Part shown: piece after piece, positions 1-64,000 of the stretch
Numbering within the stretch: the first letter of the stretch is position 1
How the letters are laid out: every line of letters starts with the position of its first letter
Virus record (IMG/VR): IMGVR_UViG_3300045988_005640
From: a virus
Lineage: Duplodnaviria; Heunggongvirae; Uroviricota; Caudoviricetes
Length of the DNA: 64,000 nucleotides
Reading direction: 5' to 3' (one strand)
Notes under the pieces: model-generated
Told to the model about the DNA's origin: nothing
Databases searched by the model: none
What the model saw: the letters and a program-made list of their open reading frames with translations, nothing else
Program-made: the position numbers and the translations under genes

Positions 1-10
1 AGAAATAAAT

Positions 11-103
11 GGAAGATTAACCCTAAAAGGTAAGGGAGCAGTTTGCTAAACTGCCAGTAGCTGAGAAATCGGTGTACCAGTTCAAGTCTGGTATCTTCCT
101 CCA
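11..103 (+). tRNA. tRNA-Ser (anticodon GCU), type II with long variable arm
   Basis: Hand-folded cloverleaf: 7-bp acceptor ggaagat/atcttcc, anticodon stem gcagt/actgc with loop ttGCTaa, about 20-nt variable arm, T-arm accag-ttcaagt-ctggt, CCA encoded. Confidence 0.7.
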
Positions 104-107
104 ATTT

Positions 108-183
108 GAATCCGTGACAGAAATGGCTATGTGCCTGTCTGCAAAACAGGTTTATAAGGGTTCGAGTCCCTTCGGATTCTCCA
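108..183 (+). tRNA. tRNA-Cys (anticodon GCA)
   Basis: Hand-folded cloverleaf: acceptor gaatccg/cggattc, anticodon stem cctgt/acagg with loop ctGCAaa, T-arm aaggg-ttcgagt-ccctt, CCA encoded; 76 nt. Confidence 0.7.
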
Positions 184-220
184 ATTTATTTTACTCTCTC
201 TCAATTAAAATAATAATAAT

Positions 221-280
221 GCCCTGCTATAAGTATTCTTCCTTTCGCTACCGAAGAGTATTTTTAGACAGGGCTTTTTT
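221..280 (+). terminator. Compound hairpin followed by T6 tract (putative intrinsic terminator after tRNA pair)
   Basis: Outer stem gccctg/cagggc enclosing inner imperfect stem tattcttc/gaagagta, then tttttt at 275-280. Confidence 0.45.
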
Positions 281-345
281 ACAGAGTTATACTTTATAAG
301 AAGCCTTATACAGTATGTCTCTGACGTACATTGTGGTTTCTCCTT

Positions 346-369
346 GACGGTCTCTGTACCGTCTTTTTT
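346..369 (+). terminator. Putative intrinsic terminator
   Basis: Stem gacggt/accgtc with 6-nt loop followed by tttttt. Confidence 0.5.
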
Positions 370-405
370 AAGGGGAAACATGATTAACTATTTGGAGAAA
401 ACATA

Positions 406-606
406 ATGAGCGAGACCGTTTATAAAGAACTTTATGAAGCTAATAAGAAGCTAGAATTTATGCAGAATACTATCATGGCAATTGCAGACAGATTGTCTGT
501 AGCAACAGGTATTGATATTAAAGAAGCATCTATGGATGCACTTCTTGATGCTGTTGATGCAAAGTTCGAAGTTAAGAAAGAAGAGACTGCTACAGACTCT
601 GAATAA
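406..606 (+). CDS. Hypothetical small acidic protein upstream of terminase
   Basis: 66-aa ORF with ATG start directly preceding the large terminase gene; no motif recognised. Confidence 0.35.
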   Translation: MSETVYKELYEANKKLEFMQNTIMAIADRLSVATGIDIKEASMDALLDAVDAKFEVKKEETATDSE

Positions 607-627
607 TTCTATTTGCGGAGGCGCTTA

Positions 628-2229
628 ATGGACTTAAATGCTGTTAAGCAGAAGCGAGTGGAAGATGTTAGGAAAGTCCTAGCTGGAGAGTTGGGGCTTT
701 CTGATGAAGTAAAAGAAATTATCAAATCATTCGGTAAAGACCCCTCTAAATTCCTTCCAACTCAAATTCTGACTTTATTAAGATACACACCAGACCAAGT
801 TAGACTTATCTTCAAATTGATGACTGATAAGAACTATGTAGCCCCTCAGCCGGGTTCTCAAGAGGTCTTTTTAAATACTAATGCTGACTTGGTTCTTTAT
901 GGTGGTGCTGCTGGTGCTGGTAAAACTGCTGCATTGTTAATGGACTCTCTAAGATTTATTGAAGACCCTAACTATAATGCTGTATATTTCCGTCGAAATA
1001 CAACACAGCTACAAGGTGGTTTATGGCCTGCTGCAAAGAAACTATTTGGTAAGTTTGGTGGGATTCCTCACGAGCAGAAAATGACTATCACATTCCCTTC
1101 TGGGGCAACTATCAAGTTTACCTACCTAGAACTTGAAAAGCACGCTGAAGGTCATCAGGGTATTGAATACTCAGCTATTTACTTTGACGAAGGTACACAC
1201 TTCTCTGCTTCACAGATTTCATACCTACAAACCCGTCTACGTTCTGGTGCTGAAGGCGATTCATACATGAAGATTTCCATGAACCCAGACAGAGACCACT
1301 TTATTTACGATTGGGTAGAGCCATTCTTAGATGAAGAAGGCTATCCAGACCCTGAAAAGTGTGGTCGTATTCGATGGTATGTAATGAATGATGGTGTGAT
1401 GGTTTCTGATTGGGAAAGGGATAAGATTCTTGAAATGTTCCCTCTTGAGATTCCTCAAACATACACATTCATCTCTGGTACGATTGATGATAACCCAATC
1501 CTTGACTTCTTAGAACCTAAGTACCGTGGTAAGTTGGAAAACAACACCCCTGTAAACGTTGCAAGACTTCGTTTCGGTAACTGGAAGGCTCGTGCAGAAG
1601 GTTCAAACTATTGGCAAAGACAGTGGTGTGAGATTGTTGATTCACTCCCAGAAGATGTATTTGATGTTAGAGCATGGGACTTAGCAGCAACTTTACCATC
1701 TGAGATTAACCCTAATCCAGACTGGACAGCAGGTGTTAAGATGGGTAAATCTAAAAAAGACGGTTGCTATTATATCATTGATGTAGTAAGATTTAGAGAT
1801 AGACCCTCTGGAGTCGAAACACAAATTAATTTGACTGCTGAAAGTGACGGTAAGCGAACTGGTATTTTTATCCCTCAAGACCCAGGCGCTGCTGGTAAAT
1901 CCTACGCAACATCCCTCATCAGGAAACTTGCCGAGAAAGGTTATCGTGCAAGAGCCAAACCAACAAATAAAGATAAAGTTACCCGATTTGCGGGGTTTTC
2001 TGCTGCTTCTGAAGCTGGACTTGTGAAAGTCTTGAGAGGTAGTTGGAACGAAGCTTACTTTCAAGAGCTTGAAGGCTTTTGTGGTGATGGCAAAACTAAA
2101 GATGACCAAGTGGATGCTACCAGTGATGCTTTCAACAGTCTTAACGAAGTTAAATTATTCAAGCCACCATCAATGGGTGCTCACACAGATTTAGTGAGAG
2201 GAAACCCATATGAGGGGCTTAGACGTTGA
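628..2229 (+). CDS. terL: Terminase large subunit
   Basis: Walker A P-loop LYGGAAGAGKTAAL near N-terminus; 533 aa; first large gene of the packaging/head module. ATG at 628 with GGAGG RBS preferred over ORF-track TTG at 613. Confidence 0.8.
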   Translation: MDLNAVKQKRVEDVRKVLAGELGLSDEVKEIIKSFGKDPSKFLPTQILTLLRYTPDQVRLIFKLMTDKNYVAPQPGSQEVFLNTNADLVLYGGAAGAGKTAALLMDSLRFIEDPNYNAVYFRRNTTQLQGGLWPAAKKLFGKFGGIPHEQKMTITFPSGATIKFTYLELEKHAEGHQGIEYSAIYFDEGTHFSASQISYLQTRLRSGAEGDSYMKISMNPDRDHFIYDWVEPFLDEEGYPDPEKCGRIRWYVMNDGVMVSDWERDKILEMFPLEIPQTYTFISGTIDDNPILDFLEPKYRGKLENNTPVNVARLRFGNWKARAEGSNYWQRQWCEIVDSLPEDVFDVRAWDLAATLPSEINPNPDWTAGVKMGKSKKDGCYYIIDVVRFRDRPSGVETQINLTAESDGKRTGIFIPQDPGAAGKSYATSLIRKLAEKGYRARAKPTNKDKVTRFAGFSAASEAGLVKVLRGSWNEAYFQELEGFCGDGKTKDDQVDATSDAFNSLNEVKLFKPPSMGAHTDLVRGNPYEGLRR

Positions 2230-2245
2230 TAGCTAGGTGAGAAGA

Positions 2246-3712
2246 ATGGCAGATATTACAGAAACACAAGAAAGCTTACCACCATTTAGAATGGGTGAAG
2301 TAGGTTCTTTGGGTCTGAAGGTTAAGAATGGAAGAATCTATGAAGAACCTCGTCAGGCACTAAGGTTCCCTGAAAGTATTAAAACTTTCCAATTAATGAT
2401 GCGTGACCCTGCTGTAGCAGCATCTGTAAATATTATTAAGATGTTTGTCAGAAAAGTCAACTGGAGATTCGTACCTCCAAAGGGAAAAGAGCAAGACCCT
2501 AAAATGCTTGAAAGAGCAGACTTCTTTAATTCTTTAATGGATGACATGGAGCATGATTGGGCAGATTTTATTAATTCTGTAATGTCATTCTGCACTTATG
2601 GGTTCTGTGTTAACGAGAAAGTTTATAAGAAGCGTCAGGGTAAAAAAGGAAAGTACCAGTCTAAATTTGATGATGGGCTAATTGGATGGGCTAAATTACC
2701 AATCAGAAACCAATCAACACTTGATAAGTGGTATTTTGACGAAGACTTTAGAAAAGTTACAGGTGTTAGGCAGAATCTGAGAAATGTTTCACATATTGCT
2801 GGAGCAATTAATCTCGGAGAAAGACCACTAACAAGAAAACTTCCACGAGCTAAATTCATGCTGTTCAAGTATGACGATGAATATGGAAATCCAGAAGGTC
2901 GTTCACCATTACTTAATGCTTATGTACCGTGGAAGTATAAAGTTCAGATTGAAGAGTATGAAGCTGTTGGTGTTTCAAGAGACTTGGTAGGTATGCCAAA
3001 GATTGGTTTGCCACCAGATTATCTTGATGAAAATGCAGAACCTGAAAAGAAAGCTTTCGTACAATACTGCAAGACTGTTGTTAATGATATGATTGCTAAC
3101 GACAGAGCAGGTTTAATCTGGCCTAGATATATTGACCCAGACACTAAAGAGGATATTTTTGAGTTCTCATTAGTTTCTAGACAGGGTGCTAAAGCATACG
3201 ATACAGGTTCTATTATTGACAGATATTCCAAGCAGATTATGATGGCATTTATGTCAGATGTTCTTGCTATGGGTCAGTCAAAATACGGTTCATTCTCTCT
3301 TGCAGATTCTAAGACAAGCTTACTAGCAATGTCAGTAGATATTCTGCTTAAGCAGATTAAGAACGTAATTAACCGTGATTTAGTTGCACAGACTTATGCT
3401 CTTAATATGTGGGATGATGAAGAACACGTACAAATTACATATGATGATATCGAAACTCCAGACCTTGAAGCAATTGGTTCTTATATTCAGAAAACTGTTG
3501 CAGTAGGTGCTTTGGAAGTTGACAAAGAACTATCTAACAAACTTAGAGAGCATATTGGTCTTCCTCCTGCTGATGAATCTCAGCCAGTATCTGAAAAGCT
3601 TTCTCCAAATAGTCAAAGCCGCTCAGGAGATGGTTATAAGACCGCTGGAGAAGGTACTGCAAAGACACCTTCAGCGAAAGACCCAAGCACAGCAAATAAG
3701 GCAAATAAATAA
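2246..3712 (+). CDS. Portal protein (by size and position)
   Basis: About 488-aa ORF immediately downstream of terminase; ATG at 2246 preferred over ORF-track GTG at 2237; no motif confirmed. Confidence 0.55.
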   Translation: MADITETQESLPPFRMGEVGSLGLKVKNGRIYEEPRQALRFPESIKTFQLMMRDPAVAASVNIIKMFVRKVNWRFVPPKGKEQDPKMLERADFFNSLMDDMEHDWADFINSVMSFCTYGFCVNEKVYKKRQGKKGKYQSKFDDGLIGWAKLPIRNQSTLDKWYFDEDFRKVTGVRQNLRNVSHIAGAINLGERPLTRKLPRAKFMLFKYDDEYGNPEGRSPLLNAYVPWKYKVQIEEYEAVGVSRDLVGMPKIGLPPDYLDENAEPEKKAFVQYCKTVVNDMIANDRAGLIWPRYIDPDTKEDIFEFSLVSRQGAKAYDTGSIIDRYSKQIMMAFMSDVLAMGQSKYGSFSLADSKTSLLAMSVDILLKQIKNVINRDLVAQTYALNMWDDEEHVQITYDDIETPDLEAIGSYIQKTVAVGALEVDKELSNKLREHIGLPPADESQPVSEKLSPNSQSRSGDGYKTAGEGTAKTPSAKDPSTANKANK

Positions 3713-4212
3713 TGGCTGAAGTTATCTCTATTTCAAATGCTACACGAGTGCATTCGTATAGAGGTGTTCTTATTATCACTGACAAATTATCTGTAGAGGC
3801 TGGCTCAAGGGTCAGCCTTTCAGGTTATGTAAGTGATGGTGGAACCTCTGACGTTTTCACTATTTGTAGGTTACTTGATGCTCCAATGAGTGGAAAACCG
3901 TTTATTTCAGGAAATTGTAGTGAAATTGTTAAAATTCCATTTGACAGTTCATGCCTTTTGGGTGTAAAGTTATATAACTGCGAGAATAAACGTATCAATG
4001 TTAATAGCATTGAAGCCGCTTTCATTACCCTCGACACTGCATTTCAATCTCCAATGACAGTTAATAAAGAAACAAACAGACTTGAATACATTTTTTCACA
4101 AAATGATTACAAAGTACTTGTCAAAGGTAAAGTATATTATATGATTGTAAATGTGGTAGATGAATCTGGTAACCATTCAACAGTCCTTAAACAAAAAGTA
4201 AGGTTTAATTAA
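3712..4212 (+). CDS. Hypothetical protein
   Basis: 166-aa ORF, ATGA-type junction with portal gene; unusual position between portal and protease. Confidence 0.35.
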   Translation: MAEVISISNATRVHSYRGVLIITDKLSVEAGSRVSLSGYVSDGGTSDVFTICRLLDAPMSGKPFISGNCSEIVKIPFDSSCLLGVKLYNCENKRINVNSIEAAFITLDTAFQSPMTVNKETNRLEYIFSQNDYKVLVKGKVYYMIVNVVDESGNHSTVLKQKVRFN

Positions 4213-4544
4213 TGGGAACATTAACTATTGATGGTAAGAACAAAATCCTCGCCACGCTAACCCCAACGACTATTATTTTACACAATGTAGACCCAACGGC
4301 AGACCCTACAGCAAATAAGGTTACTCAGCCAGTGGCTATTTATTTTTCTGAACCGGATAATGGCTTAATTGCCTCAGAAGACACAGTTAACATTACTGTC
4401 CCAGCTTCTGCAACGGTCTCACACTATAGCTTGTGGGATGCTAACGATAAATGCGTGGCAACTGGTGCTCTTAGCAAACCTCAATTCTTTGCTGAAGAAG
4501 GTATCTATGTTATCTCTTCAGTCTCTGTAGATTTAAACAAATAG
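4212..4544 (+). CDS. Hypothetical protein
   Basis: 110-aa ORF start-stop coupled to upstream gene. Confidence 0.35.
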   Translation: MGTLTIDGKNKILATLTPTTIILHNVDPTADPTANKVTQPVAIYFSEPDNGLIASEDTVNITVPASATVSHYSLWDANDKCVATGALSKPQFFAEEGIYVISSVSVDLNK

Positions 4545-4555
4545 GGTGAGTAAAA

Positions 4556-5902
4556 ATGAGTTCGAATATCTTCAGACTTGCTGATAGATTATTCAACCAA
4601 CCTTTACTAGCCACTGAATCATTAGCTCACTCAGCAGCAACTTATGTGAATAACAGATTGCTGGGTGATGTCCAAGCAGCAGTAAACTTTGATAAACCCA
4701 AAGGTGACGCAAGAAGTCTTTTAAAAGTAAAAGATGACATTGCTATTATCCCTATTATGGGTGGTTTAACTCATCGTATGACGTTCATTGATGCAATGTG
4801 TACAGGTGGATTAAGCTCTTATGAGGGTTTACGTAGAGGCTTTGACGAAGCTTTAGCAGATGAGTCAATCAAGACTATTGTTCTGCATATTGATTCTGGT
4901 GGTGGTGAAGCTTCAGGTTGCTTTGAATTAGCACGTCACATTATGGCTTCAAGAGGCCAAAAGAAAATTATTGCTTATGTAGATGAGTTCGCTTGTTCCG
5001 CTGCATACGCTCTTGCATCTTCTGCTGAAGAAATTATTGCATCACCAGATGCAGATGTTGGTTCTATTGGTGTAATCATGGTTCATCAGGAATTAACTAA
5101 GGCATTTGAAAAGAATGGCGTAACAATTAACGTCATCAAAGCTGGTGAGTTTAAAGGTATGGGTTCACCATTCCAAGCACTCTCAGAAGAAAGCAAAGAA
5201 AGACTTCAAAAGAGAATTAATGATACCTACGCAACCTTTACAGGTTTTGTAGCTGAAGCTCGTAATATCTCTGAAGAAGCTGTAAAGAATACTGAGGCGA
5301 ATGTTTATTCTGCTCAGGAAGCTCTTGAACTTGGTTTAATTAACTCAATCATGTCTCAAGATGATTTCTTAAATTACTTACAAGGTTCTGAAGAGGCTCC
5401 TGTAAGTTTAAACGTTAACAATTCAGGTGAAGAAATGACTGAACAAGAAAAGCAAGAACTAGAAGCTTTGCGTCTTCAGGTTGCTCAAATGAAAGCTAAA
5501 GAACAGGAAGCTGCTTTGTCAGATTTGACTAATAAGATTTCTGCTTCTGCTGAAGCTTTTGGGTTTGATGCAAAAGAAGCTGCAACGACTATTTTAGGTG
5601 CTGGTCTTGATAACCCTCTGAGCGTTCTGTTTATGAATGCTATGGAAGGTGCTAACCAGAAACTTAATGAAACTATCGCGTCCCATGCTTCTGCAATGGA
5701 AGAAAAAGAATCAGAAATTACCAAGCTGAAAGAAACTGCTGGTGCTGTTCTTGAACATTCCAACGCTATGGAAGAAGTGGGTAATGACGGCGAAGCTGAC
5801 TTGGTTGAAGAAGAAAAAGAACCAGCTAAAAATGCTTCCGAAGACACCGCTGAACAACGCAAACTGGCTCTCCAGAATGCTCTAAAATCTCTTATCAAAT
5901 AA
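4556..5902 (+). CDS. Prohead serine protease (S49/ClpP-like) fused to scaffold-like C-terminal domain
   Basis: N-terminal half has S49-type segments (IIPIMGGLTH, HIDSGGGEASG, YVDEFACSAAYALASSA, VGSIGVIM); C-terminal half is Glu/Ala/Lys-rich and predicted coiled coil. Confidence 0.65.
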   Translation: MSSNIFRLADRLFNQPLLATESLAHSAATYVNNRLLGDVQAAVNFDKPKGDARSLLKVKDDIAIIPIMGGLTHRMTFIDAMCTGGLSSYEGLRRGFDEALADESIKTIVLHIDSGGGEASGCFELARHIMASRGQKKIIAYVDEFACSAAYALASSAEEIIASPDADVGSIGVIMVHQELTKAFEKNGVTINVIKAGEFKGMGSPFQALSEESKERLQKRINDTYATFTGFVAEARNISEEAVKNTEANVYSAQEALELGLINSIMSQDDFLNYLQGSEEAPVSLNVNNSGEEMTEQEKQELEALRLQVAQMKAKEQEAALSDLTNKISASAEAFGFDAKEAATTILGAGLDNPLSVLFMNAMEGANQKLNETIASHASAMEEKESEITKLKETAGAVLEHSNAMEEVGNDGEADLVEEEKEPAKNASEDTAEQRKLALQNALKSLIK

Positions 5903-5913
5903 GGAACACAATA

Positions 5914-6291
5914 ATGGCATATCAAGGTTTTACTAAGTTAGGTAACAGAGAACCTCTGAATGATATCATTCTTTGGGAACAGATTACCCCAACAGGCCAC
6001 TCTCGTAAAGAGTACACTCCAGTTGCTTCAACAGAATACCGCGTAGGTGAAGTTCTGAAAGCAGATGGTACTAAGGTACAAGCTGGAGAAGAAGCCCAAG
6101 CAGACTCTGTATGTATCGTTAATTTCTACGCAGACCTGCAACTGTCTTATCATGGTCAGTTGAAAGTGGTAGGTATCCACCGTGATGCAGAACTGAAAGA
6201 CCTGCTAACTCTTGAATCAAGCGTTGATGCTACTGAAGTCAAGAAAGCTCTGGCTGCTAAAGGTATTGATTTCGTACCAACTGGCCTGTAA
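5914..6291 (+). CDS. Putative head decoration protein (lambda gpD-like position)
   Basis: 125-aa ORF between protease/scaffold and capsid gene; assignment by synteny only. Confidence 0.35.
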   Translation: MAYQGFTKLGNREPLNDIILWEQITPTGHSRKEYTPVASTEYRVGEVLKADGTKVQAGEEAQADSVCIVNFYADLQLSYHGQLKVVGIHRDAELKDLLTLESSVDATEVKKALAAKGIDFVPTGL

Positions 6292-6324
6292 TAACAATAA
6301 TAAGACATTCTGGAGAATTTTACA

Positions 6325-7431
6325 ATGTTGACTAATTCTGAAAAAAGCAGATTTTTCCTTGCTGACCTGACTGGTGAAGTCCAGTCTATCCCAAATACTT
6401 ATGGGTATATTTCCAACTTAGGTCTGTTCCGTTCAGCACCAATCACCCAAACTACTTTCCTTATGGACTTGACTGATTGGGATGTTAGCTTGCTTGATGC
6501 GGTAGACCGTGATAGCCGTAAAGCAGAGACTAGCGCACCTGAGCGTGTTCGTCAAATCAGCTTCCCAATGATGTACTTCAAAGAAGTTGAAAGCATTACT
6601 CCTGATGAGATTCAGGGTGTACGTCAGCCAGGCACTGCAAACGAACTGACTACTGAAGCTGTAGTACGTGCTAAGAAGCTGATGAAGATTCGTACCAAGT
6701 TCGATATTACTCGTGAGTTCCTGTTTATGCAAGCTCTGAAGGGTAAAGTTGTTGATGCTCGTGGTACTCTGTATGCTGACCTGTACAAGCAGTTCGACGT
6801 TGAGAAGAAGACTATTTACTTCGACCTTGACAATCCTAATGCTGACATTGACGCTGCTATTGAAGAACTGCGTATGCACATGGAAGACGAAGCTAAGACT
6901 GGCACTGTAATCAACGGTGAAGAAATTCACGTAGTTGTTGACCGCTTATTCTTCAGCAAACTGGTTAAACACCCTAAGATTCGTGACGCTTATCTTGCAC
7001 AGCAGACTCCGCTGGCTTGGCAACAGATTACTGGTTCTCTGAGAACTGGTGGTACTGACGGCGTTCAGGCTCACATGAACACTTTCTACTACGGTGGTGT
7101 TAAGTTTGTCCAGTACAACGGTAAGTTCAAAGACAAGCGTGGTAAGGTTCACACTCTGGTGAGTATTGATAGTGTAGCAGCAACTGTTGGTGTAGGTCAT
7201 GCTTTCCCTAACGTTTCTATGCTGGGTGAAGCAAACAACATCTTCGAAGTGGCATATGGTCCATGTCCTAAGATGGGTTATGCAAATACACTTGGTCAGG
7301 AACTGTACGTATTCGAATACGAAAAAGACCGTGACGAAGGTATTGACTTTGAAGCTCACTCTTACATGCTGCCATACTGCACACGTCCTCAGTTGCTGGT
7401 AGACGTTCGTTCTGACGCTAAACCAGACTAA
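6325..7431 (+). CDS. Major capsid protein (lambda gpE-like position)
   Basis: 368-aa ORF following protease-scaffold and decoration-like genes; assignment by size and synteny. Confidence 0.55.
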   Translation: MLTNSEKSRFFLADLTGEVQSIPNTYGYISNLGLFRSAPITQTTFLMDLTDWDVSLLDAVDRDSRKAETSAPERVRQISFPMMYFKEVESITPDEIQGVRQPGTANELTTEAVVRAKKLMKIRTKFDITREFLFMQALKGKVVDARGTLYADLYKQFDVEKKTIYFDLDNPNADIDAAIEELRMHMEDEAKTGTVINGEEIHVVVDRLFFSKLVKHPKIRDAYLAQQTPLAWQQITGSLRTGGTDGVQAHMNTFYYGGVKFVQYNGKFKDKRGKVHTLVSIDSVAATVGVGHAFPNVSMLGEANNIFEVAYGPCPKMGYANTLGQELYVFEYEKDRDEGIDFEAHSYMLPYCTRPQLLVDVRSDAKPD

Positions 7432-7452
7432 TATTCTTAAGGAGGGTTATGA

Positions 7453-7902
7453 ATGTGCTATACAGGCGACCCAGCCAATAACCCTCTTGATAGAGTAAGA
7501 ATCCTCTGCACAGACACCAATAATGATGAAATTCTTATTGAACAGTCTGTGCTAGAGTGGTTCTATCTAGAATCTGGAAAGGATGAAAAGAAAGCAGCCA
7601 TCAAAGCTCTTAAATATTTACTCTTTCAAGTAGCCAAGATGGGAGATGAGAAGGTTGGTGGTGTTTATTTACGTAACTCTTCCAGATTCAAATCTCTGAA
7701 AGCTGTTTATGACGACCTTGTTAAAAGCTCTGTTTCAGGACTACCCTATGCAGGTGGTATTAATCAGTGTGATATTGACATGCGTCGTCAGAATCCTTGC
7801 TCTGTCAAGAAATACACAGAATATGGTGATGCTGCCAGATACGAAGGCAGAGATTACTGCAACCGTGTTAATGGCGTATTTATTATCGAGCGAGATGAAT
7901 AA
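7453..7902 (+). CDS. Hypothetical protein (head-tail connector region)
   Basis: 149-aa ORF between capsid and tail genes. Confidence 0.3.
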   Translation: MCYTGDPANNPLDRVRILCTDTNNDEILIEQSVLEWFYLESGKDEKKAAIKALKYLLFQVAKMGDEKVGGVYLRNSSRFKSLKAVYDDLVKSSVSGLPYAGGINQCDIDMRRQNPCSVKKYTEYGDAARYEGRDYCNRVNGVFIIERDE

Positions 7903-8384
7903 TGGTTAAAAGGGTTATTCACCCCGCGAGAGCAAAATTAGTCGGGGCTATGAAGAACTTGCAAACGGCTAATGCTCAAGTTGGGTATTTTCAAGAACAA
8001 GGTCAACATAGCTCTGGTTTTTCTTATCCTGCTTTAATGTATTTACAAGAAGTTATTGGGGTTCCTTCAGCTTCTGGTAAAGTATATCGTAGGTTGTTTG
8101 AAATCACTATGATGCTAAACAAACAGACCTTGTTAGAGCAGACTAAGAAGAATCTATATAAGCAACTTAGCAGTCTCAACACAGACCCTTCAAATACCTT
8201 AGAAGCATTTGCAAAGAATGCTCAAAAGGCAATTAAAAGGGGTTTTGGTAATTCTGCTATCCTCCCTCCTAACGCACCTTCCACAGTCAAGAAAAAAGGC
8301 TTTAACGCACCTCTTGTTGAGACAGGTGACTTAAGAGATAACCTTGCTTATAAAATTTCTACTAAGAAGGGTATTAAGAAATGA
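7902..8384 (+). CDS. Hypothetical protein (head completion or connector)
   Basis: 160-aa ORF, overlapping start-stop with neighbours. Confidence 0.3.
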   Translation: MVKRVIHPARAKLVGAMKNLQTANAQVGYFQEQGQHSSGFSYPALMYLQEVIGVPSASGKVYRRLFEITMMLNKQTLLEQTKKNLYKQLSSLNTDPSNTLEAFAKNAQKAIKRGFGNSAILPPNAPSTVKKKGFNAPLVETGDLRDNLAYKISTKKGIKK

Positions 8385-8782
8385 GACTCTTAAACAGACA
8401 CAGCTTTGTAGTAAAGCGTAAAGTCTCTGAAGACGGTTATTATAACGATGATGGTGATTGGGTAGCTTCACAAGATATTGTAGAGGTTAACTGTAAAGGT
8501 AATATCCAGCCATACATCAAAGGTTCTGTAAAGAATGGTACACAGATTGCTTTACCGGAAGGTATCAGGCTTACCGATACAAGAATCCTGTATACCACAT
8601 ATAAACTTAGAACTTCAGATGATGTAGAGTGGAATGAGTCTGATATTGTTATGATTGATGGTCATGAGTATGAAGTATTTATGACTATGGATTGGTCACA
8701 ACAATTAGCCCATACGTCCCATTATGAATATATCATTATTAGAAGGGATAAAATGAATGCAGTTAGAAACAGCAGAACTTGA
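8381..8782 (+). CDS. Hypothetical protein (head-tail joining)
   Basis: 133-aa ORF, 4-nt overlap with upstream gene. Confidence 0.3.
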   Translation: MRLLNRHSFVVKRKVSEDGYYNDDGDWVASQDIVEVNCKGNIQPYIKGSVKNGTQIALPEGIRLTDTRILYTTYKLRTSDDVEWNESDIVMIDGHEYEVFMTMDWSQQLAHTSHYEYIIIRRDKMNAVRNSRT

Positions 8783-9356
8783 AAAAGGTCTAGTTAGAAC
8801 CTTAGTGGATGTTATTGGTCACAGATTAGCTCGTGATAAAAATAATAGGCCAAACGTAATTAGGGCTTACCCTTCTGATAACTCAAATGACAAAGGTTTA
8901 AAACCTGACCAGCCATTTATCACCGTATATTGTCAGGATGCTGCAACACCTTATGGTTGGGTTCTTGATAAGTTTGTTGAGGATGATGTAGTTTGCTACA
9001 GAATTGCTTTTCAGATTCCAGTATTAATTACGGTGAATGGTAAAGGTGCTCACAGTATTATGCTTGAGCTTAAACAACGATTAGAGATGAGTTCAGTCAG
9101 AGATTTAATCCTTGAAGAAACAGGAGCTACAGTACTGGACACTGGAGCAATCCCAAATGATTACACTTATCTCAATACAGATTTCGAAAATTCTGCACCT
9201 CTTGTTGTAACTCTTGTAAAAAACTCAGTCCTGAAAGATGAACGTGGAAGTATTATTGAGCGTGTCATTGTTGATGGTGAGTTAGTTTATGAAGAAGGAC
9301 AAGAGCCACCAGAATATATTATCCATCTAGATGTAGACTCCAAAGGGGTAAAATAA
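8757..9356 (+). CDS. Hypothetical protein (tail completion or neck)
   Basis: 199-aa ORF immediately upstream of sheath candidate. Confidence 0.3.
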   Translation: MQLETAELEKGLVRTLVDVIGHRLARDKNNRPNVIRAYPSDNSNDKGLKPDQPFITVYCQDAATPYGWVLDKFVEDDVVCYRIAFQIPVLITVNGKGAHSIMLELKQRLEMSSVRDLILEETGATVLDTGAIPNDYTYLNTDFENSAPLVVTLVKNSVLKDERGSIIERVIVDGELVYEEGQEPPEYIIHLDVDSKGVK

Positions 9357-10709
9357 ATGTGGAATCCAATTGTTAATGTAGATATTACATTGAACACCGC
9401 AGGAACTACAAGAGAAGGTTTTGGTTTGCCACTATTCTTAGCTTCAACAGATAACTTTGAAGAAAGAGTCCGTGGTTACACTTCCTTAACTGAAGTTGCT
9501 GAAGATTTCGATGAAAACTCTGCTGCATATAAGGCTGCTAAACAACTTTGGAGTCAGACTCCTAAAGTAACTCAGCTTTATATTGGTAGACGTGCTATGC
9601 AGTACACTGTATCAATTCCTGATGCCGTTACCGAAAGTACAGACTACTCAATTACTGTAGCTGCTGGCGGTGGAATTTCTCAACCATACCAGTACACAGC
9701 ACAAGATTCAGACACTGCTGAGGTAGTGTTGCAACAGTTTAAAACACAGATTGAAGCTGACCCAACAATCAAAGATAAGGTTTCTGTGAATGTAACTGGT
9801 AGCAATGGCTCTGCCACAATGATTATTACCAAAGCTGGTGATAATGACTTTGTGAAAGTAACAACCACAGCACAGACTGTACATATTGCAAGTACAACTG
9901 CCGATACAGCATCAACTGCTCTGGCAGCTATCGAAGCTTATTCTACCGACTGGTATTTCATTGCAGCAGAAGACAGAACTCAACAGTTTGTCTTAGCAAT
10001 GGCTTCTGAGATTCAGGCTCGCAAGAAAATCTTCTTTACAGCTAACTCTGATGTAGCAGCACTGCAAGGGACAGAATTAGCCAGTGCAAATGATGTTCCA
10101 GCACAGCTTGCTAAGAATATGTACACTCGCACAGTTTGCTTGTGGCATCACGCAGCAGCAGAAGATTACCCAGAGATGGCATACATTGCTTATGGTGCTC
10201 CATATGATGCAGGTTCAATTGCTTGGGGTAATGCTCAGCTAACTGGTGTAGCAGCTTCTCTACAACCTTCTAATCAGAGACCTCTGACAAGTATTCAGAA
10301 GTCAGCTTTAGATGCACGTCACTGTAACTTTATTGACCTTGATGGTGGTGTTCCAGTGGTTCGTAGAGGGATTACTTCTGGTGGGGAATGGATTGATATC
10401 ATCCGTGGTGTTGACTGGTTAGAATCAGACCTGAAAACTTCTCTGAGAGACTTGCTAATTAACCAGAAGGGTGGTAAGATTACTTATGATGATACTGGTA
10501 TTACCCGTATTCGTCAAGTCATTGAAACCTCTCTGCAAAGAGCAGTCAACAGAAACTTCCTGTCATCTTACACAGTTAATGTTCCTAAAGCCTCTCAAGT
10601 TGCTTTGGCAGACAAGAAAGCTCGTATCCTGAAAGATGTTACCTTCGCAGGTATCTTAGCAGGGGCTATCTTGGATGTTGACTTGAAAGGTACAGTGGCT
10701 TACGAATAA
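9357..10709 (+). CDS. Tail sheath protein (by synteny)
   Basis: 450-aa ORF directly upstream of tube candidate, chaperone frameshift pair and tape measure. Confidence 0.45.
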   Translation: MWNPIVNVDITLNTAGTTREGFGLPLFLASTDNFEERVRGYTSLTEVAEDFDENSAAYKAAKQLWSQTPKVTQLYIGRRAMQYTVSIPDAVTESTDYSITVAAGGGISQPYQYTAQDSDTAEVVLQQFKTQIEADPTIKDKVSVNVTGSNGSATMIITKAGDNDFVKVTTTAQTVHIASTTADTASTALAAIEAYSTDWYFIAAEDRTQQFVLAMASEIQARKKIFFTANSDVAALQGTELASANDVPAQLAKNMYTRTVCLWHHAAAEDYPEMAYIAYGAPYDAGSIAWGNAQLTGVAASLQPSNQRPLTSIQKSALDARHCNFIDLDGGVPVVRRGITSGGEWIDIIRGVDWLESDLKTSLRDLLINQKGGKITYDDTGITRIRQVIETSLQRAVNRNFLSSYTVNVPKASQVALADKKARILKDVTFAGILAGAILDVDLKGTVAYE

Positions 10710-10724
10710 TAGAGGTAAATTGGA

Positions 10725-11171
10725 ATGGCTATGTATCAGCAATATTCCCCTAAAGACGTTGTATGTAGCTGGAATGGTATTGCCATTGAAGGCTTTGCCC
10801 CAGATTCATTCTTACGTCTACAGAGAACATCACCACTTGTGACACCAGTTGTTGGTGCAGGTGGTCAGGTTGCTCTGACAAGAAATGCAGACAAGACAGG
10901 TACTATTGAGATTGAGCTAATGCAGACTTCTCTCTCTAACCAGATGCTTTCTGCAATTCAAGCTAAACAAGACAATATGGAACTTGAAGAAGATATCTCT
11001 TCTAACTTCGTAATCTACGACCCATCAGGCTCTGTTCTGGCAACCGGTATTAATGCTTGGTTGCAGGAATTACCACAGATTGAACTTGGTCGTGACCAGA
11101 ACTCTAAAACTTGGATTTTTGGTTGTGAGAAGCTAGACTACACTTCTACAATTCCAGCGTCAAGTGTTTAA
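10725..11171 (+). CDS. Tail tube protein (by synteny)
   Basis: 148-aa ORF between sheath candidate and chaperone genes, followed by a strong terminator. Confidence 0.45.
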   Translation: MAMYQQYSPKDVVCSWNGIAIEGFAPDSFLRLQRTSPLVTPVVGAGGQVALTRNADKTGTIEIELMQTSLSNQMLSAIQAKQDNMELEEDISSNFVIYDPSGSVLATGINAWLQELPQIELGRDQNSKTWIFGCEKLDYTSTIPASSV

Positions 11172-11181
11172 TAAATCCTAT

Positions 11182-11220
11182 AAGGGGGAGACTTTAAAAG
11201 GTCTTCCCCTTTTTTGTTTC
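11182..11220 (+). terminator. Intrinsic terminator after tube gene
   Basis: Stem aagggggagact/ggtcttcccctt with loop ttaaaa, then T-rich tract. Confidence 0.6.
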
Positions 11221-11244
11221 TTTTAAAAGTATTAAGGAATCACA

Positions 11245-11643
11245 ATGAAAACAGAATCTAGAGTAATTAATGGCAAGAAAGTAAATATCGTTCTGCTTGG
11301 GGCAAGAGATGGTATTAAGATGTCTATGAAGTTGGGTAAAATTGTTGTTCCAACTTTTGCACAGATGCTGTCAAGTCTGACTGACAAGGGTAAGAAAGAA
11401 GCTCCAATGGTTCCATTTAAAGAACTTGTTGAAGCTTGTTTTGACAGAATTGAAGAAATTAACCTTGAAGAAATGGCTACCCTGTTATTTCAAGGGGCAA
11501 CTGTTGATGACTTCCCACTTAATATTGATACATACTTCCAAGCAAACTATGGTGAATTTATTGATTACTTAGCATTTGCGCTGGAGGCAAACTTCGGAAG
11601 TTTTTTCGAAGCAAGCATTTTCAAAAGCCTAACTTCTCAGTAA
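11245..11643 (+). CDS. Tail assembly chaperone (G-like product)
   Basis: 132-aa ORF immediately upstream of tape measure gene; contains slippery heptamer near its 3-prime end. Confidence 0.55.
   Translation: MKTESRVINGKKVNIVLLGARDGIKMSMKLGKIVVPTFAQMLSSLTDKGKKEAPMVPFKELVEACFDRIEEINLEEMATLLFQGATVDDFPLNIDTYFQANYGEFIDYLAFALEANFGSFFEASIFKSLTSQ
11601..11607 (+). promoter_or_regulatory. Candidate -1 programmed ribosomal frameshift slippery site T_TTT_TTC
   Basis: Heptamer in X_XXY_YYZ register relative to the 11245 ORF frame; the -1 frame is open from 11565 to 11885. Confidence 0.5.
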
Positions 11644-11645
11644 AC

Positions 11646-11884
11646 ATGGGTAACACTCTACAGACACCACTAACTGATGCTGCTGTAGAGGCAACCTATG
11701 AAGAAGCAGACGAGATGAAATTTGTGCTTGCTATTTATGGTATGGAAGGGTGTAAAGAAACACTTGACCAACTCTTTGCTATGACATTCTCTGATTTATT
11801 ATCATTGAGACAATTTCTTGAAATTCAGAGGTCGTATAAAGAGGAAATTGCTTACAACGAACTTAGAAGAGCAGGAAAAATGTA

Positions 11885-11885
<1 letters not shown>
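11646..11885 (+). CDS. Tail assembly chaperone -1 frame extension (GT-like fusion C-terminus)
   Basis: 79-aa ORF in -1 frame relative to upstream chaperone; frame open upstream through the slippery site; ends at tape measure start. Confidence 0.5.
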
Positions 11886-19913
<8,028 letters not shown>

Positions 19914-19915
19914 TA

Positions 19916-21103
19916 ATGGCGGTAGGTGAAATTCAAATTAGTGCCTTGCCTCAAGCAGCCTTACCAATTGACCTTAGTGATATCTTCCATCTTAAGCAGG
20001 GTATTGAGGATAAGAGATGTACTCTTGAGCAATTACTTGCTCCACACTCAAGCCTAAGAAATAACCCTCATGGTGTTACTAAAACACAAATTGGTTTAGA
20101 TAACGTTATCAATGCTCTTCAGTTAGTTGCTGCAAATAACTTATCAGACGTTACTAATGTAGCTCAGGCAAGAGCAAATCTACAGATTATGTCTTCAGAA
20201 GAGGTTAATAATCTTGTTCAACAGCATATTCAGGACAAGAGCAACCCACATAATACAACTAAGGCACAGGTAGGATTGAGTAATGTTCAGAACTGGACAA
20301 CATCTAACCTTTATAACGAAGATGCAGATAAGTATGCTACAGCAAGAGCAGTAAATAACTTGTACAAGGCTGTTCAGGCTTCCTATCCAGTAGGTACTAT
20401 CCATCTTTCCATGAACTCTGCAAACCCTTCTACATATTTAATTTGTGGAGGTACTTGGGAGTTAGTTTCAAAGGGTAGAGCATTGGTTGGTTATGACTCT
20501 GACACAAGACCAGCAGGTTCTGTATTTGGTGCTTCAACTGTCACTTTGTCAGTTAATAACATGCCTCAACACTCTCACTCTGTGTCTCTTAGTGGTGGTG
20601 GTCATACTCATAATGCAACTGTGTCAATTTCAGCTTTTGACTATGGAACTAAGACTACCAACTCTTTTGACTATGGAACTAAGACCACTAACACAACTGG
20701 TAACCATAACCATGTTGGTAGTGGGTCAACAAGTTCTGCTGGTGCTCATAACCACAGATTGACCTATGAAGCAGGCGGTGGCCTATCGGAAAGACCTGCA
20801 ATGGTTTGGTCTACAAGGAATGACCAATCATGGTACTCAGCAGATGCTGTCTGTGAAGTAGCTGGTGCACACACCCACTCTTTCAGTGTTACCACTAATA
20901 CAACTGGTAACCACAACCATACAGTTGGTATTGGTGCTCACAGCCATACAGTTGGTATTGGTTCACATACACACAATGGCACTGTAACAGTTTCTTCTTC
21001 TGAGCATACGCATAGCGGGAACACTAACAGTGTTGGTGGTGGACAAGCTTTTAACATTGAGCAGCCATCCTTCGTACTGTATGTATGGCAGAGAACAGCT
21101 TAA
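19916..21103 (+). CDS. Tail fiber protein with His-x-His repeat tip
   Basis: 395 aa; C-terminal third packed with HxH motifs (HSHS, HTHN, HNHV, HNHR, HTHS, HNHT, HSHT) and Gly/Thr/Ser-rich repeats; C-terminus ...YVWQRTA. Confidence 0.6.
   Translation: MAVGEIQISALPQAALPIDLSDIFHLKQGIEDKRCTLEQLLAPHSSLRNNPHGVTKTQIGLDNVINALQLVAANNLSDVTNVAQARANLQIMSSEEVNNLVQQHIQDKSNPHNTTKAQVGLSNVQNWTTSNLYNEDADKYATARAVNNLYKAVQASYPVGTIHLSMNSANPSTYLICGGTWELVSKGRALVGYDSDTRPAGSVFGASTVTLSVNNMPQHSHSVSLSGGGHTHNATVSISAFDYGTKTTNSFDYGTKTTNTTGNHNHVGSGSTSSAGAHNHRLTYEAGGGLSERPAMVWSTRNDQSWYSADAVCEVAGAHTHSFSVTTNTTGNHNHTVGIGAHSHTVGIGSHTHNGTVTVSSSEHTHSGNTNSVGGGQAFNIEQPSFVLYVWQRTA
20635..20694 (+). repeat. In-frame 30-nt tandem duplication inside tail fiber gene
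   Basis: ttttgactatggaactaagactaccaactc followed by ttttgactatggaactaagaccactaacac (28/30 identical) encoding FDYGTKTTNS-FDYGTKTTNT. Confidence 0.8.
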
Positions 21104-21112
21104 TTTCTTTAC

Positions 21113-21134
21113 AGGGGCTTGATAGCCCCTTTTA
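21113..21134 (+). terminator. Putative terminator between tail fiber genes
   Basis: Stem aggggct/agcccct with loop tgat followed by tttt. Confidence 0.5.
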
Positions 21135-21149
21135 AGAGGAAAATTTATA

Positions 21150-23531
21150 ATGGCAGATTACAAGTTGAGTGAATTAAACTCAATCGATACAATCCGTTCA
21201 GACGACCTTCTTCATGTCAGGGTTAAAAAGAGACCTGAAATGCTGGGTGATGAAGACCGTCGAATGACCTATCAAGACTTCTTAGCATCTTTTAAACTTG
21301 AAAGATTTGTTCAGATTGCTGGTAGCACTATGGCGGGTGACTTAGGGATTGTTAAGCTACTTTATGGTGGTAAGGTAGTATTTGACCCTACAGGCTCTTC
21401 TGAGATTAATATTGGGGATGTTTTAAAGACTTTTAAAATTAACGCAAATGGTCTTAAACTAACTATTGCAGATGCTTCAAGGTCAGCAACTGTTTACCAT
21501 ACTCTGAATAAACCAAGTCCTAATGAGCTTGGGATGAGAACTAATGAAGAGAATGATGCGAGATACGCAAGGCTTGCTGTTACAAATAACTTCAGCATTA
21601 GACAAGCAATTGTAACTGATGGTGAGCAGTTAACCCTTAAGAAAGCAACCAATGCAGGTGCTTCATATATTCAAGGTAGGGATGCTAATAACCAGCAAAC
21701 TTGGTATGTTGGACAAGGAAATGCAAACAATACTAATGTCTATTTGTACAATCATGCCACTGGCTCAATGTTGACACTTGATGCAACAGCATCGTTTAAC
21801 AAGACACTAAGAGTTATGGGTCAAGTTCAACCTTCTGACTTCTCTAACTTAGATGCTAGGTACTTCACTCAGACAGTGGCTAATCAGAGATTTGCACAGT
21901 TAAATGCTAGTAATGTTCTTTATGGTGCTAATACATTTAAAAAAGATGTTGTATTTAACTCAGATATCCCTGTCATTCTTAAGAATCTAACAGCTAACAA
22001 ACCATTATATATTCTAGGTAGAGATGACCAAAACTCCAACTTGTGGTTTGTTGGTAAAGGTGGTTCGGGGACAGAGATTAAATTTTATAACTACTCTAGT
22101 GATACGGTTTTAGAGTTGTCTGAGACGGCAAGATTTAATAAAACTTTGAGGATTACTGGTCAAGTTCAACCTTCTGATTGGACTAACATTGACTCTAGAT
22201 ACATTCCAGCAGCCACTTTGAGTAATCTTGCTAAACTTAATGTGGCAAACACTTTCGTGAATGTGCAGACTATCGTATCAAATAACGAAGGTTTAGTATT
22301 AAGAAACTTGACACAGGGGCAACCACTATATATCCGTGGTGTGGATACCGCGAACGTATCGAGGTGGTGGTTAGGTGTAGGTGGCGCAAACTCTAATGTG
22401 GTAACCTTAAACAATAGTTACTCTGGTACTCAAATTGCCCTTGAACCATCAGCAATTGTTGCGAATAAGAATTTAGCCATTACTGGTAAAGTTCAACCTT
22501 CTGATTGGTCTAACTTAGATGCTAGATATTTTGTTAAAACTCAGTTATTAAACCAATCTTTAATGACTGTCTCTGTAGATAACCTTGGAAACCCTTCAGG
22601 TTTTAATCTTGGATATTCAGGTTTTGTCAGAAACAATGCGGTTACTAGTGGACTGAAAGAATTGGCAATTCATGTTGCGCACTCTAATAAGACTGCTGCA
22701 CATGCAAGAGGAATCTCTTTTGTGTATGGCTCAAATGGACTGGCAACATTTACCTATGCCTATGACAAAAATGGTGACTATGCTGGAGAAGCACAGATTT
22801 ATACAACTGATTTTAAACCAACCCCTTCAGATATTGGTGCATACACTAAAGCTGAAACTGACCAGAAGATTGCACAGGCAGTAAGTGACTCTACAGACCT
22901 TAACAAAATCTATCCAGTAGGTATTGTAACGTGGTTTAACAGTAACGTTAACCCTAATACAGCACTTCCTGGTCTAACTTGGACGTACCTGAACAATGGT
23001 GTTGGTAGAACTATCAGGATTGCAGCAGCAAATGGTTCAGATGTTGCTACAACAGGTGGTTCAGACTCTGTGACGTTAGCTGTTGGTAACTTACCTTCAC
23101 ACACTCATAGCTTCTCTGCTACCACTTCATCTTTTGATTATGGTACGAAGAGCACTAATAGTACTGGTGGTCATACTCACTCTGTAAGTGGTACAACAAG
23201 TGCTGCTGGTAACCACGCTCACCACTTAGGTCTGCTATTGGTTAATGGTGGTGATGCTCAGTACGGTTATACAACTGTTAGCAATAACAAGACAAGAACT
23301 CTTGACTGGCTTGACAGAACTGATAACAAATTCCCTAACACTAACACAACTGGTAACCATACACACACATGGTCTGGTACTACAAGTAACACTGGTGCTC
23401 ACACCCACTCTGTAGGTATCGGTGCTCACACTCATACAGTTAGTGGTAACACTGGTGGTACAGGTTCTGGTTCAGCATTTAGTGTTACTAACCAGTTCTA
23501 CAAGTTAATGGCTTGGGTAAGAACTGCTTAA
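21150..23531 (+). CDS. Large tail fiber protein with three internal repeats and His-x-His tip
   Basis: 793 aa; three repeats each containing GQVQPSD(F/W)(S/T)N(L/I)D(A/S)RY; C-terminal region with HTHS/HAHH/HTHT motifs and ending ...MAWVRTA, homologous in pattern to the preceding fiber tip. Confidence 0.6.
21780..22560 (+). repeat. Three tandem intragenic repeats of about 335 nt in fiber gene
   Basis: Conserved core ggtcaagttcaaccttctga at 21819, 22158 and (ggtaaagttcaaccttctga) 22495. Confidence 0.6.
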
Positions 23532-23538
23532 TCCCTTG

Positions 23539-23567
23539 TTGACTGATTGTTGAGATGGTGTTAATAT
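23539..23567 (+). promoter_or_regulatory. Sigma70-like promoter TTGACT-N17-TAATAT
   Basis: -35 ttgact 23539-23544, 17-nt spacer, -10 taatat 23562-23567; upstream of small genes at 23611. Confidence 0.5.
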
Positions 23568-23610
23568 TCTTTATGGGTATTCTCACCATCTTGGCTGATG
23601 AGGTGATTAA

Positions 23611-23805
23611 ATGCCTACAATCCTAGCAATTCTTCTAAAAAATCTAGGTAGCTTCTTCTGGAAACTCATTTTATCCCTTCTAAGTGAATACATGATTGAG
23701 AAAGTGTTCTTTAAGCTTGCAAGACACCTTGCGAGTAAAACAGACACACCTATTGATGATGAGTTCGTAGATAACTTAGAAAAAGCTTTTAAGGGGGAGA
23801 AATAA
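23611..23805 (+). CDS. Small protein with hydrophobic/amphipathic N-terminus
   Basis: 64-aa ORF; N-terminal ILAILLKNLGSFFWKLILSLL segment, acidic C-terminus. Confidence 0.3.
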   Translation: MPTILAILLKNLGSFFWKLILSLLSEYMIEKVFFKLARHLASKTDTPIDDEFVDNLEKAFKGEK

Positions 23806-24177
23806 ATGAAGTGGCTAGAGGAAGCTTTTAAAAATAATATTGGTGCAATTGTAGTTGGTATTTTTAGTGTTATTGGGATGTATACCACGATGCAGGTTTC
23901 AAGTGGTAAACAAGAAGTGTCTGTCACAACAAAGTTACAGCAGCTAGATAATTATTCCAAAAGTAACTATTCAGCTATTCGTGATTTACAGTCTGACATG
24001 AGACTGATTCAGCTAGGGATGGAGAACCAGAAAGTTCAGTTAGAGAATGTTAAGGGTGAAAACGCAAAACTTACCAAAACTCTTGATAAATTCTCTGACA
24101 GTGTGAATAATCTGGCTCAATCAGTATCAGCCCTCCAAGCTATTACTGAAAAGAACACAAAGAATACTGAAAAATAA
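23806..24177 (+). CDS. Single-pass membrane protein with coiled-coil domain
   Basis: 123 aa; predicted TM helix IGAIVVGIFSVIGMYTTM followed by heptad-like Gln/Leu/Asn-rich region. Confidence 0.35.
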   Translation: MKWLEEAFKNNIGAIVVGIFSVIGMYTTMQVSSGKQEVSVTTKLQQLDNYSKSNYSAIRDLQSDMRLIQLGMENQKVQLENVKGENAKLTKTLDKFSDSVNNLAQSVSALQAITEKNTKNTEK

Positions 24178-24182
24178 AGTTT

Positions 24183-24215
24183 AAGGCTCCTTTTTACGGG
24201 AGCCTTTTTTGTTTT
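24183..24215. terminator. Intrinsic terminator at convergent gene junction
   Basis: Stem aaggctcc/ggagcctt, then tttttt; sits between plus-strand gene end (24177) and minus-strand thyA end (24214). Confidence 0.6.
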
Positions 24216-25113
24216 ACTTGCCTACTGACAGAGGTGCTTCAATCTTCCCTGCATGTTGGTAGTTGTTAATGCCACCAATAAAATCACTTGCAGTAAGATG
24301 TTTTAAGTCACTTAAAGTGTTAAGCTGTACACCAATCTCAAAAGTAGGTGCATGGAACTCTTCATTGTTCATCAGTTCATAAACCTGCTTCATATGGTTC
24401 TGATAAATCTGAGTATCTCCAAAGACACCTATCAAGTATCGTGGAGTGTATCCAGTCATCTTACAAAGAACTTCCAGAATAAAACCATAAGATGCAATGT
24501 TAAACGGAAGTCCTAAAAATGTGTCTACAGAACGCTGATACCATTGCAAATCTACTTCACCTTCGTTGGTGATATAAATCTGAAACAGAACATGACAAGG
24601 TGCTAAAGCCATCGAGTTTGCTGCAATATCTGCTGCATTCCAAGCATTAACAAGCATGTAGCGGTCTGTGATATCACCTTTCATCTTTGTTACTAAGGTC
24701 TCTAACTGGTCTACAACACAACCATTATGACCTTCAAAGTTTCTCCACTGAACCCCGTAGATTCTCCCACCTGCATCTTCTAACCAATCTTGTTCAGAAG
24801 AATAATTAGAGCTTAACCAGCGTTTAAAATCATCTGACCAGATAGTCCAACGCTCCCCATCATTTTCACCCCAAGTACGATAACGGAGTTCACCAAGTTT
24901 ATTCTCACCATTCAGGAACCATAAAGCTTCCCCAATAACTTGCCGTGTAAACACCTGTTTAGATGTTAAGAGTGGAAAACCAGTACGCATATCAAAGCGA
25001 AACTGTGGTGGAGCAAATGCAGAGATAACATCTCCAGTTCGTGTAGTACGCAGTTCACCAACGGATAAAACATGGTTCAGGATATTTTTGTAACTCAAAT
25101 CAGCTTGTGACAT
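24214..25113 (-). CDS. thyA: Thymidylate synthase
   Basis: 299 aa; active-site region ALAPCHVLFQ (catalytic Cys in PCH), N-terminal RTGDVISAFAPPQFRFDM block typical of ThyA. Confidence 0.85.
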   Translation of the reverse strand: MSQADLSYKNILNHVLSVGELRTTRTGDVISAFAPPQFRFDMRTGFPLLTSKQVFTRQVIGEALWFLNGENKLGELRYRTWGENDGERWTIWSDDFKRWLSSNYSSEQDWLEDAGGRIYGVQWRNFEGHNGCVVDQLETLVTKMKGDITDRYMLVNAWNAADIAANSMALAPCHVLFQIYITNEGEVDLQWYQRSVDTFLGLPFNIASYGFILEVLCKMTGYTPRYLIGVFGDTQIYQNHMKQVYELMNNEEFHAPTFEIGVQLNTLSDLKHLTASDFIGGINNYQHAGKIEAPLSVGK

Positions 25114-25114
25114 A

Positions 25115-25660
25115 TCAAAAGTGTCCTTTTACTTGTGGAACATAGATTTCAAAGGTTGCTTTACCATCTACTGATGGTTTTGACTGAATCTTAGCGAAAA
25201 TTTGACGGTCATGCAACTTATCAAAGAAATTCTCAAAAGGTAGATGCACAGTTGCCTCTTCAGTAACTTCATGGAAAACTGTATGGAACACTACATCAGC
25301 ATACGGTAAAGCACTGACAAGAATACCTACACCACCAATTACGAAGACGTCTTCTTCAATATTACTATCAAGATACTTTAAAAATGCTCCAAAAGAATCT
25401 TGATGCGCCTTAGCAAACATAACATCATCTTTGGTGAAGTCCATACCATAATAAGGCACAGAATTTGTTAAGATGAGGTTTGTACGTTCTGGTAAAGGTT
25501 TACTACCCAGAGTCTTAAAAGTCTCATTACCCATGACTACTAAATTGTCTTTAGTGAGTCTCTTAAACTCTTGCATATCTTGTTTATGTCGAGGCCACGG
25601 CATACCAGTTGGAGTACCAAACTCCCCATTTTCACCACTTGCAAAGATTAATTTAATCAT
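25115..25660 (-). CDS. frd: Dihydrofolate reductase
   Basis: 181 aa; N-terminal IFASGENGEFG and VVMGNETFKTLG blocks typical of DHFR; adjacent to thyA. Confidence 0.7.
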   Translation of the reverse strand: MIKLIFASGENGEFGTPTGMPWPRHKQDMQEFKRLTKDNLVVMGNETFKTLGSKPLPERTNLILTNSVPYYGMDFTKDDVMFAKAHQDSFGAFLKYLDSNIEEDVFVIGGVGILVSALPYADVVFHTVFHEVTEEATVHLPFENFFDKLHDRQIFAKIQSKPSVDGKATFEIYVPQVKGHF

Positions 25661-25917
25661 TTTGTAAACCCTTTCTTAATGAACCAGTTGATAACATTCT
25701 TCACAGCTTTATTGCTATGGTAGATTAAGTGCGGTGTAGGTTGGTATGAACCATAAGCCCAGAAAGCAATGATTTCATTACATCCTGTACACCTTGTACT
25801 CTCTTCAGCAATATGACCGTTGACTATTTCACTTACCTCACCTTGTAAGTCTGTACACCCACAATGTGGACATCGGATAGGTGTTCCATCAGACTCATAG
25901 CAGTGTTCAATTTTCAT
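25657..25917 (-). CDS. Small zinc-ribbon protein
   Basis: 86 aa with CPHCGC...CTGCNE Cys pairs; ATGA overlap with frd. Confidence 0.35.
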   Translation of the reverse strand: MKIEHCYESDGTPIRCPHCGCTDLQGEVSEIVNGHIAEESTRCTGCNEIIAFWAYGSYQPTPHLIYHSNKAVKNVINWFIKKGFTK

Positions 25918-26433
25918 TTACTTAACCTCAAAAACTGGCTCAAGAACCAATATAAAGTCTACACAGTCATCTTCTTCATCCAGAATACCATCAAAGTTCT
26001 TAGGAACGAAGTCGAAGAGGCTCATCACAAAGCAGTCAGAAGTGACCTTGATAGTTCCTCCCATGTTCTCTACAGTTAACACTGTACGACTTTCTTTTAC
26101 CTCCCTCAGAAGATTACCCACAAAGTCATCTAAGAAGTACTTCATCAGTGACTTAAAACCTTTAGGATAATCTGTACCAGAGTATGTTTCAATCTGAGGC
26201 ACAAGCTTAACATTTATACTAGTCTTTGTTAAGAACGTGTTAGAGAACATACTATCAGGTAACTTACAAACACTCTTTCCAGTACCTTCATGTTCAATCT
26301 CAACAAAACCAGCTTCGTCGCCACATGTAACTATTTTAAAAGATGCTTCATTCTCATACTGTGAAGCCATAAACTTTTTAAGCATCTCTTTAAGGAAATC
26401 TGCATGAGCATCTTGTAAGTAGATATCAATCAT
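25918..26433 (-). CDS. Hypothetical protein
   Basis: 171-aa ORF, tightly packed in minus-strand operon. Confidence 0.3.
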   Translation of the reverse strand: MIDIYLQDAHADFLKEMLKKFMASQYENEASFKIVTCGDEAGFVEIEHEGTGKSVCKLPDSMFSNTFLTKTSINVKLVPQIETYSGTDYPKGFKSLMKYFLDDFVGNLLREVKESRTVLTVENMGGTIKVTSDCFVMSLFDFVPKNFDGILDEEDDCVDFILVLEPVFEVK

Positions 26434-26446
26434 AGTTAATCACCTA

Positions 26447-26806
26447 TTATGGGAACAAACACTTAATGTCATCGTTTTTGAAAACGAAACTTGTGTAGTT
26501 ATAACCATCAACATCCAACCAAACAGCCTGAACATCTACACCATCAAGATTCTGGTAAAGCTCTTTGATGAAGTGGTCTTTCACAATCTGGCTACTAGTG
26601 GTTTCCAGCTTGATGTTTGAGATTGCTGAACCTACAGCCATATAGCCCATGACACGTTTCTTCTCAGTGTGCTTAATCTTACCATCTTTGTAAGCCATAA
26701 TGAGATTGGAGAGAATCTTCACACCATAATACTTTTCAAGGTGAGTTGGTACGCCATAAAAGCCTAATGCGAAGTTTTCAGAGTGGATAATGTTTTCACG
26801 TTTCAT
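26447..26806 (-). CDS. Hypothetical protein
   Basis: 119-aa ORF directly downstream of HTH gene. Confidence 0.3.
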   Translation of the reverse strand: MKRENIIHSENFALGFYGVPTHLEKYYGVKILSNLIMAYKDGKIKHTEKKRVMGYMAVGSAISNIKLETTSSQIVKDHFIKELYQNLDGVDVQAVWLDVDGYNYTSFVFKNDDIKCLFP

Positions 26807-26807
26807 A

Positions 26808-27107
26808 TTAATCTGCCAACCTTAAATTGAAATTAACACCAAATTTTTCACATACTTCCAACATATACTCAAGGGAGACGTTACCAGTGAGATGGATTAT
26901 GTTGGATACACGAGCCTGAGAGATACCACAAATTTTAGCAACTTGCTCTTGAGAAAGACCTCTGGATTTAATCTCTCTCTTAAAACGATGTGCAACGAAG
27001 TCTCTCATTTCGTCTACATCCATTGGACAAATATAACTCTCCATTTCAGCCTCTCTATCAGCCTCCCAATCATCTTGTGGGGCATAAGGGTCAAAAACCT
27101 CATTCAT
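26808..27107 (-). CDS. HTH (XRE-like) DNA-binding protein
   Basis: C-terminal LSQEQVAKICGISQARVSNIIH helix-turn-helix; ATG at 27107 preferred over ORF-track TTG at 27137. Confidence 0.5.
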   Translation of the reverse strand: MNEVFDPYAPQDDWEADREAEMESYICPMDVDEMRDFVAHRFKREIKSRGLSQEQVAKICGISQARVSNIIHLTGNVSLEYMLEVCEKFGVNFNLRLAD

Positions 27108-27312
27108 CTTTCTTCTTCCGTTTGCGTGAAGTGTCAATCAATGAATCTATGTTTGTAGCCCTAACCTTTTCACGTTCATCATTAAGATAATCATCAAGAG
27201 CCTTTTCAATCTGTGAATCATCTTGACAGATAACTGTAAAGACTGTAAATCCGTCTGTATCGTCAATTATCTTACCATAACCGCTTCTGGGATGTAACTT
27301 TTTAAGAGCCAT
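27100..27312 (-). CDS. Hypothetical protein
   Basis: 70-aa ORF with Lys-rich C-terminus. Confidence 0.3.
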   Translation of the reverse strand: MALKKLHPRSGYGKIIDDTDGFTVFTVICQDDSQIEKALDDYLNDEREKVRATNIDSLIDTSRKRKKKDE

Positions 27313-27313
27313 A

Positions 27314-27697
27314 TTAGATACCTGTGCAGCTTCTGTTTTCTAAGAAATATTCAACACCGTACATAGATTTTTGCATCAAATCTTCTTTAAACTGGATACG
27401 ATGGTTGAGCATAGCCTGTACATCAATATCGTCATGGTGCTTCTCTTTAATATTTGCAGATTGCAGGAAATACTCTGCAAGAACGCGATACTGATAGTCA
27501 GTTACCTTATCAGTCATCTCTGTTAAAGACTCTTCAGAGATTGGTTTAAGTAGTTCACCATTAGATAGAGCAACACCTTTTACAATCTGGCAAGTGTCTT
27601 CTGGAACACCTGATAAGTCCACATTTGGAAGTTCTGTTGCATTGACTGGTAAATTCATTGCCATAACCATTGCAGCAGCTAATAAAATCTTTTTCAT
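27314..27697 (-). CDS. Secreted/periplasmic protein with signal peptide
   Basis: N-terminal MKKILLAAAMVMAMNLPVNA signal-peptide-like segment; GAGG RBS upstream. Confidence 0.45.
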   Translation of the reverse strand: MKKILLAAAMVMAMNLPVNATELPNVDLSGVPEDTCQIVKGVALSNGELLKPISEESLTEMTDKVTDYQYRVLAEYFLQSANIKEKHHDDIDVQAMLNHRIQFKEDLMQKSMYGVEYFLENRSCTGI

Positions 27698-27741
27698 AAT
27701 GACCTCAAAGTTATATTAAATTTTGTATTACGTTGAGTATA

Positions 27742-27770
27742 AAAATAAGCTATAACACCTGACTTGTCAA
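27742..27770 (-). promoter_or_regulatory. Candidate minus-strand promoter TTGACA-N17-TATTTT inside a hairpin loop
   Basis: Reverse complement of 27765-27770 is ttgaca; -10-like tatttt at 27742-27747 on minus strand; sits within 12-bp inverted repeat. Confidence 0.35.
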
Positions 27771-27789
27771 CAGATTTTATAGCTTATTT
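27743..27789. repeat. Perfect 12-bp inverted repeat aaataagctata / tatagcttattt with 23-nt loop
   Basis: Arms at 27743-27754 and 27778-27789. Confidence 0.8.
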
Positions 27790-27876
27790 GGCAGATTTTT
27801 TATAAGGCTACTGCCATCCTTCCATACCAGACCACACCATGCAAAACCAGACTTCACATCACCTTACCGTGCAATA

Positions 27877-27914
27877 CATCACTTAAAACCCTCTTAGAAG
27901 ACTCTTAAGTGATG
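27877..27914. repeat. 10-bp inverted repeat catcacttaa / ttaagtgatg with 18-nt loop
   Basis: Arms at 27877-27886 and 27905-27914; no flanking U-tract. Confidence 0.75.
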
Positions 27915-27916
27915 CT

Positions 27917-27956
27917 GGTGAGTACCCGTTGGTTTATGCTGCTCAGTATACTCACC
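27917..27956. repeat. 8-bp inverted repeat ggtgagta / tactcacc with 24-nt loop
   Basis: Arms at 27917-27924 and 27949-27956. Confidence 0.7.
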
Positions 27957-28156
27957 AAATTTTCTATGTCAACAACTTTCTAATAAAGTTTTATGAAGAT
28001 TTTGCTTAACAACCCGCCTCACATGCCTGTGCTCTTTCTTAATAAAGAGTGACCTCTTCTTGATAGAGCGCCTATTCTTGTAAGTGTTGCTAGGGTACTT
28101 ATCATGAACCGGACAACAACTACCCGTATTTGTAAACTTGATAATCTCTCTTTTCA

Positions 28157-29260
28157 CTATTCATAATCCCTAATAACTAGCCCGACAGGGAACTGTAAAG
28201 AACCCTTACGAGTCATCTTCTGGAACTGTACTGTTAAAGGCTTCCCGATAAACTCATCAGGATGCTCAGCAAGATACTGTTTCTTCTCATGAGTAGTCTT
28301 CCATGAGACATCTACAAAGACGTTAGGAAGAGTCTCTACAACGAACTTGCCATGACCACGTTTATCAGTCTTTACACCAGTCACTTTAAACTCTTCAGTG
28401 TGCATCTTCTTGTGCTTAATCAAGAAGTATGAACGGTGACAACACTCATAGAAGGAGTCTTCAGAGATTGAACGGTACATTGCGCCTTCAAACTTAGCTT
28501 CAACCCACTTATCATGAGCTTCATCAAACTCTTCCCAAGAGTTAACACGACGAGATTTAACAGGGACAACTTTACAGCCATCTCTAAAGTCATTCAATGG
28601 TGAAGTCTCAATAATATCTCTACGCTCAGGCCACGTCTTAGTACTATCACAGATATCGTACCAGTAAAACTTGAGTAGATGTCGGTCAGGATTGTCTTCA
28701 TTTTTAATCATAGAGACAATATCTTCTAAGTCCAACCCATGAGCATAAATCTCACCATCAAACTCATCAACATCTTTGTGGAGCCTTAGCATTGCCATAA
28801 TGTCAGGTATTAGCTCAGTAGGTATTTTATAAACAGTATTCTCACGAGAGTATGCTGTAAATACACTACCGATGCTCAAGTGTCTTGAAATTCTACAACG
28901 GACACCATCAAGTTTTGGTTGAGCATCAGCAGGGAACTTCAAATACTTTGCATGGCTAACCTTTGCAGCATCATGAGCAAGCTGTACACCCACCTTCTCA
29001 GTATTCTGTGCAGACTCTTTTGTGTAAGCATAACCTTTGCGGTCAACCTGCTTTTTATACTTTGCAGCAACTTCAAAGAGAGCTTGCTGTTCAGCGTTAC
29101 GCTCATTCTTTTTACCGATGTTTTTAGGTTCTGCTGTATACTCTTCAAACATCATCTTGCCATTTTCTTTGCCATACGTGGTAACAACTTTGTCACCTAC
29201 AGCGACACATGACCAGACATTAAAAGAACCATCTTTATTTTGTTTGTATAGAATTGTCAT
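28157..29260 (-). CDS. ATP-dependent DNA ligase
   Basis: 367 aa; nucleotidyltransferase motif I KLDGVR, motif III FDGEIY, motif IV EGAMYR, motif V FLIKHK. Confidence 0.6.
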   Translation of the reverse strand: MTILYKQNKDGSFNVWSCVAVGDKVVTTYGKENGKMMFEEYTAEPKNIGKKNERNAEQQALFEVAAKYKKQVDRKGYAYTKESAQNTEKVGVQLAHDAAKVSHAKYLKFPADAQPKLDGVRCRISRHLSIGSVFTAYSRENTVYKIPTELIPDIMAMLRLHKDVDEFDGEIYAHGLDLEDIVSMIKNEDNPDRHLLKFYWYDICDSTKTWPERRDIIETSPLNDFRDGCKVVPVKSRRVNSWEEFDEAHDKWVEAKFEGAMYRSISEDSFYECCHRSYFLIKHKKMHTEEFKVTGVKTDKRGHGKFVVETLPNVFVDVSWKTTHEKKQYLAEHPDEFIGKPLTVQFQKMTRKGSLQFPVGLVIRDYE

Positions 29261-29265
29261 TCAAA

Positions 29266-29823
29266 TTACCTTAGCATGTGTGATTTTACTGGAATAAAGA
29301 TACCAAATTGTGAGACTGCTAAACCAGATAGTGACATACACTGTTCAGGTAAGTACACAAAAACCCCTGTGTAGAAGTCTATAAAAGAACCATCATCTTG
29401 TTTGCAGGCTAGTTTTCCATAACCATAGTTGTACAACTTTAATGAACCATCATCATACTTTAAGTAGTTCTTGAACTGAACATTAAAAGCATATTCAGAG
29501 AACCTTGTGTACAGGTCATAAAGCAATCCAATACTGTCGTCGACTATTGCTACACCAAACTTTTTACAAATATCTACATAGTTTTTGTATAATTTATTAT
29601 GATTTTCAGGTGTTGCAAAGTTTGTATACCAATGTTCTAAGATAGATAACTTAATTGGCTGATTTTTAGAATATTCTAATACCTTTATGTCATACCAAGA
29701 TTTCCTAAGTCTGACATCATCTAGCCTTAAATTTTGAGACACTTCGCGGAAGTTTTTGATGATTATATTTCTGCGCCTATTGTCAATCATAATCAATCCT
29801 CTGAGTGATACCAAGTGTTGCAA
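29266..29823 (-). CDS. Hypothetical protein
   Basis: 185-aa ORF. Confidence 0.3.
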   Translation of the reverse strand: MQHLVSLRGLIMIDNRRRNIIIKNFREVSQNLRLDDVRLRKSWYDIKVLEYSKNQPIKLSILEHWYTNFATPENHNKLYKNYVDICKKFGVAIVDDSIGLLYDLYTRFSEYAFNVQFKNYLKYDDGSLKLYNYGYGKLACKQDDGSFIDFYTGVFVYLPEQCMSLSGLAVSQFGIFIPVKSHMLR

Positions 29824-29984
29824 GCATTACATGCGTAAAGCTCTAAGTCATTTTTATCTGGTTTATGAAAACAGTTCGCTCCGCAGTGACAACGAAATGG
29901 TTTTCCACCAACTGTCAGAATGAAGGATTGAACCTTTCCATCAGGAGTTCGTACAGCATTTTTATGCTTGTCTTCTTTATTCAT
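29793..29984 (-). CDS. Small zinc-ribbon protein
   Basis: 63 aa with CHCGANC...CNACN Cys pairs. Confidence 0.3.
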   Translation of the reverse strand: MNKEDKHKNAVRTPDGKVQSFILTVGGKPFRCHCGANCFHKPDKNDLELYACNACNTWYHSED

Positions 29985-30140
29985 TTGTGCTATTGCCTTT
30001 GTCAGATTTCATATAGGACATGTTACTACACCTTTTAATAAAATGTACAACGCATTTTGGTGTATCCTTTGCGTCTTTGATGTGCAATCTCTCGAAACTG
30101 TGTACTGTGAAGGTTGCATCTGTCATTGTTTGCTTAGGTT

Positions 30141-30347
30141 TCATTTTCTCTTACCACCAATCTCTACGTCAATAACTTGAACATCACCAGCAACATCAAA
30201 CTTATGAATGATGCTTTCCACAGTGTAAGTCAAACCCTCAATGCGAACCAATTCACCTTCTCGTGGGACGATTGGGTTACGTTGAGCTACAGTTGTAGTG
30301 GAGTGAACAACATCATAACAATAGATATAGTTTACTAGGACTTCCAT
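30141..30347 (-). CDS. Hypothetical protein
   Basis: ORF track gives 30141..30446; ATG at 30347 with GAGG RBS avoids overlap with lipoprotein gene, giving 68 aa. Confidence 0.3.
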   Translation of the reverse strand: MEVLVNYIYCYDVVHSTTTVAQRNPIVPREGELVRIEGLTYTVESIIHKFDVAGDVQVIDVEIGGKRK

Positions 30348-30357
30348 CGTGAAAACC

Positions 30358-30615
30358 TCACTCAATAACCGTAGTATGTGATTGTCCATTTTTGCCATAG
30401 CTGTAAGATGTTGTTGTTTGAGAGTTTGGACATCTGACAACAACAATATCTCTGCTTATAGCATCACCATGTAACTTGTATACTCTGCAATCTTGCATCT
30501 CTGGTGGGAGGCTATAAGAAGCATTTTTATCTTCATAAGAAGGGTTGCAGCCAGATAGAAAAATTACTCCAAGTGCAACCATTGCTTTCACACAACTCTC
30601 AACCTTATTGTTCAC
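30358..30615 (-). CDS. Lipoprotein (lipobox LSGC)
   Basis: N-terminal MNNKVESCVKAMVALGVIFLSGC with positively charged n-region, hydrophobic core and lipobox Cys; GTG start with GAGAGG RBS. Confidence 0.45.
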   Translation of the reverse strand: MNNKVESCVKAMVALGVIFLSGCNPSYEDKNASYSLPPEMQDCRVYKLHGDAISRDIVVVRCPNSQTTTSYSYGKNGQSHTTVIE

Positions 30616-30747
30616 GATAGTCTACCTCTCTGTATGTTTTTAAATAGTGAGTGATGAGTTCTGGTAATTCACTACGTTTAACGTTTGAACGAAGAAGTGT
30701 CCAGTCAAAACCTTTACCAACCCTTCCCCAGAGACTGTACATTTTCT

Positions 30748-30981
30748 TCATAGCAACTCCAGAATATCAATACGTTCACCTTTGAGTACTCCAGTACGGT
30801 CTTTTGCAATCTTACCTTCAACAATAAGAATGTGTGCAGACCTTAAAGTGTCACTGTTAAAGGTTTTTACGAACTTGCTAGGCATCACTACAATACACAT
30901 CTCCTGAATCAACTCTGGAGTATAGCAGTTGTCGTGAAGTTGCTGAATAACGTCTGCAAGTGTCATTTTTGATGTCTCCAA
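30748..30981 (-). CDS. Hypothetical protein
   Basis: 77-aa ORF. Confidence 0.3.
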   Translation of the reverse strand: METSKMTLADVIQQLHDNCYTPELIQEMCIVVMPSKFVKTFNSDTLRSAHILIVEGKIAKDRTGVLKGERIDILELL

Positions 30982-31172
30982 TACTCAATGTCAATAAGTT
31001 CTTGTGCAATGCTTTTCAGATTACCTTTCAAGAAAACCTTCTCAGAACCTGAAAGAGATGAGTTGTCAATTAACCTGTTCATTCTCTCAAACAACTTCTG
31101 CTTACGATTTTTGATAGTCTCCTTTGAAGCACCTTTCATCATCGCTGCATGGGTTCTTCCACGATGGCTCAT
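30963..31172 (-). CDS. Hypothetical basic protein
   Basis: 69-aa ORF rich in Lys/Arg. Confidence 0.3.
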   Translation of the reverse strand: MSHRGRTHAAMMKGASKETIKNRKQKLFERMNRLIDNSSLSGSEKVFLKGNLKSIAQELIDIEYWRHQK

Positions 31173-31233
31173 AAGCCCTCCTATATAAGATACAGTATAA
31201 GGTACTCTTCCATGAGCACCTTGTCAATACTAA

Positions 31234-33933
31234 TTAGTGAACCTCAAGCCAGCTTTTACCAACCTTACCAGTACCTGTAACAAGTGTTTCTTTCTTAAGA
31301 CCTAAGTTCTTAGAAGCTTGTCCATAATACCAGTCAGTAACCGCTTTCACCTCTGCCGTCATGCTTTCTGGACATTCCCAACTCGTCTCATCGTGATATG
31401 CGCAGAGTAAACGAGCACCAATAGCTGGTTTGCGACCATTCAACTTCATCAAGCCTTCGTCAATCATACGACGACAAGCAAGGTTAATCGCCTCATTTTG
31501 AATCTGAGCCTCTGAACCCATCAAAAGATAGTTCAATAATTTGTGTGGAGATTTACACCACAACCAAGCTCCAGCAACCTTTACAAAACCCCCTTTAGAG
31601 ATTGCAGCGGTCTTACCAAACACCTCTTCAAGTGCCTTTTTAGTTGCTTTGTAGTCAGCTTCCAAGTCATCTAACAGCTTCTTAATTTTAGGCAAACGTA
31701 TAAAGTAAGTTTGTTTAGTCAGTGCACCTTCCTGAGTAGTTGCAGCTTTAATCGTCTTAGCAAACTTCTCATCCCCTGCACCGAACAGCAGTGCATAGAT
31801 ACCATTCTTAGCTTTCTTACGACCCTTACTAATCTCATGGAGAAGATTCTCATCCTGAGTAGCTCGACAAGTCAAGATATCCTGCTCATCATTCAAGCTA
31901 AAGTAAATACTGTTCAGTGTATGTGCATCAGTCCCTGAATAGACAACGTACAGGTCATTCTCAGAGTCATAACGAAGGTACTTATCAATCTCTGGGTTTA
32001 GGTACTCATCAAAGTGTTTGCAGTAATAGCGTCCATCTTCTTGACGAATGAACTCAATTTCTTCTTTACCTTGCGTTACCGCTTTGGTGAAGTCTTTATC
32101 ACCCATAAAGTTACAAAGAAGAACTAGCTGGGCTGAGTTCATATCTACAGAGACAACGTTAGTACCTTCCTCACAAATCCACACTGCCCTCATTGGTTCC
32201 CCATAGACAGCAGCACCAGACGGTACGTTTACAATACCATATTGTGTCATACGTCCAGTTGAAGTACCAAACACCATTGCACCAGCACTAAGGCGACCAT
32301 CAGGACGAATCTGGTTCAACCAACCTTTTTCATCATCCTTTGAGTTCTCAATAGTTCTGCGTCGGTGCATCAAAGTATAGTACTTAGCAATCTTCTGTCC
32401 AAGTTCACCTTCAATCGTATCATAAGATGATTCAGTAAGTTTTGGTGAAGTACGGATTAAGCAAGGCTCAAGTAAATCTGTGTATTTCTTCACAGACCAG
32501 TTATGCTCAATGTACTGGACACCTTCATGCTCAACATAGCTCAAACCACACCGCTCAACCATTTCCTGCCACTTAGGATGTTTTGTAATCATCTTTTTAT
32601 TGTCTTTGAAACGACAAACTTTGACAGGGCGACCGTCTGAGTCTTTCTTGTAGTTCCAGTCATCTGGAATCCAACCAACTGATTTCAAGTAGTCTTTAAC
32701 AACTGCTACCTGAGTCATACGAGAAACTTCAAACTCAATTGGTGTATATGGTGCATCAATCAAACCTGTGTAGCGACTTGACTCAAGTTCAAAGTGGTTA
32801 ACAACGTGGCTGTTATAGTACTTCACAGTTTTGACTGTTTTTACTGGCTTCCAGTCTTTGCACTTCTTACCAATCTTTGCATTCAACTCATTGCAAATTG
32901 CACGAGCATCCCTCATTGCTACAAAACCTTCCTTGTACTCTTCACCAGTTACAGAATTGGTTGGTGTATAGCAATTCCTTTTTTCAATGTTAAAAATCTT
33001 TGTAGTTGGCTTACCAAATGGCTTGATTTCGTATGTCTGCATCTCACCGTTACGCACCTGTTGACGGTACTTCGTCTTAGGGTACTTGGTAATTCTCTTC
33101 AACCCATCTGCATGACCAAATGTTTCAACATACTCATTCCAAGCCTTTGCAAACTCTTCACCAGTTACTTTACCTTTGGTCTTAATAGTTGGAGGTAGAT
33201 GTGGTTCAACCTCTGAAGCAAGCTCATTAGTCAACTTGTCAAGTTCCTTTACATGGAACTCCATAAGTTCTTTATCAGCTTTCCAACCATTGATAGCTTG
33301 CTGGCTCATCCAGAAAGATGTTTCTTTAGCTCGCATGTAGGTTTCATAAGTATCTATGCCACACTTCTTAAGCTTGAGATACTCATTATCAAGTGCCCGT
33401 TTAGTTTTGGCGTTAATACGGATATCTTCTACAACACGAGTGAAGATTTCTGCATTCCACACACCCCAATGTTCAATCTCTGGTTTACGAACACCAACAC
33501 GAGCACCCCATGCAGCCAAACCATGAGCACCTTTATAACCCTTTGGAGTTGGTCTATCCATCCACTGAACACGAGACTGGATAAGAGAATCCTGAAAGAA
33601 ATTACTCCACGGTTTACACTTTGGGTTATCAAAGTTCCATAAATCAGGTGCAATGTGATTGAAAACCCACCAGTCATAACCGAGACCGTTATGGATGCAA
33701 AGACGTTTTGCCTTTAACGCAAACTCAATACCTTCACGTAAGCCACCCTTAATATACTTGGTATACTTGTGACCGAGGATAGGCTCATCTGTAAAGACCC
33801 ATACAGGTGGCTCTTCATCGTCAGATTTATAGTCTGCGAAAGCCATTACGTGCACTTTAGTGAACTCAAGGAGTAAACCATCAGTTTCTGTATCACCAAC
33901 TAAATGTAAGTTTTTAAAATCTACGTTTTCCAT
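31234..33933 (-). CDS. DNA polymerase, family A, with 3-prime to 5-prime exonuclease domain
   Basis: 899 aa; N-terminal exo I motif VGDTETDGL; polymerase motif B-like KNGIYALLFGAG and motif C YHDE; GAGGGAG RBS. Confidence 0.8.
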   Translation of the reverse strand: MENVDFKNLHLVGDTETDGLLLEFTKVHVMAFADYKSDDEEPPVWVFTDEPILGHKYTKYIKGGLREGIEFALKAKRLCIHNGLGYDWWVFNHIAPDLWNFDNPKCKPWSNFFQDSLIQSRVQWMDRPTPKGYKGAHGLAAWGARVGVRKPEIEHWGVWNAEIFTRVVEDIRINAKTKRALDNEYLKLKKCGIDTYETYMRAKETSFWMSQQAINGWKADKELMEFHVKELDKLTNELASEVEPHLPPTIKTKGKVTGEEFAKAWNEYVETFGHADGLKRITKYPKTKYRQQVRNGEMQTYEIKPFGKPTTKIFNIEKRNCYTPTNSVTGEEYKEGFVAMRDARAICNELNAKIGKKCKDWKPVKTVKTVKYYNSHVVNHFELESSRYTGLIDAPYTPIEFEVSRMTQVAVVKDYLKSVGWIPDDWNYKKDSDGRPVKVCRFKDNKKMITKHPKWQEMVERCGLSYVEHEGVQYIEHNWSVKKYTDLLEPCLIRTSPKLTESSYDTIEGELGQKIAKYYTLMHRRRTIENSKDDEKGWLNQIRPDGRLSAGAMVFGTSTGRMTQYGIVNVPSGAAVYGEPMRAVWICEEGTNVVSVDMNSAQLVLLCNFMGDKDFTKAVTQGKEEIEFIRQEDGRYYCKHFDEYLNPEIDKYLRYDSENDLYVVYSGTDAHTLNSIYFSLNDEQDILTCRATQDENLLHEISKGRKKAKNGIYALLFGAGDEKFAKTIKAATTQEGALTKQTYFIRLPKIKKLLDDLEADYKATKKALEEVFGKTAAISKGGFVKVAGAWLWCKSPHKLLNYLLMGSEAQIQNEAINLACRRMIDEGLMKLNGRKPAIGARLLCAYHDETSWECPESMTAEVKAVTDWYYGQASKNLGLKKETLVTGTGKVGKSWLEVH

Positions 33934-33994
33934 TTTTACTCCCTCTAAAAATCATTAACCTCATACATTACTGCAAAAAATTATAAAAAGCAAG

Positions 33995-34024
33995 TTGACA
34001 ATGCACTTGACAAGGTGTTAATCT
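33995..34024 (+). promoter_or_regulatory. Candidate sigma70-like promoter TTGACA-N18-TAATCT in divergent control region
   Basis: -35 ttgaca at 33995-34000; weak -10; region between divergently transcribed polymerase gene and plus-strand gene block. Confidence 0.35.
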
Positions 34025-34191
34025 TTGCGAAGTGGGTTTTTACTTAAAAGGTTACTTAACAGTTTAACTATACAGATACTTTAAAACTCTTAAAAGATTA
34101 TTTAATAGCTTTTAAAAAGCTTTAAAGTATAACGTATAGAATACGTTAAGATAAAAGATTAAAACTTAATAGTTACTTAAAAGAGGCTTAC

Positions 34192-34614
34192 ATGCAGAAA
34201 ATGTTTGTTCACCCAGACATAGCTGACTTTGTTAGAGCTTTGCAGAAGTTGGAAGAACTTGACATTGCTGCTCAACGGGAATATGCTCACCATCACAGGA
34301 GAATGGTTGATATACAACATGAAATAGAGTTGTCTGAAAACTATGAAGATGACTTAAAATGCTCTGTATTTGAGCATATGAAAGATGTTGCTACAGCGAG
34401 GCGTAAAGCTAAAGACACAGTTGCTTTACTAGATTCTCTTAAAAAGAGGTTGCAAAGTGGCACAGACCTGTGTAATCTAGCGTCACTAATTAACGATGTT
34501 GAAACTTCTTGGGATAGACACTATTATCCACGTTCTGAAAAGACACTTGACTTTTCTTCATCAGAAAACTTAAAATGTTCTAGAAAGAAACTTAACCAAC
34601 TGAGAGAGAAATAA
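34192..34614 (+). CDS. Hypothetical protein (first gene of rightward block)
   Basis: 140-aa ORF, charged/coiled-coil-like. Confidence 0.35.
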   Translation: MQKMFVHPDIADFVRALQKLEELDIAAQREYAHHHRRMVDIQHEIELSENYEDDLKCSVFEHMKDVATARRKAKDTVALLDSLKKRLQSGTDLCNLASLINDVETSWDRHYYPRSEKTLDFSSSENLKCSRKKLNQLREK

Positions 34615-34615
34615 T

Positions 34616-35428
34616 ATGAATATCGATGTAGAAAAGATGCTTGAAGAAAAAGGTATTGACGAAGCGTTCTTAATCAATGCCGTAGAAAGCATGGCTATGA
34701 TTCTTCGTGGTAACAACTACACAGAACAGTTTATGCCTGCAAGCTATAACTTGCCTGAAGACAAGTCTGATAACGGTGCTTTTGCAGAACAGGTTAATTT
34801 GATGTTGACAGACACTACACTTGCTCTAGCATCTATTGCGGTTGGTGTTGATGCACTTGCTGAGTTCATTTTTTATGAAATGCAAAAGAATGATTATATC
34901 AGGATGTCAGACGAAGATAAGGAACTGTTGCTGACTAAGGACACTGATTTCATTATTGATACACTTATCTCATCAACAAGTGCTGTTATGGCTGTTCTTG
35001 AGAAGCGCATGGAAGAGAAACTTTCACGATATGAAAAACTTGATTGGGGCGTAGAAGAATTAAACCCACGAATCAAAGAGATTATACAGCAAACTAAAGA
35101 GTCTTTGGAAGAAGCTGTTGAAAATGACTCTGTAGCTGATATAGAACCACTTCAGGTGAAAGTTGCACTGATGATTCCAGCTATCTCCACGATGATGAAT
35201 ATCGTTGCACTAATCCAGCTTTCACAGATGATGGGCACAAGCATTGAGTTCATTGAGAGTATGACTGGTGGTGTGAGTATGCAAGCAATCAATGATGTTC
35301 TGGTGAGCATTGGTGCTTCAATCATTGAAGAGAAGCTGCGCATTAACTTTGGTGATGATTTTGTGAAGCAAATCTCAGCTATGGCTGAAAAAGAGTATTC
35401 ACAGACTAATACTGACCAACTGCACTAA
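34616..35428 (+). CDS. Hypothetical protein
   Basis: 270-aa ORF. Confidence 0.35.
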   Translation: MNIDVEKMLEEKGIDEAFLINAVESMAMILRGNNYTEQFMPASYNLPEDKSDNGAFAEQVNLMLTDTTLALASIAVGVDALAEFIFYEMQKNDYIRMSDEDKELLLTKDTDFIIDTLISSTSAVMAVLEKRMEEKLSRYEKLDWGVEELNPRIKEIIQQTKESLEEAVENDSVADIEPLQVKVALMIPAISTMMNIVALIQLSQMMGTSIEFIESMTGGVSMQAINDVLVSIGASIIEEKLRINFGDDFVKQISAMAEKEYSQTNTDQLH

Positions 35429-35445
35429 GTCTTTATAAATCTTAC

Positions 35446-35470
35446 AAGCCTCCTTAGTTGGGGGCTTTTT
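35446..35470 (+). terminator. Intrinsic terminator
   Basis: Stem aagcctcc/gggggctt (one G-U) with loop ttagtt, then ttttt. Confidence 0.55.
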
Positions 35471-35489
35471 AGTAATTAATGGAGATAAA

Positions 35490-36233
35490 ATGAGTAATAT
35501 TATAGCATTTACTGGAAAGGCGCGTTCTGGAAAAGACACCTCATGCTCTATTGTGAAGAACATCTTAGAGGATGAGTATGGCTACAATGTTGTTGTAATG
35601 GCCTTTGCAGACAACCTTAAACTATCTGCATCAAAGATATTTGACTTGACTTGGAATGACCTGTACGGTGAAACTAAAGAGACTCCACAGGTTTTTGACT
35701 TATCATATCCTGAACTGATGTTTAAAGTTACGGAAGCTATGGAGTTCACCTTCAGAGATGAACGTTACCATATGGACTTCAAGCTTATGTCAGAGTTAAC
35801 CGGACGATTAATCATGGAGCTTAAGAAGGTTGCTAAACCGACTCTATTGACACGTCTGGGGTTTAGTAAAAAGTATAAATTCTCATCAAGACAAATTCAA
35901 CAGATTTGGGGTACTGAAGTTGTCCGTAAAGTAATGGGCGACAAGTTCTGGTCTAAAGACCTTGAAAAAAGAATGGTTAGATTCCATGAAATGTGCTCAC
36001 TTAGAAACCAATATGGCTTTGTCTTAATCAGTGATTTAAGATTTGACTCTGAAGCTGAATGGCTGAGTAGATTTGCACACCAAACTATTGAAGTAAAAAG
36101 AGACAATGTGGACAAAGTTTCATCACATGTTTCAGAAAATGGGATTTCTACAAAATATGAGCGTGACATTATTCATAATAATGGTACTCTTGCAGACCTT
36201 GAGAACAAGCTAAGAGCCATCATTAAAGTTTAA
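35490..36233 (+). CDS. Deoxynucleoside monophosphate kinase (T4 gp1-like)
   Basis: N-terminal P-loop IIAFTGKARSGKDT closely resembling the T4 dNMP kinase N-terminus (recalled, not searched); 247 aa. Confidence 0.6.
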   Translation: MSNIIAFTGKARSGKDTSCSIVKNILEDEYGYNVVVMAFADNLKLSASKIFDLTWNDLYGETKETPQVFDLSYPELMFKVTEAMEFTFRDERYHMDFKLMSELTGRLIMELKKVAKPTLLTRLGFSKKYKFSSRQIQQIWGTEVVRKVMGDKFWSKDLEKRMVRFHEMCSLRNQYGFVLISDLRFDSEAEWLSRFAHQTIEVKRDNVDKVSSHVSENGISTKYERDIIHNNGTLADLENKLRAIIKV

Positions 36234-36241
36234 AAGAGAGA

Positions 36242-36442
36242 ATGAAGATGAGAGTAAAAGACAATTTTAAAGTTATTGACCACCGTTTAGTGGAACTCTC
36301 ATCTCTTTCCAATGAGGTAATGATTGAACGTCTTAAGAGAGTTGAATCACGAAGGAAAGAGATTGCAGATGAAATTCATGAACTGGACAAGATTGAAAAT
36401 GGATTGAAGGCAGAACTACAACGAAGAGGTGCTAATGTCTAA
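36242..36442 (+). CDS. Hypothetical coiled-coil protein
   Basis: 66-aa ORF overlapping primase-helicase start. Confidence 0.3.
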   Translation: MKMRVKDNFKVIDHRLVELSSLSNEVMIERLKRVESRRKEIADEIHELDKIENGLKAELQRRGANV

Positions 36443-38420
36443 AGGTCGTAAATTGAAAGAGGCTGGTCAGTTTGTTGGTCATTGTGCATGTCCACGTTGT
36501 GGTTCATCAGATGCTGGTTCAATCTATCATCATGACGATGATTCTTATTCAATGACTTGCTTTAGTTGTAACAAAGGTTTCCCAGAGTGGGATTTTGATA
36601 AAGGGCAAATCGTGAGCACTTATTCTACTGGTTCAGACAATAAAAACCGTACTTTCCGTGGAATGGATTTAGACGATGTAAAAGAAAACCTTGAAGCAAT
36701 GGACTTAAAGGATAGGAAGATTCCTGCAAAAGTCCTTGAACGCTTAGGTATCAAGGTTGACATTGACAGTGACGGTGAAATTGATGCGCACTTCTATCCA
36801 ACTTACAAACGTAATGAAGATGGTAAGCTAGAGCACGTTGGCTACCGTGTACGTCATCGCTATCCAGAAGACCATCCAAAAGAACACCTACGAGGTAAGC
36901 TAAAAGACTTCTCAGGTGGTGTTGGAGACATTAAAGGCGAACTGGCAATGTTCGGTTCATGGATTGCTCCAGAAGGTGGTAACCGTCTATTCATCTGGGA
37001 AGGTGAGATGGAATGTGCGACAGCAATCTATATGACTTCTCTTGCGATTAAGGACAAGTCTCGTCGTAAGAATTACTGTCACGTATCTGTTCCATCGGGT
37101 GCAAACATTAAGTCTATCAAAGACAACTATCAGTACATCACATCATTTGACGAGATTTACTTGTGCTTTGATAACGATGAAGCAGGTGCTAAAGCTACCA
37201 AAGAGGCTGCTGGTATCCTACCTATTGAGAAGGTTCGTTTATTCCAGTATCCAGAAGGTGTAAAAGACCTTAACGAATGGTGGACAAAGTTCTATAAAGA
37301 AAAAGATACAGTTCTGGAAGGATTTAAGCAGCGTATCTACAATGCACCCCGTTACTGCCCTGCTGGTATCAAGAACTTCGCAGATGGTTTTGAGGCAATG
37401 AAGAATCGTGGTCAGATTCCATTGATTCCTTTCCCAGAATCTTTCGGAGATTTGAACAGACTGACTTATGGTGGTTACGGTTTAGGTGAGATTACAACTC
37501 TGGCAGCACCCTCTTCAGTGGGTAAATCTGCATACACTCGTGAAATGATTTATACTGCTTGGAAAGATACCGATTACAATATTGGTGTAATTCCTGTAGA
37601 AGATACCTATGAAGAGTTGATGGAGATGCTCTGTGCAATCCACCTGAGCAAGCAGATTTCTGAGATTCCTTATGACGAACGTGATTGGGATGAATTGAAG
37701 AAGGCACACGCAGAACTGTCTAAAGGTCGTCGTATCCACATCGTTGACCATCAAGGGGCAATTGACCAAGATAACTTGCTGGAATTTGTTGACTATCTTG
37801 TTAACAGTTTAGACTGTAAGATTATTATTCTTGACCCTATTACGTTGGCTCTGTCACGTTCAGATACGGATGAAGAGGAAGTTTTGTCTGAGCTATTGCG
37901 CCGTTGCAAACGCTACCAGTATGCACAGGTAAACGTCTGTCACGTTCGTAAGAGTGCAGGTGGTCAGAAAGCTAACTCCGAAGGTGGAGATATCTCTGAA
38001 GAGGATATAAAAGGTTCTGGTGCGTATTTCCAGATTTCTATGAACAACATTCTGTTAATGCGTAACAAGGTTGACCCAGACCCTGTTAAGAAAAACTTGA
38101 CAAAAATCAAGTTAACTAAATGTCGTCGTCACGGTAAGTCAACAGGTATTGCTGGTCATACTTGGTACAATCCAGATACAGGACGTCTCATTAAAGCCTC
38201 TGGTTGTGGAGTTGACATTGATGGTGCAGCAGAAAATATTCGCCAACAGTTTGGTATTGGTGAAGCTGAAGACCATTACGATGACTCTTTGCCACATTAT
38301 GAGGATGAAGTGTTTGACCGTGAGACTGGTGAAGTCTATACTGAAGAGCAGCGTCAAAGCTCAACGATTCCACCTGTATTAAGTGAGGATGCAGATGACT
38401 GCCCGTTCGAAACTGAGTGA
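36429..38420 (+). CDS. DNA primase-helicase (T7 gp4-like)
   Basis: N-terminal zinc finger CACPRCGSSD...CFSCNKG, central TOPRIM-like region, C-terminal helicase Walker A LAAPSSVGKSAYT; 663 aa. Confidence 0.8.
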   Translation: MLMSKGRKLKEAGQFVGHCACPRCGSSDAGSIYHHDDDSYSMTCFSCNKGFPEWDFDKGQIVSTYSTGSDNKNRTFRGMDLDDVKENLEAMDLKDRKIPAKVLERLGIKVDIDSDGEIDAHFYPTYKRNEDGKLEHVGYRVRHRYPEDHPKEHLRGKLKDFSGGVGDIKGELAMFGSWIAPEGGNRLFIWEGEMECATAIYMTSLAIKDKSRRKNYCHVSVPSGANIKSIKDNYQYITSFDEIYLCFDNDEAGAKATKEAAGILPIEKVRLFQYPEGVKDLNEWWTKFYKEKDTVLEGFKQRIYNAPRYCPAGIKNFADGFEAMKNRGQIPLIPFPESFGDLNRLTYGGYGLGEITTLAAPSSVGKSAYTREMIYTAWKDTDYNIGVIPVEDTYEELMEMLCAIHLSKQISEIPYDERDWDELKKAHAELSKGRRIHIVDHQGAIDQDNLLEFVDYLVNSLDCKIIILDPITLALSRSDTDEEEVLSELLRRCKRYQYAQVNVCHVRKSAGGQKANSEGGDISEEDIKGSGAYFQISMNNILLMRNKVDPDPVKKNLTKIKLTKCRRHGKSTGIAGHTWYNPDTGRLIKASGCGVDIDGAAENIRQQFGIGEAEDHYDDSLPHYEDEVFDRETGEVYTEEQRQSSTIPPVLSEDADDCPFETE

Positions 38421-38676
38421 TAGCTATAAAAGAGAGGGGTTCACACCCTTCTTTGAAGAAAAAAGTTTAAATAAATTTCATGAAGAGTGTTTGACAAAGA
38501 TTGATAGGTTCTATAGAATGCTCCACATGAAATGCGATGGAGAAGTTGAAATAGAACAACAGTTCCATCAAAGTATGATTACAGTCATCATTACACTGCC
38601 TCAGCATAATATTGGTTGGCTGTTTATAATGAAAGAAAATGTGTTTGAATATCAAGTATATCGGAGAATATCATGA
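38395..38676 (+). CDS. Hypothetical protein
   Basis: ORF track 38383 uses GTG; ATG at 38395 follows GAGGA RBS; ATGA-coupled to next small ORF. Confidence 0.3.
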   Translation: MTARSKLSDSYKREGFTPFFEEKSLNKFHEECLTKIDRFYRMLHMKCDGEVEIEQQFHQSMITVIITLPQHNIGWLFIMKENVFEYQVYRRIS

Positions 38677-38822
38677 AACACTCTAAAGCATTTGAAAAAG
38701 TTTTTGGGGATTCCTTAAAAGCCACTGCTGGAAAACCAGCAAAATACTATGAAGAAAAACGTGTAAGAACTGGAAAAACTGCACGTAAAGCAGCTTCTAA
38801 AGATAAGCACAACTTCCAGTAA
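38673..38822 (+). CDS. Small Lys-rich protein (49 aa), not in ORF track
   Basis: ATG preceded by GGAGA RBS; translation MKHSKAFEKVFGDSLKATAGKPAKYYEEKRVRTGKTARKAASKDKHNFQ. Confidence 0.3.
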   Translation: MKHSKAFEKVFGDSLKATAGKPAKYYEEKRVRTGKTARKAASKDKHNFQ

Positions 38823-38829
38823 TTAGTAT

Positions 38830-38858
38830 TTGACAATAGGGTATCAACAAATTAGAAT
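38830..38858 (+). promoter_or_regulatory. Sigma70-like promoter TTGACA-N17-TAGAAT
   Basis: Consensus -35 at 38830-38835, -10 tagaat at 38853-38858, upstream of SSB-like gene. Confidence 0.55.
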
Positions 38859-38894
38859 TGGTACTCTTCATAAATTGAGATAGAGGTTTAAATA

Positions 38895-39752
38895 ATGTCT
38901 AAAGTTGTTAAAATGAAAGCTCCGGTAGAGAAGTACAACGGTACTGAACGTCAAACTCTGCGTTACCTGCTGAAAGATGTCTGGTTTTATTACCTGAACA
39001 CTTCACCACGTCCGGGAAAAGGTAAGTCTATTGATAAGAAATTCCCAGGCAAGGACTGTAACTACAGCGTATCAATTCTGGCAGAAGACGGTAACAAACT
39101 GTTTAAAGAGTTTACTAAGTCTAAGAAAAACCCAGAGGGTTGGGATAAAGTTACCACTGAAGCAGTTGATGCAGACGACTTTGAAGAGAAGTTTGGTTGT
39201 AAACCACCTTTTGAAGCAGACACTTACTACATCTTGAAAGTAAGTCGTGCAGCAGCTTATAAAGATGGTGCTGTATGGACAGCTAAACAGTCATTCCCTG
39301 TAATGCTGATTGAAGAAGTAAACGGTAAACGTGTAGCTGTTAAACAGCCGATGAAGAAAATCAAAGCTCAAGCATCTGATAAGCATGAAGATGATAAGAA
39401 CTATGATGTAATTCATCCAGATATCGCAGTTGGTAACGGTTCTTTTGGTAGTGTGATTCTTTCTACTCACTTCTACACTTTTGAGAACAATGTTCTGACT
39501 AAACCTATTCAGGAACAGTTTATCATTGATACTCTTGTACCTTACACTGGTGGCAACGGTGCTAATGGTGAACCTGAACTGGATGAAGATGAACTGGCTA
39601 TGCTTGGTCTTGATGGTGTCGAAGATAACGGTGAAATCACTGAAGAAGACGCAACAGACCATAAATCTTCGAATGATTCTGATGATGGTGATGATGAAGA
39701 TTTGCCAGACCCAGATGACGAAGAGGATGAAGACTTCGATACAGAAGATTAA
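38895..39752 (+). CDS. Single-stranded DNA-binding protein (T7 gp2.5-like, acidic C-terminal tail)
   Basis: 285 aa; C-terminus DDGDDEDLPDPDDEEDEDFDTED with aromatic residue near the end; position among replication genes. Confidence 0.45.
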   Translation: MSKVVKMKAPVEKYNGTERQTLRYLLKDVWFYYLNTSPRPGKGKSIDKKFPGKDCNYSVSILAEDGNKLFKEFTKSKKNPEGWDKVTTEAVDADDFEEKFGCKPPFEADTYYILKVSRAAAYKDGAVWTAKQSFPVMLIEEVNGKRVAVKQPMKKIKAQASDKHEDDKNYDVIHPDIAVGNGSFGSVILSTHFYTFENNVLTKPIQEQFIIDTLVPYTGGNGANGEPELDEDELAMLGLDGVEDNGEITEEDATDHKSSNDSDDGDDEDLPDPDDEEDEDFDTED

Positions 39753-39768
39753 TCTCTAAAGTTACTTT

Positions 39769-39797
39769 AAAGCCCTGTACTCCGTATGGGGCTTTTT
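39769..39797 (+). terminator. Putative intrinsic terminator
   Basis: Stem aaagccct/ggggcttt with 11-nt loop, then ttttt. Confidence 0.5.
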
Positions 39798-39813
39798 CAT
39801 ATGGAGAGCCATA

Positions 39814-40860
39814 ATGGAGAAGTACACATTAACAAAACTTCCCGATTCAGTTACACATGTTTTTATTGACTCTGACAGTATTGCCTATAAAGGTGCTTGT
39901 GTAGTTGAGAAATCAAAATATAAATACGTCAATAAACTCACCGCAGAAGAATCTGAGCCATTTGATAATGCGAAAGATGCTGCAAGATGGTTAGCAGACC
40001 AGAGAATCCTTGTAGAAGAACTTGGCCTGACATTTGATGAAGATGAATGGGAAAGACAGACTTGGAAAGAAGCTAAGAGTGAAAAAGAAGCTATCATGGC
40101 TACTCAACAGGTGCTTCAGGAATGGCTTAAGGTTGTTGGTAAAGAGAGAACTTGGGTAGGCTATTTAACAGAGAAAGGTGTGCATAAACATAAAGACATT
40201 AAAGGTCTTGAGCACCAATATCAAGGTAACCGTAAAGATGCTGTCACACCAACACACTTAGTTGCTTGTCGTGAATACCTTCTGTCAAGACCAGAGTTCA
40301 AACTAATTCTTGATGGATTTGAAGCTGACTCTATCGTAATTGCTAAAGCTGAAAAGATGGGTAAAAAGGCTGCCTTAATGAGTATTGATAAAGACCTTCG
40401 ACAAGCTGAAGGTACTTACTGCATTGATATGACCTATGAAAAATCACCTTTAATTTTTATTGCTGATAACAACGTTGGTGAAATTTGGGATTGCCCAATA
40501 AAATCAACACCAAAAGCTAAGAAGACAGTTGGGGTAGGTTTTAAATTTCTTTGTTATCAAGCTGTGGCTGGTGATAATGCAGATAACTATTTTGGTTTAA
40601 AGGGCGTTGGTAAGGTTGCTGTAATGAAAGCCCTTGAAGGTAAAACTACTTACAAAGAGTGTCTTGATGCAATTTATGAGCTTTATGCTAAGAAAGAGTC
40701 ATACACTTATGTCTCGTGGGATGGTCAAACAATTACCAGAACACCTTTAGAGTTAATGCAGCAACACTTTTTCTTAGCTTATCAGGAAAGAAATAAGAAA
40801 GATGATTTTACTTTTGATAAGTATGGGTGGACACCAAATGTTAACTCAACAAACTCTTAA
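39814..40860 (+). CDS. 5-prime to 3-prime exonuclease / flap endonuclease (FEN family)
   Basis: H3TH-like segment AGDNADNYFGLKGVGKVAVMKAL; N-terminal acidic cluster FIDSDSIAYKG; 348 aa. Confidence 0.55.
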   Translation: MEKYTLTKLPDSVTHVFIDSDSIAYKGACVVEKSKYKYVNKLTAEESEPFDNAKDAARWLADQRILVEELGLTFDEDEWERQTWKEAKSEKEAIMATQQVLQEWLKVVGKERTWVGYLTEKGVHKHKDIKGLEHQYQGNRKDAVTPTHLVACREYLLSRPEFKLILDGFEADSIVIAKAEKMGKKAALMSIDKDLRQAEGTYCIDMTYEKSPLIFIADNNVGEIWDCPIKSTPKAKKTVGVGFKFLCYQAVAGDNADNYFGLKGVGKVAVMKALEGKTTYKECLDAIYELYAKKESYTYVSWDGQTITRTPLELMQQHFFLAYQERNKKDDFTFDKYGWTPNVNSTNS

Positions 40861-41329
40861 AGAGTACCTACATTATGACCCCGAAACAGGGGTCTTTACT
40901 TGGATTAAGAAATCTGCTAGACACACAAAAATTGGCTCTGTTGCAGGTACAAACTTAAGAGGGTACACCAGAATTTATTTGTTTGGTAAGGGCTATTATG
41001 CACATACCCTAGCCGTTCTGTATATGGATGGATACCTACCTGAGTGTGTTGACCATAAAAATCATGTAACACTAGACAATCGCTGGGTAAATCTTAGGGC
41101 ATGTACGTTATCAGAGAACCAATGTAATAGGTTGCTCAATAAGAACAATAAATCAGGTGTTAAAGGTGTGTACTACAAAAAACAGTATGGTAAGTGGTCT
41201 ACACAGATAACTTTTAAGAAGAGGGTCTACTTCTTCGGCAACTATGACACTATTGATGAAGCAGCAGAGGTTGTAAATAGGGAACGTCAACGTTTACACA
41301 AAGAGTTTGCTAATAAAGGTGATGAATGA
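40838..41329 (+). CDS. HNH homing endonuclease with AP2-like DNA-binding domain
   Basis: HNH_3-type motif VDHKNHVTLDNRWVNLRACTLSENQCN followed by AP2-like SGVKGVYYKKQYGKWSTQITF; ATG at 40838 preferred (ORF track 40802). Confidence 0.6.
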   Translation: MLTQQTLKEYLHYDPETGVFTWIKKSARHTKIGSVAGTNLRGYTRIYLFGKGYYAHTLAVLYMDGYLPECVDHKNHVTLDNRWVNLRACTLSENQCNRLLNKNNKSGVKGVYYKKQYGKWSTQITFKKRVYFFGNYDTIDEAAEVVNRERQRLHKEFANKGDE

Positions 41330-41826
41330 GAAAAATAAAAGGTTTTGGCAATTGCCCTGAATATGGACATTGGGTTTCACTATGTGGTGAAGTTGACCCA
41401 GCAAAGCACTTTGGTTTTGTCTACCTAGTGTACTGCAAAAAGACTGGACAGTACTATTTGGGTAAGAAACAGCTTAACAGTGTGACAAAAAGAAAAGTTG
41501 CTGGGAAGACTCGGAAGAAGGTAGTCACTAAGGAGAGTGATTGGATGACTTACGAAACCTCTTCTGAGTATATTAAAAAAGATATTGAAAGCTTTGGAAA
41601 AGAATCTTTTGATTTTTACATTATTCAAACCTACTACACAAAAGGTGGTCTAGTCTATGGTGAAGCAAACCTTCAACATAAATTCGATGTAATGACAAAA
41701 AGGATTGACTCGAAGCTCAGGCTCTTCTACAATGCCAATATTGCAGCAATTAAGTTTATTACTAAAGAAACTTATGAAGATGCTGAAAAAAGAATCCATA
41801 AGGTAATGAAAGCAAATTATGCTTGA
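41326..41826 (+). CDS. GIY-YIG homing endonuclease
   Basis: N-terminal FGFVYLVYCKKTGQYYLGKK (GIY...YIG-type motif); ATGA overlap with upstream HNH gene. Confidence 0.5.
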   Translation: MRKIKGFGNCPEYGHWVSLCGEVDPAKHFGFVYLVYCKKTGQYYLGKKQLNSVTKRKVAGKTRKKVVTKESDWMTYETSSEYIKKDIESFGKESFDFYIIQTYYTKGGLVYGEANLQHKFDVMTKRIDSKLRLFYNANIAAIKFITKETYEDAEKRIHKVMKANYA

Positions 41827-41832
41827 TAACTA

Positions 41833-42096
41833 TTGAGAGAGAATAAAATGTTTAACAAAAGCAAAGCTGTGAGTCATGTAGCAAAAGTTGACAGCAAGAT
41901 TGAAGAACTTGAGCGCATTCTTGCAAATGCTAGAGAGTCAATAATTAAAGAAGTTGAAGCTGTTGAATCTCAAATGCAACACCTAATGCTTAAACGTCAA
42001 GAGCTACGTGAGCATCTAGAATATATCGAAACACGAGAGCTAAAGGTTAACAGATATTTTAAGGAGCCAAAATGTTTAACTCAAGAGAATCAGTAA
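41833..42096 (+). CDS. Hypothetical coiled-coil protein
   Basis: 87-aa ORF. Confidence 0.3.
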   Translation: MRENKMFNKSKAVSHVAKVDSKIEELERILANARESIIKEVEAVESQMQHLMLKRQELREHLEYIETRELKVNRYFKEPKCLTQENQ

Positions 42097-42827
42097 AAAA
42101 CTGGAACCTTCGTTGTGGAAACACTCAAAAGCAACCTTACAGTAATGAGTATTGGGAATCTTTAAAATCTCAATCTCTGTGTATGCTTGAAGAAGCAAAA
42201 GAGCTTGTAAAAGCAATTGAAGAGAAAGACCCCATTGAGACACTGGATGCTCAGGCAGATTTACAATATGTTCTTGACGGTTTGATTTACCTGTCACAAC
42301 ATGACCATAACGGTGCTATGGAAGCTGTTTGCCATAATAATGACCTGAAGTACACAGATGACTATGAAGAAGCTTTAAAACGTCTTGCAGACATTGAAAA
42401 GCGTACTGGTCAAGAGTGTATTATTCGAATGTCAGTGGTTGATGGTAAAGAGTGGTATGCGATTGTCCGTGCAGCCGATGGGAAGATTATGAAGCAATCA
42501 AATCTCCCTAAAGTACAGCTTGGTGAATACATTGTAGAGCTTGAAAGCCAAGAACTTTTTGTGGTAGTATCTGAGACATGCGTTATCTGCAAAGGTATTG
42601 TAGGTAGCTTAAAGGATTTGGGTGTAGATGGTTTTGTAGAAGTTAATCCAATTACCTCTAAAGCAGATAAAGACTTCTGTAAAGAGAATGGACTATGGAT
42701 TGCAGATATTGTCTACTATGATGGTGAGCAGTTCCATGTAACCTCATACCCGAAACTGAATTATGATGCTAATAACCTGAAGTGCTGGTTAAAAGGGGTT
42801 GGTTATAATGGATTCACAGAACATTAA
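42072..42827 (+). CDS. Hypothetical protein with possible MazG-like all-alpha NTP pyrophosphatase segment
   Basis: Segment LEEAKELVKAIEE...DAQADLQYVLDGLIYL resembles EExxE...D metal-binding helix pattern of MazG-like enzymes; weak. Confidence 0.3.
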   Translation: MFNSRESVKNWNLRCGNTQKQPYSNEYWESLKSQSLCMLEEAKELVKAIEEKDPIETLDAQADLQYVLDGLIYLSQHDHNGAMEAVCHNNDLKYTDDYEEALKRLADIEKRTGQECIIRMSVVDGKEWYAIVRAADGKIMKQSNLPKVQLGEYIVELESQELFVVVSETCVICKGIVGSLKDLGVDGFVEVNPITSKADKDFCKENGLWIADIVYYDGEQFHVTSYPKLNYDANNLKCWLKGVGYNGFTEH

Positions 42828-43131
42828 TAAAGAGGGTGTGGCTCAGAAGAGCCACTTCTCAAACTACAATATTTCTATGACGGTGTTTATGAATGACCCG
42901 TTACTTGAAAAGTATGGTGAGACTCCAGATACACTTCTGGATAATGAACAAGTTTTAAAAGCAGTCCTGTACAAATACGGGATTGACATTGAGAAAGAGT
43001 ATTCTTTTGAAATCTGCCAACACAGGAATACTTTTGGTAAAGTTGTGATGGCTCCACTTTTTATGGGTGTAGAAAGGACTGACTACGGTTGGTTATATCT
43101 AAAAAGAAACTTGGAGAAATACCGTGTTTAA
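42799..43131 (+). CDS. Hypothetical protein
   Basis: 110-aa ORF. Confidence 0.3.
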   Translation: MVIMDSQNINKEGVAQKSHFSNYNISMTVFMNDPLLEKYGETPDTLLDNEQVLKAVLYKYGIDIEKEYSFEICQHRNTFGKVVMAPLFMGVERTDYGWLYLKRNLEKYRV

Positions 43132-43459
43132 AGCAAAGAAGTTAGATTACGATGCCATTATCTCTGGTGCTAAATTAGGTGTTGACAGTCTCGGACGGGA
43201 CGTTAAACACGGAGACACAGTTATGTACTGTGATGACCGAAGAGGAAGAAGTGCAATCTTGTTTGGAAAAGTTGTATGTAAAATACGCGGTAATTATGTT
43301 GTTTCAGATATGGATGGCAACGTCGCACAAAAGCTCAAAATAATCATGGATAGCAAGACTCCATCATGGCTCTTAAATTGTATGCACGCTTCGTCTATCA
43401 CAAAAGTAAGTGATAAGTTTTACGATATGTGGCAGAATGAGCAAATTTTCAAGATTTAA
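43124..43459 (+). CDS. Hypothetical protein
   Basis: 111-aa ORF. Confidence 0.3.
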   Translation: MFKAKKLDYDAIISGAKLGVDSLGRDVKHGDTVMYCDDRRGRSAILFGKVVCKIRGNYVVSDMDGNVAQKLKIIMDSKTPSWLLNCMHASSITKVSDKFYDMWQNEQIFKI

Positions 43460-43463
43460 ACTA

Positions 43464-43488
43464 GGGAGCCTCTTCGGAGGCTCTTTTC
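43464..43488 (+). terminator. Intrinsic terminator with UUCG tetraloop
   Basis: gagcctc-ttcg-gaggctc followed by tttt. Confidence 0.65.
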
Positions 43489-43505
43489 ATCTGTAGGATT
43501 CGAAA

Positions 43506-45740
43506 ATGATTAAGACAATTAAAAAATCAAATGGTACAGTAGTAAGCTTTGACCCAGAAAGACTGAATAAGTGGGCATCATGGGCAGATAAACGTGGAAT
43601 TATCTGGTCAGAAGTCACTATGGAAGCTATGAAACGTGTCTATGAAGGTTGCACTACAAAAGAGATGCACCAAGCCATGATTGATGTTTGTGTTGATAAA
43701 CAAACGCAAGAGTACTCAGATATGGCTGGACGGCTACTTCTGGGGATTATCTACAAAGAAGCCTTTGGAGGCTTTACTAAGGTTCCTACACTGATTACCT
43801 TCGTTAAAAATATGGAGAGGGCAGGACTTTGGGAGAAGATGGATTATTCACAGGAAGAACTTGAATACCTGCAAGGTTACATCGTACACTCAAAAGATAT
43901 CTCTTACGGCTATGCGGTCTTGAAACAGTTCAGAGACAAGTATGGTATCCGTGATATTAAAACGGGAAGACTTTTTGAGTCACCACAATTTATGTTTATG
44001 GGTATGGCTATGAAAGCCTTTGAGAAGCAACCAAAGCACCGTAGACTGCAAGATGTTATCAAGCTGTACACTTACCTATCTGACCTGAAGATTAACGCTC
44101 CTACACCTTATTTAAACGGTTTAAGAGCAACTAAATCAGGTTATGCGTCATGCTGCTTGATTAAGGCAAACGATACTGCTGAATCACTTGGTATTGCTGC
44201 AAAGGTTGCTTATGATATGACTACAAAGCAAGCTGGTATTGGTATGCTGATGGAGACACGTACTATTGGTGATGGTATCCGTCAAAATACTATTGAGCAC
44301 ATGGGTAAGCTACCTTATTACAAGCTTGTACGTTCATCTGTAGAGGCAAATAAACAGAAGAGTCGTGGTGGTTCAGCTAATAACTTCTACACTGCTCTAG
44401 ACCCGCAGATTGAAGATTTACTGCGTTTGAAGCACCCTACAACGGTTCCTTCTAAACGTATTAATGAGATGGACTACTCATTCGGCACAAACGATTATTT
44501 CTGGCAGTGTGTTCAGTATGATACAGATTGGTTGCTATTCTCTTACAAAGATGCACCAAAACTCTATGACATGTTCTACACAGCATCTGCTGATGAGTTT
44601 GCTATGGCAGTTGGTCACGCAGTACATTCAGGAGTTAAGCACAGACGAGTCAAGGCTCGTGAAATTGCTAAGCTGTTTATTCAACAGCGTTATGCTACAG
44701 GTCGTGTGTATCCATTCTTCACTAACAACGCAAACACACATACACCATTTAAAGAGCCTTTGAAGATGTCAAATCTTTGTATGGAAATTGTGTTGCCAGT
44801 GTACGGCTTTGAGAAAGAGACAGACCTTTACAGAGATGATGCTGTGAAAGAGGATGGTGAGGTAGCTCTTTGCTTCCTAGCTAGTTTGGTTGCAGGGAGA
44901 ATTTCAGAAGATGAATACGCTGACGTTGCTTATTATGCTCTTGCAATGGTTGACTCCGTTATTGACCTTATGGATTATCCGTATCCGTCGATGCGTAACC
45001 ATGTTCAGAAGCGTCGTTCTGTTGGTATTGGCCTTACAAATGTGGCTCATTACCTTGCGAAGAACTACGTGAACTACTCTTCACGAGCAGGTAAAACGAA
45101 ACTTCATGAACTGGCAGAGATGCACTCTTACTATCTGCATGAAGCCTCTCTGAGACTTGCTAAAGAGCGTGGCGTTCCAGAGTACATGAAGTTCACTAAG
45201 TATCCTGAAGGCTGGGTTCCTCCAAAGACAGCTAACAAGAAGATTGATGAAAAGCATGATGCAAAACTACGATATGATTGGGATGACTTAGCACAACGTA
45301 TCAAAGAAAATGGTGGAATCCGAAACTCTGTATTAGAAGCTTACATGCCTAATGAGAGTTCTTCACTAGCAACTAATACGACAAATGGCTTGTACCCAAT
45401 TCGTGACTTTATTTTAACTAAAAAGTCTGCAACTGGTAACGTGCTGTTTATTGTTCCAGATTATGAAGAGTTGAAGTATGTATATGAAATTGCTTGGGGT
45501 ATTGACACCTTTGACCTGATTGATTGTTATGCAATTGTTCAAAAGTTCACTGGTCAAGCTATCTCTTCAGATTTCTATGTTGACTATGCAAAGTCTAAGA
45601 AGGTATCATTGGCTCAAGCTTTGAAGTACATGATTTATGCTAACTCGGTAGGTATGAAAACCATGTACTACCTTAACAGTCGCATTGGTGTAGGTAAATC
45701 TGCACTGCAAGATGCTTATTGCGAGGGTTGTGGTGTTTAG
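43506..45740 (+). CDS. nrdA: Ribonucleotide reductase class I alpha subunit
   Basis: 744 aa; N-terminal ATP-cone-like start MIKTIKKSNGTVVSFDPERL; active-site SNLCMEIVLP; C-terminal Tyr-Tyr and Cys pair. Confidence 0.85.
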   Translation: MIKTIKKSNGTVVSFDPERLNKWASWADKRGIIWSEVTMEAMKRVYEGCTTKEMHQAMIDVCVDKQTQEYSDMAGRLLLGIIYKEAFGGFTKVPTLITFVKNMERAGLWEKMDYSQEELEYLQGYIVHSKDISYGYAVLKQFRDKYGIRDIKTGRLFESPQFMFMGMAMKAFEKQPKHRRLQDVIKLYTYLSDLKINAPTPYLNGLRATKSGYASCCLIKANDTAESLGIAAKVAYDMTTKQAGIGMLMETRTIGDGIRQNTIEHMGKLPYYKLVRSSVEANKQKSRGGSANNFYTALDPQIEDLLRLKHPTTVPSKRINEMDYSFGTNDYFWQCVQYDTDWLLFSYKDAPKLYDMFYTASADEFAMAVGHAVHSGVKHRRVKAREIAKLFIQQRYATGRVYPFFTNNANTHTPFKEPLKMSNLCMEIVLPVYGFEKETDLYRDDAVKEDGEVALCFLASLVAGRISEDEYADVAYYALAMVDSVIDLMDYPYPSMRNHVQKRRSVGIGLTNVAHYLAKNYVNYSSRAGKTKLHELAEMHSYYLHEASLRLAKERGVPEYMKFTKYPEGWVPPKTANKKIDEKHDAKLRYDWDDLAQRIKENGGIRNSVLEAYMPNESSSLATNTTNGLYPIRDFILTKKSATGNVLFIVPDYEELKYVYEIAWGIDTFDLIDCYAIVQKFTGQAISSDFYVDYAKSKKVSLAQALKYMIYANSVGMKTMYYLNSRIGVGKSALQDAYCEGCGV

Positions 45741-45795
45741 TTTTAACAACTATGAGGGTCGTAAAAGACCCTCTAAAAATAACTTTGGAGAGACC

Positions 45796-46053
45796 ATGAA
45801 AGATTTAATAGAAAAACATGAGCGACCAATATACTTGCTCTACAAACCCCGCAAAACATTGTACTATGTGAGCAGCACAGGTATCATGATAAAGCAGAAT
45901 GATGACTTATGGGTCACCGGAGCCTCTTACATCTCTACAGCAGATGGTAAAATCTACGCAAGACCTTATGAAATGTTTAACAAAGAAAATTGGGAAGTTT
46001 TAGACAGAAAACAAGCCTTAGAAATGATAAAGAAAGGAGAAATCACGCTATGA
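45796..46053 (+). CDS. Hypothetical protein
   Basis: 85 aa from ATG at 45796 (GGAGAGA RBS); ATGA overlap with nrdB start. Confidence 0.3.
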   Translation: MKDLIEKHERPIYLLYKPRKTLYYVSSTGIMIKQNDDLWVTGASYISTADGKIYARPYEMFNKENWEVLDRKQALEMIKKGEITL

Positions 46054-47123
46054 TTAACCAGCACCCAATCTTTTTAGGTGGTGAGAGAAAAACTTTTGAC
46101 TCACTCAATAAGCACTACCCAAAAATCTTTGAACTTTATAAACAACAAAAAGCACAAGACTGGTCAGAAGATGAGTTCCCTTTTGAACAATCACGTCTTG
46201 ATTTTGAGAGTGTCCCAGCATCAATGTCAGGTGTAATGCTTGAGATTCTTAAGTGGCAATGGGAAGCAGACACCCAAGTTGCTAAGAGCTTGGCATTTGC
46301 CTTTGCACCTTTCATCTCTGATGACATTTATGCGACTGCAATTATGAAGCAGTCTGAGATTGAAAACCTACATGCTCTTACTTACTCAGAGATTGTAAGG
46401 CAATGTATTAAAAACCCTGAAACAATCTTAGATGAGATTAACCAGAATGTTGCTGTGCAAGACCGATTAAAAACTGTGAATCGTGTTCTTGAAGAATTAC
46501 TGGATGAAGGCATAAACTATCGTCTCAGTTATGTGCGTGACTCACTTCTGGACAAAGACCCATTACACTTCCATAAAGTGATTCTAAAAGGTCTATTTGC
46601 AGTGACTGCACTTGAAGGTATTTCCTTCATGGCATCCTTTGCATGTACCTTTGCACTTGATGCTCAGGATAAATTTCAGGGTATTGCTCAAGCTGTCCAG
46701 AAAATTATGCTTGATGAAATCCTTCACACCAAGATTGATATTGAAGTTTTAAAAGAAACTTTAAGAGATGATGAGTGGCAGAAAGCTTTTCAACAAATTC
46801 TTCCAGAGATTAAAGTAATCTTAGATGAAGTAGTTGAAAGTGAAGAGAAATGGTCGTATTATATCTTCTCCGAAGGACGTGCTGTAGTTGGCTTAAATAC
46901 AAAACTTCTTCATGAGTGGGTTTACTATAATGCTGCCCCACTGTATGATATGTTTGGCATTCCCAGAGATTTTGTAGCTCCTAAAGAACCACCTTTGAAG
47001 TATATGATTAAGAAGATGGAAATTGATAAAGAGCAGAATGCTAATCAGGAGCAACAGAACGGTGCGTACCTGTTGAATACTGTTGTAGATGATTTGAATA
47101 GTGGATTTTTAGAGGTTCCTTAA
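46050..47123 (+). CDS. nrdB: Ribonucleotide reductase class I beta subunit
   Basis: 357 aa from ATG at 46050 (ORF track start 45990 lies inside upstream gene); position after nrdA. Confidence 0.7.
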   Translation: MINQHPIFLGGERKTFDSLNKHYPKIFELYKQQKAQDWSEDEFPFEQSRLDFESVPASMSGVMLEILKWQWEADTQVAKSLAFAFAPFISDDIYATAIMKQSEIENLHALTYSEIVRQCIKNPETILDEINQNVAVQDRLKTVNRVLEELLDEGINYRLSYVRDSLLDKDPLHFHKVILKGLFAVTALEGISFMASFACTFALDAQDKFQGIAQAVQKIMLDEILHTKIDIEVLKETLRDDEWQKAFQQILPEIKVILDEVVESEEKWSYYIFSEGRAVVGLNTKLLHEWVYYNAAPLYDMFGIPRDFVAPKEPPLKYMIKKMEIDKEQNANQEQQNGAYLLNTVVDDLNSGFLEVP

Positions 47124-47365
47124 TGACTTATGTGATTTACTCCAAAACTGGATGCCCTCAGTGTGAGACTGCAAAGAATTTTGCAAAAGCTCGTGGTATT
47201 GACCATGTTGTGAGAATGTTAGGGCAGGACTATGAACTGTCAGACCTGATGGATATTGCACAGATGCCAGTTCGTCAGATGCCATTCATCATGAAAACTG
47301 ATGGACAAAACCTAAAACCTGTTGGGACGCTACAGAATTTTATGGCAGAGGTGAATAATGCTTAA
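47123..47365 (+). CDS. Glutaredoxin-like redoxin (NrdH/NrdC-like)
   Basis: 80 aa; N-terminal VIYSKTGCPQCETAK CxxC motif; immediately downstream of nrdB. Confidence 0.6.
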   Translation: MTYVIYSKTGCPQCETAKNFAKARGIDHVVRMLGQDYELSDLMDIAQMPVRQMPFIMKTDGQNLKPVGTLQNFMAEVNNA

Positions 47366-47564
47366 ACGCATTTGGGAAGGTTTGGTTGTCGATGCACCAG
47401 CTATTGTGATTGGTATGCTGATTGTTAACCTATTTACTGATTTTGAACAAGGTTCATTGTTTGGGGCCATGTTACTATGGGTTATCTTTGAAATATTAGA
47501 GATACAGCTAGGCATCACTGAAAAACTGAGAAAACTCGTTTCTAAGTTTTCTAAAAAGATTTAA
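47358..47564 (+). CDS. Small two-TM membrane protein (holin-like topology)
   Basis: 68 aa; two hydrophobic segments and basic C-terminal tail KLRKLVSKFSKKI. Confidence 0.3.
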   Translation: MLKRIWEGLVVDAPAIVIGMLIVNLFTDFEQGSLFGAMLLWVIFEILEIQLGITEKLRKLVSKFSKKI

Positions 47565-47570
47565 AATGAA

Positions 47571-47595
47571 AGGGTCTCTTCGGAGACCTTTTTAG
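47571..47595 (+). terminator. Intrinsic terminator with UUCG tetraloop
   Basis: agggtctc-ttcg-gagacctt followed by ttt. Confidence 0.65.
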
Positions 47596-47612
47596 CATGT
47601 AAAGGGGCAATA

Positions 47613-49757
47613 ATGAACAAAGTACAGATTATTAAAAAGAATGGCTCACTTGAAGAACCTGATATCAAAAAAGTTTTAGCAGCAGTCACAAAGTCAGCTA
47701 ACAGAGTTGGTTATAAAGAGCTTCCACCAGATGTTACTCAAGCTCTTGAGTCAGCATTTATGAGGATTCTGGTAAAGTCCACTAAGCAGAATAATTTGCT
47801 AATTTCGGTAAATGATATTCACAGTATTGTTGAGGGTGCTTTGGCAGAAGTCAATCACGAGATTTATGAGTCTTACTCAACATATAGAAATTACCGTAAA
47901 GAGGTTGCTCAAAATTGGGATGAACTCTACCAGAAGACTAAAGATACACTCTTCTTAGGTGACCGTGAAAATGCTAACTTTGACAGCAGTTTAATTTCTA
48001 CGAAAGGTTCAATTATCCGTGGTTACCTGACTAAAGAAATCTTTAAACAGTATCATCTAACACCAGAGGAACTTGAAGCCATTGAGAAAGGCTTTATCTA
48101 TATCCATGATTTAAGAGACCTGATTTTTGGTGGTATTAACTGTTGCCTGTTTGACATTGGTAAAGTCCTGAAAGGTGGCTTTGAAATGTCCGGCATTGAG
48201 TACTGTGAACCTAAATCTGTACTGTCAGCGTTGCAGGTTATTGGTGACGTAGTACTTTCAGCAACTGCACAGCAATTTGGTGGTTTTACTTTAGCAGAGA
48301 TTGATAAGGTACTTGTACCGTATGCTAAGAAGTCTCTACGCTATCATGCTGAGAAAGCATCATCTTATGGTATTCCTAAAGAGCATTACCACAATTATGT
48401 AATGGAGCAGTTACAAATTGAATTAACTCAAGGTTTTCAGTCACTTGAAATGAAACTGAACACTGTACCTTGTAGCCGTGGTGATTTCGCATTCACAACT
48501 TTAACATTTGGTTTACTTGACTCAGACATGTCTAATGAAGACAACCGGCTACAATACATGATTGCAAACACCATTCTTGATGTTCGCATGAATGGACAAG
48601 GTAAGAGTAAGAAGCCTGTTGTATTCCCTAAACTGGTTTATATTCATGACCAGAAGAGACACGATGAGAATATCTGTCAAGGCCAACTGTACAGTAAAGC
48701 TATTGAGTGTTGCTCTAAAGCAATGTATCCAGATTTCTTAAGCGTATCTGGTCATGGTGCTGTAGCAGAGGCTTTTGAGCGTTCTGGCAAGGTAATTTCA
48801 CCGATGGGTTGCAGAGCTTTCTTATCCCCATATCTTAACGAGAATGGAGAAGAGTTCTACGTTGGTCGTGCTAACATTGGTGCTGTGTCTTTGAACTTAC
48901 CAATGATTTACCAGTATTCTAAAGAGAATGGTTTAGATTTCTGGAAAGAGCTTGACAAGTACCTAGAGATGATTCGCAGCTTCCACAAGAAACGCTACGA
49001 AATGATTGCTAATATGCCAGCAAGCTCTAATCCTCTTGCATTCACACAAGGTGGTCTGTACAAAGGGACCAAGAAACCTACTGACAAGGTTGGTTGGGAT
49101 ATCGTGAAGTCTTTCACAGCTTCTTTTGGGGTTACTGCGCTTGATGAGTTATCTGTTCTTGCTGAAGGTAAACGGCTGCATGAAGTTGGGAGCTATAGTT
49201 TTGCATACGATGTTCTGGCATACATTAACATGAAAACTGAAGAGTTTAAAAATGAAGATGGCTTCTTATATGCTGTCTATGGTACTCCAGCAGAATCACT
49301 TTGTGGAACTCAGCTAAAACAGTTCAGAGAAATGTTTGGTGTTATCAAAGGTGTTTCTGACAAGGAATACTTTACAAACAGTTTCCATATGAATGTTGCA
49401 GCAGACATCTCACCATTTGAGAAGCAGGACTTAGAAGAGCCATTCTTCCATATCTGTAGAGGTGGCAGAATCCAGTATGTCAGGGTAGCTAACCCAGAAA
49501 ACTTACCAGCACTTAAAAGCTGTATTACCAGAGGGATGTTGAAAGGTTTCTATCAGGGACTTAACTTTGACTTAGCAATCTGTGAACATTGTGGTAACAG
49601 ACCAAAATCAGATGTTGAAGAGTGTGAAGTTTGTCACTCACATGATATCTCTGTGATTAACAGGGTGTGTGGTTATCTTGGATGGACTAAGATTAAAGGT
49701 GAATCACGAATGAATGATGCAAAAATCGCTGAGATTCGTGACAGAGTTTCTATGTAA
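47613..49757 (+). CDS. nrdD: Anaerobic ribonucleoside-triphosphate reductase (class III)
   Basis: 714 aa; C-terminal zinc ribbon CEHCGN...CEVCHS and glycyl-radical motif RVCGYLG. Confidence 0.85.
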   Translation: MNKVQIIKKNGSLEEPDIKKVLAAVTKSANRVGYKELPPDVTQALESAFMRILVKSTKQNNLLISVNDIHSIVEGALAEVNHEIYESYSTYRNYRKEVAQNWDELYQKTKDTLFLGDRENANFDSSLISTKGSIIRGYLTKEIFKQYHLTPEELEAIEKGFIYIHDLRDLIFGGINCCLFDIGKVLKGGFEMSGIEYCEPKSVLSALQVIGDVVLSATAQQFGGFTLAEIDKVLVPYAKKSLRYHAEKASSYGIPKEHYHNYVMEQLQIELTQGFQSLEMKLNTVPCSRGDFAFTTLTFGLLDSDMSNEDNRLQYMIANTILDVRMNGQGKSKKPVVFPKLVYIHDQKRHDENICQGQLYSKAIECCSKAMYPDFLSVSGHGAVAEAFERSGKVISPMGCRAFLSPYLNENGEEFYVGRANIGAVSLNLPMIYQYSKENGLDFWKELDKYLEMIRSFHKKRYEMIANMPASSNPLAFTQGGLYKGTKKPTDKVGWDIVKSFTASFGVTALDELSVLAEGKRLHEVGSYSFAYDVLAYINMKTEEFKNEDGFLYAVYGTPAESLCGTQLKQFREMFGVIKGVSDKEYFTNSFHMNVAADISPFEKQDLEEPFFHICRGGRIQYVRVANPENLPALKSCITRGMLKGFYQGLNFDLAICEHCGNRPKSDVEECEVCHSHDISVINRVCGYLGWTKIKGESRMNDAKIAEIRDRVSM

Positions 49758-49911
49758 AACTTGACATGGTGGTGTGAGTCTTGATAGGCTTACATCACCT
49801 TTTTTATTGGATGTTAGATATGGCAGAGAGTATTATTGGGTTGTTCATAGGTTCTGTCTTACTAGGGTTCTTTTTAGGACTCTCTTATTGTGAATTAAGA
49901 GGCAAGTTAAA

Positions 49912-50112
49912 ATGTTTAAAATATCAAAAGCGTTGATATACATTCTCCACATTCTAATCTTCTTCTTTGGGGTTAGTGTTATGGTATGGGGTTTTTCAGA
50001 CCCACAATGGAGTTTCGCATATCAGGGTCAGATGGATTTATGGTCATGCTTCAAACCATTTTTAGGGTTAGTCATAGCATTCAGTGCATTGCCAACTAAG
50101 GTGAAATTATGA
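49912..50112 (+). CDS. Small membrane protein
   Basis: 66 aa with two hydrophobic segments. Confidence 0.3.
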   Translation: MFKISKALIYILHILIFFFGVSVMVWGFSDPQWSFAYQGQMDLWSCFKPFLGLVIAFSALPTKVKL

Positions 50113-50504
50113 TTAAGTTGAACAAAAAACAGTTAGAGTGGATTAAAGATTATGCCTCAGAGTGTGGCTCTTGCGAAAAGAATCACGTAAGATATTCAAC
50201 ATTCCATACGACCTTCACATTGTACCTCAGCGACAACGTTCTAAGTGATTCCGTAGAAGATGGTGTAGCGTTACCTAATGAATTGCTTGACAAATTAGCT
50301 GTAGTCTCTGGAACTTGGTCTGAAGAAGACGGTCATGAATTATCTAACGATGTTGTCTTCTACACTCTTGAAAACATTATGAATCCAGAGTACATTATAC
50401 TAATGACTTGTGCACAAGATTGTGTGCCATTACAAAACTTCATTAAAGAACACTGCGAAGAATTTATTACTAAACAGGTTCCTTGTCAGGTGGTGTTTGA
50501 ATGA
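50109..50504 (+). CDS. Hypothetical Cys-rich protein
   Basis: 131-aa ORF. Confidence 0.3.
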   Translation: MIKLNKKQLEWIKDYASECGSCEKNHVRYSTFHTTFTLYLSDNVLSDSVEDGVALPNELLDKLAVVSGTWSEEDGHELSNDVVFYTLENIMNPEYIILMTCAQDCVPLQNFIKEHCEEFITKQVPCQVVFE

Positions 50505-50800
50505 GTAAAACAATTCGAAGAAAAGGTTTAAAGAACGTTCATGGACTCTATGAGTGGAGAAATGAGGTACGTAACAGAGAAAATGCTTCAGATGTCTACT
50601 TCCATTCTGATATGATGTCCAGAAAAGGTGGCTCTTACGACTTCACAAGCCAGCCTTGTAGAGAGATTAAGAAGGCCACTAAACGTCTTACAAGAACACA
50701 AATAAGGCAGCTTTCTAAGACATCCTTCTTAGATGAAGATTTTGATATTGATAGCAAGTCTCCAAAGAAAGCCGCTAAGAACACTTATATGTATTGGTGA
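50501..50800 (+). CDS. Hypothetical basic protein
   Basis: 99-aa ORF. Confidence 0.3.
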   Translation: MSKTIRRKGLKNVHGLYEWRNEVRNRENASDVYFHSDMMSRKGGSYDFTSQPCREIKKATKRLTRTQIRQLSKTSFLDEDFDIDSKSPKKAAKNTYMYW

Positions 50801-50809
50801 GGTAACTAG

Positions 50810-51295
50810 ATGAATTACATGGAGATTCGACCATTTGACACAGCTAATGGTGAAGGGGTTCGTGTAAGCCTCTTCGTAGCTGGTTGTAAGCATCACTGTG
50901 AAGGTTGCTTTAATAAGGAATCTTGGAAGTTTAATGCTGGTAAAGAGTTCACTTATGCAAACCTTTATGGCATCATTAAGTTAATGGATGATAATGCCAT
51001 CAGTGGGCTGTCAATACTTGGTGGAGAACCTCTGGATGATAGAAACATTCAAGAGGTTACCAACATATGCAAACGTATTAAAACCGTTTACCCAGAAAAA
51101 TCTATCTGGCTCTGGACAGGTTTTCAGTTACATGAAAAAATTCACCTTGATGTGATGAAATATGTTGACGTGGTGATTGATGGTAAGTATGATTCATCTA
51201 AACCAACAGTTAAACCGTATCGTGGTTCAGATAACCAAAACCTCTGGAGAAAAGAGTACGGATGGCAAGGTGATTGTCAGTGGAGAGCAGAGTGA
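50810..51295 (+). CDS. nrdG: Anaerobic ribonucleotide reductase activating protein (radical SAM)
   Basis: 161 aa; CKHHCEGCFN CxxxCxxC cluster near N-terminus. Confidence 0.7.
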   Translation: MNYMEIRPFDTANGEGVRVSLFVAGCKHHCEGCFNKESWKFNAGKEFTYANLYGIIKLMDDNAISGLSILGGEPLDDRNIQEVTNICKRIKTVYPEKSIWLWTGFQLHEKIHLDVMKYVDVVIDGKYDSSKPTVKPYRGSDNQNLWRKEYGWQGDCQWRAE

Positions 51296-51391
51296 TTATT
51301 CTGGCAAATGGACTAAGGTATAACTCCAATTGGTATCACTGAAGAAGAACTTCATAAGTTCTGTATTAAACTTTAATGAGAGAGACTAAAA

Positions 51392-51658
51392 ATGGGAATT
51401 TTAGGTAATATGAAAGCTGGATTCTTGAAGGCACTGGAAAAAGCAGCAGCAATTGTTTCTATGACTGGAAAGCAGGTCGGTGTAGATGCTTCAGCGGTTG
51501 CACAGGTTCTTGCAAGCCAAATTGAACAGCAGCCTTACATCTACGTAGGACGTGGTAAAGGTGGTAAGAAACAAGCCCACCGCCAATCTGGTGCAGCAGC
51601 TATTAAACGAGCAGCTAAGAAAGCTCGTAACCGTAAACGTAACAAGAAGGTTAAATAA
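51392..51658 (+). CDS. Small protein with highly basic C-terminus
   Basis: 88 aa ending AAKKARNRKRNKKVK. Confidence 0.3.
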   Translation: MGILGNMKAGFLKALEKAAAIVSMTGKQVGVDASAVAQVLASQIEQQPYIYVGRGKGGKKQAHRQSGAAAIKRAAKKARNRKRNKKVK

Positions 51659-51660
51659 CC

Positions 51661-51981
51661 ATGAGCAAAGTTTATAACACTCGTAAATTACAGATTTTCG
51701 TACTGTGCCAGTTTATGGCTAAAGAATACAACTTCTACTATTGTGGTACAGGTTTTATTAGCGATGATGATGGCTCATACCTCCCATTCAAAGAAGCTGT
51801 AAAACTCTTTAATGAAGAGAAAAGCTCTAAGAAAGATATTGAAAAGGTTAAGCTAACCTACAGCAAGAAAGATAAGAAGATTATCTGCCTAGATAACTTT
51901 GTGAAAGTTACTGGAGAAGCAAAAGAGTTTATGGATGAGAGTGATATTTCATTCACAAGCATCTTGAAAGTAGCTCAGTAA
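51661..51981 (+). CDS. Hypothetical protein
   Basis: 106-aa ORF. Confidence 0.3.
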   Translation: MSKVYNTRKLQIFVLCQFMAKEYNFYYCGTGFISDDDGSYLPFKEAVKLFNEEKSSKKDIEKVKLTYSKKDKKIICLDNFVKVTGEAKEFMDESDISFTSILKVAQ

Positions 51982-51992
51982 ACAGATACTAT

Positions 51993-52020
51993 AAGGGGAC
52001 TGTAAAGGTTCCCTTTTTAT
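51993..52020 (+). terminator. Putative intrinsic terminator
   Basis: Stem aaggggac/ggttccctt with 7-nt loop followed by ttttt. Confidence 0.5.
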
Positions 52021-52032
52021 TTTGGAGGTAAA

Positions 52033-52548
52033 ATGTATCTGTCAAACCTGAAACGTTCGGTTGCAATGTCAGTTCTAAGACTCAGCTTTGATGAGCGTCA
52101 AGAGTTTATAGACTCCCACAAATATGACCCTTCAAATTCTAATCACATGGTTCTTTGGAATCGTGATAACTTCCGTGAAAGAGCACTTGTCCGTTATTAC
52201 CCACACTACACAATAGATAACCTGTATGAATGGTGTGTTGTGAAGAACACCATTGCAACACTGAACAATCTTTGCAGGTATACGGGTAAGCAAACATTTA
52301 CATTAGGTCATCACAAACCTGTTACAAAAGGTGGTGAACATCACTGTGCAAACTGGTTTATCCAAACTAAAACTGATAACCAGAAGCAAGGAGATAGCCT
52401 CCTAAGTATCCCTAAGATGACCTATGAAGAGCAAGAGAAATATATCAAAAATAATATGCCAGATGTGCTTGACAACAACTATACAGATTTGGCAATATCT
52501 CTCCTGTTGAAGTTCGAGACAGTTTATAGGGCAACTTATAATGGCTAA
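52033..52548 (+). CDS. Putative HNH endonuclease
   Basis: Segment LGHHKPVTKGGEHHCANW...DNQKQG resembles HNH beta-beta-alpha-metal core; 171 aa. Confidence 0.4.
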   Translation: MYLSNLKRSVAMSVLRLSFDERQEFIDSHKYDPSNSNHMVLWNRDNFRERALVRYYPHYTIDNLYEWCVVKNTIATLNNLCRYTGKQTFTLGHHKPVTKGGEHHCANWFIQTKTDNQKQGDSLLSIPKMTYEEQEKYIKNNMPDVLDNNYTDLAISLLLKFETVYRATYNG

Positions 52549-52819
52549 AGAAAAGTGGGAGATTTTACCATTAGTCAGTGAAGGAGGTAATGGTTGTGAA
52601 ATGTACATGATACGTGGTCATGTTCCAGAGCCAATTGCACTTGAGATGGTAAACAACTTTACAGATGGTTCTTACAAAGACTTAGGCGAACCAACTGTCA
52701 AGCAACAATGGGTTAAACCTGTACCAGACAGCACAGGTAACTGTAGTGTACTTTATCACGTTGTAGACCCTGCAAAATGCAAATCTGCAATGGCAGTAAC
52801 AAACGTAACTTTTGATTGA
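52541..52819 (+). CDS. Hypothetical protein
   Basis: 92-aa ORF. Confidence 0.3.
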   Translation: MAKEKWEILPLVSEGGNGCEMYMIRGHVPEPIALEMVNNFTDGSYKDLGEPTVKQQWVKPVPDSTGNCSVLYHVVDPAKCKSAMAVTNVTFD

Positions 52820-52830
52820 GAGAGAAAACT

Positions 52831-53712
52831 ATGAAAACATCTATCCGTGTTACAGTTCATTCACCAACTAAAGGAACTCATGAAGAAGAGTTTAACATCA
52901 TCCAATTTCCTTCTGGTGAGATTGGTGGACACTTTTCTCCAGAGTTTGTTGATTTCACTGCTTATGCAGCATCATCCATCAACAATGTGATTATGATTGT
53001 AAAAGGTTATGATAAGGATACATTGTTTGCTGTGGCACTTGCTAAAGAAGCAATTGATGATTTAATTCCTCATGATTATGCTTTAAAGACTGTCATCTTT
53101 TACTACTTACCAAATGCACGTTATGACCGTCACATGTTTAAAGGCGACGCAGCAGCTTTAAAGGTTTTTGCTAAACAGGTAAATGCAATGGGATTTGGTG
53201 CAGTCTGTGCAGTTGACCCTCACAGTTACGTTCCAGATAACCTGTTTAACTGCTTCCAGAGTATTCCTCAAAAGGAGATTGCAGTTCACTACGCAAATGA
53301 CCCACTGATTGATTACTTAGTAGCCCCAGATGCAGGTGCTGCTAAGAAGATTGCAGAGACTGCTAAAGAGGTGGATAAACCATACATCACAATGTCTAAG
53401 GTGCGTAACCTTAAGACTGGTGAAATTACTGGTATGCGAATCCTTGACGATGTTGATTTGACAGATAAAACTGTCATGATTCTGGATGATATTTGTGATG
53501 GAGGTCGAACCTTCATAGAAGCAGCCAAACATCTTCGTGAAGCAGGTGCAAAACGTGTGGAACTCTATGTAACTCATGGTATTTTCTCTAAAGATGTTGA
53601 AAACTTGCTTGACAATGGTATTGACCATATCTACACTACAAACTCTTTAGGGGAAGCTAAAGACCGTGGCTTAACACATTATAGCCAAGTTACTGTAGCA
53701 AACCTTGATTAA
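52831..53712 (+). CDS. Ribose-phosphate pyrophosphokinase-like protein (Prs-like; possible ADP-ribose pyrophosphokinase)
   Basis: PRPP-binding loop VMILDDICDGGRT and VAPDAGAAKKIAE block; ATG at 52831 with GAGAGAG RBS preferred over ORF-track TTG 52816. Confidence 0.6.
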   Translation: MKTSIRVTVHSPTKGTHEEEFNIIQFPSGEIGGHFSPEFVDFTAYAASSINNVIMIVKGYDKDTLFAVALAKEAIDDLIPHDYALKTVIFYYLPNARYDRHMFKGDAAALKVFAKQVNAMGFGAVCAVDPHSYVPDNLFNCFQSIPQKEIAVHYANDPLIDYLVAPDAGAAKKIAETAKEVDKPYITMSKVRNLKTGEITGMRILDDVDLTDKTVMILDDICDGGRTFIEAAKHLREAGAKRVELYVTHGIFSKDVENLLDNGIDHIYTTNSLGEAKDRGLTHYSQVTVANLD

Positions 53713-53757
53713 AACTTTATAGGGGCTTCCAAGCCCCATTTTGAGAGAGATTAAAAG

Positions 53758-55539
53758 ATGACTAAATCACTTTATGCAGTACCAGCAGGTTTAAATGCAG
53801 ATGCTTACAAATCTGGTCATGTTTACCAGTATCCTAGCGCAACAGAGTACTTGATGTTCAATCTGACACCACGTAGCGACAAATGGTTTAACAGCCCCTT
53901 AGCAATTGACGGTGTAGTGGCTTTTGGTATTCAACGTTTTGTTAAAGATTACTTGATAGACCACTGGAATGCCACTTTCTTTGAACGTGATAAAAAAGAA
54001 GCCATTGATGAAATCTTAGAAGTCATGAATGGTGTTCTGGGTAAAGATGCTATCGGTCGAGAGCATTGGGAAGCACTTCACGACTTAGGTTATCTACCAG
54101 TTGAAGTATACGCTGTAGAAGAAGGCACAGTTGTTCCAATGCGTGTCCCGATGATTGTCTTTCAGAACACTGTTTCAGGTTTTCATTGGGTAGCAGGTTA
54201 TCTGGAAGATGCTTTCTCTGCTGAAATTTGGAAGGCTTGTACCATTGCAACTATTGCATTGCATTACAAACGCATCTGTAAGAAGTGGGCTGACCTTACT
54301 TGTGACAATGACTTACATTTACCTTATCAGTGCCATGATTTTGCTATGCGTGGTATGTCCGGCTTTACTGATGACGCATTTAACGCTGTAGGTCACTTAA
54401 CCAGCTTTAAAGGGACTGATAGCTTCCCTGCTGTATACACGGCTAAACGAATCTATGGACAGTCCTACCCAATCTCTGATATTGGTAGTTCTGTACCAGC
54501 CACTGAGCACTCTGTAATGTGTGCAAACATTGCTTGGGAAGGTGGTAATGAGTTGATTGAAGAAGAAAGACGCTTTAAAGGTGAGTTACAAACCTTCCGT
54601 CGTTTCTTAACAGAAACTTACCCAACAGGTATTGCAAGCATTGTTTCAGATACTTATAACTTCTGGAGAACTGTGTCAGAAATCTTACCAGCACTTCGTA
54701 AAGAAATTATGGAACGTGATGGCAAACTGGTAATTCGCCCTGACTCTGGAGACCCTGTACATATTGTCACAGGTTATAAAGCAATCCACTTAGAATGTGC
54801 TAAGAAGGCTTATTACGAGCACCTAAGCAAGCTGGAAGCCAGTGACACAATGTTGAATGCTGTTCTGAACATGAAGCTTGAGAACATCAACTATGGTATT
54901 GCTGGATGGCTACTGTCAGAAGGCTACGAGATGGTTGTTGACAGAGAAGACTTTGAAGTTGCTGATACAGTGATGTTGAAAAATGCTTATATGGTTGGTT
55001 CTGCAAACGTTGTAACACGTCCTGTAGCTGAGATTGATGGAGCTATTAAGACACTGTACAACATCTTTGGGGGAACTATTAACTCTAAAGGCTTTAAAGT
55101 ACTGGATGAGCATATTGGACTTATTTATGGCGACTCTATCACGTTGGAACGTGCAAATGAAATACTGAAGCGTTTGTATGAAATGGGTTTTGCAAGCTCT
55201 AACGTAGTGTTTGGTGTAGGTTCTTACACTTACCAGTACATGACTCGTGACACCTTTGCATTTGCTGTCAAAGCAACCCTTGCAAGCATTGGTGGTAAAG
55301 AGATTATGCTTGCAAAAGACCCTAAAACAGATAGTGGTGTTAAGAAGTCTGCTTTTGGTGGTGTAGCACCTATGTGGGATGGTGAAAATCTGAAAGCTGT
55401 AGATGGCTATGGGTTCCAGAGCTTTGCAGATGCACTTGAACATCCAGCTTGTGCTTTACGTCTAGTCTTTAGTGACTCTGAGCAGTTCGGCTACACAACT
55501 CTTGGTGATATTCGAAATAATATTGACAAGCAGCTTTAA
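53758..55539 (+). CDS. nadV: Nicotinamide phosphoribosyltransferase-like protein (NadV/NAMPT family)
   Basis: 593 aa; N-terminal LYAVPAGLNADAYKSGHVYQYP characteristic of NAMPT-family start; adjacent to Prs-like gene. Confidence 0.7.
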   Translation: MTKSLYAVPAGLNADAYKSGHVYQYPSATEYLMFNLTPRSDKWFNSPLAIDGVVAFGIQRFVKDYLIDHWNATFFERDKKEAIDEILEVMNGVLGKDAIGREHWEALHDLGYLPVEVYAVEEGTVVPMRVPMIVFQNTVSGFHWVAGYLEDAFSAEIWKACTIATIALHYKRICKKWADLTCDNDLHLPYQCHDFAMRGMSGFTDDAFNAVGHLTSFKGTDSFPAVYTAKRIYGQSYPISDIGSSVPATEHSVMCANIAWEGGNELIEEERRFKGELQTFRRFLTETYPTGIASIVSDTYNFWRTVSEILPALRKEIMERDGKLVIRPDSGDPVHIVTGYKAIHLECAKKAYYEHLSKLEASDTMLNAVLNMKLENINYGIAGWLLSEGYEMVVDREDFEVADTVMLKNAYMVGSANVVTRPVAEIDGAIKTLYNIFGGTINSKGFKVLDEHIGLIYGDSITLERANEILKRLYEMGFASSNVVFGVGSYTYQYMTRDTFAFAVKATLASIGGKEIMLAKDPKTDSGVKKSAFGGVAPMWDGENLKAVDGYGFQSFADALEHPACALRLVFSDSEQFGYTTLGDIRNNIDKQL

Positions 55540-55550
55540 AAGTATATGAT
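55523..55550 (+). promoter_or_regulatory. Candidate promoter TTGACA-N16-TATGAT overlapping nadV stop codon
   Basis: -35 at 55523-55528, -10 at 55545-55550; predicted start site falls in the 5-prime arm of the downstream terminator hairpin. Confidence 0.3.
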
Positions 55551-55552
55551 AA

Positions 55553-55578
55553 GAGGCTCCTACGGGAGCCTTTTTAAT
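55553..55578 (+). terminator. Intrinsic terminator
   Basis: gaggctcc-tacg-ggagcctt followed by ttttt. Confidence 0.6.
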
Positions 55579-55592
55579 TTCTGGAGAAGATT

Positions 55593-55928
55593 ATGAAAAT
55601 CAAAGAGATGAACATCAACATCGTCTTAGAGGAACGTTGGGAGAACATCAAGAAACCTGAAAATGGTCATAAGTTCCTTAACAAAATTTTAGTAGCAGCT
55701 AAAGAAGAACTGACTGGTAAGATTGCAGCAGCAATCACAATAAAGGTCTGTGTAAAAGGTCTTCCAGACAATCACCAATTTGCACTTGACGAGTTTAAAG
55801 AAAGCTTCTACAATCCAAATAAACAGATGCTTGAAAGTAACTTTGCAGTATCTACAAGTATCGTCCATGACAGAAGCTTTATCCTTTACAAGAATATGAG
55901 AGGTGAGTCATGCAAGCATATTGGATAG
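55593..55928 (+). CDS. Hypothetical protein
   Basis: 111-aa ORF. Confidence 0.3.
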   Translation: MKIKEMNINIVLEERWENIKKPENGHKFLNKILVAAKEELTGKIAAAITIKVCVKGLPDNHQFALDEFKESFYNPNKQMLESNFAVSTSIVHDRSFILYKNMRGESCKHIG

Positions 55929-56086
55929 AAATTTTACTGTCACTTGGTGGCGTAGCAGTGTTTGTTTACCTTCTTTGTAAGTACTATGCAGAGCACAAAA
56001 AATGTGACTACTGTAATGGGGAAGGTTATACAAGAGCAGGTTGTTGCCCTATGTGTGGTGGTTCTGGTAAAATGTTTAACAAGTAA
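55910..56086 (+). CDS. Membrane-anchored mini protein with DnaJ-type CxxCxGxG zinc finger (58 aa, not in ORF track)
   Basis: ATG at 55910 after GAGAGGTGAG RBS; translation MQAYWIEILLSLGGVAVFVYLLCKYYAEHKKCDYCNGEGYTRAGCCPMCGGSGKMFNK: hydrophobic helix then two exact CxxCxGxG repeats. Confidence 0.4.
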   Translation: MQAYWIEILLSLGGVAVFVYLLCKYYAEHKKCDYCNGEGYTRAGCCPMCGGSGKMFNK

Positions 56087-56114
56087 TTTAACAGTAAACT
56101 AAGAGGAAAGTATT

Positions 56115-58481
56115 ATGCGCATGGTAAACGACCACGCAGAAGTGATTAAGAGTTCAACTTCTTTAGAGACGTCTCAAGCACAGATTACAATGACACCTGA
56201 AATGTTCAGCCTTTTGAGTTCTGGTGTATATACCTTTAAAGAAAGGGCAGTGATTCGTGAACTGTCATGTAACGCAGTAGATGCTCAGAAAGAGGCTGGA
56301 AAAGAGAACATCCCGTTCCATGTGCATTTGCCTACTCGTTTTGAGCCTTACTTTGAAGTTCGTGATTTTGGAACTGGATTAACTCATGATAAAGTTATGA
56401 GTTTGTACCTAAACTATGGGGCTTCTACGAAGAATGACTCTAATGACTACATTGGTGCAATGGGTATCGGCTCAAAATCACCATTTGCAATTGCTCAGTC
56501 ATTCACAGTGTCTAGCTATGTTGACGGTGTTGTTAATAAGTACTCTGTTTATCTTGAGAATGGTATCCCTCAAGTAACTAAACTGACCACTAACCCAACA
56601 AAAGAACCTAATGGTTTAGCTGTACGTGTGGCAGTTGCTGACCACCGTATTTCAAAGTTCTTTGAAGAGGCTGGTAATGTATACTCATACTTTGCTGTAA
56701 AACCAGAGAGTAATGTGGAGTATAATGATATATTAGCAGATATGGATGTGATTGCTCGTGAAGAAGGTGTCTATGATGCCATGACTCATAAGCATAGCTG
56801 GCGTTCAAGCAGCAATAGAACAGAGTTTAACGTGGTTATGGGTAATATTGCCTACCCAGTTAATATGGAGGCATTACTTGGTGATGATTTCTTCAAAGTA
56901 TTACCAGAATTTTTCCGCAGGAGCATAGACCTTGTAAACATCTACATGCCTATTGGTTCAGTTGCTATTGCAGCTTCTCGTGAAGCATTGCAGATGAATG
57001 ACACGACAAAAAATGTTATCATCGAGGCTACTAAAAAGATAACTGAAGCAATTACAAAGGATGTTATCAAGAAAGTTAATAGTCAACCTACACTCATGGA
57101 TGCTGCACAGGCTTATGCTGAGTTACGCTTAAACTCACGAGAGATGTTTAATGTTGTGTGTCCAAAGCTAGAGTGGGGAGGTGTTAAGCTTGATTCTCTG
57201 GAAGAAGAATTACTAAACATTCGTCGTGGAATTATCTACGCAGAAGACGGCTCAGTCATTTATGAACGTGACGGCAAAGGCAATATTAAGGTTGATAGGA
57301 ACGGGAACAATATCCCTAAAGTAGATTATCTTTATGACCCAGTTGCTTATGTCAAATTCAACTCTTTAGAGAGTAAGATTCGTGCAACATCGCTTTCCTA
57401 CACTCAAGAGGCAAGCATGTTCAATATCTTTGGCGCAATGCGTAAAAGCCAAATTGAACAGTTTTTGTTTGTTATAAATGACCGTCGCAATAAAAACGGT
57501 ACTGAGAAGACTGTAGGACGCAATCAAATCTTGCGTGGTGCATGTCGAGACTATGCCAGTGAGTCTAGTCTGTTTCACAGATACAATGGTATTGTATTTG
57601 TATTCTCGACTGAAAAAGAGCTAGATGACTTAGTCAATCTACACAAACTTGATAAAAGCTTGTTAAAGATTGTGAAGATGTCTGAGAAGGAACACCATTA
57701 TCAGCGTAAAGAAGCTGTAAGAGGTGTTGTAAAACTCTGGAAAGCTGTTCCAGCAGAAGGTGTAGCTTCCTATAAAGAGGTTTCAGAGGACTTTGATACA
57801 ATTGAAGAGCCTCAGCTTTACATTAAGGCAGTTGGTGATACAGTTGATGGTAGATGTTTTTGCTCATCTCCAGAAGATGTAGCTAAGTCAGTTGCTAATG
57901 TTACAGGTAAGACAGTCTATGTTTTCCGAAAAGCAAATTGGAAAAAGATACCAGAAGATTGGATTGAAGTAGATGAGAAACTCTTGAACGACAGCTTAAC
58001 TGATGTTCACTGGATTAACCATAACAGATATATGACGCGTATCTATATGAATGGTGTCCTTGACCTTACAAGCAGTTGGATTATTGCCAGAAACTTTACG
58101 TTTAATAACAGGAAGATTTCTCGCGGGTATTGTTATTCAAGGGATACTATTAAGACAATCTTCTTAGAAGGGAATGAAGATGCTGTTGAGGCAATGTTTG
58201 GTAAGATTCAGTATGTGGCTGCACCGTTTGCATACACTTACACTATCAGTGTTCTTCAGTATTTGAAGTCATGCCTTGATAATGACACAAAACTGTACAA
58301 AAAGATTAAGAAAGCAGGTGACCGCATGGTTATCAAGCTGACAAACTATCTTTCAAAAAGAAAACAAGAAAACTTCTTGCTTTCACACTTAGATTGGAAT
58401 AAAGTATCACCTATCGAAGTGAGTAAGTTTTTAGGCTTTGATGTGAAGTGTGTTCCAGAAGGGACTACAATTTACGATTAA
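56115..58481 (+). CDS. rIIA: rIIA-like protein with GHKL-type ATPase domain
   Basis: N-terminal Bergerat-fold boxes: RELSCNAVDA (N box), VRDFGTGL (G1), GAMGIGSKS (G2); 788 aa; immediately upstream of rIIB homolog. Confidence 0.65.
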   Translation: MRMVNDHAEVIKSSTSLETSQAQITMTPEMFSLLSSGVYTFKERAVIRELSCNAVDAQKEAGKENIPFHVHLPTRFEPYFEVRDFGTGLTHDKVMSLYLNYGASTKNDSNDYIGAMGIGSKSPFAIAQSFTVSSYVDGVVNKYSVYLENGIPQVTKLTTNPTKEPNGLAVRVAVADHRISKFFEEAGNVYSYFAVKPESNVEYNDILADMDVIAREEGVYDAMTHKHSWRSSSNRTEFNVVMGNIAYPVNMEALLGDDFFKVLPEFFRRSIDLVNIYMPIGSVAIAASREALQMNDTTKNVIIEATKKITEAITKDVIKKVNSQPTLMDAAQAYAELRLNSREMFNVVCPKLEWGGVKLDSLEEELLNIRRGIIYAEDGSVIYERDGKGNIKVDRNGNNIPKVDYLYDPVAYVKFNSLESKIRATSLSYTQEASMFNIFGAMRKSQIEQFLFVINDRRNKNGTEKTVGRNQILRGACRDYASESSLFHRYNGIVFVFSTEKELDDLVNLHKLDKSLLKIVKMSEKEHHYQRKEAVRGVVKLWKAVPAEGVASYKEVSEDFDTIEEPQLYIKAVGDTVDGRCFCSSPEDVAKSVANVTGKTVYVFRKANWKKIPEDWIEVDEKLLNDSLTDVHWINHNRYMTRIYMNGVLDLTSSWIIARNFTFNNRKISRGYCYSRDTIKTIFLEGNEDAVEAMFGKIQYVAAPFAYTYTISVLQYLKSCLDNDTKLYKKIKKAGDRMVIKLTNYLSKRKQENFLLSHLDWNKVSPIEVSKFLGFDVKCVPEGTTIYD

Positions 58482-58486
58482 AGTGT

Positions 58487-58516
58487 TTGACAAGGGGCTT
58501 CAAAGCCCCTTAGAAT
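58487..58516 (+). promoter_or_regulatory. Sigma70-like promoter TTGACA-N18-TAGAAT with hairpin in spacer
   Basis: -35 58487-58492, -10 58511-58516; spacer contains palindrome aaggggctt-caa-agcccctt. Confidence 0.45.
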
Positions 58517-58560
58517 AGCCTCACAAATTGATTGATTAACTAACAAGAGAGAGTAATAAG

Positions 58561-59670
58561 ATGACTACTAAAACTAAAGCACAGATTGACGCAGAAATTT
58601 ACAAACTGGTTAAAGAAGGTAAGCTGACCAAAACAGCTATTGCACAGAAATTTAACACTTCAACCCGTTCAGTTGGTCGTGCTGTAGAGCGTCATGAAGC
58701 AACCTTAAAAGGGAAGAAGAAGGTGACTTCTACACCAGCTACGAAGACTTTGAAGCAAGTTGCTAAGACTTTTAAAAAGAAAGCTGGCAAACCAGTTGAA
58801 AAGGTCGTTAAAGACGCTGTACAGAAAGCTCCAGTAAATAAACTGCACGAAGCTATGCAGAAAGATGACAAGATTGAGTACATGATTACTGGTGATTCTG
58901 TAATTATGACTTATGGTTCAGAATCTGAAATTGTTGAGTCTACTCATCCGAACTATCAAGAGATTGTAGTTCATGTTGTGAAAGGTGAGTTCAAGAAAGC
59001 ATTTGAACTGATGAACATTCGTAAGTCTATCGAAAACTTCACTCAGGGTGCTATCACAATCAAAGGCGACAAGCTATTCTACGGTGCTGTTGAGATGCGT
59101 TCTACTCTGGTTGACCGTATTCTTCACATGATGAAAACTGGCGATAAAGGTTTTGAACGACTTGTAATGTTCTTCGAAAAACTGATGGAAAACCCATCTA
59201 AAGATTCTGTAGAACAACTTTGGGGATTTGTATCTCACCTTGATGTTGAAATTGATGAAGAAGGCTACATCATTGGTTGGAAGAAAGTCTCTACTCGTGA
59301 AGGCAAGCTGGTTGACTCTCACACCTACAAAGTGCCTAATGATTTGGGTAACATTGTAGAAATGCCACGTTGGATGGTTGATAATAACCGTAACGTAACT
59401 TGCTCTCAAGGTCTTCATGTTGGTGCTTGGGATTATGTTCGTTGCTTCTCAGGTGATACAATCCTGAAGGTTCGCGTACATCCACGAGATGTTGTATCTG
59501 TTCCAACTGATTACAACGATATGAAGATGCGTTCCTCTCGTTATGAAGTTGCAGCAATCGTTGATAATCAACGTAAAGTGCTGGAAGCATGGGACGGTAA
59601 GACTGAAGCTTTGCATGTCATCGTTGGCACTGCTGGTGAACTCATCTCTCAACGTAAACGTGAAATCTAA
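58561..59670 (+). CDS. rIIB: rIIB-like protein
   Basis: 369 aa; blocks VRVHPRDVVSVPTDYNDMKMRSSRYEV and CSQGLHV closely resemble T4 rIIB C-terminal region as recalled (not searched). Confidence 0.75.
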   Translation: MTTKTKAQIDAEIYKLVKEGKLTKTAIAQKFNTSTRSVGRAVERHEATLKGKKKVTSTPATKTLKQVAKTFKKKAGKPVEKVVKDAVQKAPVNKLHEAMQKDDKIEYMITGDSVIMTYGSESEIVESTHPNYQEIVVHVVKGEFKKAFELMNIRKSIENFTQGAITIKGDKLFYGAVEMRSTLVDRILHMMKTGDKGFERLVMFFEKLMENPSKDSVEQLWGFVSHLDVEIDEEGYIIGWKKVSTREGKLVDSHTYKVPNDLGNIVEMPRWMVDNNRNVTCSQGLHVGAWDYVRCFSGDTILKVRVHPRDVVSVPTDYNDMKMRSSRYEVAAIVDNQRKVLEAWDGKTEALHVIVGTAGELISQRKREI

Positions 59671-59696
59671 TAAGTAATTTCTTAAAAGGCTGCTTC

Positions 59697-59724
59697 GGCG
59701 GCCTTTTTTATTTGTATTTTGTGC
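59697..59724 (+). terminator. Intrinsic terminator with UUCG tetraloop
   Basis: aaggctgc-ttcg-gcggcctt followed by tttttt. Confidence 0.65.
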
Positions 59725-59750
59725 AGAGTGCTGTATAATTGTTGTCACGA
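59723..59750 (+). promoter_or_regulatory. Candidate promoter TTGTAT-N16-TATAAT
   Basis: Perfect -10 tataat at 59745-59750; contains TGTGCAG motif shared with window-end repeats. Confidence 0.4.
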
Positions 59751-59770
59751 TAAACTAAACAGGAGAACCA

Positions 59771-60319
59771 ATGAAGAAATTGATTCTAGGTTTGTGCTTA
59801 ATGTTTACAGCACACTTATCTTATGCAGTTGACTGCCCAGAGCTATCAATTAGCCAAAAAGTGAACATGTTAAAAGCTTACCAGTATGGTGAGAATAACA
59901 TGGGTAAAGGTTGGGGTATCACTCTAGCAGCTATAGCCTTACAAGAGTCAGAGTTAGGTCTGAAGGTAGAAAATAAAAAGACCCATGACTATGGTATCTT
60001 CCAGAATCACTTGAAGACTGTTGTAAAGCGTAACAAAATTAGTCCTAATGTTGCTAAAAAGAAACTCTTAAAAGATTTTGACTATGCCGCAAAAGAAACA
60101 CATAAAGAGCTTGAGTTTTGGACGAAGGTACATGGTCACCCAAAGTCAAAGAAGACTTTACAAAAAGTTTTAGCATCATATAATGCTGGGTATTCGTACA
60201 GAATCCCTAAAGCTAAGAAATACTCTCAAGATGTCTATAACAATATGAAAGTTATCGCTCAATGTGAATTTGCAACAAACATTTCTAAGGTAAATCATGA
60301 AAAAATTAAGAAAGTCTGA
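59771..60319 (+). CDS. Secreted lytic transglycosylase-like protein (candidate endolysin with signal peptide)
   Basis: N-terminal signal peptide MKKLILGLCLMFTAHLSYA; SLT-type catalytic region AIALQESELG ... DYGIFQ. Confidence 0.5.
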   Translation: MKKLILGLCLMFTAHLSYAVDCPELSISQKVNMLKAYQYGENNMGKGWGITLAAIALQESELGLKVENKKTHDYGIFQNHLKTVVKRNKISPNVAKKKLLKDFDYAAKETHKELEFWTKVHGHPKSKKTLQKVLASYNAGYSYRIPKAKKYSQDVYNNMKVIAQCEFATNISKVNHEKIKKV

Positions 60320-60992
60320 TGAAGTCCTGTGCCACGCTTATGACTTGCATCCTCATGAGTTAGGTCTTGATTCCTGTGTATGGACTCCAGAACAGTGCAG
60401 AGATTTTGAAGACACTGCAAGAGAGGTTGTATGTTCACTTGAAGAGTTCCACACATCAGAACCCATTGTGAACGTTGTGGACAAAGAGACTGGACAAACT
60501 ATAGGTGTAAGGCGTGATAGTTTAGTGATAGTCAATAAAGACCTTGTAGAAAAAGGTAACCTCATCTTAGCAGATATTGATGGTGTTCTTACAAATTTTA
60601 ATCACGAAGATTGCTCAACGGAATTGACTGATGGGTCATTCTCACAGTACACTAATCTTCTTGATTCTGTAAGAGCAAAGCCAACATATGTTTTCAACAT
60701 TATTGATGCAATTGCAAATCATGCAGCAGTTGGACTCTTGACAGCAAGAGGTGAATCTCAGAGAATACCTACTGAGATGTTTTTAAGGCACAATATAGAG
60801 CATGATTACTTGCTTTTTATGCGTGGTTTTGGAACTAACTCTATAAGTGCAGAAAGTTTGAAAGTGAGGATGATTCAGTCTTGCATTCTTCCTTACTTTA
60901 ATATAGTATGCTTTATAGAAGATACAGAGAAGAATGTTCAGAAGGTAAACAGAATCCTTCCACACATTAAAACTATGTTAGTTAAACATTGA
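60297..60992 (+). CDS. HAD-superfamily hydrolase-like protein
   Basis: Motif I LILADIDGVLT (DxDG), motif II GLLTARG, C-terminal FIEDTEKN acidic motif; 231 aa. Confidence 0.4.
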   Translation: MKKLRKSDEVLCHAYDLHPHELGLDSCVWTPEQCRDFEDTAREVVCSLEEFHTSEPIVNVVDKETGQTIGVRRDSLVIVNKDLVEKGNLILADIDGVLTNFNHEDCSTELTDGSFSQYTNLLDSVRAKPTYVFNIIDAIANHAAVGLLTARGESQRIPTEMFLRHNIEHDYLLFMRGFGTNSISAESLKVRMIQSCILPYFNIVCFIEDTEKNVQKVNRILPHIKTMLVKH

Positions 60993-61003
60993 GAGAAGAA
61001 CTT

Positions 61004-61468
61004 ATGAACAATATCATTACGGTAGCACTGGACGATACGGCAAACAAATCTGAAGTAGTTCGTAAAATGATTCAAGGTAACTTTGAAGGTAAAATTTTCC
61101 GTGCTGTTAATGTAAAAGCTGATGGTAGCATTCGCGAATATCGTGCATTGTTGAACGTTAAGAAGCACGTAAAAGGTGTTGGTTCAACGACTGCACACAA
61201 AGAAAACCTGATGACTATCTATGATATGGGTAAGGCTTCAGAGTTAGGTGCTGAAGGTATCGTTAGAGAAGGTGCTCCGTATCGCTCTTTCAATCTGGAA
61301 ACTACTCTTATGCTTTCCTTTACAAGTGGTTCCAAAACAATCACTTATCTCTTTACTGATGCTGCAACGGTATCTGCTATTAAGGATAGCACTGTCAAAG
61401 CTGGCGTAGTTGCTGCTGCAAAAGCTTCTTCGATGGCTGCGAATATCCTTGCTAAAGTCCTCGGTTAA
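61004..61468 (+). CDS. Hypothetical protein
   Basis: ATG at 61004 after GAGAGAAGAA RBS preferred over ORF-track TTG 60989; 154 aa. Confidence 0.3.
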   Translation: MNNIITVALDDTANKSEVVRKMIQGNFEGKIFRAVNVKADGSIREYRALLNVKKHVKGVGSTTAHKENLMTIYDMGKASELGAEGIVREGAPYRSFNLETTLMLSFTSGSKTITYLFTDAATVSAIKDSTVKAGVVAAAKASSMAANILAKVLG

Positions 61469-61479
61469 GGTTAAGATAC

Positions 61480-61506
61480 AGGCTCCTTCGGGAGCCTTTT
61501 TCATTT
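61480..61506 (+). terminator. Intrinsic terminator with UUCG tetraloop
   Basis: aggctcc-ttcg-ggagcct followed by ttttt. Confidence 0.65.
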
Positions 61507-61520
61507 TAGGAGATTGTTAA

Positions 61521-61868
61521 ATGACATTTAAAGAGTTCTGTCAAGCTACTTTCATAATTGTTTTCTTAGTTGGGGCAGGTGTCTGGGGAGGATACTCTTA
61601 CAGAGACTACCAAGTTGCTGAAACTGAGCTAAATAATGAGAAGCTGATAAGTGTTGCTAAAGATGCTTATCAGGAAGGATTAGCTACACTGAGCACTAAT
61701 TACAAAAATGATTTGAAAGATGTGCTTGCTAAGAATAAGCACACAAAAGAGGTACTAACATATGAAAAAACTAAGCCAGAGTTTTATAATGTTTGTGTTA
61801 CTGATAATTATGTCAGGGTGTTCAACGAACAAAGTGAACAGTACATTCAAAAACTCCCAAGTAAGTGA
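61521..61868 (+). CDS. i-spanin candidate (Rz-like)
   Basis: 115 aa; N-terminal TM helix FIIVFLVGAGVWGGY then helical periplasmic domain; contains embedded out-of-frame lipoprotein gene. Confidence 0.5.
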   Translation: MTFKEFCQATFIIVFLVGAGVWGGYSYRDYQVAETELNNEKLISVAKDAYQEGLATLSTNYKNDLKDVLAKNKHTKEVLTYEKTKPEFYNVCVTDNYVRVFNEQSEQYIQKLPSK

Positions 61869-62031
61869 GAGTGATAAGTACACTCAAGAAGATTCAAGAT
61901 TCACTATCAAAGGTAATACTGGTAGTGATGTGGCAGCAGCCCTTGAGTTCTATCGTGATGGATTTTACCAGTGCACAATCAAAGCTAATAACCTTATTGA
62001 TATGATTTTATTAGGAAATAAACAGCAATGA
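61762..62031 (+). CDS. o-spanin candidate (Rz1-like lipoprotein)
   Basis: 89 aa; signal MKKLSQSFIMFVLLIIMSGC with lipobox; starts inside i-spanin gene in +1 frame and extends beyond it; AGAGG RBS. Confidence 0.5.
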   Translation: MKKLSQSFIMFVLLIIMSGCSTNKVNSTFKNSQVSESDKYTQEDSRFTIKGNTGSDVAAALEFYRDGFYQCTIKANNLIDMILLGNKQQ

Positions 62032-62297
62032 CAGAGAATGAAGATACTTTTTACGTAGAAGGGTACTTACTGTTACCGAGACCAAAAGAAACTTATATGC
62101 GAATTGACTTCATACCAACCATTATGGATAATGTGATGTGTCATATCTTTATGCAGGGTGTCACAGCACAGCTTAAGCATGTTGGTAAAGACTGCAAAAT
62201 AAAGGTTGACACTCATCCAGAAATCAAAGAGAATCACTACACATGGTTCTTACCAGACTCTAAAGAAATCTTAGCAGTTCTCAAAACGAGGAAGTAA
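62028..62297 (+). CDS. Hypothetical protein
   Basis: 89-aa ORF, ATGA overlap with o-spanin stop. Confidence 0.3.
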   Translation: MTENEDTFYVEGYLLLPRPKETYMRIDFIPTIMDNVMCHIFMQGVTAQLKHVGKDCKIKVDTHPEIKENHYTWFLPDSKEILAVLKTRK

Positions 62298-62299
62298 CT

Positions 62300-62623
62300 A
62301 TGCAGATTAACGGAAGAGACTTTGTAGCTGTTTACTACGAGAAAGGTAAAGAAGTTGGCGTAGCACAAGTATCTTATGGCAATGGTAAGTGGCTATATGG
62401 AACAATCGCAATGGTAGGAACAAGAAGTGATACAAAAACTTTTAAAGATTGTGTTGACCTTCTTGAAGAATCCATTCAGAATCATTGGTGTCTGATATGG
62501 ATGACTGACAACGAAGTGATAGAACGCTTCAAAAAGATTGATATCAACATTGATAGTATTGAGCATGTTGATTTATATGAGCTAACTGAGAAGGTAAACT
62601 ATGAAAGCTCTAGAAATAATTGA
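62300..62623 (+). CDS. Hypothetical protein
   Basis: 107-aa ORF. Confidence 0.3.
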   Translation: MQINGRDFVAVYYEKGKEVGVAQVSYGNGKWLYGTIAMVGTRSDTKTFKDCVDLLEESIQNHWCLIWMTDNEVIERFKKIDINIDSIEHVDLYELTEKVNYESSRNN

Positions 62624-62828
62624 CAAAGATACTGGAGAAGTCGTATCTGCATGTGTTTTCATGAGCGATGACACAGTAATACCGTTTTACAATCTTGATG
62701 GTTTTAGTTTTACAGGTATAACTCCAGAAGAATACTTTGAAGACCTTACCTTTGCCAGAATTTCTATAGATACATTCTATAAATGCTTCTATGATGAAGG
62801 TAAAGAATTACGAGAAACTGAACTATAA
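62601..62828 (+). CDS. Hypothetical protein
   Basis: 75-aa ORF. Confidence 0.3.
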   Translation: MKALEIIDKDTGEVVSACVFMSDDTVIPFYNLDGFSFTGITPEEYFEDLTFARISIDTFYKCFYDEGKELRETEL

Positions 62829-62840
62829 GGTGTACGTTAT

Positions 62841-63041
62841 ATGGCTGACTTCTGCAAAGACTGTTCTATTGAAATGTTTGGACGTGATACAGGTGACTTA
62901 AAAGGTCTTATCACTGAAGATGACTTTAAAGCTGGCTATGCAATGCCAGTAATCTGTGAAGGTTGTGGATGTATCTGGGTAGACCATGAGGGGCAACGTG
63001 TAAAACCTTCAGAAGATAAAGAATCTTGGGAGAGATGCTAA
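62841..63041 (+). CDS. Small zinc-ribbon protein
   Basis: 66 aa with CKDC...CEGCGC Cys pairs; directly upstream of macro-domain gene. Confidence 0.3.
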   Translation: MADFCKDCSIEMFGRDTGDLKGLITEDDFKAGYAMPVICEGCGCIWVDHEGQRVKPSEDKESWERC

Positions 63042-63827
63042 ATGGGTATTGTAAAAATCATCAATGGTGATATCTTTGCTGCATTTGATAAAGGTAAGTT
63101 TGACATCATTGGTCATGGTTGTAACTGCATGAACCTAATGGGCGCAGGTATCGCTGACAAGATTTCTAAACTTTACCCAAAAGCATATGAGACCGATACA
63201 GAAGTTTATCTATATGCAGGTGGTATAGGACACAAACCCTGTGAGAATTTACTAGGTAATTTCTCTGTAGCACGCTTAAAACAAGGTCGTATAGCTAACC
63301 TTTACACTCAGCTTAAGACTGGTAAAGATGCCCGATACAGTGCTTTAGAGTCATCTTTGAAACAGCTTAACAGATACTGTGAAGTTAATCAGTTGAAGAA
63401 AGTTGGTTTACCTATGATTGGTGCAGGTATCGGTGGACTTGACCCTCAAGCCATCACAGTTATCATCAATCAGGTGATGAAGAGTGTAGATGTTTATCTG
63501 TATGTCTATGAAGGCGAGATGTACCACAAGTTACGCTCAGGTTGGAAGAACTACTGTGAACCAGAATACTTTGCAGGTGTAGCAGTGTTCACAGATAACG
63601 CAGTTACCCTCTTCAGACGAAGAAAAGGTAAGATACATCAAAGTAACCCTCCGGTTGAAAAGATGTCTCTAAGTAACGCTCTAGTTACCCACCTGTCAAA
63701 GAGCAATCACAGAATTGCTGTAACATTTGGTAGTGATGCAGAAGCTTATATCTATGCAAGAACTGATGAGGATATCGAGGCAATCTTCTCTTCACCAGAA
63801 GTTACCTTCTTAGACGCAAAGAACTAA
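63042..63827 (+). CDS. Macro-domain-like protein (ADP-ribose binding/processing fold)
   Basis: INGDIF...DIIGHGCNCMNLMGAGIADKI aligns by eye with macro-domain GDIT...VNAAN..GGGV..AI block; later VGLPMIGAGIGGLDPQ aligns with AFPxISTGxYGxP block; extra about 100-aa C-terminal region. Confidence 0.5.
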   Translation: MGIVKIINGDIFAAFDKGKFDIIGHGCNCMNLMGAGIADKISKLYPKAYETDTEVYLYAGGIGHKPCENLLGNFSVARLKQGRIANLYTQLKTGKDARYSALESSLKQLNRYCEVNQLKKVGLPMIGAGIGGLDPQAITVIINQVMKSVDVYLYVYEGEMYHKLRSGWKNYCEPEYFAGVAVFTDNAVTLFRRRKGKIHQSNPPVEKMSLSNALVTHLSKSNHRIAVTFGSDAEAYIYARTDEDIEAIFSSPEVTFLDAKN

Positions 63828-63899
63828 GAAACTCTGTAGTATATTCACAATAGCCTAAGCCTTTCTTATCTGGTAAATTTTTCAGGTAAGGAGGGCTTT

Positions 63900-63922
63900 T
63901 TCATTTTAGAATTGTGCAGGTA
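63900..63922 (+). repeat. Direct repeat copy A (ttcattttagaattgtgcaggta)
   Basis: 23-nt element repeated 73 nt downstream with 3 mismatches; contains TGTGCAGGTA. Confidence 0.7.
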
Positions 63923-63972
63923 GAGTTCTGTAGAGAAATCTGTAGAGAGAATTTTGAACTCCAAAGAGAAAA

Positions 63973-63995
63973 TTCATTTTCAAACTGTGCAGGTA
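63973..63995 (+). repeat. Direct repeat copy B (ttcattttcaaactgtgcaggta)
   Basis: Second copy of 23-nt element at window end. Confidence 0.7.
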
Positions 63996-64000
63996 ATCTC

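What the first reader, a model, noticed from the sequence alone, without database searches (positions are those of the whole stretch)
59771..62031. Lysis cassette: signal-peptide transglycosylase plus overlapped i-spanin/o-spanin pair, no obvious adjacent holin
A secreted SLT-like enzyme (signal peptide plus ESELG...DYGIFQ catalytic region) is followed 1.2 kb downstream by a gene for a type II membrane protein (61521-61868) that wholly contains the start of an out-of-frame lipoprotein gene with lipobox IMSGC (61762-62031), the classic overlapped Rz/Rz1 arrangement. No canonical holin is adjacent. Holin-like small membrane proteins occur elsewhere (47358-47564, 49912-50112, 23611-24177). A Sec-exported endolysin could imply a pinholin or holin-independent timing.
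Basis: partly seen in the sequence, partly recalled or inferred. Interest (0 to 1): 0.45.

Follow-up and report, generated by a model that had tools for sequence, protein, structure and literature searches.

The report
Known spanin pair; SLT is Vs.1-like
This stretch of a Felix O1-like phage genome holds a real but already catalogued pair of overlapping outer-membrane-disruption (spanin) genes, and an exported cell-wall-cutting protein that is a relative of the uncharacterised T4 protein Vs.1, not the phage's main lysis enzyme, so it is not a lysis cassette.

Summary
The sequence features are all present as described. These are a 182-aa signal-peptide SLT-like ORF (59771-60319), a 115-aa N-terminal-TMD protein (61521-61868), and a +1-frame 89-aa lipoprotein ORF (61762-62031, lipobox IIMSGC) that starts inside it.

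The window is a Felixounavirus, 98.9% identical to Escherichia phage ECML-1. The spanin pair is genuine and conserved down to about 30-40% identity. One homologous pair lies in a P2-like Yersinia phage inside a holin-endolysin-spanin cassette. The pair is already annotated in many GenBank records and listed as "overlapped" in Kongari et al. 2018.

The SLT-like protein is a confident GH23 fold with an invariant catalytic Glu. It belongs to the T4 Vs.1 family, found in more than 2,100 phage records. T4 Vs.1 is an early-RNA/middle-protein product in a phage that has its own endolysin.

Felix O1-like phages encode a separate soluble GH24 lysozyme, about 13 kb beyond the window end in ECML-1. Curators place the candidate holin at the homolog of window 23806-24177. 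Intrinsic terminator-like hairpins separate the SLT unit from the spanins, and published notes say the lysis genes of these phages are scattered.

The "lysis cassette / Sec-exported endolysin / pinholin" reading is therefore not supported. This is an ordinary, already known feature. The only open item is the unknown role of the Vs.1 family.

The parts
59684..59713 (+). Intrinsic-terminator-like hairpin plus T-run after rIIB. It closes the rIIA-rIIB unit upstream of the SLT-like gene.
   Evidence: stem 59684-59707, 10 pairs, 5 GC, followed by TTATTTGTAT.
59771..60319 (+). Vs.1-family exported GH23 (SLT / goose-lysozyme-like) protein, 182 aa. The predicted cleavable Sec signal is aa 1-19 (59771-59827). 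E59 is the predicted catalytic residue. Family-1 lytic-transglycosylase-type motifs are ES, G-x-F-Q, S-Y-N-A-G and Y151.
   Evidence: phrog_600, 1e-57; EtgA E=7e-4; goose lysozyme; T4 Vs.1: 32% identity, E=2e-16.
60297..60992 (+). 'Polynucleotide kinase'-annotated protein, 231 aa. Only a HAD-phosphatase-like part (DIDGV motif) is recognisable. It overlaps the SLT-like stop by 23 nt. Not a lysis gene.
   Evidence: phrog_3970 6e-135; weaker PNK phrogs cover aa 84-219; no Pfam hit; no BLAST similarity to T4 PseT.
60989..61468 (+). Hypothetical soluble protein (phrog_2267, unknown function). The alternative ATG start is at 61013. Not a lysis gene as far as can be told.
61480..61505 (+). Intrinsic-terminator-like hairpin plus T-run, 16 nt upstream of the i-spanin start. 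A terminator is annotated at the equivalent place in phiEa21-4.
   Evidence: AGGCTCCTTCGGGAGCCT + TTTTCATTTT; terminator annotated before gene 12 of phiEa21-4.
61521..61868 (+). i-spanin, 115 aa. It has an N-terminal TMD (aa 6-24), a predicted helical periplasmic domain, and a conserved C-terminal motif F-x-N-x-C92-x4-Y-x3-FNE. The RBS AGGAGA lies 6 nt upstream.
   Evidence: (phrog_1152 Rz-like spanin, 8e-42).
61762..62031 (+). o-spanin, 89 aa. It has a lipoprotein signal MKKLSQSFIMFVLLIIMSG|C20. Ser at +2 means there is no Asp inner-membrane-retention signal. It also has a conserved second Cys71 and a conserved C-terminal N-x-LI-x2-I motif. It is in the +1 frame and overlaps the i-spanin gene by 107 nt.
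   Evidence: (phrog_4180 2e-50; phrog_456 Rz-like spanin 8e-5).
23806..24177 (+). Outside the finding: a 123-aa single-TMD protein at the end of the tail-fibre operon. This is the gene that CPT-curated relatives annotate as (putative) holin. It is preceded by a 64-aa hydrophobic/amphipathic ORF at 23611-23805.
   Evidence: (Mordin 'holin' followed by a terminator). Its families have no assigned function, so holin status is untested.

Best explanation
The segment lies in a region of a Felix O1-like (Felixounavirus) myovirus genome that resembles the T4 early region. Gene order is rIIA-rIIB | Vs.1-like GH23 protein - PseT-like phosphatase - hypothetical | i-spanin/o-spanin ... Tk.4-like macro-domain protein. 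It is not a lysis cassette.

(1) Spanins. The 61521-62031 pair is an overlapped two-component spanin. The i-spanin is anchored in the inner membrane by its N-terminal TMD. The o-spanin is lipidated at Cys20 and sorted to the outer membrane. Their periplasmic C-terminal regions bind across the periplasm. Once the peptidoglycan is degraded, the complex disrupts the outer membrane by fusing it with the inner membrane, which is the last step of lysis. This mechanism is inferred from lambda Rz/Rz1 and T4 PseT.3/PseT.2. It is not shown for this family.

(2) Endolysin and holin. Peptidoglycan degradation at lysis is done by a separately encoded soluble GH24 lysozyme. That gene lies outside the window, on the opposite strand about 13 kb downstream in ECML-1. 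It is presumably released by a separately encoded holin, whose candidate is at 23806-24177.

(3) SLT-like protein. It is a member of the T4 Vs.1 family, a Sec-exported periplasmic GH23 enzyme with an intact catalytic Glu. It most likely acts as a low-level lytic transglycosylase that remodels the host sacculus during infection, in the way host or secretion-system 'specialised' transglycosylases such as EtgA do. It is not the timing-controlled endolysin. Its precise role is unknown.
For: Identity of the phage:
- 98.9% identity over 2.7 kb to ECML-1, and 256 Felixounavirus-type records cover the region.

Spanins:
- phrog_1152 'Rz-like spanin' at 8e-42.
- Annotated as i-/o-spanin in many records, including CPT-curated Maleficent with the same starts.
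- The overlapped +1 architecture, the lipobox Cys and one extra Cys per partner are conserved in Mooglevirus, Kolesnikvirus and a P2-like Yersinia phage. In that Yersinia phage the pair follows holin and endolysin.
- Kongari 2018 lists Felix01/FO1a/UAB_phi87 and phiEa104/phiEa21-4 as overlapped spanins.

Separate endolysin:
- JLBYU32 'putative lysin' and ECML-1 'lysozyme', PF00959 at 4.8e-40 and phrog_7 endolysin at 4.6e-56.
- It is absent from the window.
- Felix O1-type lysins have been studied as enzymes (Han 2019 as cited).

Scattered lysis genes.

Vs.1 membership:
- tblastn hits in 2128 phage records, including T4, Acinetobacter phage 133 and Aeromonas phage PX29 'vs.1'.
- BLASTP to T4 Vs.1 gives E=2e-16.
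- Invariant E59/Q78/Y137/N138/G140 and N-terminal signal-like segments in all members aligned.
- GH23 fold.
- The vs.1-SLT similarity was noted by Nolan 2006.

Timing by proxy:
- T4 vs.1 is early RNA/middle protein, and T4 pseT.2/pseT.3 are early.
- Terminator-like hairpins separate the units.
Against: - No experiment exists on this spanin family or on any Vs.1 homolog.
- The spanins have no detectable sequence similarity to lambda or T4 spanins.
- The mature o-spanin has no proline, unlike lambda Rz1.
- i-spanin topology cannot be derived from flanking charges.
- The single-sequence i-spanin model is low confidence (pLDDT 48.7).
- Expression timing of these genes in a Felixounavirus is unknown. 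The promoter scan found no convincing promoter in front of the SLT-like gene or the spanins.
- The window itself does not contain the GH24 lysin, so its presence in this exact genome is inferred from 97-99% identical relatives.
- Some GenBank records do call the SLT-like protein 'putative lysin'.
- One CPT note says no holin could be identified in a Felix O1-like phage, so a non-canonical lysis control is not strictly excluded.
Confidence: 0.8

Rival explanations
1. The SLT-like protein is the phage's endolysin, exported by Sec. With the spanins it forms a compact lysis cassette whose timing is set by a pinholin or is holin-independent.
For: - It has a signal peptide and a GH23 fold with a catalytic Glu.
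- It lies 1.2 kb from the spanins.
- Some records label it 'putative lysin' or 'lysin'.
- One announcement failed to find a holin.
Against: - Relatives have a canonical soluble GH24 endolysin.
- Homologs occur in T4-like and Vi1-like phages. T4 has its own endolysin; this was not checked for the Vi1-like phages.
- The T4 homolog is made early/middle without causing lysis.
- A terminator-like hairpin and two unrelated genes separate it from the spanins.
- The N-terminus has a short h-region plus an S-Y-A site, not a SAR-type long weakly hydrophobic TMD.
- CPT curators leave it hypothetical.
Confidence: 0.05
2. The Vs.1-like enzyme is an accessory lysis or envelope factor that works with the spanins. 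It would be a 'specialised' space-making lytic transglycosylase, like EtgA/VirB1 for secretion systems. It would locally thin or open the sacculus so that i-/o-spanin complexes can bridge the periplasm, or so that final lysis is faster.
For: - The best PDB sequence match is EtgA, the T3SS-specialised transglycosylase, which is also among the fold hits.
- The rIIB ... Vs.1-like - PseT-like ... i-spanin order is conserved across Ounavirinae genera.
- In T4 the Vs.1 homolog is early RNA/middle protein and the spanins are early.
- In a Vi1-like phage the homolog lies about 1 kb from an annotated holin.
Against: - This is pure inference. In T4, vs.1 and the spanin genes are about 70 kb apart.
- Proximity in Ounavirinae may reflect only shared ancestry of an early-gene block.
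- No genetic or biochemical data exist.
- Spanins of phages that lack Vs.1, such as lambda, work without such a helper (established knowledge).
Confidence: 0.12
3. The Vs.1-like protein has lost or never had muralytic activity. It would act as a periplasmic peptidoglycan-binding or exclusion/defence-related factor, for example superinfection exclusion or protection against lysis from without.
For: - The Pfam SLT score is below the gathering threshold.
- Foldseek E-values are modest and TM is about 0.5.
- It is made early in T4, which would suit an exclusion function.
Against: All residues characteristic of family-1 lytic transglycosylases (E-S, G-x-x-Q, Y-N-x-G, Y) are invariant across very divergent members. 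That argues for retained catalysis.
Confidence: 0.06

Closest known systems
Felix O1 / phiEa21-4 overlapped two-component spanins, as catalogued by Kongari et al. 2018 (PMC6139136) and annotated in GenBank Felixounavirus and Mooglevirus records
   Same: Same genes. The i-spanin is 97-100% and the o-spanin 93-100% identical to many annotated records. The architecture and start codons match CPT-curated Maleficent.
   Different: Nothing material. Some records mis-start the o-spanin at MSGC or omit it.
Phage P2 LysB/LysC and lambda Rz/Rz1 spanins
   Same: An N-terminal-TMD protein plus an outer-membrane lipoprotein encoded in the +1 frame starting inside the first gene. The overlapped class is as in P2. 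There are periplasmic Cys residues in both partners.
   Different: No detectable sequence homology. The o-spanin is longer (69-aa mature), lacks proline and has a conserved, probably helical C-terminal segment. The gene pair is not next to a holin or endolysin.
T4 PseT.3/PseT.2 spanins
   Same: Lysis genes are scattered rather than in a cassette. The spanins sit near a pseT-type gene in a region resembling T4's early region. Sizes are similar (117/99 aa against 115/89 aa). T4 spanin genes are early and complement lambda Rz/Rz1.
   Different: The T4 genes are in the separated architecture and in the opposite order relative to pseT. There is no sequence similarity beyond the signal and TMD.
T4 Vs.1 (uncharacterised conserved ORF with marginal SLT similarity; Nolan et al. 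2006, PMC1524935)
   Same: Homolog: 32% identity, E=2e-16. Same length, N-terminal signal-like segment and the same invariant motifs. Same PHROG-type family, spread over T4-like, Vi1-like and Felix O1-like myoviruses.
   Different: The genomic neighbours differ. In T4 the order is regB-vs.1-vs-tk.4. Here it is rIIB-vs.1-like-pseT-like. The Felix-type proteins have an extra conserved Cys pair (C22/C165) and Asp73.
Specialised lytic transglycosylases of secretion systems (EtgA, and by recollection IagB/IpgF/VirB1) and goose-type lysozymes (GH23)
   Same: Small (about 150-190 aa) Sec-exported single-domain GH23 proteins. These are the best sequence and fold matches. The Glu aligns, and in the Felix-type proteins so does the Asp that pairs with EtgA's second acidic residue (alignment).
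   Different: Only about 15-19% identity. No associated secretion apparatus. Phage-encoded, with unknown function.
SAR endolysins (P1 Lyz, phage 21 R) and the Sec-exported endolysin Lys44 of Oenococcus phage fOg44
   Same: Muralytic enzymes that reach the periplasm or wall through the Sec system without a large-hole holin.
   Different: Those are the sole endolysins and sit in lysis cassettes. Here a separate GH24 endolysin exists. The N-terminus looks cleavable rather than SAR-like, and the T4 homolog is an early/middle product.

Membership tests
Two-component spanin: i-spanin | Single N-terminal transmembrane domain (type II, N-in/C-out) | tested here: met
   Hydrophobic segment at aa 6-24, KD 1.75 (19-residue window) and 2.91 (11-residue window). 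It is conserved in homologs. Orientation itself is not testable from the sequence.
Two-component spanin: i-spanin | Predominantly alpha-helical / coiled-coil periplasmic domain | tested here: inconclusive
   The single-sequence AF2 model is all-helical but low confidence (pLDDT 48.7).
Two-component spanin: o-spanin | Lipoprotein signal with lipobox Cys and no Lol-avoidance Asp at +2 | tested here: met
   MKKLSQSFIMFVLLIIMSG|C20-S-T meets the lipoprotein rule. C-S-T is invariant in 4 divergent homologs.
Two-component spanin: gene architecture | The o-spanin gene is embedded in, overlapping or immediately following the i-spanin gene | tested here: met
   +1 frame with a 107-nt overlap. The same arrangement is found in Maleficent, phiEa21-4 and Yersinia phage 324.
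Two-component spanin: genomic/functional context | Family members occur in bona fide lysis cassettes or complement Rz/Rz1 | tested here: met
   Homologs in the P2-like Yersinia phage vB_YenM_324 follow annotated holin and endolysin genes. Complementation is not testable here.
Two-component spanin | Periplasmic Cys residues for intermolecular disulfides | tested here: met
   Cys92 (i-spanin) and Cys71 (o-spanin) are invariant. Disulfide formation itself is not testable here.
Phage endolysin (for the SLT-like protein) | Muralytic catalytic domain | tested here: met
   GH23 fold with an invariant Glu. Activity was not assayed.
Phage endolysin (for the SLT-like protein) | It is the phage's dedicated lysis-time muralytic enzyme, usually linked to a holin and expressed late | tested here: not met
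   Relatives carry a separate GH24 endolysin. No holin is adjacent. The T4 homolog is early/middle.
SAR endolysin | N-terminal, weakly hydrophobic Gly/Ala/Ser-rich TMD of about 20 residues that is not cleaved | tested here: not met
   The h-region is only about 11 residues (LILGLCLMFTA), followed by an S-Y-A|V site.
T4 Vs.1 family (phrog_600) | Full-length homology to T4 Vs.1 with shared motifs and an N-terminal signal | tested here: met
   BLASTP E=2e-16 at 32% identity. phrog_600 at 1.2e-57. Alignment invariants.
GH23 family-1 lytic transglycosylase (SLT, PF01464) | Motifs E-S, G-L/I-M/F-Q, A/S-Y-N-x-G and a downstream Tyr (motif list recalled from the literature), and a Pfam match above threshold | tested here: inconclusive
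   All motifs are present and invariant, and the fold matches. The Pfam score of 19.2 is below the gathering score of 21.3. Several more distant homologs do carry PF01464.

The most novel reading that the evidence does not exclude
The Vs.1 family is an early-made, Sec-exported lytic transglycosylase, conserved in more than 2,100 records of T4-like, Vi1-like and Felix O1-like virulent myoviruses. It could be a dedicated 'space-making' enzyme that pre-conditions the host sacculus. For example, it might let spanin complexes bridge the periplasm, or set the speed or robustness of lysis. That would make it an unrecognised fourth player in Gram-negative phage lysis.
Probability: 0.12. Interest if true: 0.5.

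Novelty: already known. Interest (0 to 1): 0.15.

Why it matters
It matters little as a discovery. The spanin pair is already catalogued and annotated, and the scattered layout of Felix O1-like lysis genes is published.

The useful outcomes are corrective.
- The SLT-like gene next to rIIB should be named as a Vs.1-family exported GH23 protein. It should not be called 'lysin', 'endolysin' or 'RegB endoribonuclease'.
- The o-spanin should be started at MKKL..., not MSGC....

The one open biological question it touches is what the widely conserved Vs.1 family does. A second open point is that the Felix O1-type holin has never been verified.

Tried and rejected
- BLASTP of the i-/o-spanins against T4 PseT.3/PseT.2 and lambda Rz/Rz1. 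Only signal/TMD and low-complexity matches were found, so there is no homology claim.
- BLASTP of the 'PNK' against T4 PseT gave nothing.
- NCBIfam on all locus proteins gave only noise-level hits.
- Pfam on the spanins gave only sub-threshold noise.
- The single-sequence AF2 model of the i-spanin was low confidence and is used only as weak support for helicity.
- Promoter scan. No convincing sigma-70 promoter was called upstream of the SLT-like gene or the spanins. A perfect TATAAT at 59734-59739 has only a 3/6 -35 at 17-nt spacing (read). Expression timing is therefore left to the T4 proxy.
- Literature searches for 'LysO1 / Felix O1 endolysin' and 'Vs.1 periplasm' returned irrelevant papers. 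One search failed on term length.
- Phage UE-M6 holin/endolysin paper. It is not a Felixounavirus and was discarded, apart from its citation of Han 2019.
They belong to PHROGs with no holin assignment: phrog_4532 has unknown function, and phrog_11929 is described only as 'membrane protein' in the moron/host-takeover category. Relatives annotate them only as 'membrane protein'. There is no evidence either way.
- The DUF7338 protein called 'putative holin' in JLBYU32 lies outside the window.
Full report
**What is in the sequence**

- 59771-60319: 182 aa.
- 61521-61868: 115 aa.
- 61762-62031: 89 aa, in the +1 frame. It starts inside the previous gene (107-nt overlap) and runs 163 nt past it.

Two unrelated ORFs lie between the first and second of these.
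- 60297-60992: phrog_3970, annotated 'polynucleotide kinase'. Only a HAD-phosphatase-like part is recognisable.
- 60989/61013-61468: phrog_2267, unknown function.

rIIA (56115-58481) and rIIB (58561-59670) lie upstream. Each gene has a plausible Shine-Dalgarno sequence.

**Which genome this is**

The region is 98.9% identical to Escherichia phage ECML-1. It is 97-98% identical to wV8 and to dozens of other Felixounavirus genomes. In total, 256 records cover at least 80% of it. Window position w corresponds to ECML-1 position w+318.

**The spanin pair is real**

- The 115-aa protein has one N-terminal hydrophobic segment at aa 6-24. It hits phrog_1152 'Rz-like spanin' at 8e-42.
- The 89-aa protein begins MKKLSQSFIMFVLLIIMSG|C20-S-T.
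- That N-terminus meets a PROSITE-type lipoprotein rule. Only 3 loci among 1373 ORF/start combinations in the window meet it, and shuffled sequence gives about 1.7. The motif alone is therefore not decisive.

Conservation is the decisive evidence.
- The same +1 overlapped arrangement occurs in Citrobacter phage Maleficent (77/79% identity), Erwinia phage phiEa21-4 (24/36%) and the P2-like Yersinia phage vB_YenM_324 (30/41%).
- The same C-S-T lipobox end is kept in all of them.
- One additional invariant Cys is kept in each partner: i-spanin C92 and o-spanin C71.
- Conserved C-terminal motifs are kept in both partners.

In the Yersinia phage the pair sits directly after annotated holin and endolysin genes. 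This gives independent contextual support that the family is a spanin family.

There is no detectable similarity to lambda Rz/Rz1 or T4 PseT.3/PseT.2 beyond the signal and TMD. That is normal for spanins, which form many unrelated families. The helical nature of the periplasmic domain could only be weakly checked. The single-sequence AF2 model is all helix, with pLDDT 48.7.

**The spanin pair is already known**

- Many GenBank records annotate these genes as i-/o-spanin.
- These include curated records from the Center for Phage Technology with the same start codons.
- Kongari et al. 2018 list (Felix01, FO1a, UAB_phi87) and (phiEa104, PhiEa21-4) in the 'Overlapped' class.
- Some records mis-start the o-spanin at MSGC, which removes the signal peptide. 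One paper reports it as missing in one phage. These are probably annotation artefacts.

**The SLT-like protein**

- The Pfam SLT score is sub-threshold: 19.2 bits against a gathering score of 21.3.
- The family alignment makes E59, G63, Q78, Y137, N138, G140 and Y151 invariant.
- The AF2 model is confident, with mean pLDDT 84.6 and a core above 95.
- Foldseek's top hits are g-type lysozymes, a GH23 chitinase, EtgA, the Cj0843 SLT, MltE/MltF/MltD and phiKZ gp144.
- A profile search of PDB sequences puts EtgA first (E=7e-4), then goose lysozyme.
- The N-terminus has two Lys, an 11-residue hydrophobic core and an S-Y-A|V site. It looks like a cleavable Sec signal, not a SAR domain and not a lipobox.

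The observation 'secreted SLT-like enzyme' therefore stands, as far as sequence can show.

**Why it is not the endolysin of a lysis cassette**

1. tblastn finds homologs in 2128 phage records. Besides Ounavirinae, these are T4-like phages, where the gene is vs.1 (T4, Acinetobacter phage 133, Aeromonas phage PX29), Vi1-like Ackermannviridae and large Vibrio phages. Direct BLASTP to T4 Vs.1 gives 32% identity and E=2e-16 over the full length. The weak SLT similarity of vs.1 was noted in 2006. By established knowledge, T4 lyses with endolysin e and holin t.
2. In time-resolved T4 omics, vs.1 is classed early-RNA/middle-protein. This means an exported Vs.1 is present long before lysis without causing it.
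3. Close relatives encode a separate, canonical, signal-less GH24 lysozyme. In JLBYU32 it lies at 18962-19426. In ECML-1 it lies at 77248-77712 on the opposite strand, about 13 kb beyond the window end. It scores PF00959 at 4.8e-40 and phrog_7 endolysin at 4.6e-56. It is absent from the window. Felix O1-type lysins of this kind have been studied as enzymes (Han 2019 as cited).
4. [quoted passage not shown] CPT curators leave the SLT homolog as 'hypothetical protein'.
5. Terminator-like hairpins at 59684-59707 and 61480-61497 bracket the SLT-PNK-hyp block and separate it from the spanins. The second hairpin has an annotated counterpart in phiEa21-4.

**The holin**

The 123-aa single-TMD protein lies at the end of the tail-fibre operon. 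It is the gene that curated relatives call holin or putative holin. Its PHROG has no assigned function, and one CPT note states that no holin could be identified. Holin identity in this group therefore remains unverified. The other two small membrane ORFs (47358-47564 and 49912-50112) have no holin evidence.

**How it most likely works**

- *Shown here:* gene architecture, conservation, fold and family membership.
- *Inferred from lambda and T4 work:* the i-spanin in the inner membrane and the lipidated o-spanin in the outer membrane form a periplasm-spanning complex. The peptidoglycan meshwork holds it in check. When the separately encoded GH24 lysozyme destroys the wall, the complex fuses the two membranes.
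- *Inferred for the Vs.1-like protein:* it is most plausibly a catalytically active, low-level periplasmic lytic transglycosylase that remodels the sacculus during infection. It resembles specialised transglycosylases such as EtgA. Its actual role is unknown.
- *Parallel with T4:* the layout resembles T4's. Lysis genes are scattered, the spanins sit near a pseT-type gene, and a Tk.4-like macro-domain gene is nearby. The gene order differs, and the proteins other than Vs.1 and Tk.4 are not detectably homologous.

**Verdict**

The residual open question is the function of the Vs.1 family. The most novel reading not excluded is a space-making or lysis-accessory role, which I rate at about 12%.

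Noticed in passing
window 30358-30615 (-): A second predicted lipoprotein in the window (…VALGVIFLSG|CNPS…, 85 aa, or 77 aa from an internal start). It hits phrog_902, which has unknown function. It could be an exclusion-type lipoprotein, but nothing supports that yet.
   Followed up: partly
window 63042-63827 (+): A macro-domain protein (PF01661 at 3.9e-7; phrog_335 'phosphatase'), equivalent to T4 Tk.4. In T4, tk.4 lies two genes from vs.1. The region therefore preserves fragments of T4-like early-region synteny: rIIA-rIIB, vs.1, a pseT-like gene, the spanins and tk.4.
   Followed up: partly
window 60297-60992 (+): The gene annotated 'polynucleotide kinase' in relatives has no P-loop. Only a HAD-phosphatase-like segment is recognisable (LADIDGVLT; phrog hits cover aa 84-219). 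It has no BLAST similarity to T4 PseT. Its start overlaps the SLT-like stop by 23 nt.
   Followed up: partly
L002 (fjerdesal) 8211-8432; L006 (Tian) 3998-4510; L003 (JLBYU32) 39999-40193: Annotation errors in public relatives. The o-spanin is started at MSGC, so it has no signal peptide. The Vs.1 homolog is named 'putative endoribonuclease RegB', the name of the neighbouring T4 gene. A 64-aa hydrophobic/amphipathic ORF is named 'L-fuculose phosphate aldolase'.
   Followed up: no
GU169904.1 (Staphylococcus phage SA1) 125695-126039 and 86638-87199; two 'Campylobacter' records: Records named for unrelated hosts carry Felix O1-like DNA, with a 100% identical i-spanin. These are probably contaminated or mis-assembled database entries.
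   Followed up: no
Kuravirus-like podophages (KBNP1711, 172-1, SU7, ES17): The i-spanin has 31-37% identical homologs in roughly 77-kb podophages annotated 'Rz-like spanin'. The o-spanin tblastn finds no partner there. This suggests either faster divergence or exchange of the o-spanin partner.
   Followed up: no
window 23611-23805 and 23806-24177 (+): A 64-aa hydrophobic/amphipathic ORF is followed one nucleotide after its stop codon by the 123-aa single-TMD 'holin' candidate. They lie at the end of the tail-fibre operon, and a terminator follows in Mordin. This could be a holin/antiholin-like pair, but it is untested.
   Followed up: partly
L007 (Salmonella phage Marshall) 1204-1365 and 2402-3019: In this Vi1-like phage the Vs.1 homolog lies about 1 kb downstream of a CPT-annotated 53-aa holin, with an NrdA.1-like gene between them. 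An NrdA.1-like gene also precedes the Vs.1 homolog in Erwinia phage Tian.
   Followed up: no

Follow-up and report, generated by a model that had tools for sequence, protein, structure and literature searches.

The Gln-type macro domain of a two-domain protein from a Felix O1-like phage resembles NARP1-linked ADP-ribose-1''-phosphate phosphatases

The presence of a macro-domain gene in a phage that also carries genes for NAD+ rebuilding raises the question of which ADP-ribose (ADPR) derivative its product acts on and what the phage would gain from this. Macro domains are common in myoviruses (41%; PMC9503650), and the gene studied here lies in a 64,000-nucleotide stretch of viral DNA (IMG/VR record IMGVR_UViG_3300045988_005640), which we call the window. 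We found that the window comes from a Felix O1-like phage, with 94 to 96% nucleotide identity in this region to wV8 and some 200 further Felixounavirus records. A first-pass annotation had called the open reading frame (ORF) at 63042-63827 macro-domain-like, and we confirmed this: the predicted protein scores above the Pfam Macro cutoff and matches the PHROG 335 profile over its full length (5.5e-113). It is 100% identical to the protein of Felixounavirus LF82P5 and 91 to 97% identical to those of other Felixounaviruses. All Felix O1-like phages have the gene, which public records already list as "phosphatase," "macro domain protein," or "O-acetyl-ADP-ribose deacetylase," and it is no new find in itself. 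What is new, or lacks a report in the literature that we searched, is the two-domain architecture with an orphan domain restricted to Ounavirinae, an allele swap in the macro gene of a Felixounavirus, the assignment of the protein to the Gln-type Tk.4/Adpp group and not to DarG, and the proposal of a Felix O1-like NARP1-AP pathway with a distantly encoded phosphatase.

Table 1. The macro gene, its domains, and neighboring features (positions in the window)
Feature	Position	Strand	Remarks
Adps-like (Prs-like) NARP1 gene	52816..53712	+	Pfam Pribosyltran and Pribosyl_synth; candidate functional partner
Namat-like (NAMPT/NadV-like) NARP1 gene	53758..55539	+	Pfam NAPRTase (6.8e-35) and NAMPT_N; candidate functional partner
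Upstream intrinsic terminator	61480..61497	+	Also annotated in wV8
Zn-ribbon gene	62841..63041	+	66 aa, acidic (pI 4.4); PHROG 2210; stop codon abuts macro start codon
Two-domain macro protein CDS	63042..63827	+	261-aa ORF; ortholog of wV8 gp012 and of Bas63 gene 95 ("putative phosphatase")
N-terminal macro domain, aa 1-157	63042..63512	+	Gln-type active site: H25, N28, Q90
Predicted ADP-ribose/phosphate loops			MGAGIA, aa 33-38; IGAGIGG, aa 126-132
C-terminal domain, aa 158-261 (104 aa)	63513..63824	+	Beta-rich orphan fold; lineage-specific, fast-evolving
Intrinsic terminator	63857..63898	+	17-bp stem, then T-run; 30 nt past macro stop; annotated likewise in wV8

The N-terminal part of the protein matched Pfam Macro (PF01661) over aa 25 to 138 with 30.5 bits against a gathering cutoff of 22, and the homologs P0009, P0013, and P0026 also scored above the cutoff. 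The predicted structure is a three-layer alpha/beta macro fold with both Gly-rich ADP-ribose/phosphate loops, and the nearest solved structures are those of DarG, BT1257/SCO6735, TARG1, and Poa1p. An HMM search and a structure prediction with superposition were the checks that the first-pass annotation had suggested, and both returned a macro domain. Its "variant signature" fared differently. The motifs are present, but they are no oddity of this gene; they are standard for PHROG 335, the whole phage family (including T4 Tk.4), which occurs in about 2,850 deposited phage genomes. We found the full-length two-domain form in 258 phage records, and all full-length matches examined were from Ounavirinae. 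Because the remaining approximately 2,600 records, from T-even, rV5-like, and Pakpunavirus phages among others, hold single-domain relatives such as Tk.4 with the same motifs, the signature is the ordinary one of the family.

The invariant columns of the family are H25, G26, N28, C29, M33, G36, A38, N86, L87, T89, Q90, P124, G127, and G129. Q90, found in 31 of 31 family members, replaces the catalytic Lys of other macro domains. Three independent alignments (one HMM against the PDB and two made with MAFFT) placed it opposite K84 of TARG1, K80 of Thermus aquaticus DarG, and K78 of PhiKZ AdfM. Human TARG1 (OARD1) uses a Lys84/Asp125 dyad, whereas the window protein has Q90 and G131 at these positions. 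Gln stands at the catalytic-Lys position in Streptomyces coelicolor SCO6735 as well, where NMIGQ aligned with NLYTQ of the window protein, and in Adpp, a phage ADPR-1''-phosphate phosphatase. Previous work demonstrated that Gln85 of SCO6735, the equivalent of Q90, is essential for activity and that SCO6735 outpaces DarG and TARG1 in stripping thymidine-linked ADP-ribose from DNA; Glu/Asp-linked protein ADP-ribose is also a substrate (PMC9411070). Because Gln thus has experimental precedent at this position, we infer that the macro protein is an active enzyme that would use an activated water and not a Lys nucleophile. The bond that it hydrolyzes would be that to the C1'' substituent of ADP-ribose.

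A macro domain can also bind without cleaving, and some macrodomains are readers, not enzymes. Phages use sponges against Thoeris signals. According to such a model, the protein would be a noncatalytic binder or sponge for ADP-ribose-derived immune signals (Thoeris cyclic ADPR isomers) or a sensor for its C-terminal domain. The missing classical Lys agrees with this idea. However, H25, N28, and Q90 are invariant and match the residues of SCO6735 catalysis, Adpp is an enzyme with the same Gln, and strong purifying selection acts on the macro domain. We regard a pure binder as very improbable.

By motif, we sorted CHARACTERISED enzymes into three groups. The first group has HGCNC, NLYTQ with a short loop, and IGAGIGG and contains the window family, Tk.4, and the other single-domain relatives. 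The second group, with H(Q/V/I)xN(C/D), xxxGQ, and IGCGLAGG, contains the NARP1-linked Adpp group and the bacterial SCO6735 and BT1257, and its loop after the Gln is 3 to 7 residues longer than that of the window family. DarG and AdfM form the third group, with NTVN, FPTK, and PPLGxGNGG. In BLASTP comparisons, the window macro domain scored 84 bits with Tk.4-like proteins, 52 to 75 with the Adpp group, 46 with TARG1, 35 to 42 with DarG, 32 with SCO6735, and 25 with AdfM. In neighbor-joining trees, the two-domain Ounavirinae proteins formed one clade (78 to 84% bootstrap); deep nodes had less than 50% bootstrap and were left uninterpreted. Neither the net charge nor the pI of macro domains separated nucleic acid from small-molecule enzymes, since AdfM is acidic and all groups are mixed.

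Annotations of T4 Tk.4 and of related proteins from T-even, rV5-like, and other large myoviruses read "A1pp phosphatase motif" or "Poa1p-like." Tk.4 shares with the window protein HGCNC, NLYTQ with the short loop, and IGAGIG (35% identity; E = 2e-24), and its gene, like the window gene, is an accessory one in an early or nonstructural region. Unlike the window protein, Tk.4 has a single domain (155 aa), and the genomes of this group mostly lack NARP1, as judged from the distribution of Namat. Poa1p of yeast, a phosphatase of a cellular tRNA-splicing by-product, is single-domain too, as is TARG1. By motif and score, the window protein sits with these phage "Poa1p-like" Gln-type macro domains, and among experimentally characterized proteins the NARP1-linked Adpp group is nearest to it in sequence. 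We found nothing usable in the literature on the biochemistry of Tk.4 or the window protein or on mutated residues of Adpp.

The resemblance to DarG suggests another substrate. The macro domain might free thymidine of ADP-ribose in phage single-stranded DNA and so counter DarT2, like DarG2, AdfM, and SCO6735. The structural class and the activity of SCO6735 on DNA are consistent with this, and AdfM, a DarG2-like phage macro protein that counters DarT2, is a precedent (PMC13309987). The DarTG2 resistance that T4 retains, unexplained, when it lacks both adfA and adfN is in keeping with this reading too (PMC11825919). However, we found that DarG and AdfM form a clade (99 to 100% bootstrap) that leaves out the window protein. 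In PDB searches, AdfM matched DarG only (9e-25, 3e-19, and 9e-18), whereas the matches of the window protein and of the Adpp of Vibrio phage Gary were weak and diffuse, with TARG1 on top in both; the window protein matched DarG at 1e-3, compared with 1e-18 to 1e-25 for AdfM. Its NCBIfam DarG score was 46.8 against an equivalog cutoff of 250, and the macro part alone aligned. Taken together, the clade, the weak PDB match, and the NCBIfam score indicate that the window protein is not a DarG/AdfM ortholog, and we rejected this assignment, also for want of the catalytic Lys. The DarG2 macrodomain and chimallivirus AdfM (PhiKZ gp104) are 22 to 27% identical to the window protein and have Lys where all 31 family members have Gln. 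SCO6735, a Gln-type ALC1-like macrodomain like BT1257, is 24% identical (32 bits), bacterial, and single-domain, acts on dT-ADPr DNA and Glu/Asp-ADPr proteins, and carries a GQ/IGCGLAGG signature that matches Adpp rather than the window protein. The mobile loop of SCO6735 and BT1257 exceeds that of DarG and TARG1 by about five residues, an insertion that the Adpp group also carries. The window protein has the DarG/TARG1 length and is without the longer Lys-bearing loop that is the proposed DNA-handling element of SCO6735. We found no literature on DarTG versus Felix O1-like phages. We consider DNA de-ADP-ribosylation against DarT2 rather unlikely for this protein, although it is the main rival of the reading that we favor below.

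SCO6735 has the Adpp signature yet de-ADP-ribosylates DNA. The Gln-type site therefore does not give the substrate by itself; it evidently supports both phosphatase and DNA de-ADP-ribosylation chemistry, and the substrate of the macro protein is not decidable from sequence alone. Previous work demonstrated that the RES-type defense proteins aRES cleave NAD+ to ADPR-1''-P, which NARP1 cannot use (Osterman et al., bioRxiv 10.64898/2026.01.28.702374). In about 15% of NARP1 phages, the operon includes the macro-domain phosphatase Adpp, which restores ADPR; purified Adpp converts ADPR-1P to ADPR, and Adpp is required for NARP1 to beat aRES (bioRxiv 10.64898/2026.01.28.702374). The Adpp census reached two genes to each side of NARP1, and no Felixounavirus appears in its table (bioRxiv 10.64898/2026.01.28.702374). 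Two of the functions that the first-pass annotation had offered with hedges thus have published phage precedents, in AdfM (PMC13309987) and in Adpp (bioRxiv 10.64898/2026.01.28.702374).

Adpp of Vibrio phage Gary and of other phages resembles the window protein in being a phage macro domain with His, Asn-Cys, Gln, and an IGxGxxGG loop and in coming from genomes that encode Adps and Namat. We found that His25, Asn28, Cys29, and Gln90 are common to the window protein and the Adpp group (27 to 36% identity; 52 to 75 bits). One NARP1-linked macro protein of an Acinetobacter phage has exactly HGCNC and YTQ. In contrast, Adpp are single-domain proteins of approximately 150 to 170 aa encoded within two genes of NARP1, and most have HQxNC, YGQ, and a loop 3 to 7 residues longer, whereas the window protein has HGCNC, YTQ, a short loop, and an extra 104-aa domain.

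The window gene lies farther from NARP1. The first-pass annotation had pointed to a Prs-like/NadV-like pair upstream, and we identified this pair as Adps and Namat of NARP1. Their orthologs in Bas63, which is a Felixounavirus, are genes 79 and 80 and have been demonstrated to be NARP1; Namat is near-identical across Felixounaviruses. From the end of Namat to the macro gene, 7.5 kb on the same strand, there are about ten genes and two terminators. The same-strand block runs Adps, Namat, one small ORF, rIIA, rIIB, a lysin-like gene, and PNK and onward to the macro gene, which is the last gene of a unit bounded by the two terminators of Table 1 and preceded in it by the spanins, three small ORFs, and the Zn-ribbon gene. 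The order Adps-Namat-rIIA-rIIB-PNK-spanin-macro is also found in Erwinia Kolesnikvirus, and the part from rIIB to the macro gene recurs in two further Ounavirinae-like lineages from metagenomes, with contigs that stop short of NARP1.

We found Namat (at 60% identity or more) in 261 records of the phage database and the full-length macro protein in 258, essentially 1:1, although within Ounavirinae this co-occurrence is inseparable from shared ancestry. Among enterobacterial phages, the macro clade was far more widespread than NARP1, with 1,000 versus 192 Escherichia phage records and 297 versus 130 Salmonella phage records. At least about 800 Escherichia phage records have same-signature relatives, Tk.4 among them, but no Namat, and the macro clade therefore shows no general tie to NARP1. 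We did not find NARP1 next to the single-domain relatives in the four that we checked. Next to the Ounavirinae clade branches the macro protein P0026, which carries a fused Pfam cREC_REC domain (30.8 bits; cutoff, 27). Opening of ADPr-1'',2''-cyclic phosphate is the predicted activity of this domain (PMC9503650), and the fusion would therefore join two consecutive steps that end in ADPR.

Our favored reading, which we hold as possible more than probable, is that the macro protein is an Adpp-like ADPR-1''-P phosphatase that serves NARP1 from a distance. We prefer ADPR-1''-P as the substrate because the nearest characterized relatives are Adpp, the subfamily carries NARP1 in the same gene block, and the sister lineage has the cyclic-phosphate-opening fusion. 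According to this model, the ADP-ribose moiety would be held between the MGAGIA and IGAGIGG loops, Gln90 would position the distal ribose, and an activated water would release the C1'' substituent. ADPR-1''-P would become ADPR, a substrate of the phage's own NARP1 enzymes, so that NAD+ rebuilding could continue. The ADPR-1''-P would arise when aRES proteins phosphorolyze NAD+; alternatively, it might come from the NARP1 intermediate ADPR-PP decaying via ADPR-cyclic-phosphate, a decay product that has been detected in Bas63 infections. PhageMaP scores of Bas63 gene 95 (0.6 to 1.1) indicate only that the phage can do without this gene on the laboratory hosts used, and the Bas63 NARP1 genes are likewise dispensable there. 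This fits a conditional counterdefense role. We concluded that the window macro gene is a conserved, expressed-looking, dispensable accessory gene and that its product is most likely a counterdefense enzyme that takes phosphate or another group off ADP-ribose; the product of this removal may perhaps feed the NAD+-rebuilding pathway of the phage. Against an Adpp-like role, the macro gene is outside the NARP1 operon, and the protein has G26 and not Q, T89 and not G, and, following the Gln, a loop 3 to 7 residues shorter than in most Adpp.

The PNK gene, 2 kb upstream of the macro gene in a synteny kept in four Ounavirinae lineages, points to a broader set of substrates. The macro protein might reverse another ADP-ribose adduct: Glu/Asp-ADP-ribose on protein, RNA ends or bases, O-acetyl-ADP-ribose, or, with PNK, ADPr by-products of RNA repair. 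TARG1 was the top solved-structure match by sequence (4e-17 with the family profile), and both TARG1 and SCO6735 hydrolyze Glu/Asp-linked protein ADP-ribose. The T-even relatives lie among early RNA-related genes (vs and regB) in genomes that, as noted above, mostly lack NARP1, and the processing of RNA-repair by-products and small ADPr derivatives has been suggested as a role of viral macro domains (PMC9503650). However, the Felixounavirus records that we viewed, a nonexhaustive survey of annotations, list no phage ADP-ribosyltransferase, RNA ligase, or Tpt1/KptA. The context provides no link specific to any one substrate, and the idea is too broad as a single hypothesis. We judge a role of this kind to be unlikely.

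We also looked at the C-terminal extension, which the first-pass annotation had put at about 100 aa and which we found to be a 104-aa domain (aa 158 to 261). It is confined to Ounavirinae, evolves 5 to 10 times faster than the macro domain, and has diverged past recognition between genera. In one metagenomic Felixounavirus, the domain is a swapped allele in a backbone that is otherwise 96% identical. We considered the 64%-identity allele class of Mooglevirus as a second swap and rejected it, because the divergence there is even across the whole region. We also rejected a conserved basic DNA-binding module, because the net charge of homologs ranges from -5 to +6. The domain has no invariant polar residues and is therefore presumed noncatalytic. 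We concluded that it is a fast-evolving, lineage-specific add-on and probably a protein interaction module.

This domain bears on the choice of substrate. A small-molecule phosphatase needs no extra hypervariable domain (Gary Adpp has 158 aa), and the allele swap is a better fit to an arms race with a protein than to metabolite cleanup; both points tell against the Adpp-like role. The arms-race behavior agrees with action against DarT2, in which case the variable domain might bind DarT much as the second domain of DarG does. However, we found no likeness of the domain to the C-terminal DarT-binding domain of DarG (7omu), to which it is unrelated, and its charge is not consistently basic. Hydrolysis and binding could also be combined in a bifunctional, antitoxin-like counterdefense factor convergent with DarG, in which the macro domain would destroy the product of a defense enzyme, either ADPR-1''-P from aRES or DNA ADP-ribosylated by DarT2, and the C-terminal domain would block the enzyme itself. 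Such a factor would explain the 5- to 10-fold rate, the loss of recognizability between genera, and the allele swap. We consider it improbable.

If gene 95 is a distant Adpp, the published census of NARP1 with a phosphatase is an undercount, since it spanned two genes around NARP1, and Felix O1-like phages would have a built-in weapon against RES-type NAD+ phosphorylases. Should DNA be the substrate of the protein instead, the Felix O1-like group would gain its first anti-DarT2 factor, and T4 Tk.4 would become a candidate for the anti-DarTG2 factor still missing in T-even phages. In both cases, a family with members in about 2,850 deposited phage genomes would acquire a function. One Gln-type signature is common to a bacterial DNA de-ADP-ribosylase (SCO6735) and a phage phosphatase (Adpp). 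Felix O1-like phages are in use for typing and biocontrol of Salmonella and Escherichia coli, and NARP1 was discovered in one such phage, Bas63, a model with knockout tools available.

The first-pass annotation had also placed a Zn-ribbon minigene next to the macro gene. It does lie directly upstream, and it has a dN of 0 against two Felixounaviruses. It is restricted to Felixounavirus and Mooglevirus. We rejected it as an obligate partner, because it is missing from Ounavirinae lineages (Kolesnikvirus, L003, and L004) that keep the macro gene. In the L003 lineage, an unrelated CxxC minigene occupies its place.

We compared the macro gene region of the window with that of L002, a metagenomic Felixounavirus contig. 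The two are 95.7% identical at the nucleotide level across the 6.1 kb they have in common, and nine L002 proteins encoded upstream of the macro gene are 93 to 100% identical to their window counterparts. In contrast, the macro gene products share only 41% identity. Judged from sequence, this high upstream identity combined with the loss of similarity inside the macro gene indicates that the difference is an allele replacement confined to one locus. The divergent L002 allele (P0009) represents 96 member sequences.

Features of the macro gene region and of related loci (L002, L009, L012, and L013 are comparison loci)
Feature	Location	Strand	Description
NARP1 pair	window 52816-55539		complete (Adps-like and Namat-like); orthologues of Bas63 genes 79-80
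Two small ORFs	window 62300-62828		107 and 75 aa; quickly evolving; just 5' of Zn-ribbon and macro genes
Zn-ribbon gene	window 62841-63041		66 aa; CxxC...CxxCxC; PHROG 2210
Similarity breakpoint	window 63042-63184 vs L002:6001-6780		identity ends ~140 nt inside macro gene
23-nt direct repeat, two copies	window 63900-63922 and 63973-63995		TTCATTTTnnAAyTGTGCAGGTA
T4 Tk.4	T4 genome NC_000866.4 60922-61389 (L013:4923-5390)	minus	single-domain family member
P0026	L012:1250-2269		339 aa; TQ-type macro domain fused to Pfam cREC_REC
Genes downstream of P0024	L009:6252-9820		87-kb phage-like contig; P0024 is a single-domain macro relative

The NARP1 pair (NAD+ rebuilding) heads a same-strand block that the macro gene closes. 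We found that the stop codon of the Zn-ribbon gene abuts the macro start codon. This gene, which encodes an acidic protein (pI 4.4), is limited to Felixounavirus and Mooglevirus and has zero non-synonymous changes relative to two other Felixounaviruses. As for the two small ORFs, the 75-aa protein is 35% identical to its Mooglevirus counterpart, compared with 58 to 80% for the adjoining proteins, and the 107-aa ORF has a dN/dS of 0.27 (versus wV8). Because of its position, the label "tail assembly protein" given to the 107-aa ORF in one record looks like a mis-annotation.

Among relatives, Tk.4 is 35% identical to the window macro protein, and both contain the HGCNC and NLYTQ motifs. T4 lacking adfA and adfN reportedly keeps full DarTG2 resistance (PMC11825919), which makes Tk.4, on sequence grounds, an obvious candidate for the factor behind the remaining resistance. 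In P0026, the fusion partner is a predicted cyclic-phosphate-processing receiver domain; with that predicted role, the protein would place two consecutive steps of ADPr-cyclic-phosphate breakdown on one polypeptide. Second 3' of P0024 is a gene for a reverse transcriptase (RVT_1), and third is one for an HATPase_c-like protein of 875 aa, a pair that is unusual for a phage early region.

We compared PDB entries 5e3b and 2afc with Adpp sequences. SCO6735 and BT1257 have exactly the Adpp-group signature, with IGCGLAGG and with xxxGQ followed by a long loop. Adpp of Vibrio phage Gary is much nearer to SCO6735 than to the yeast phosphatase Poa1p (phmmer, 7e-7 versus 0.79). SCO6735 is a bacterial thymidine-ADPr DNA hydrolase, and the Adpp group consists of phage ADPR-1''-P phosphatases. 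The available portions of the papers on the two enzymes draw no connection between them.

Just 3' of the terminator, the direct repeat copies lie 73 nt apart, and the window ends at 64000, cutting off the array. The site matches a wV8 region in which annotated DR repeats precede successive small ORFs. By analogy with that arrangement, the repeats might serve a regulatory function or act as promoters specific to the phage.
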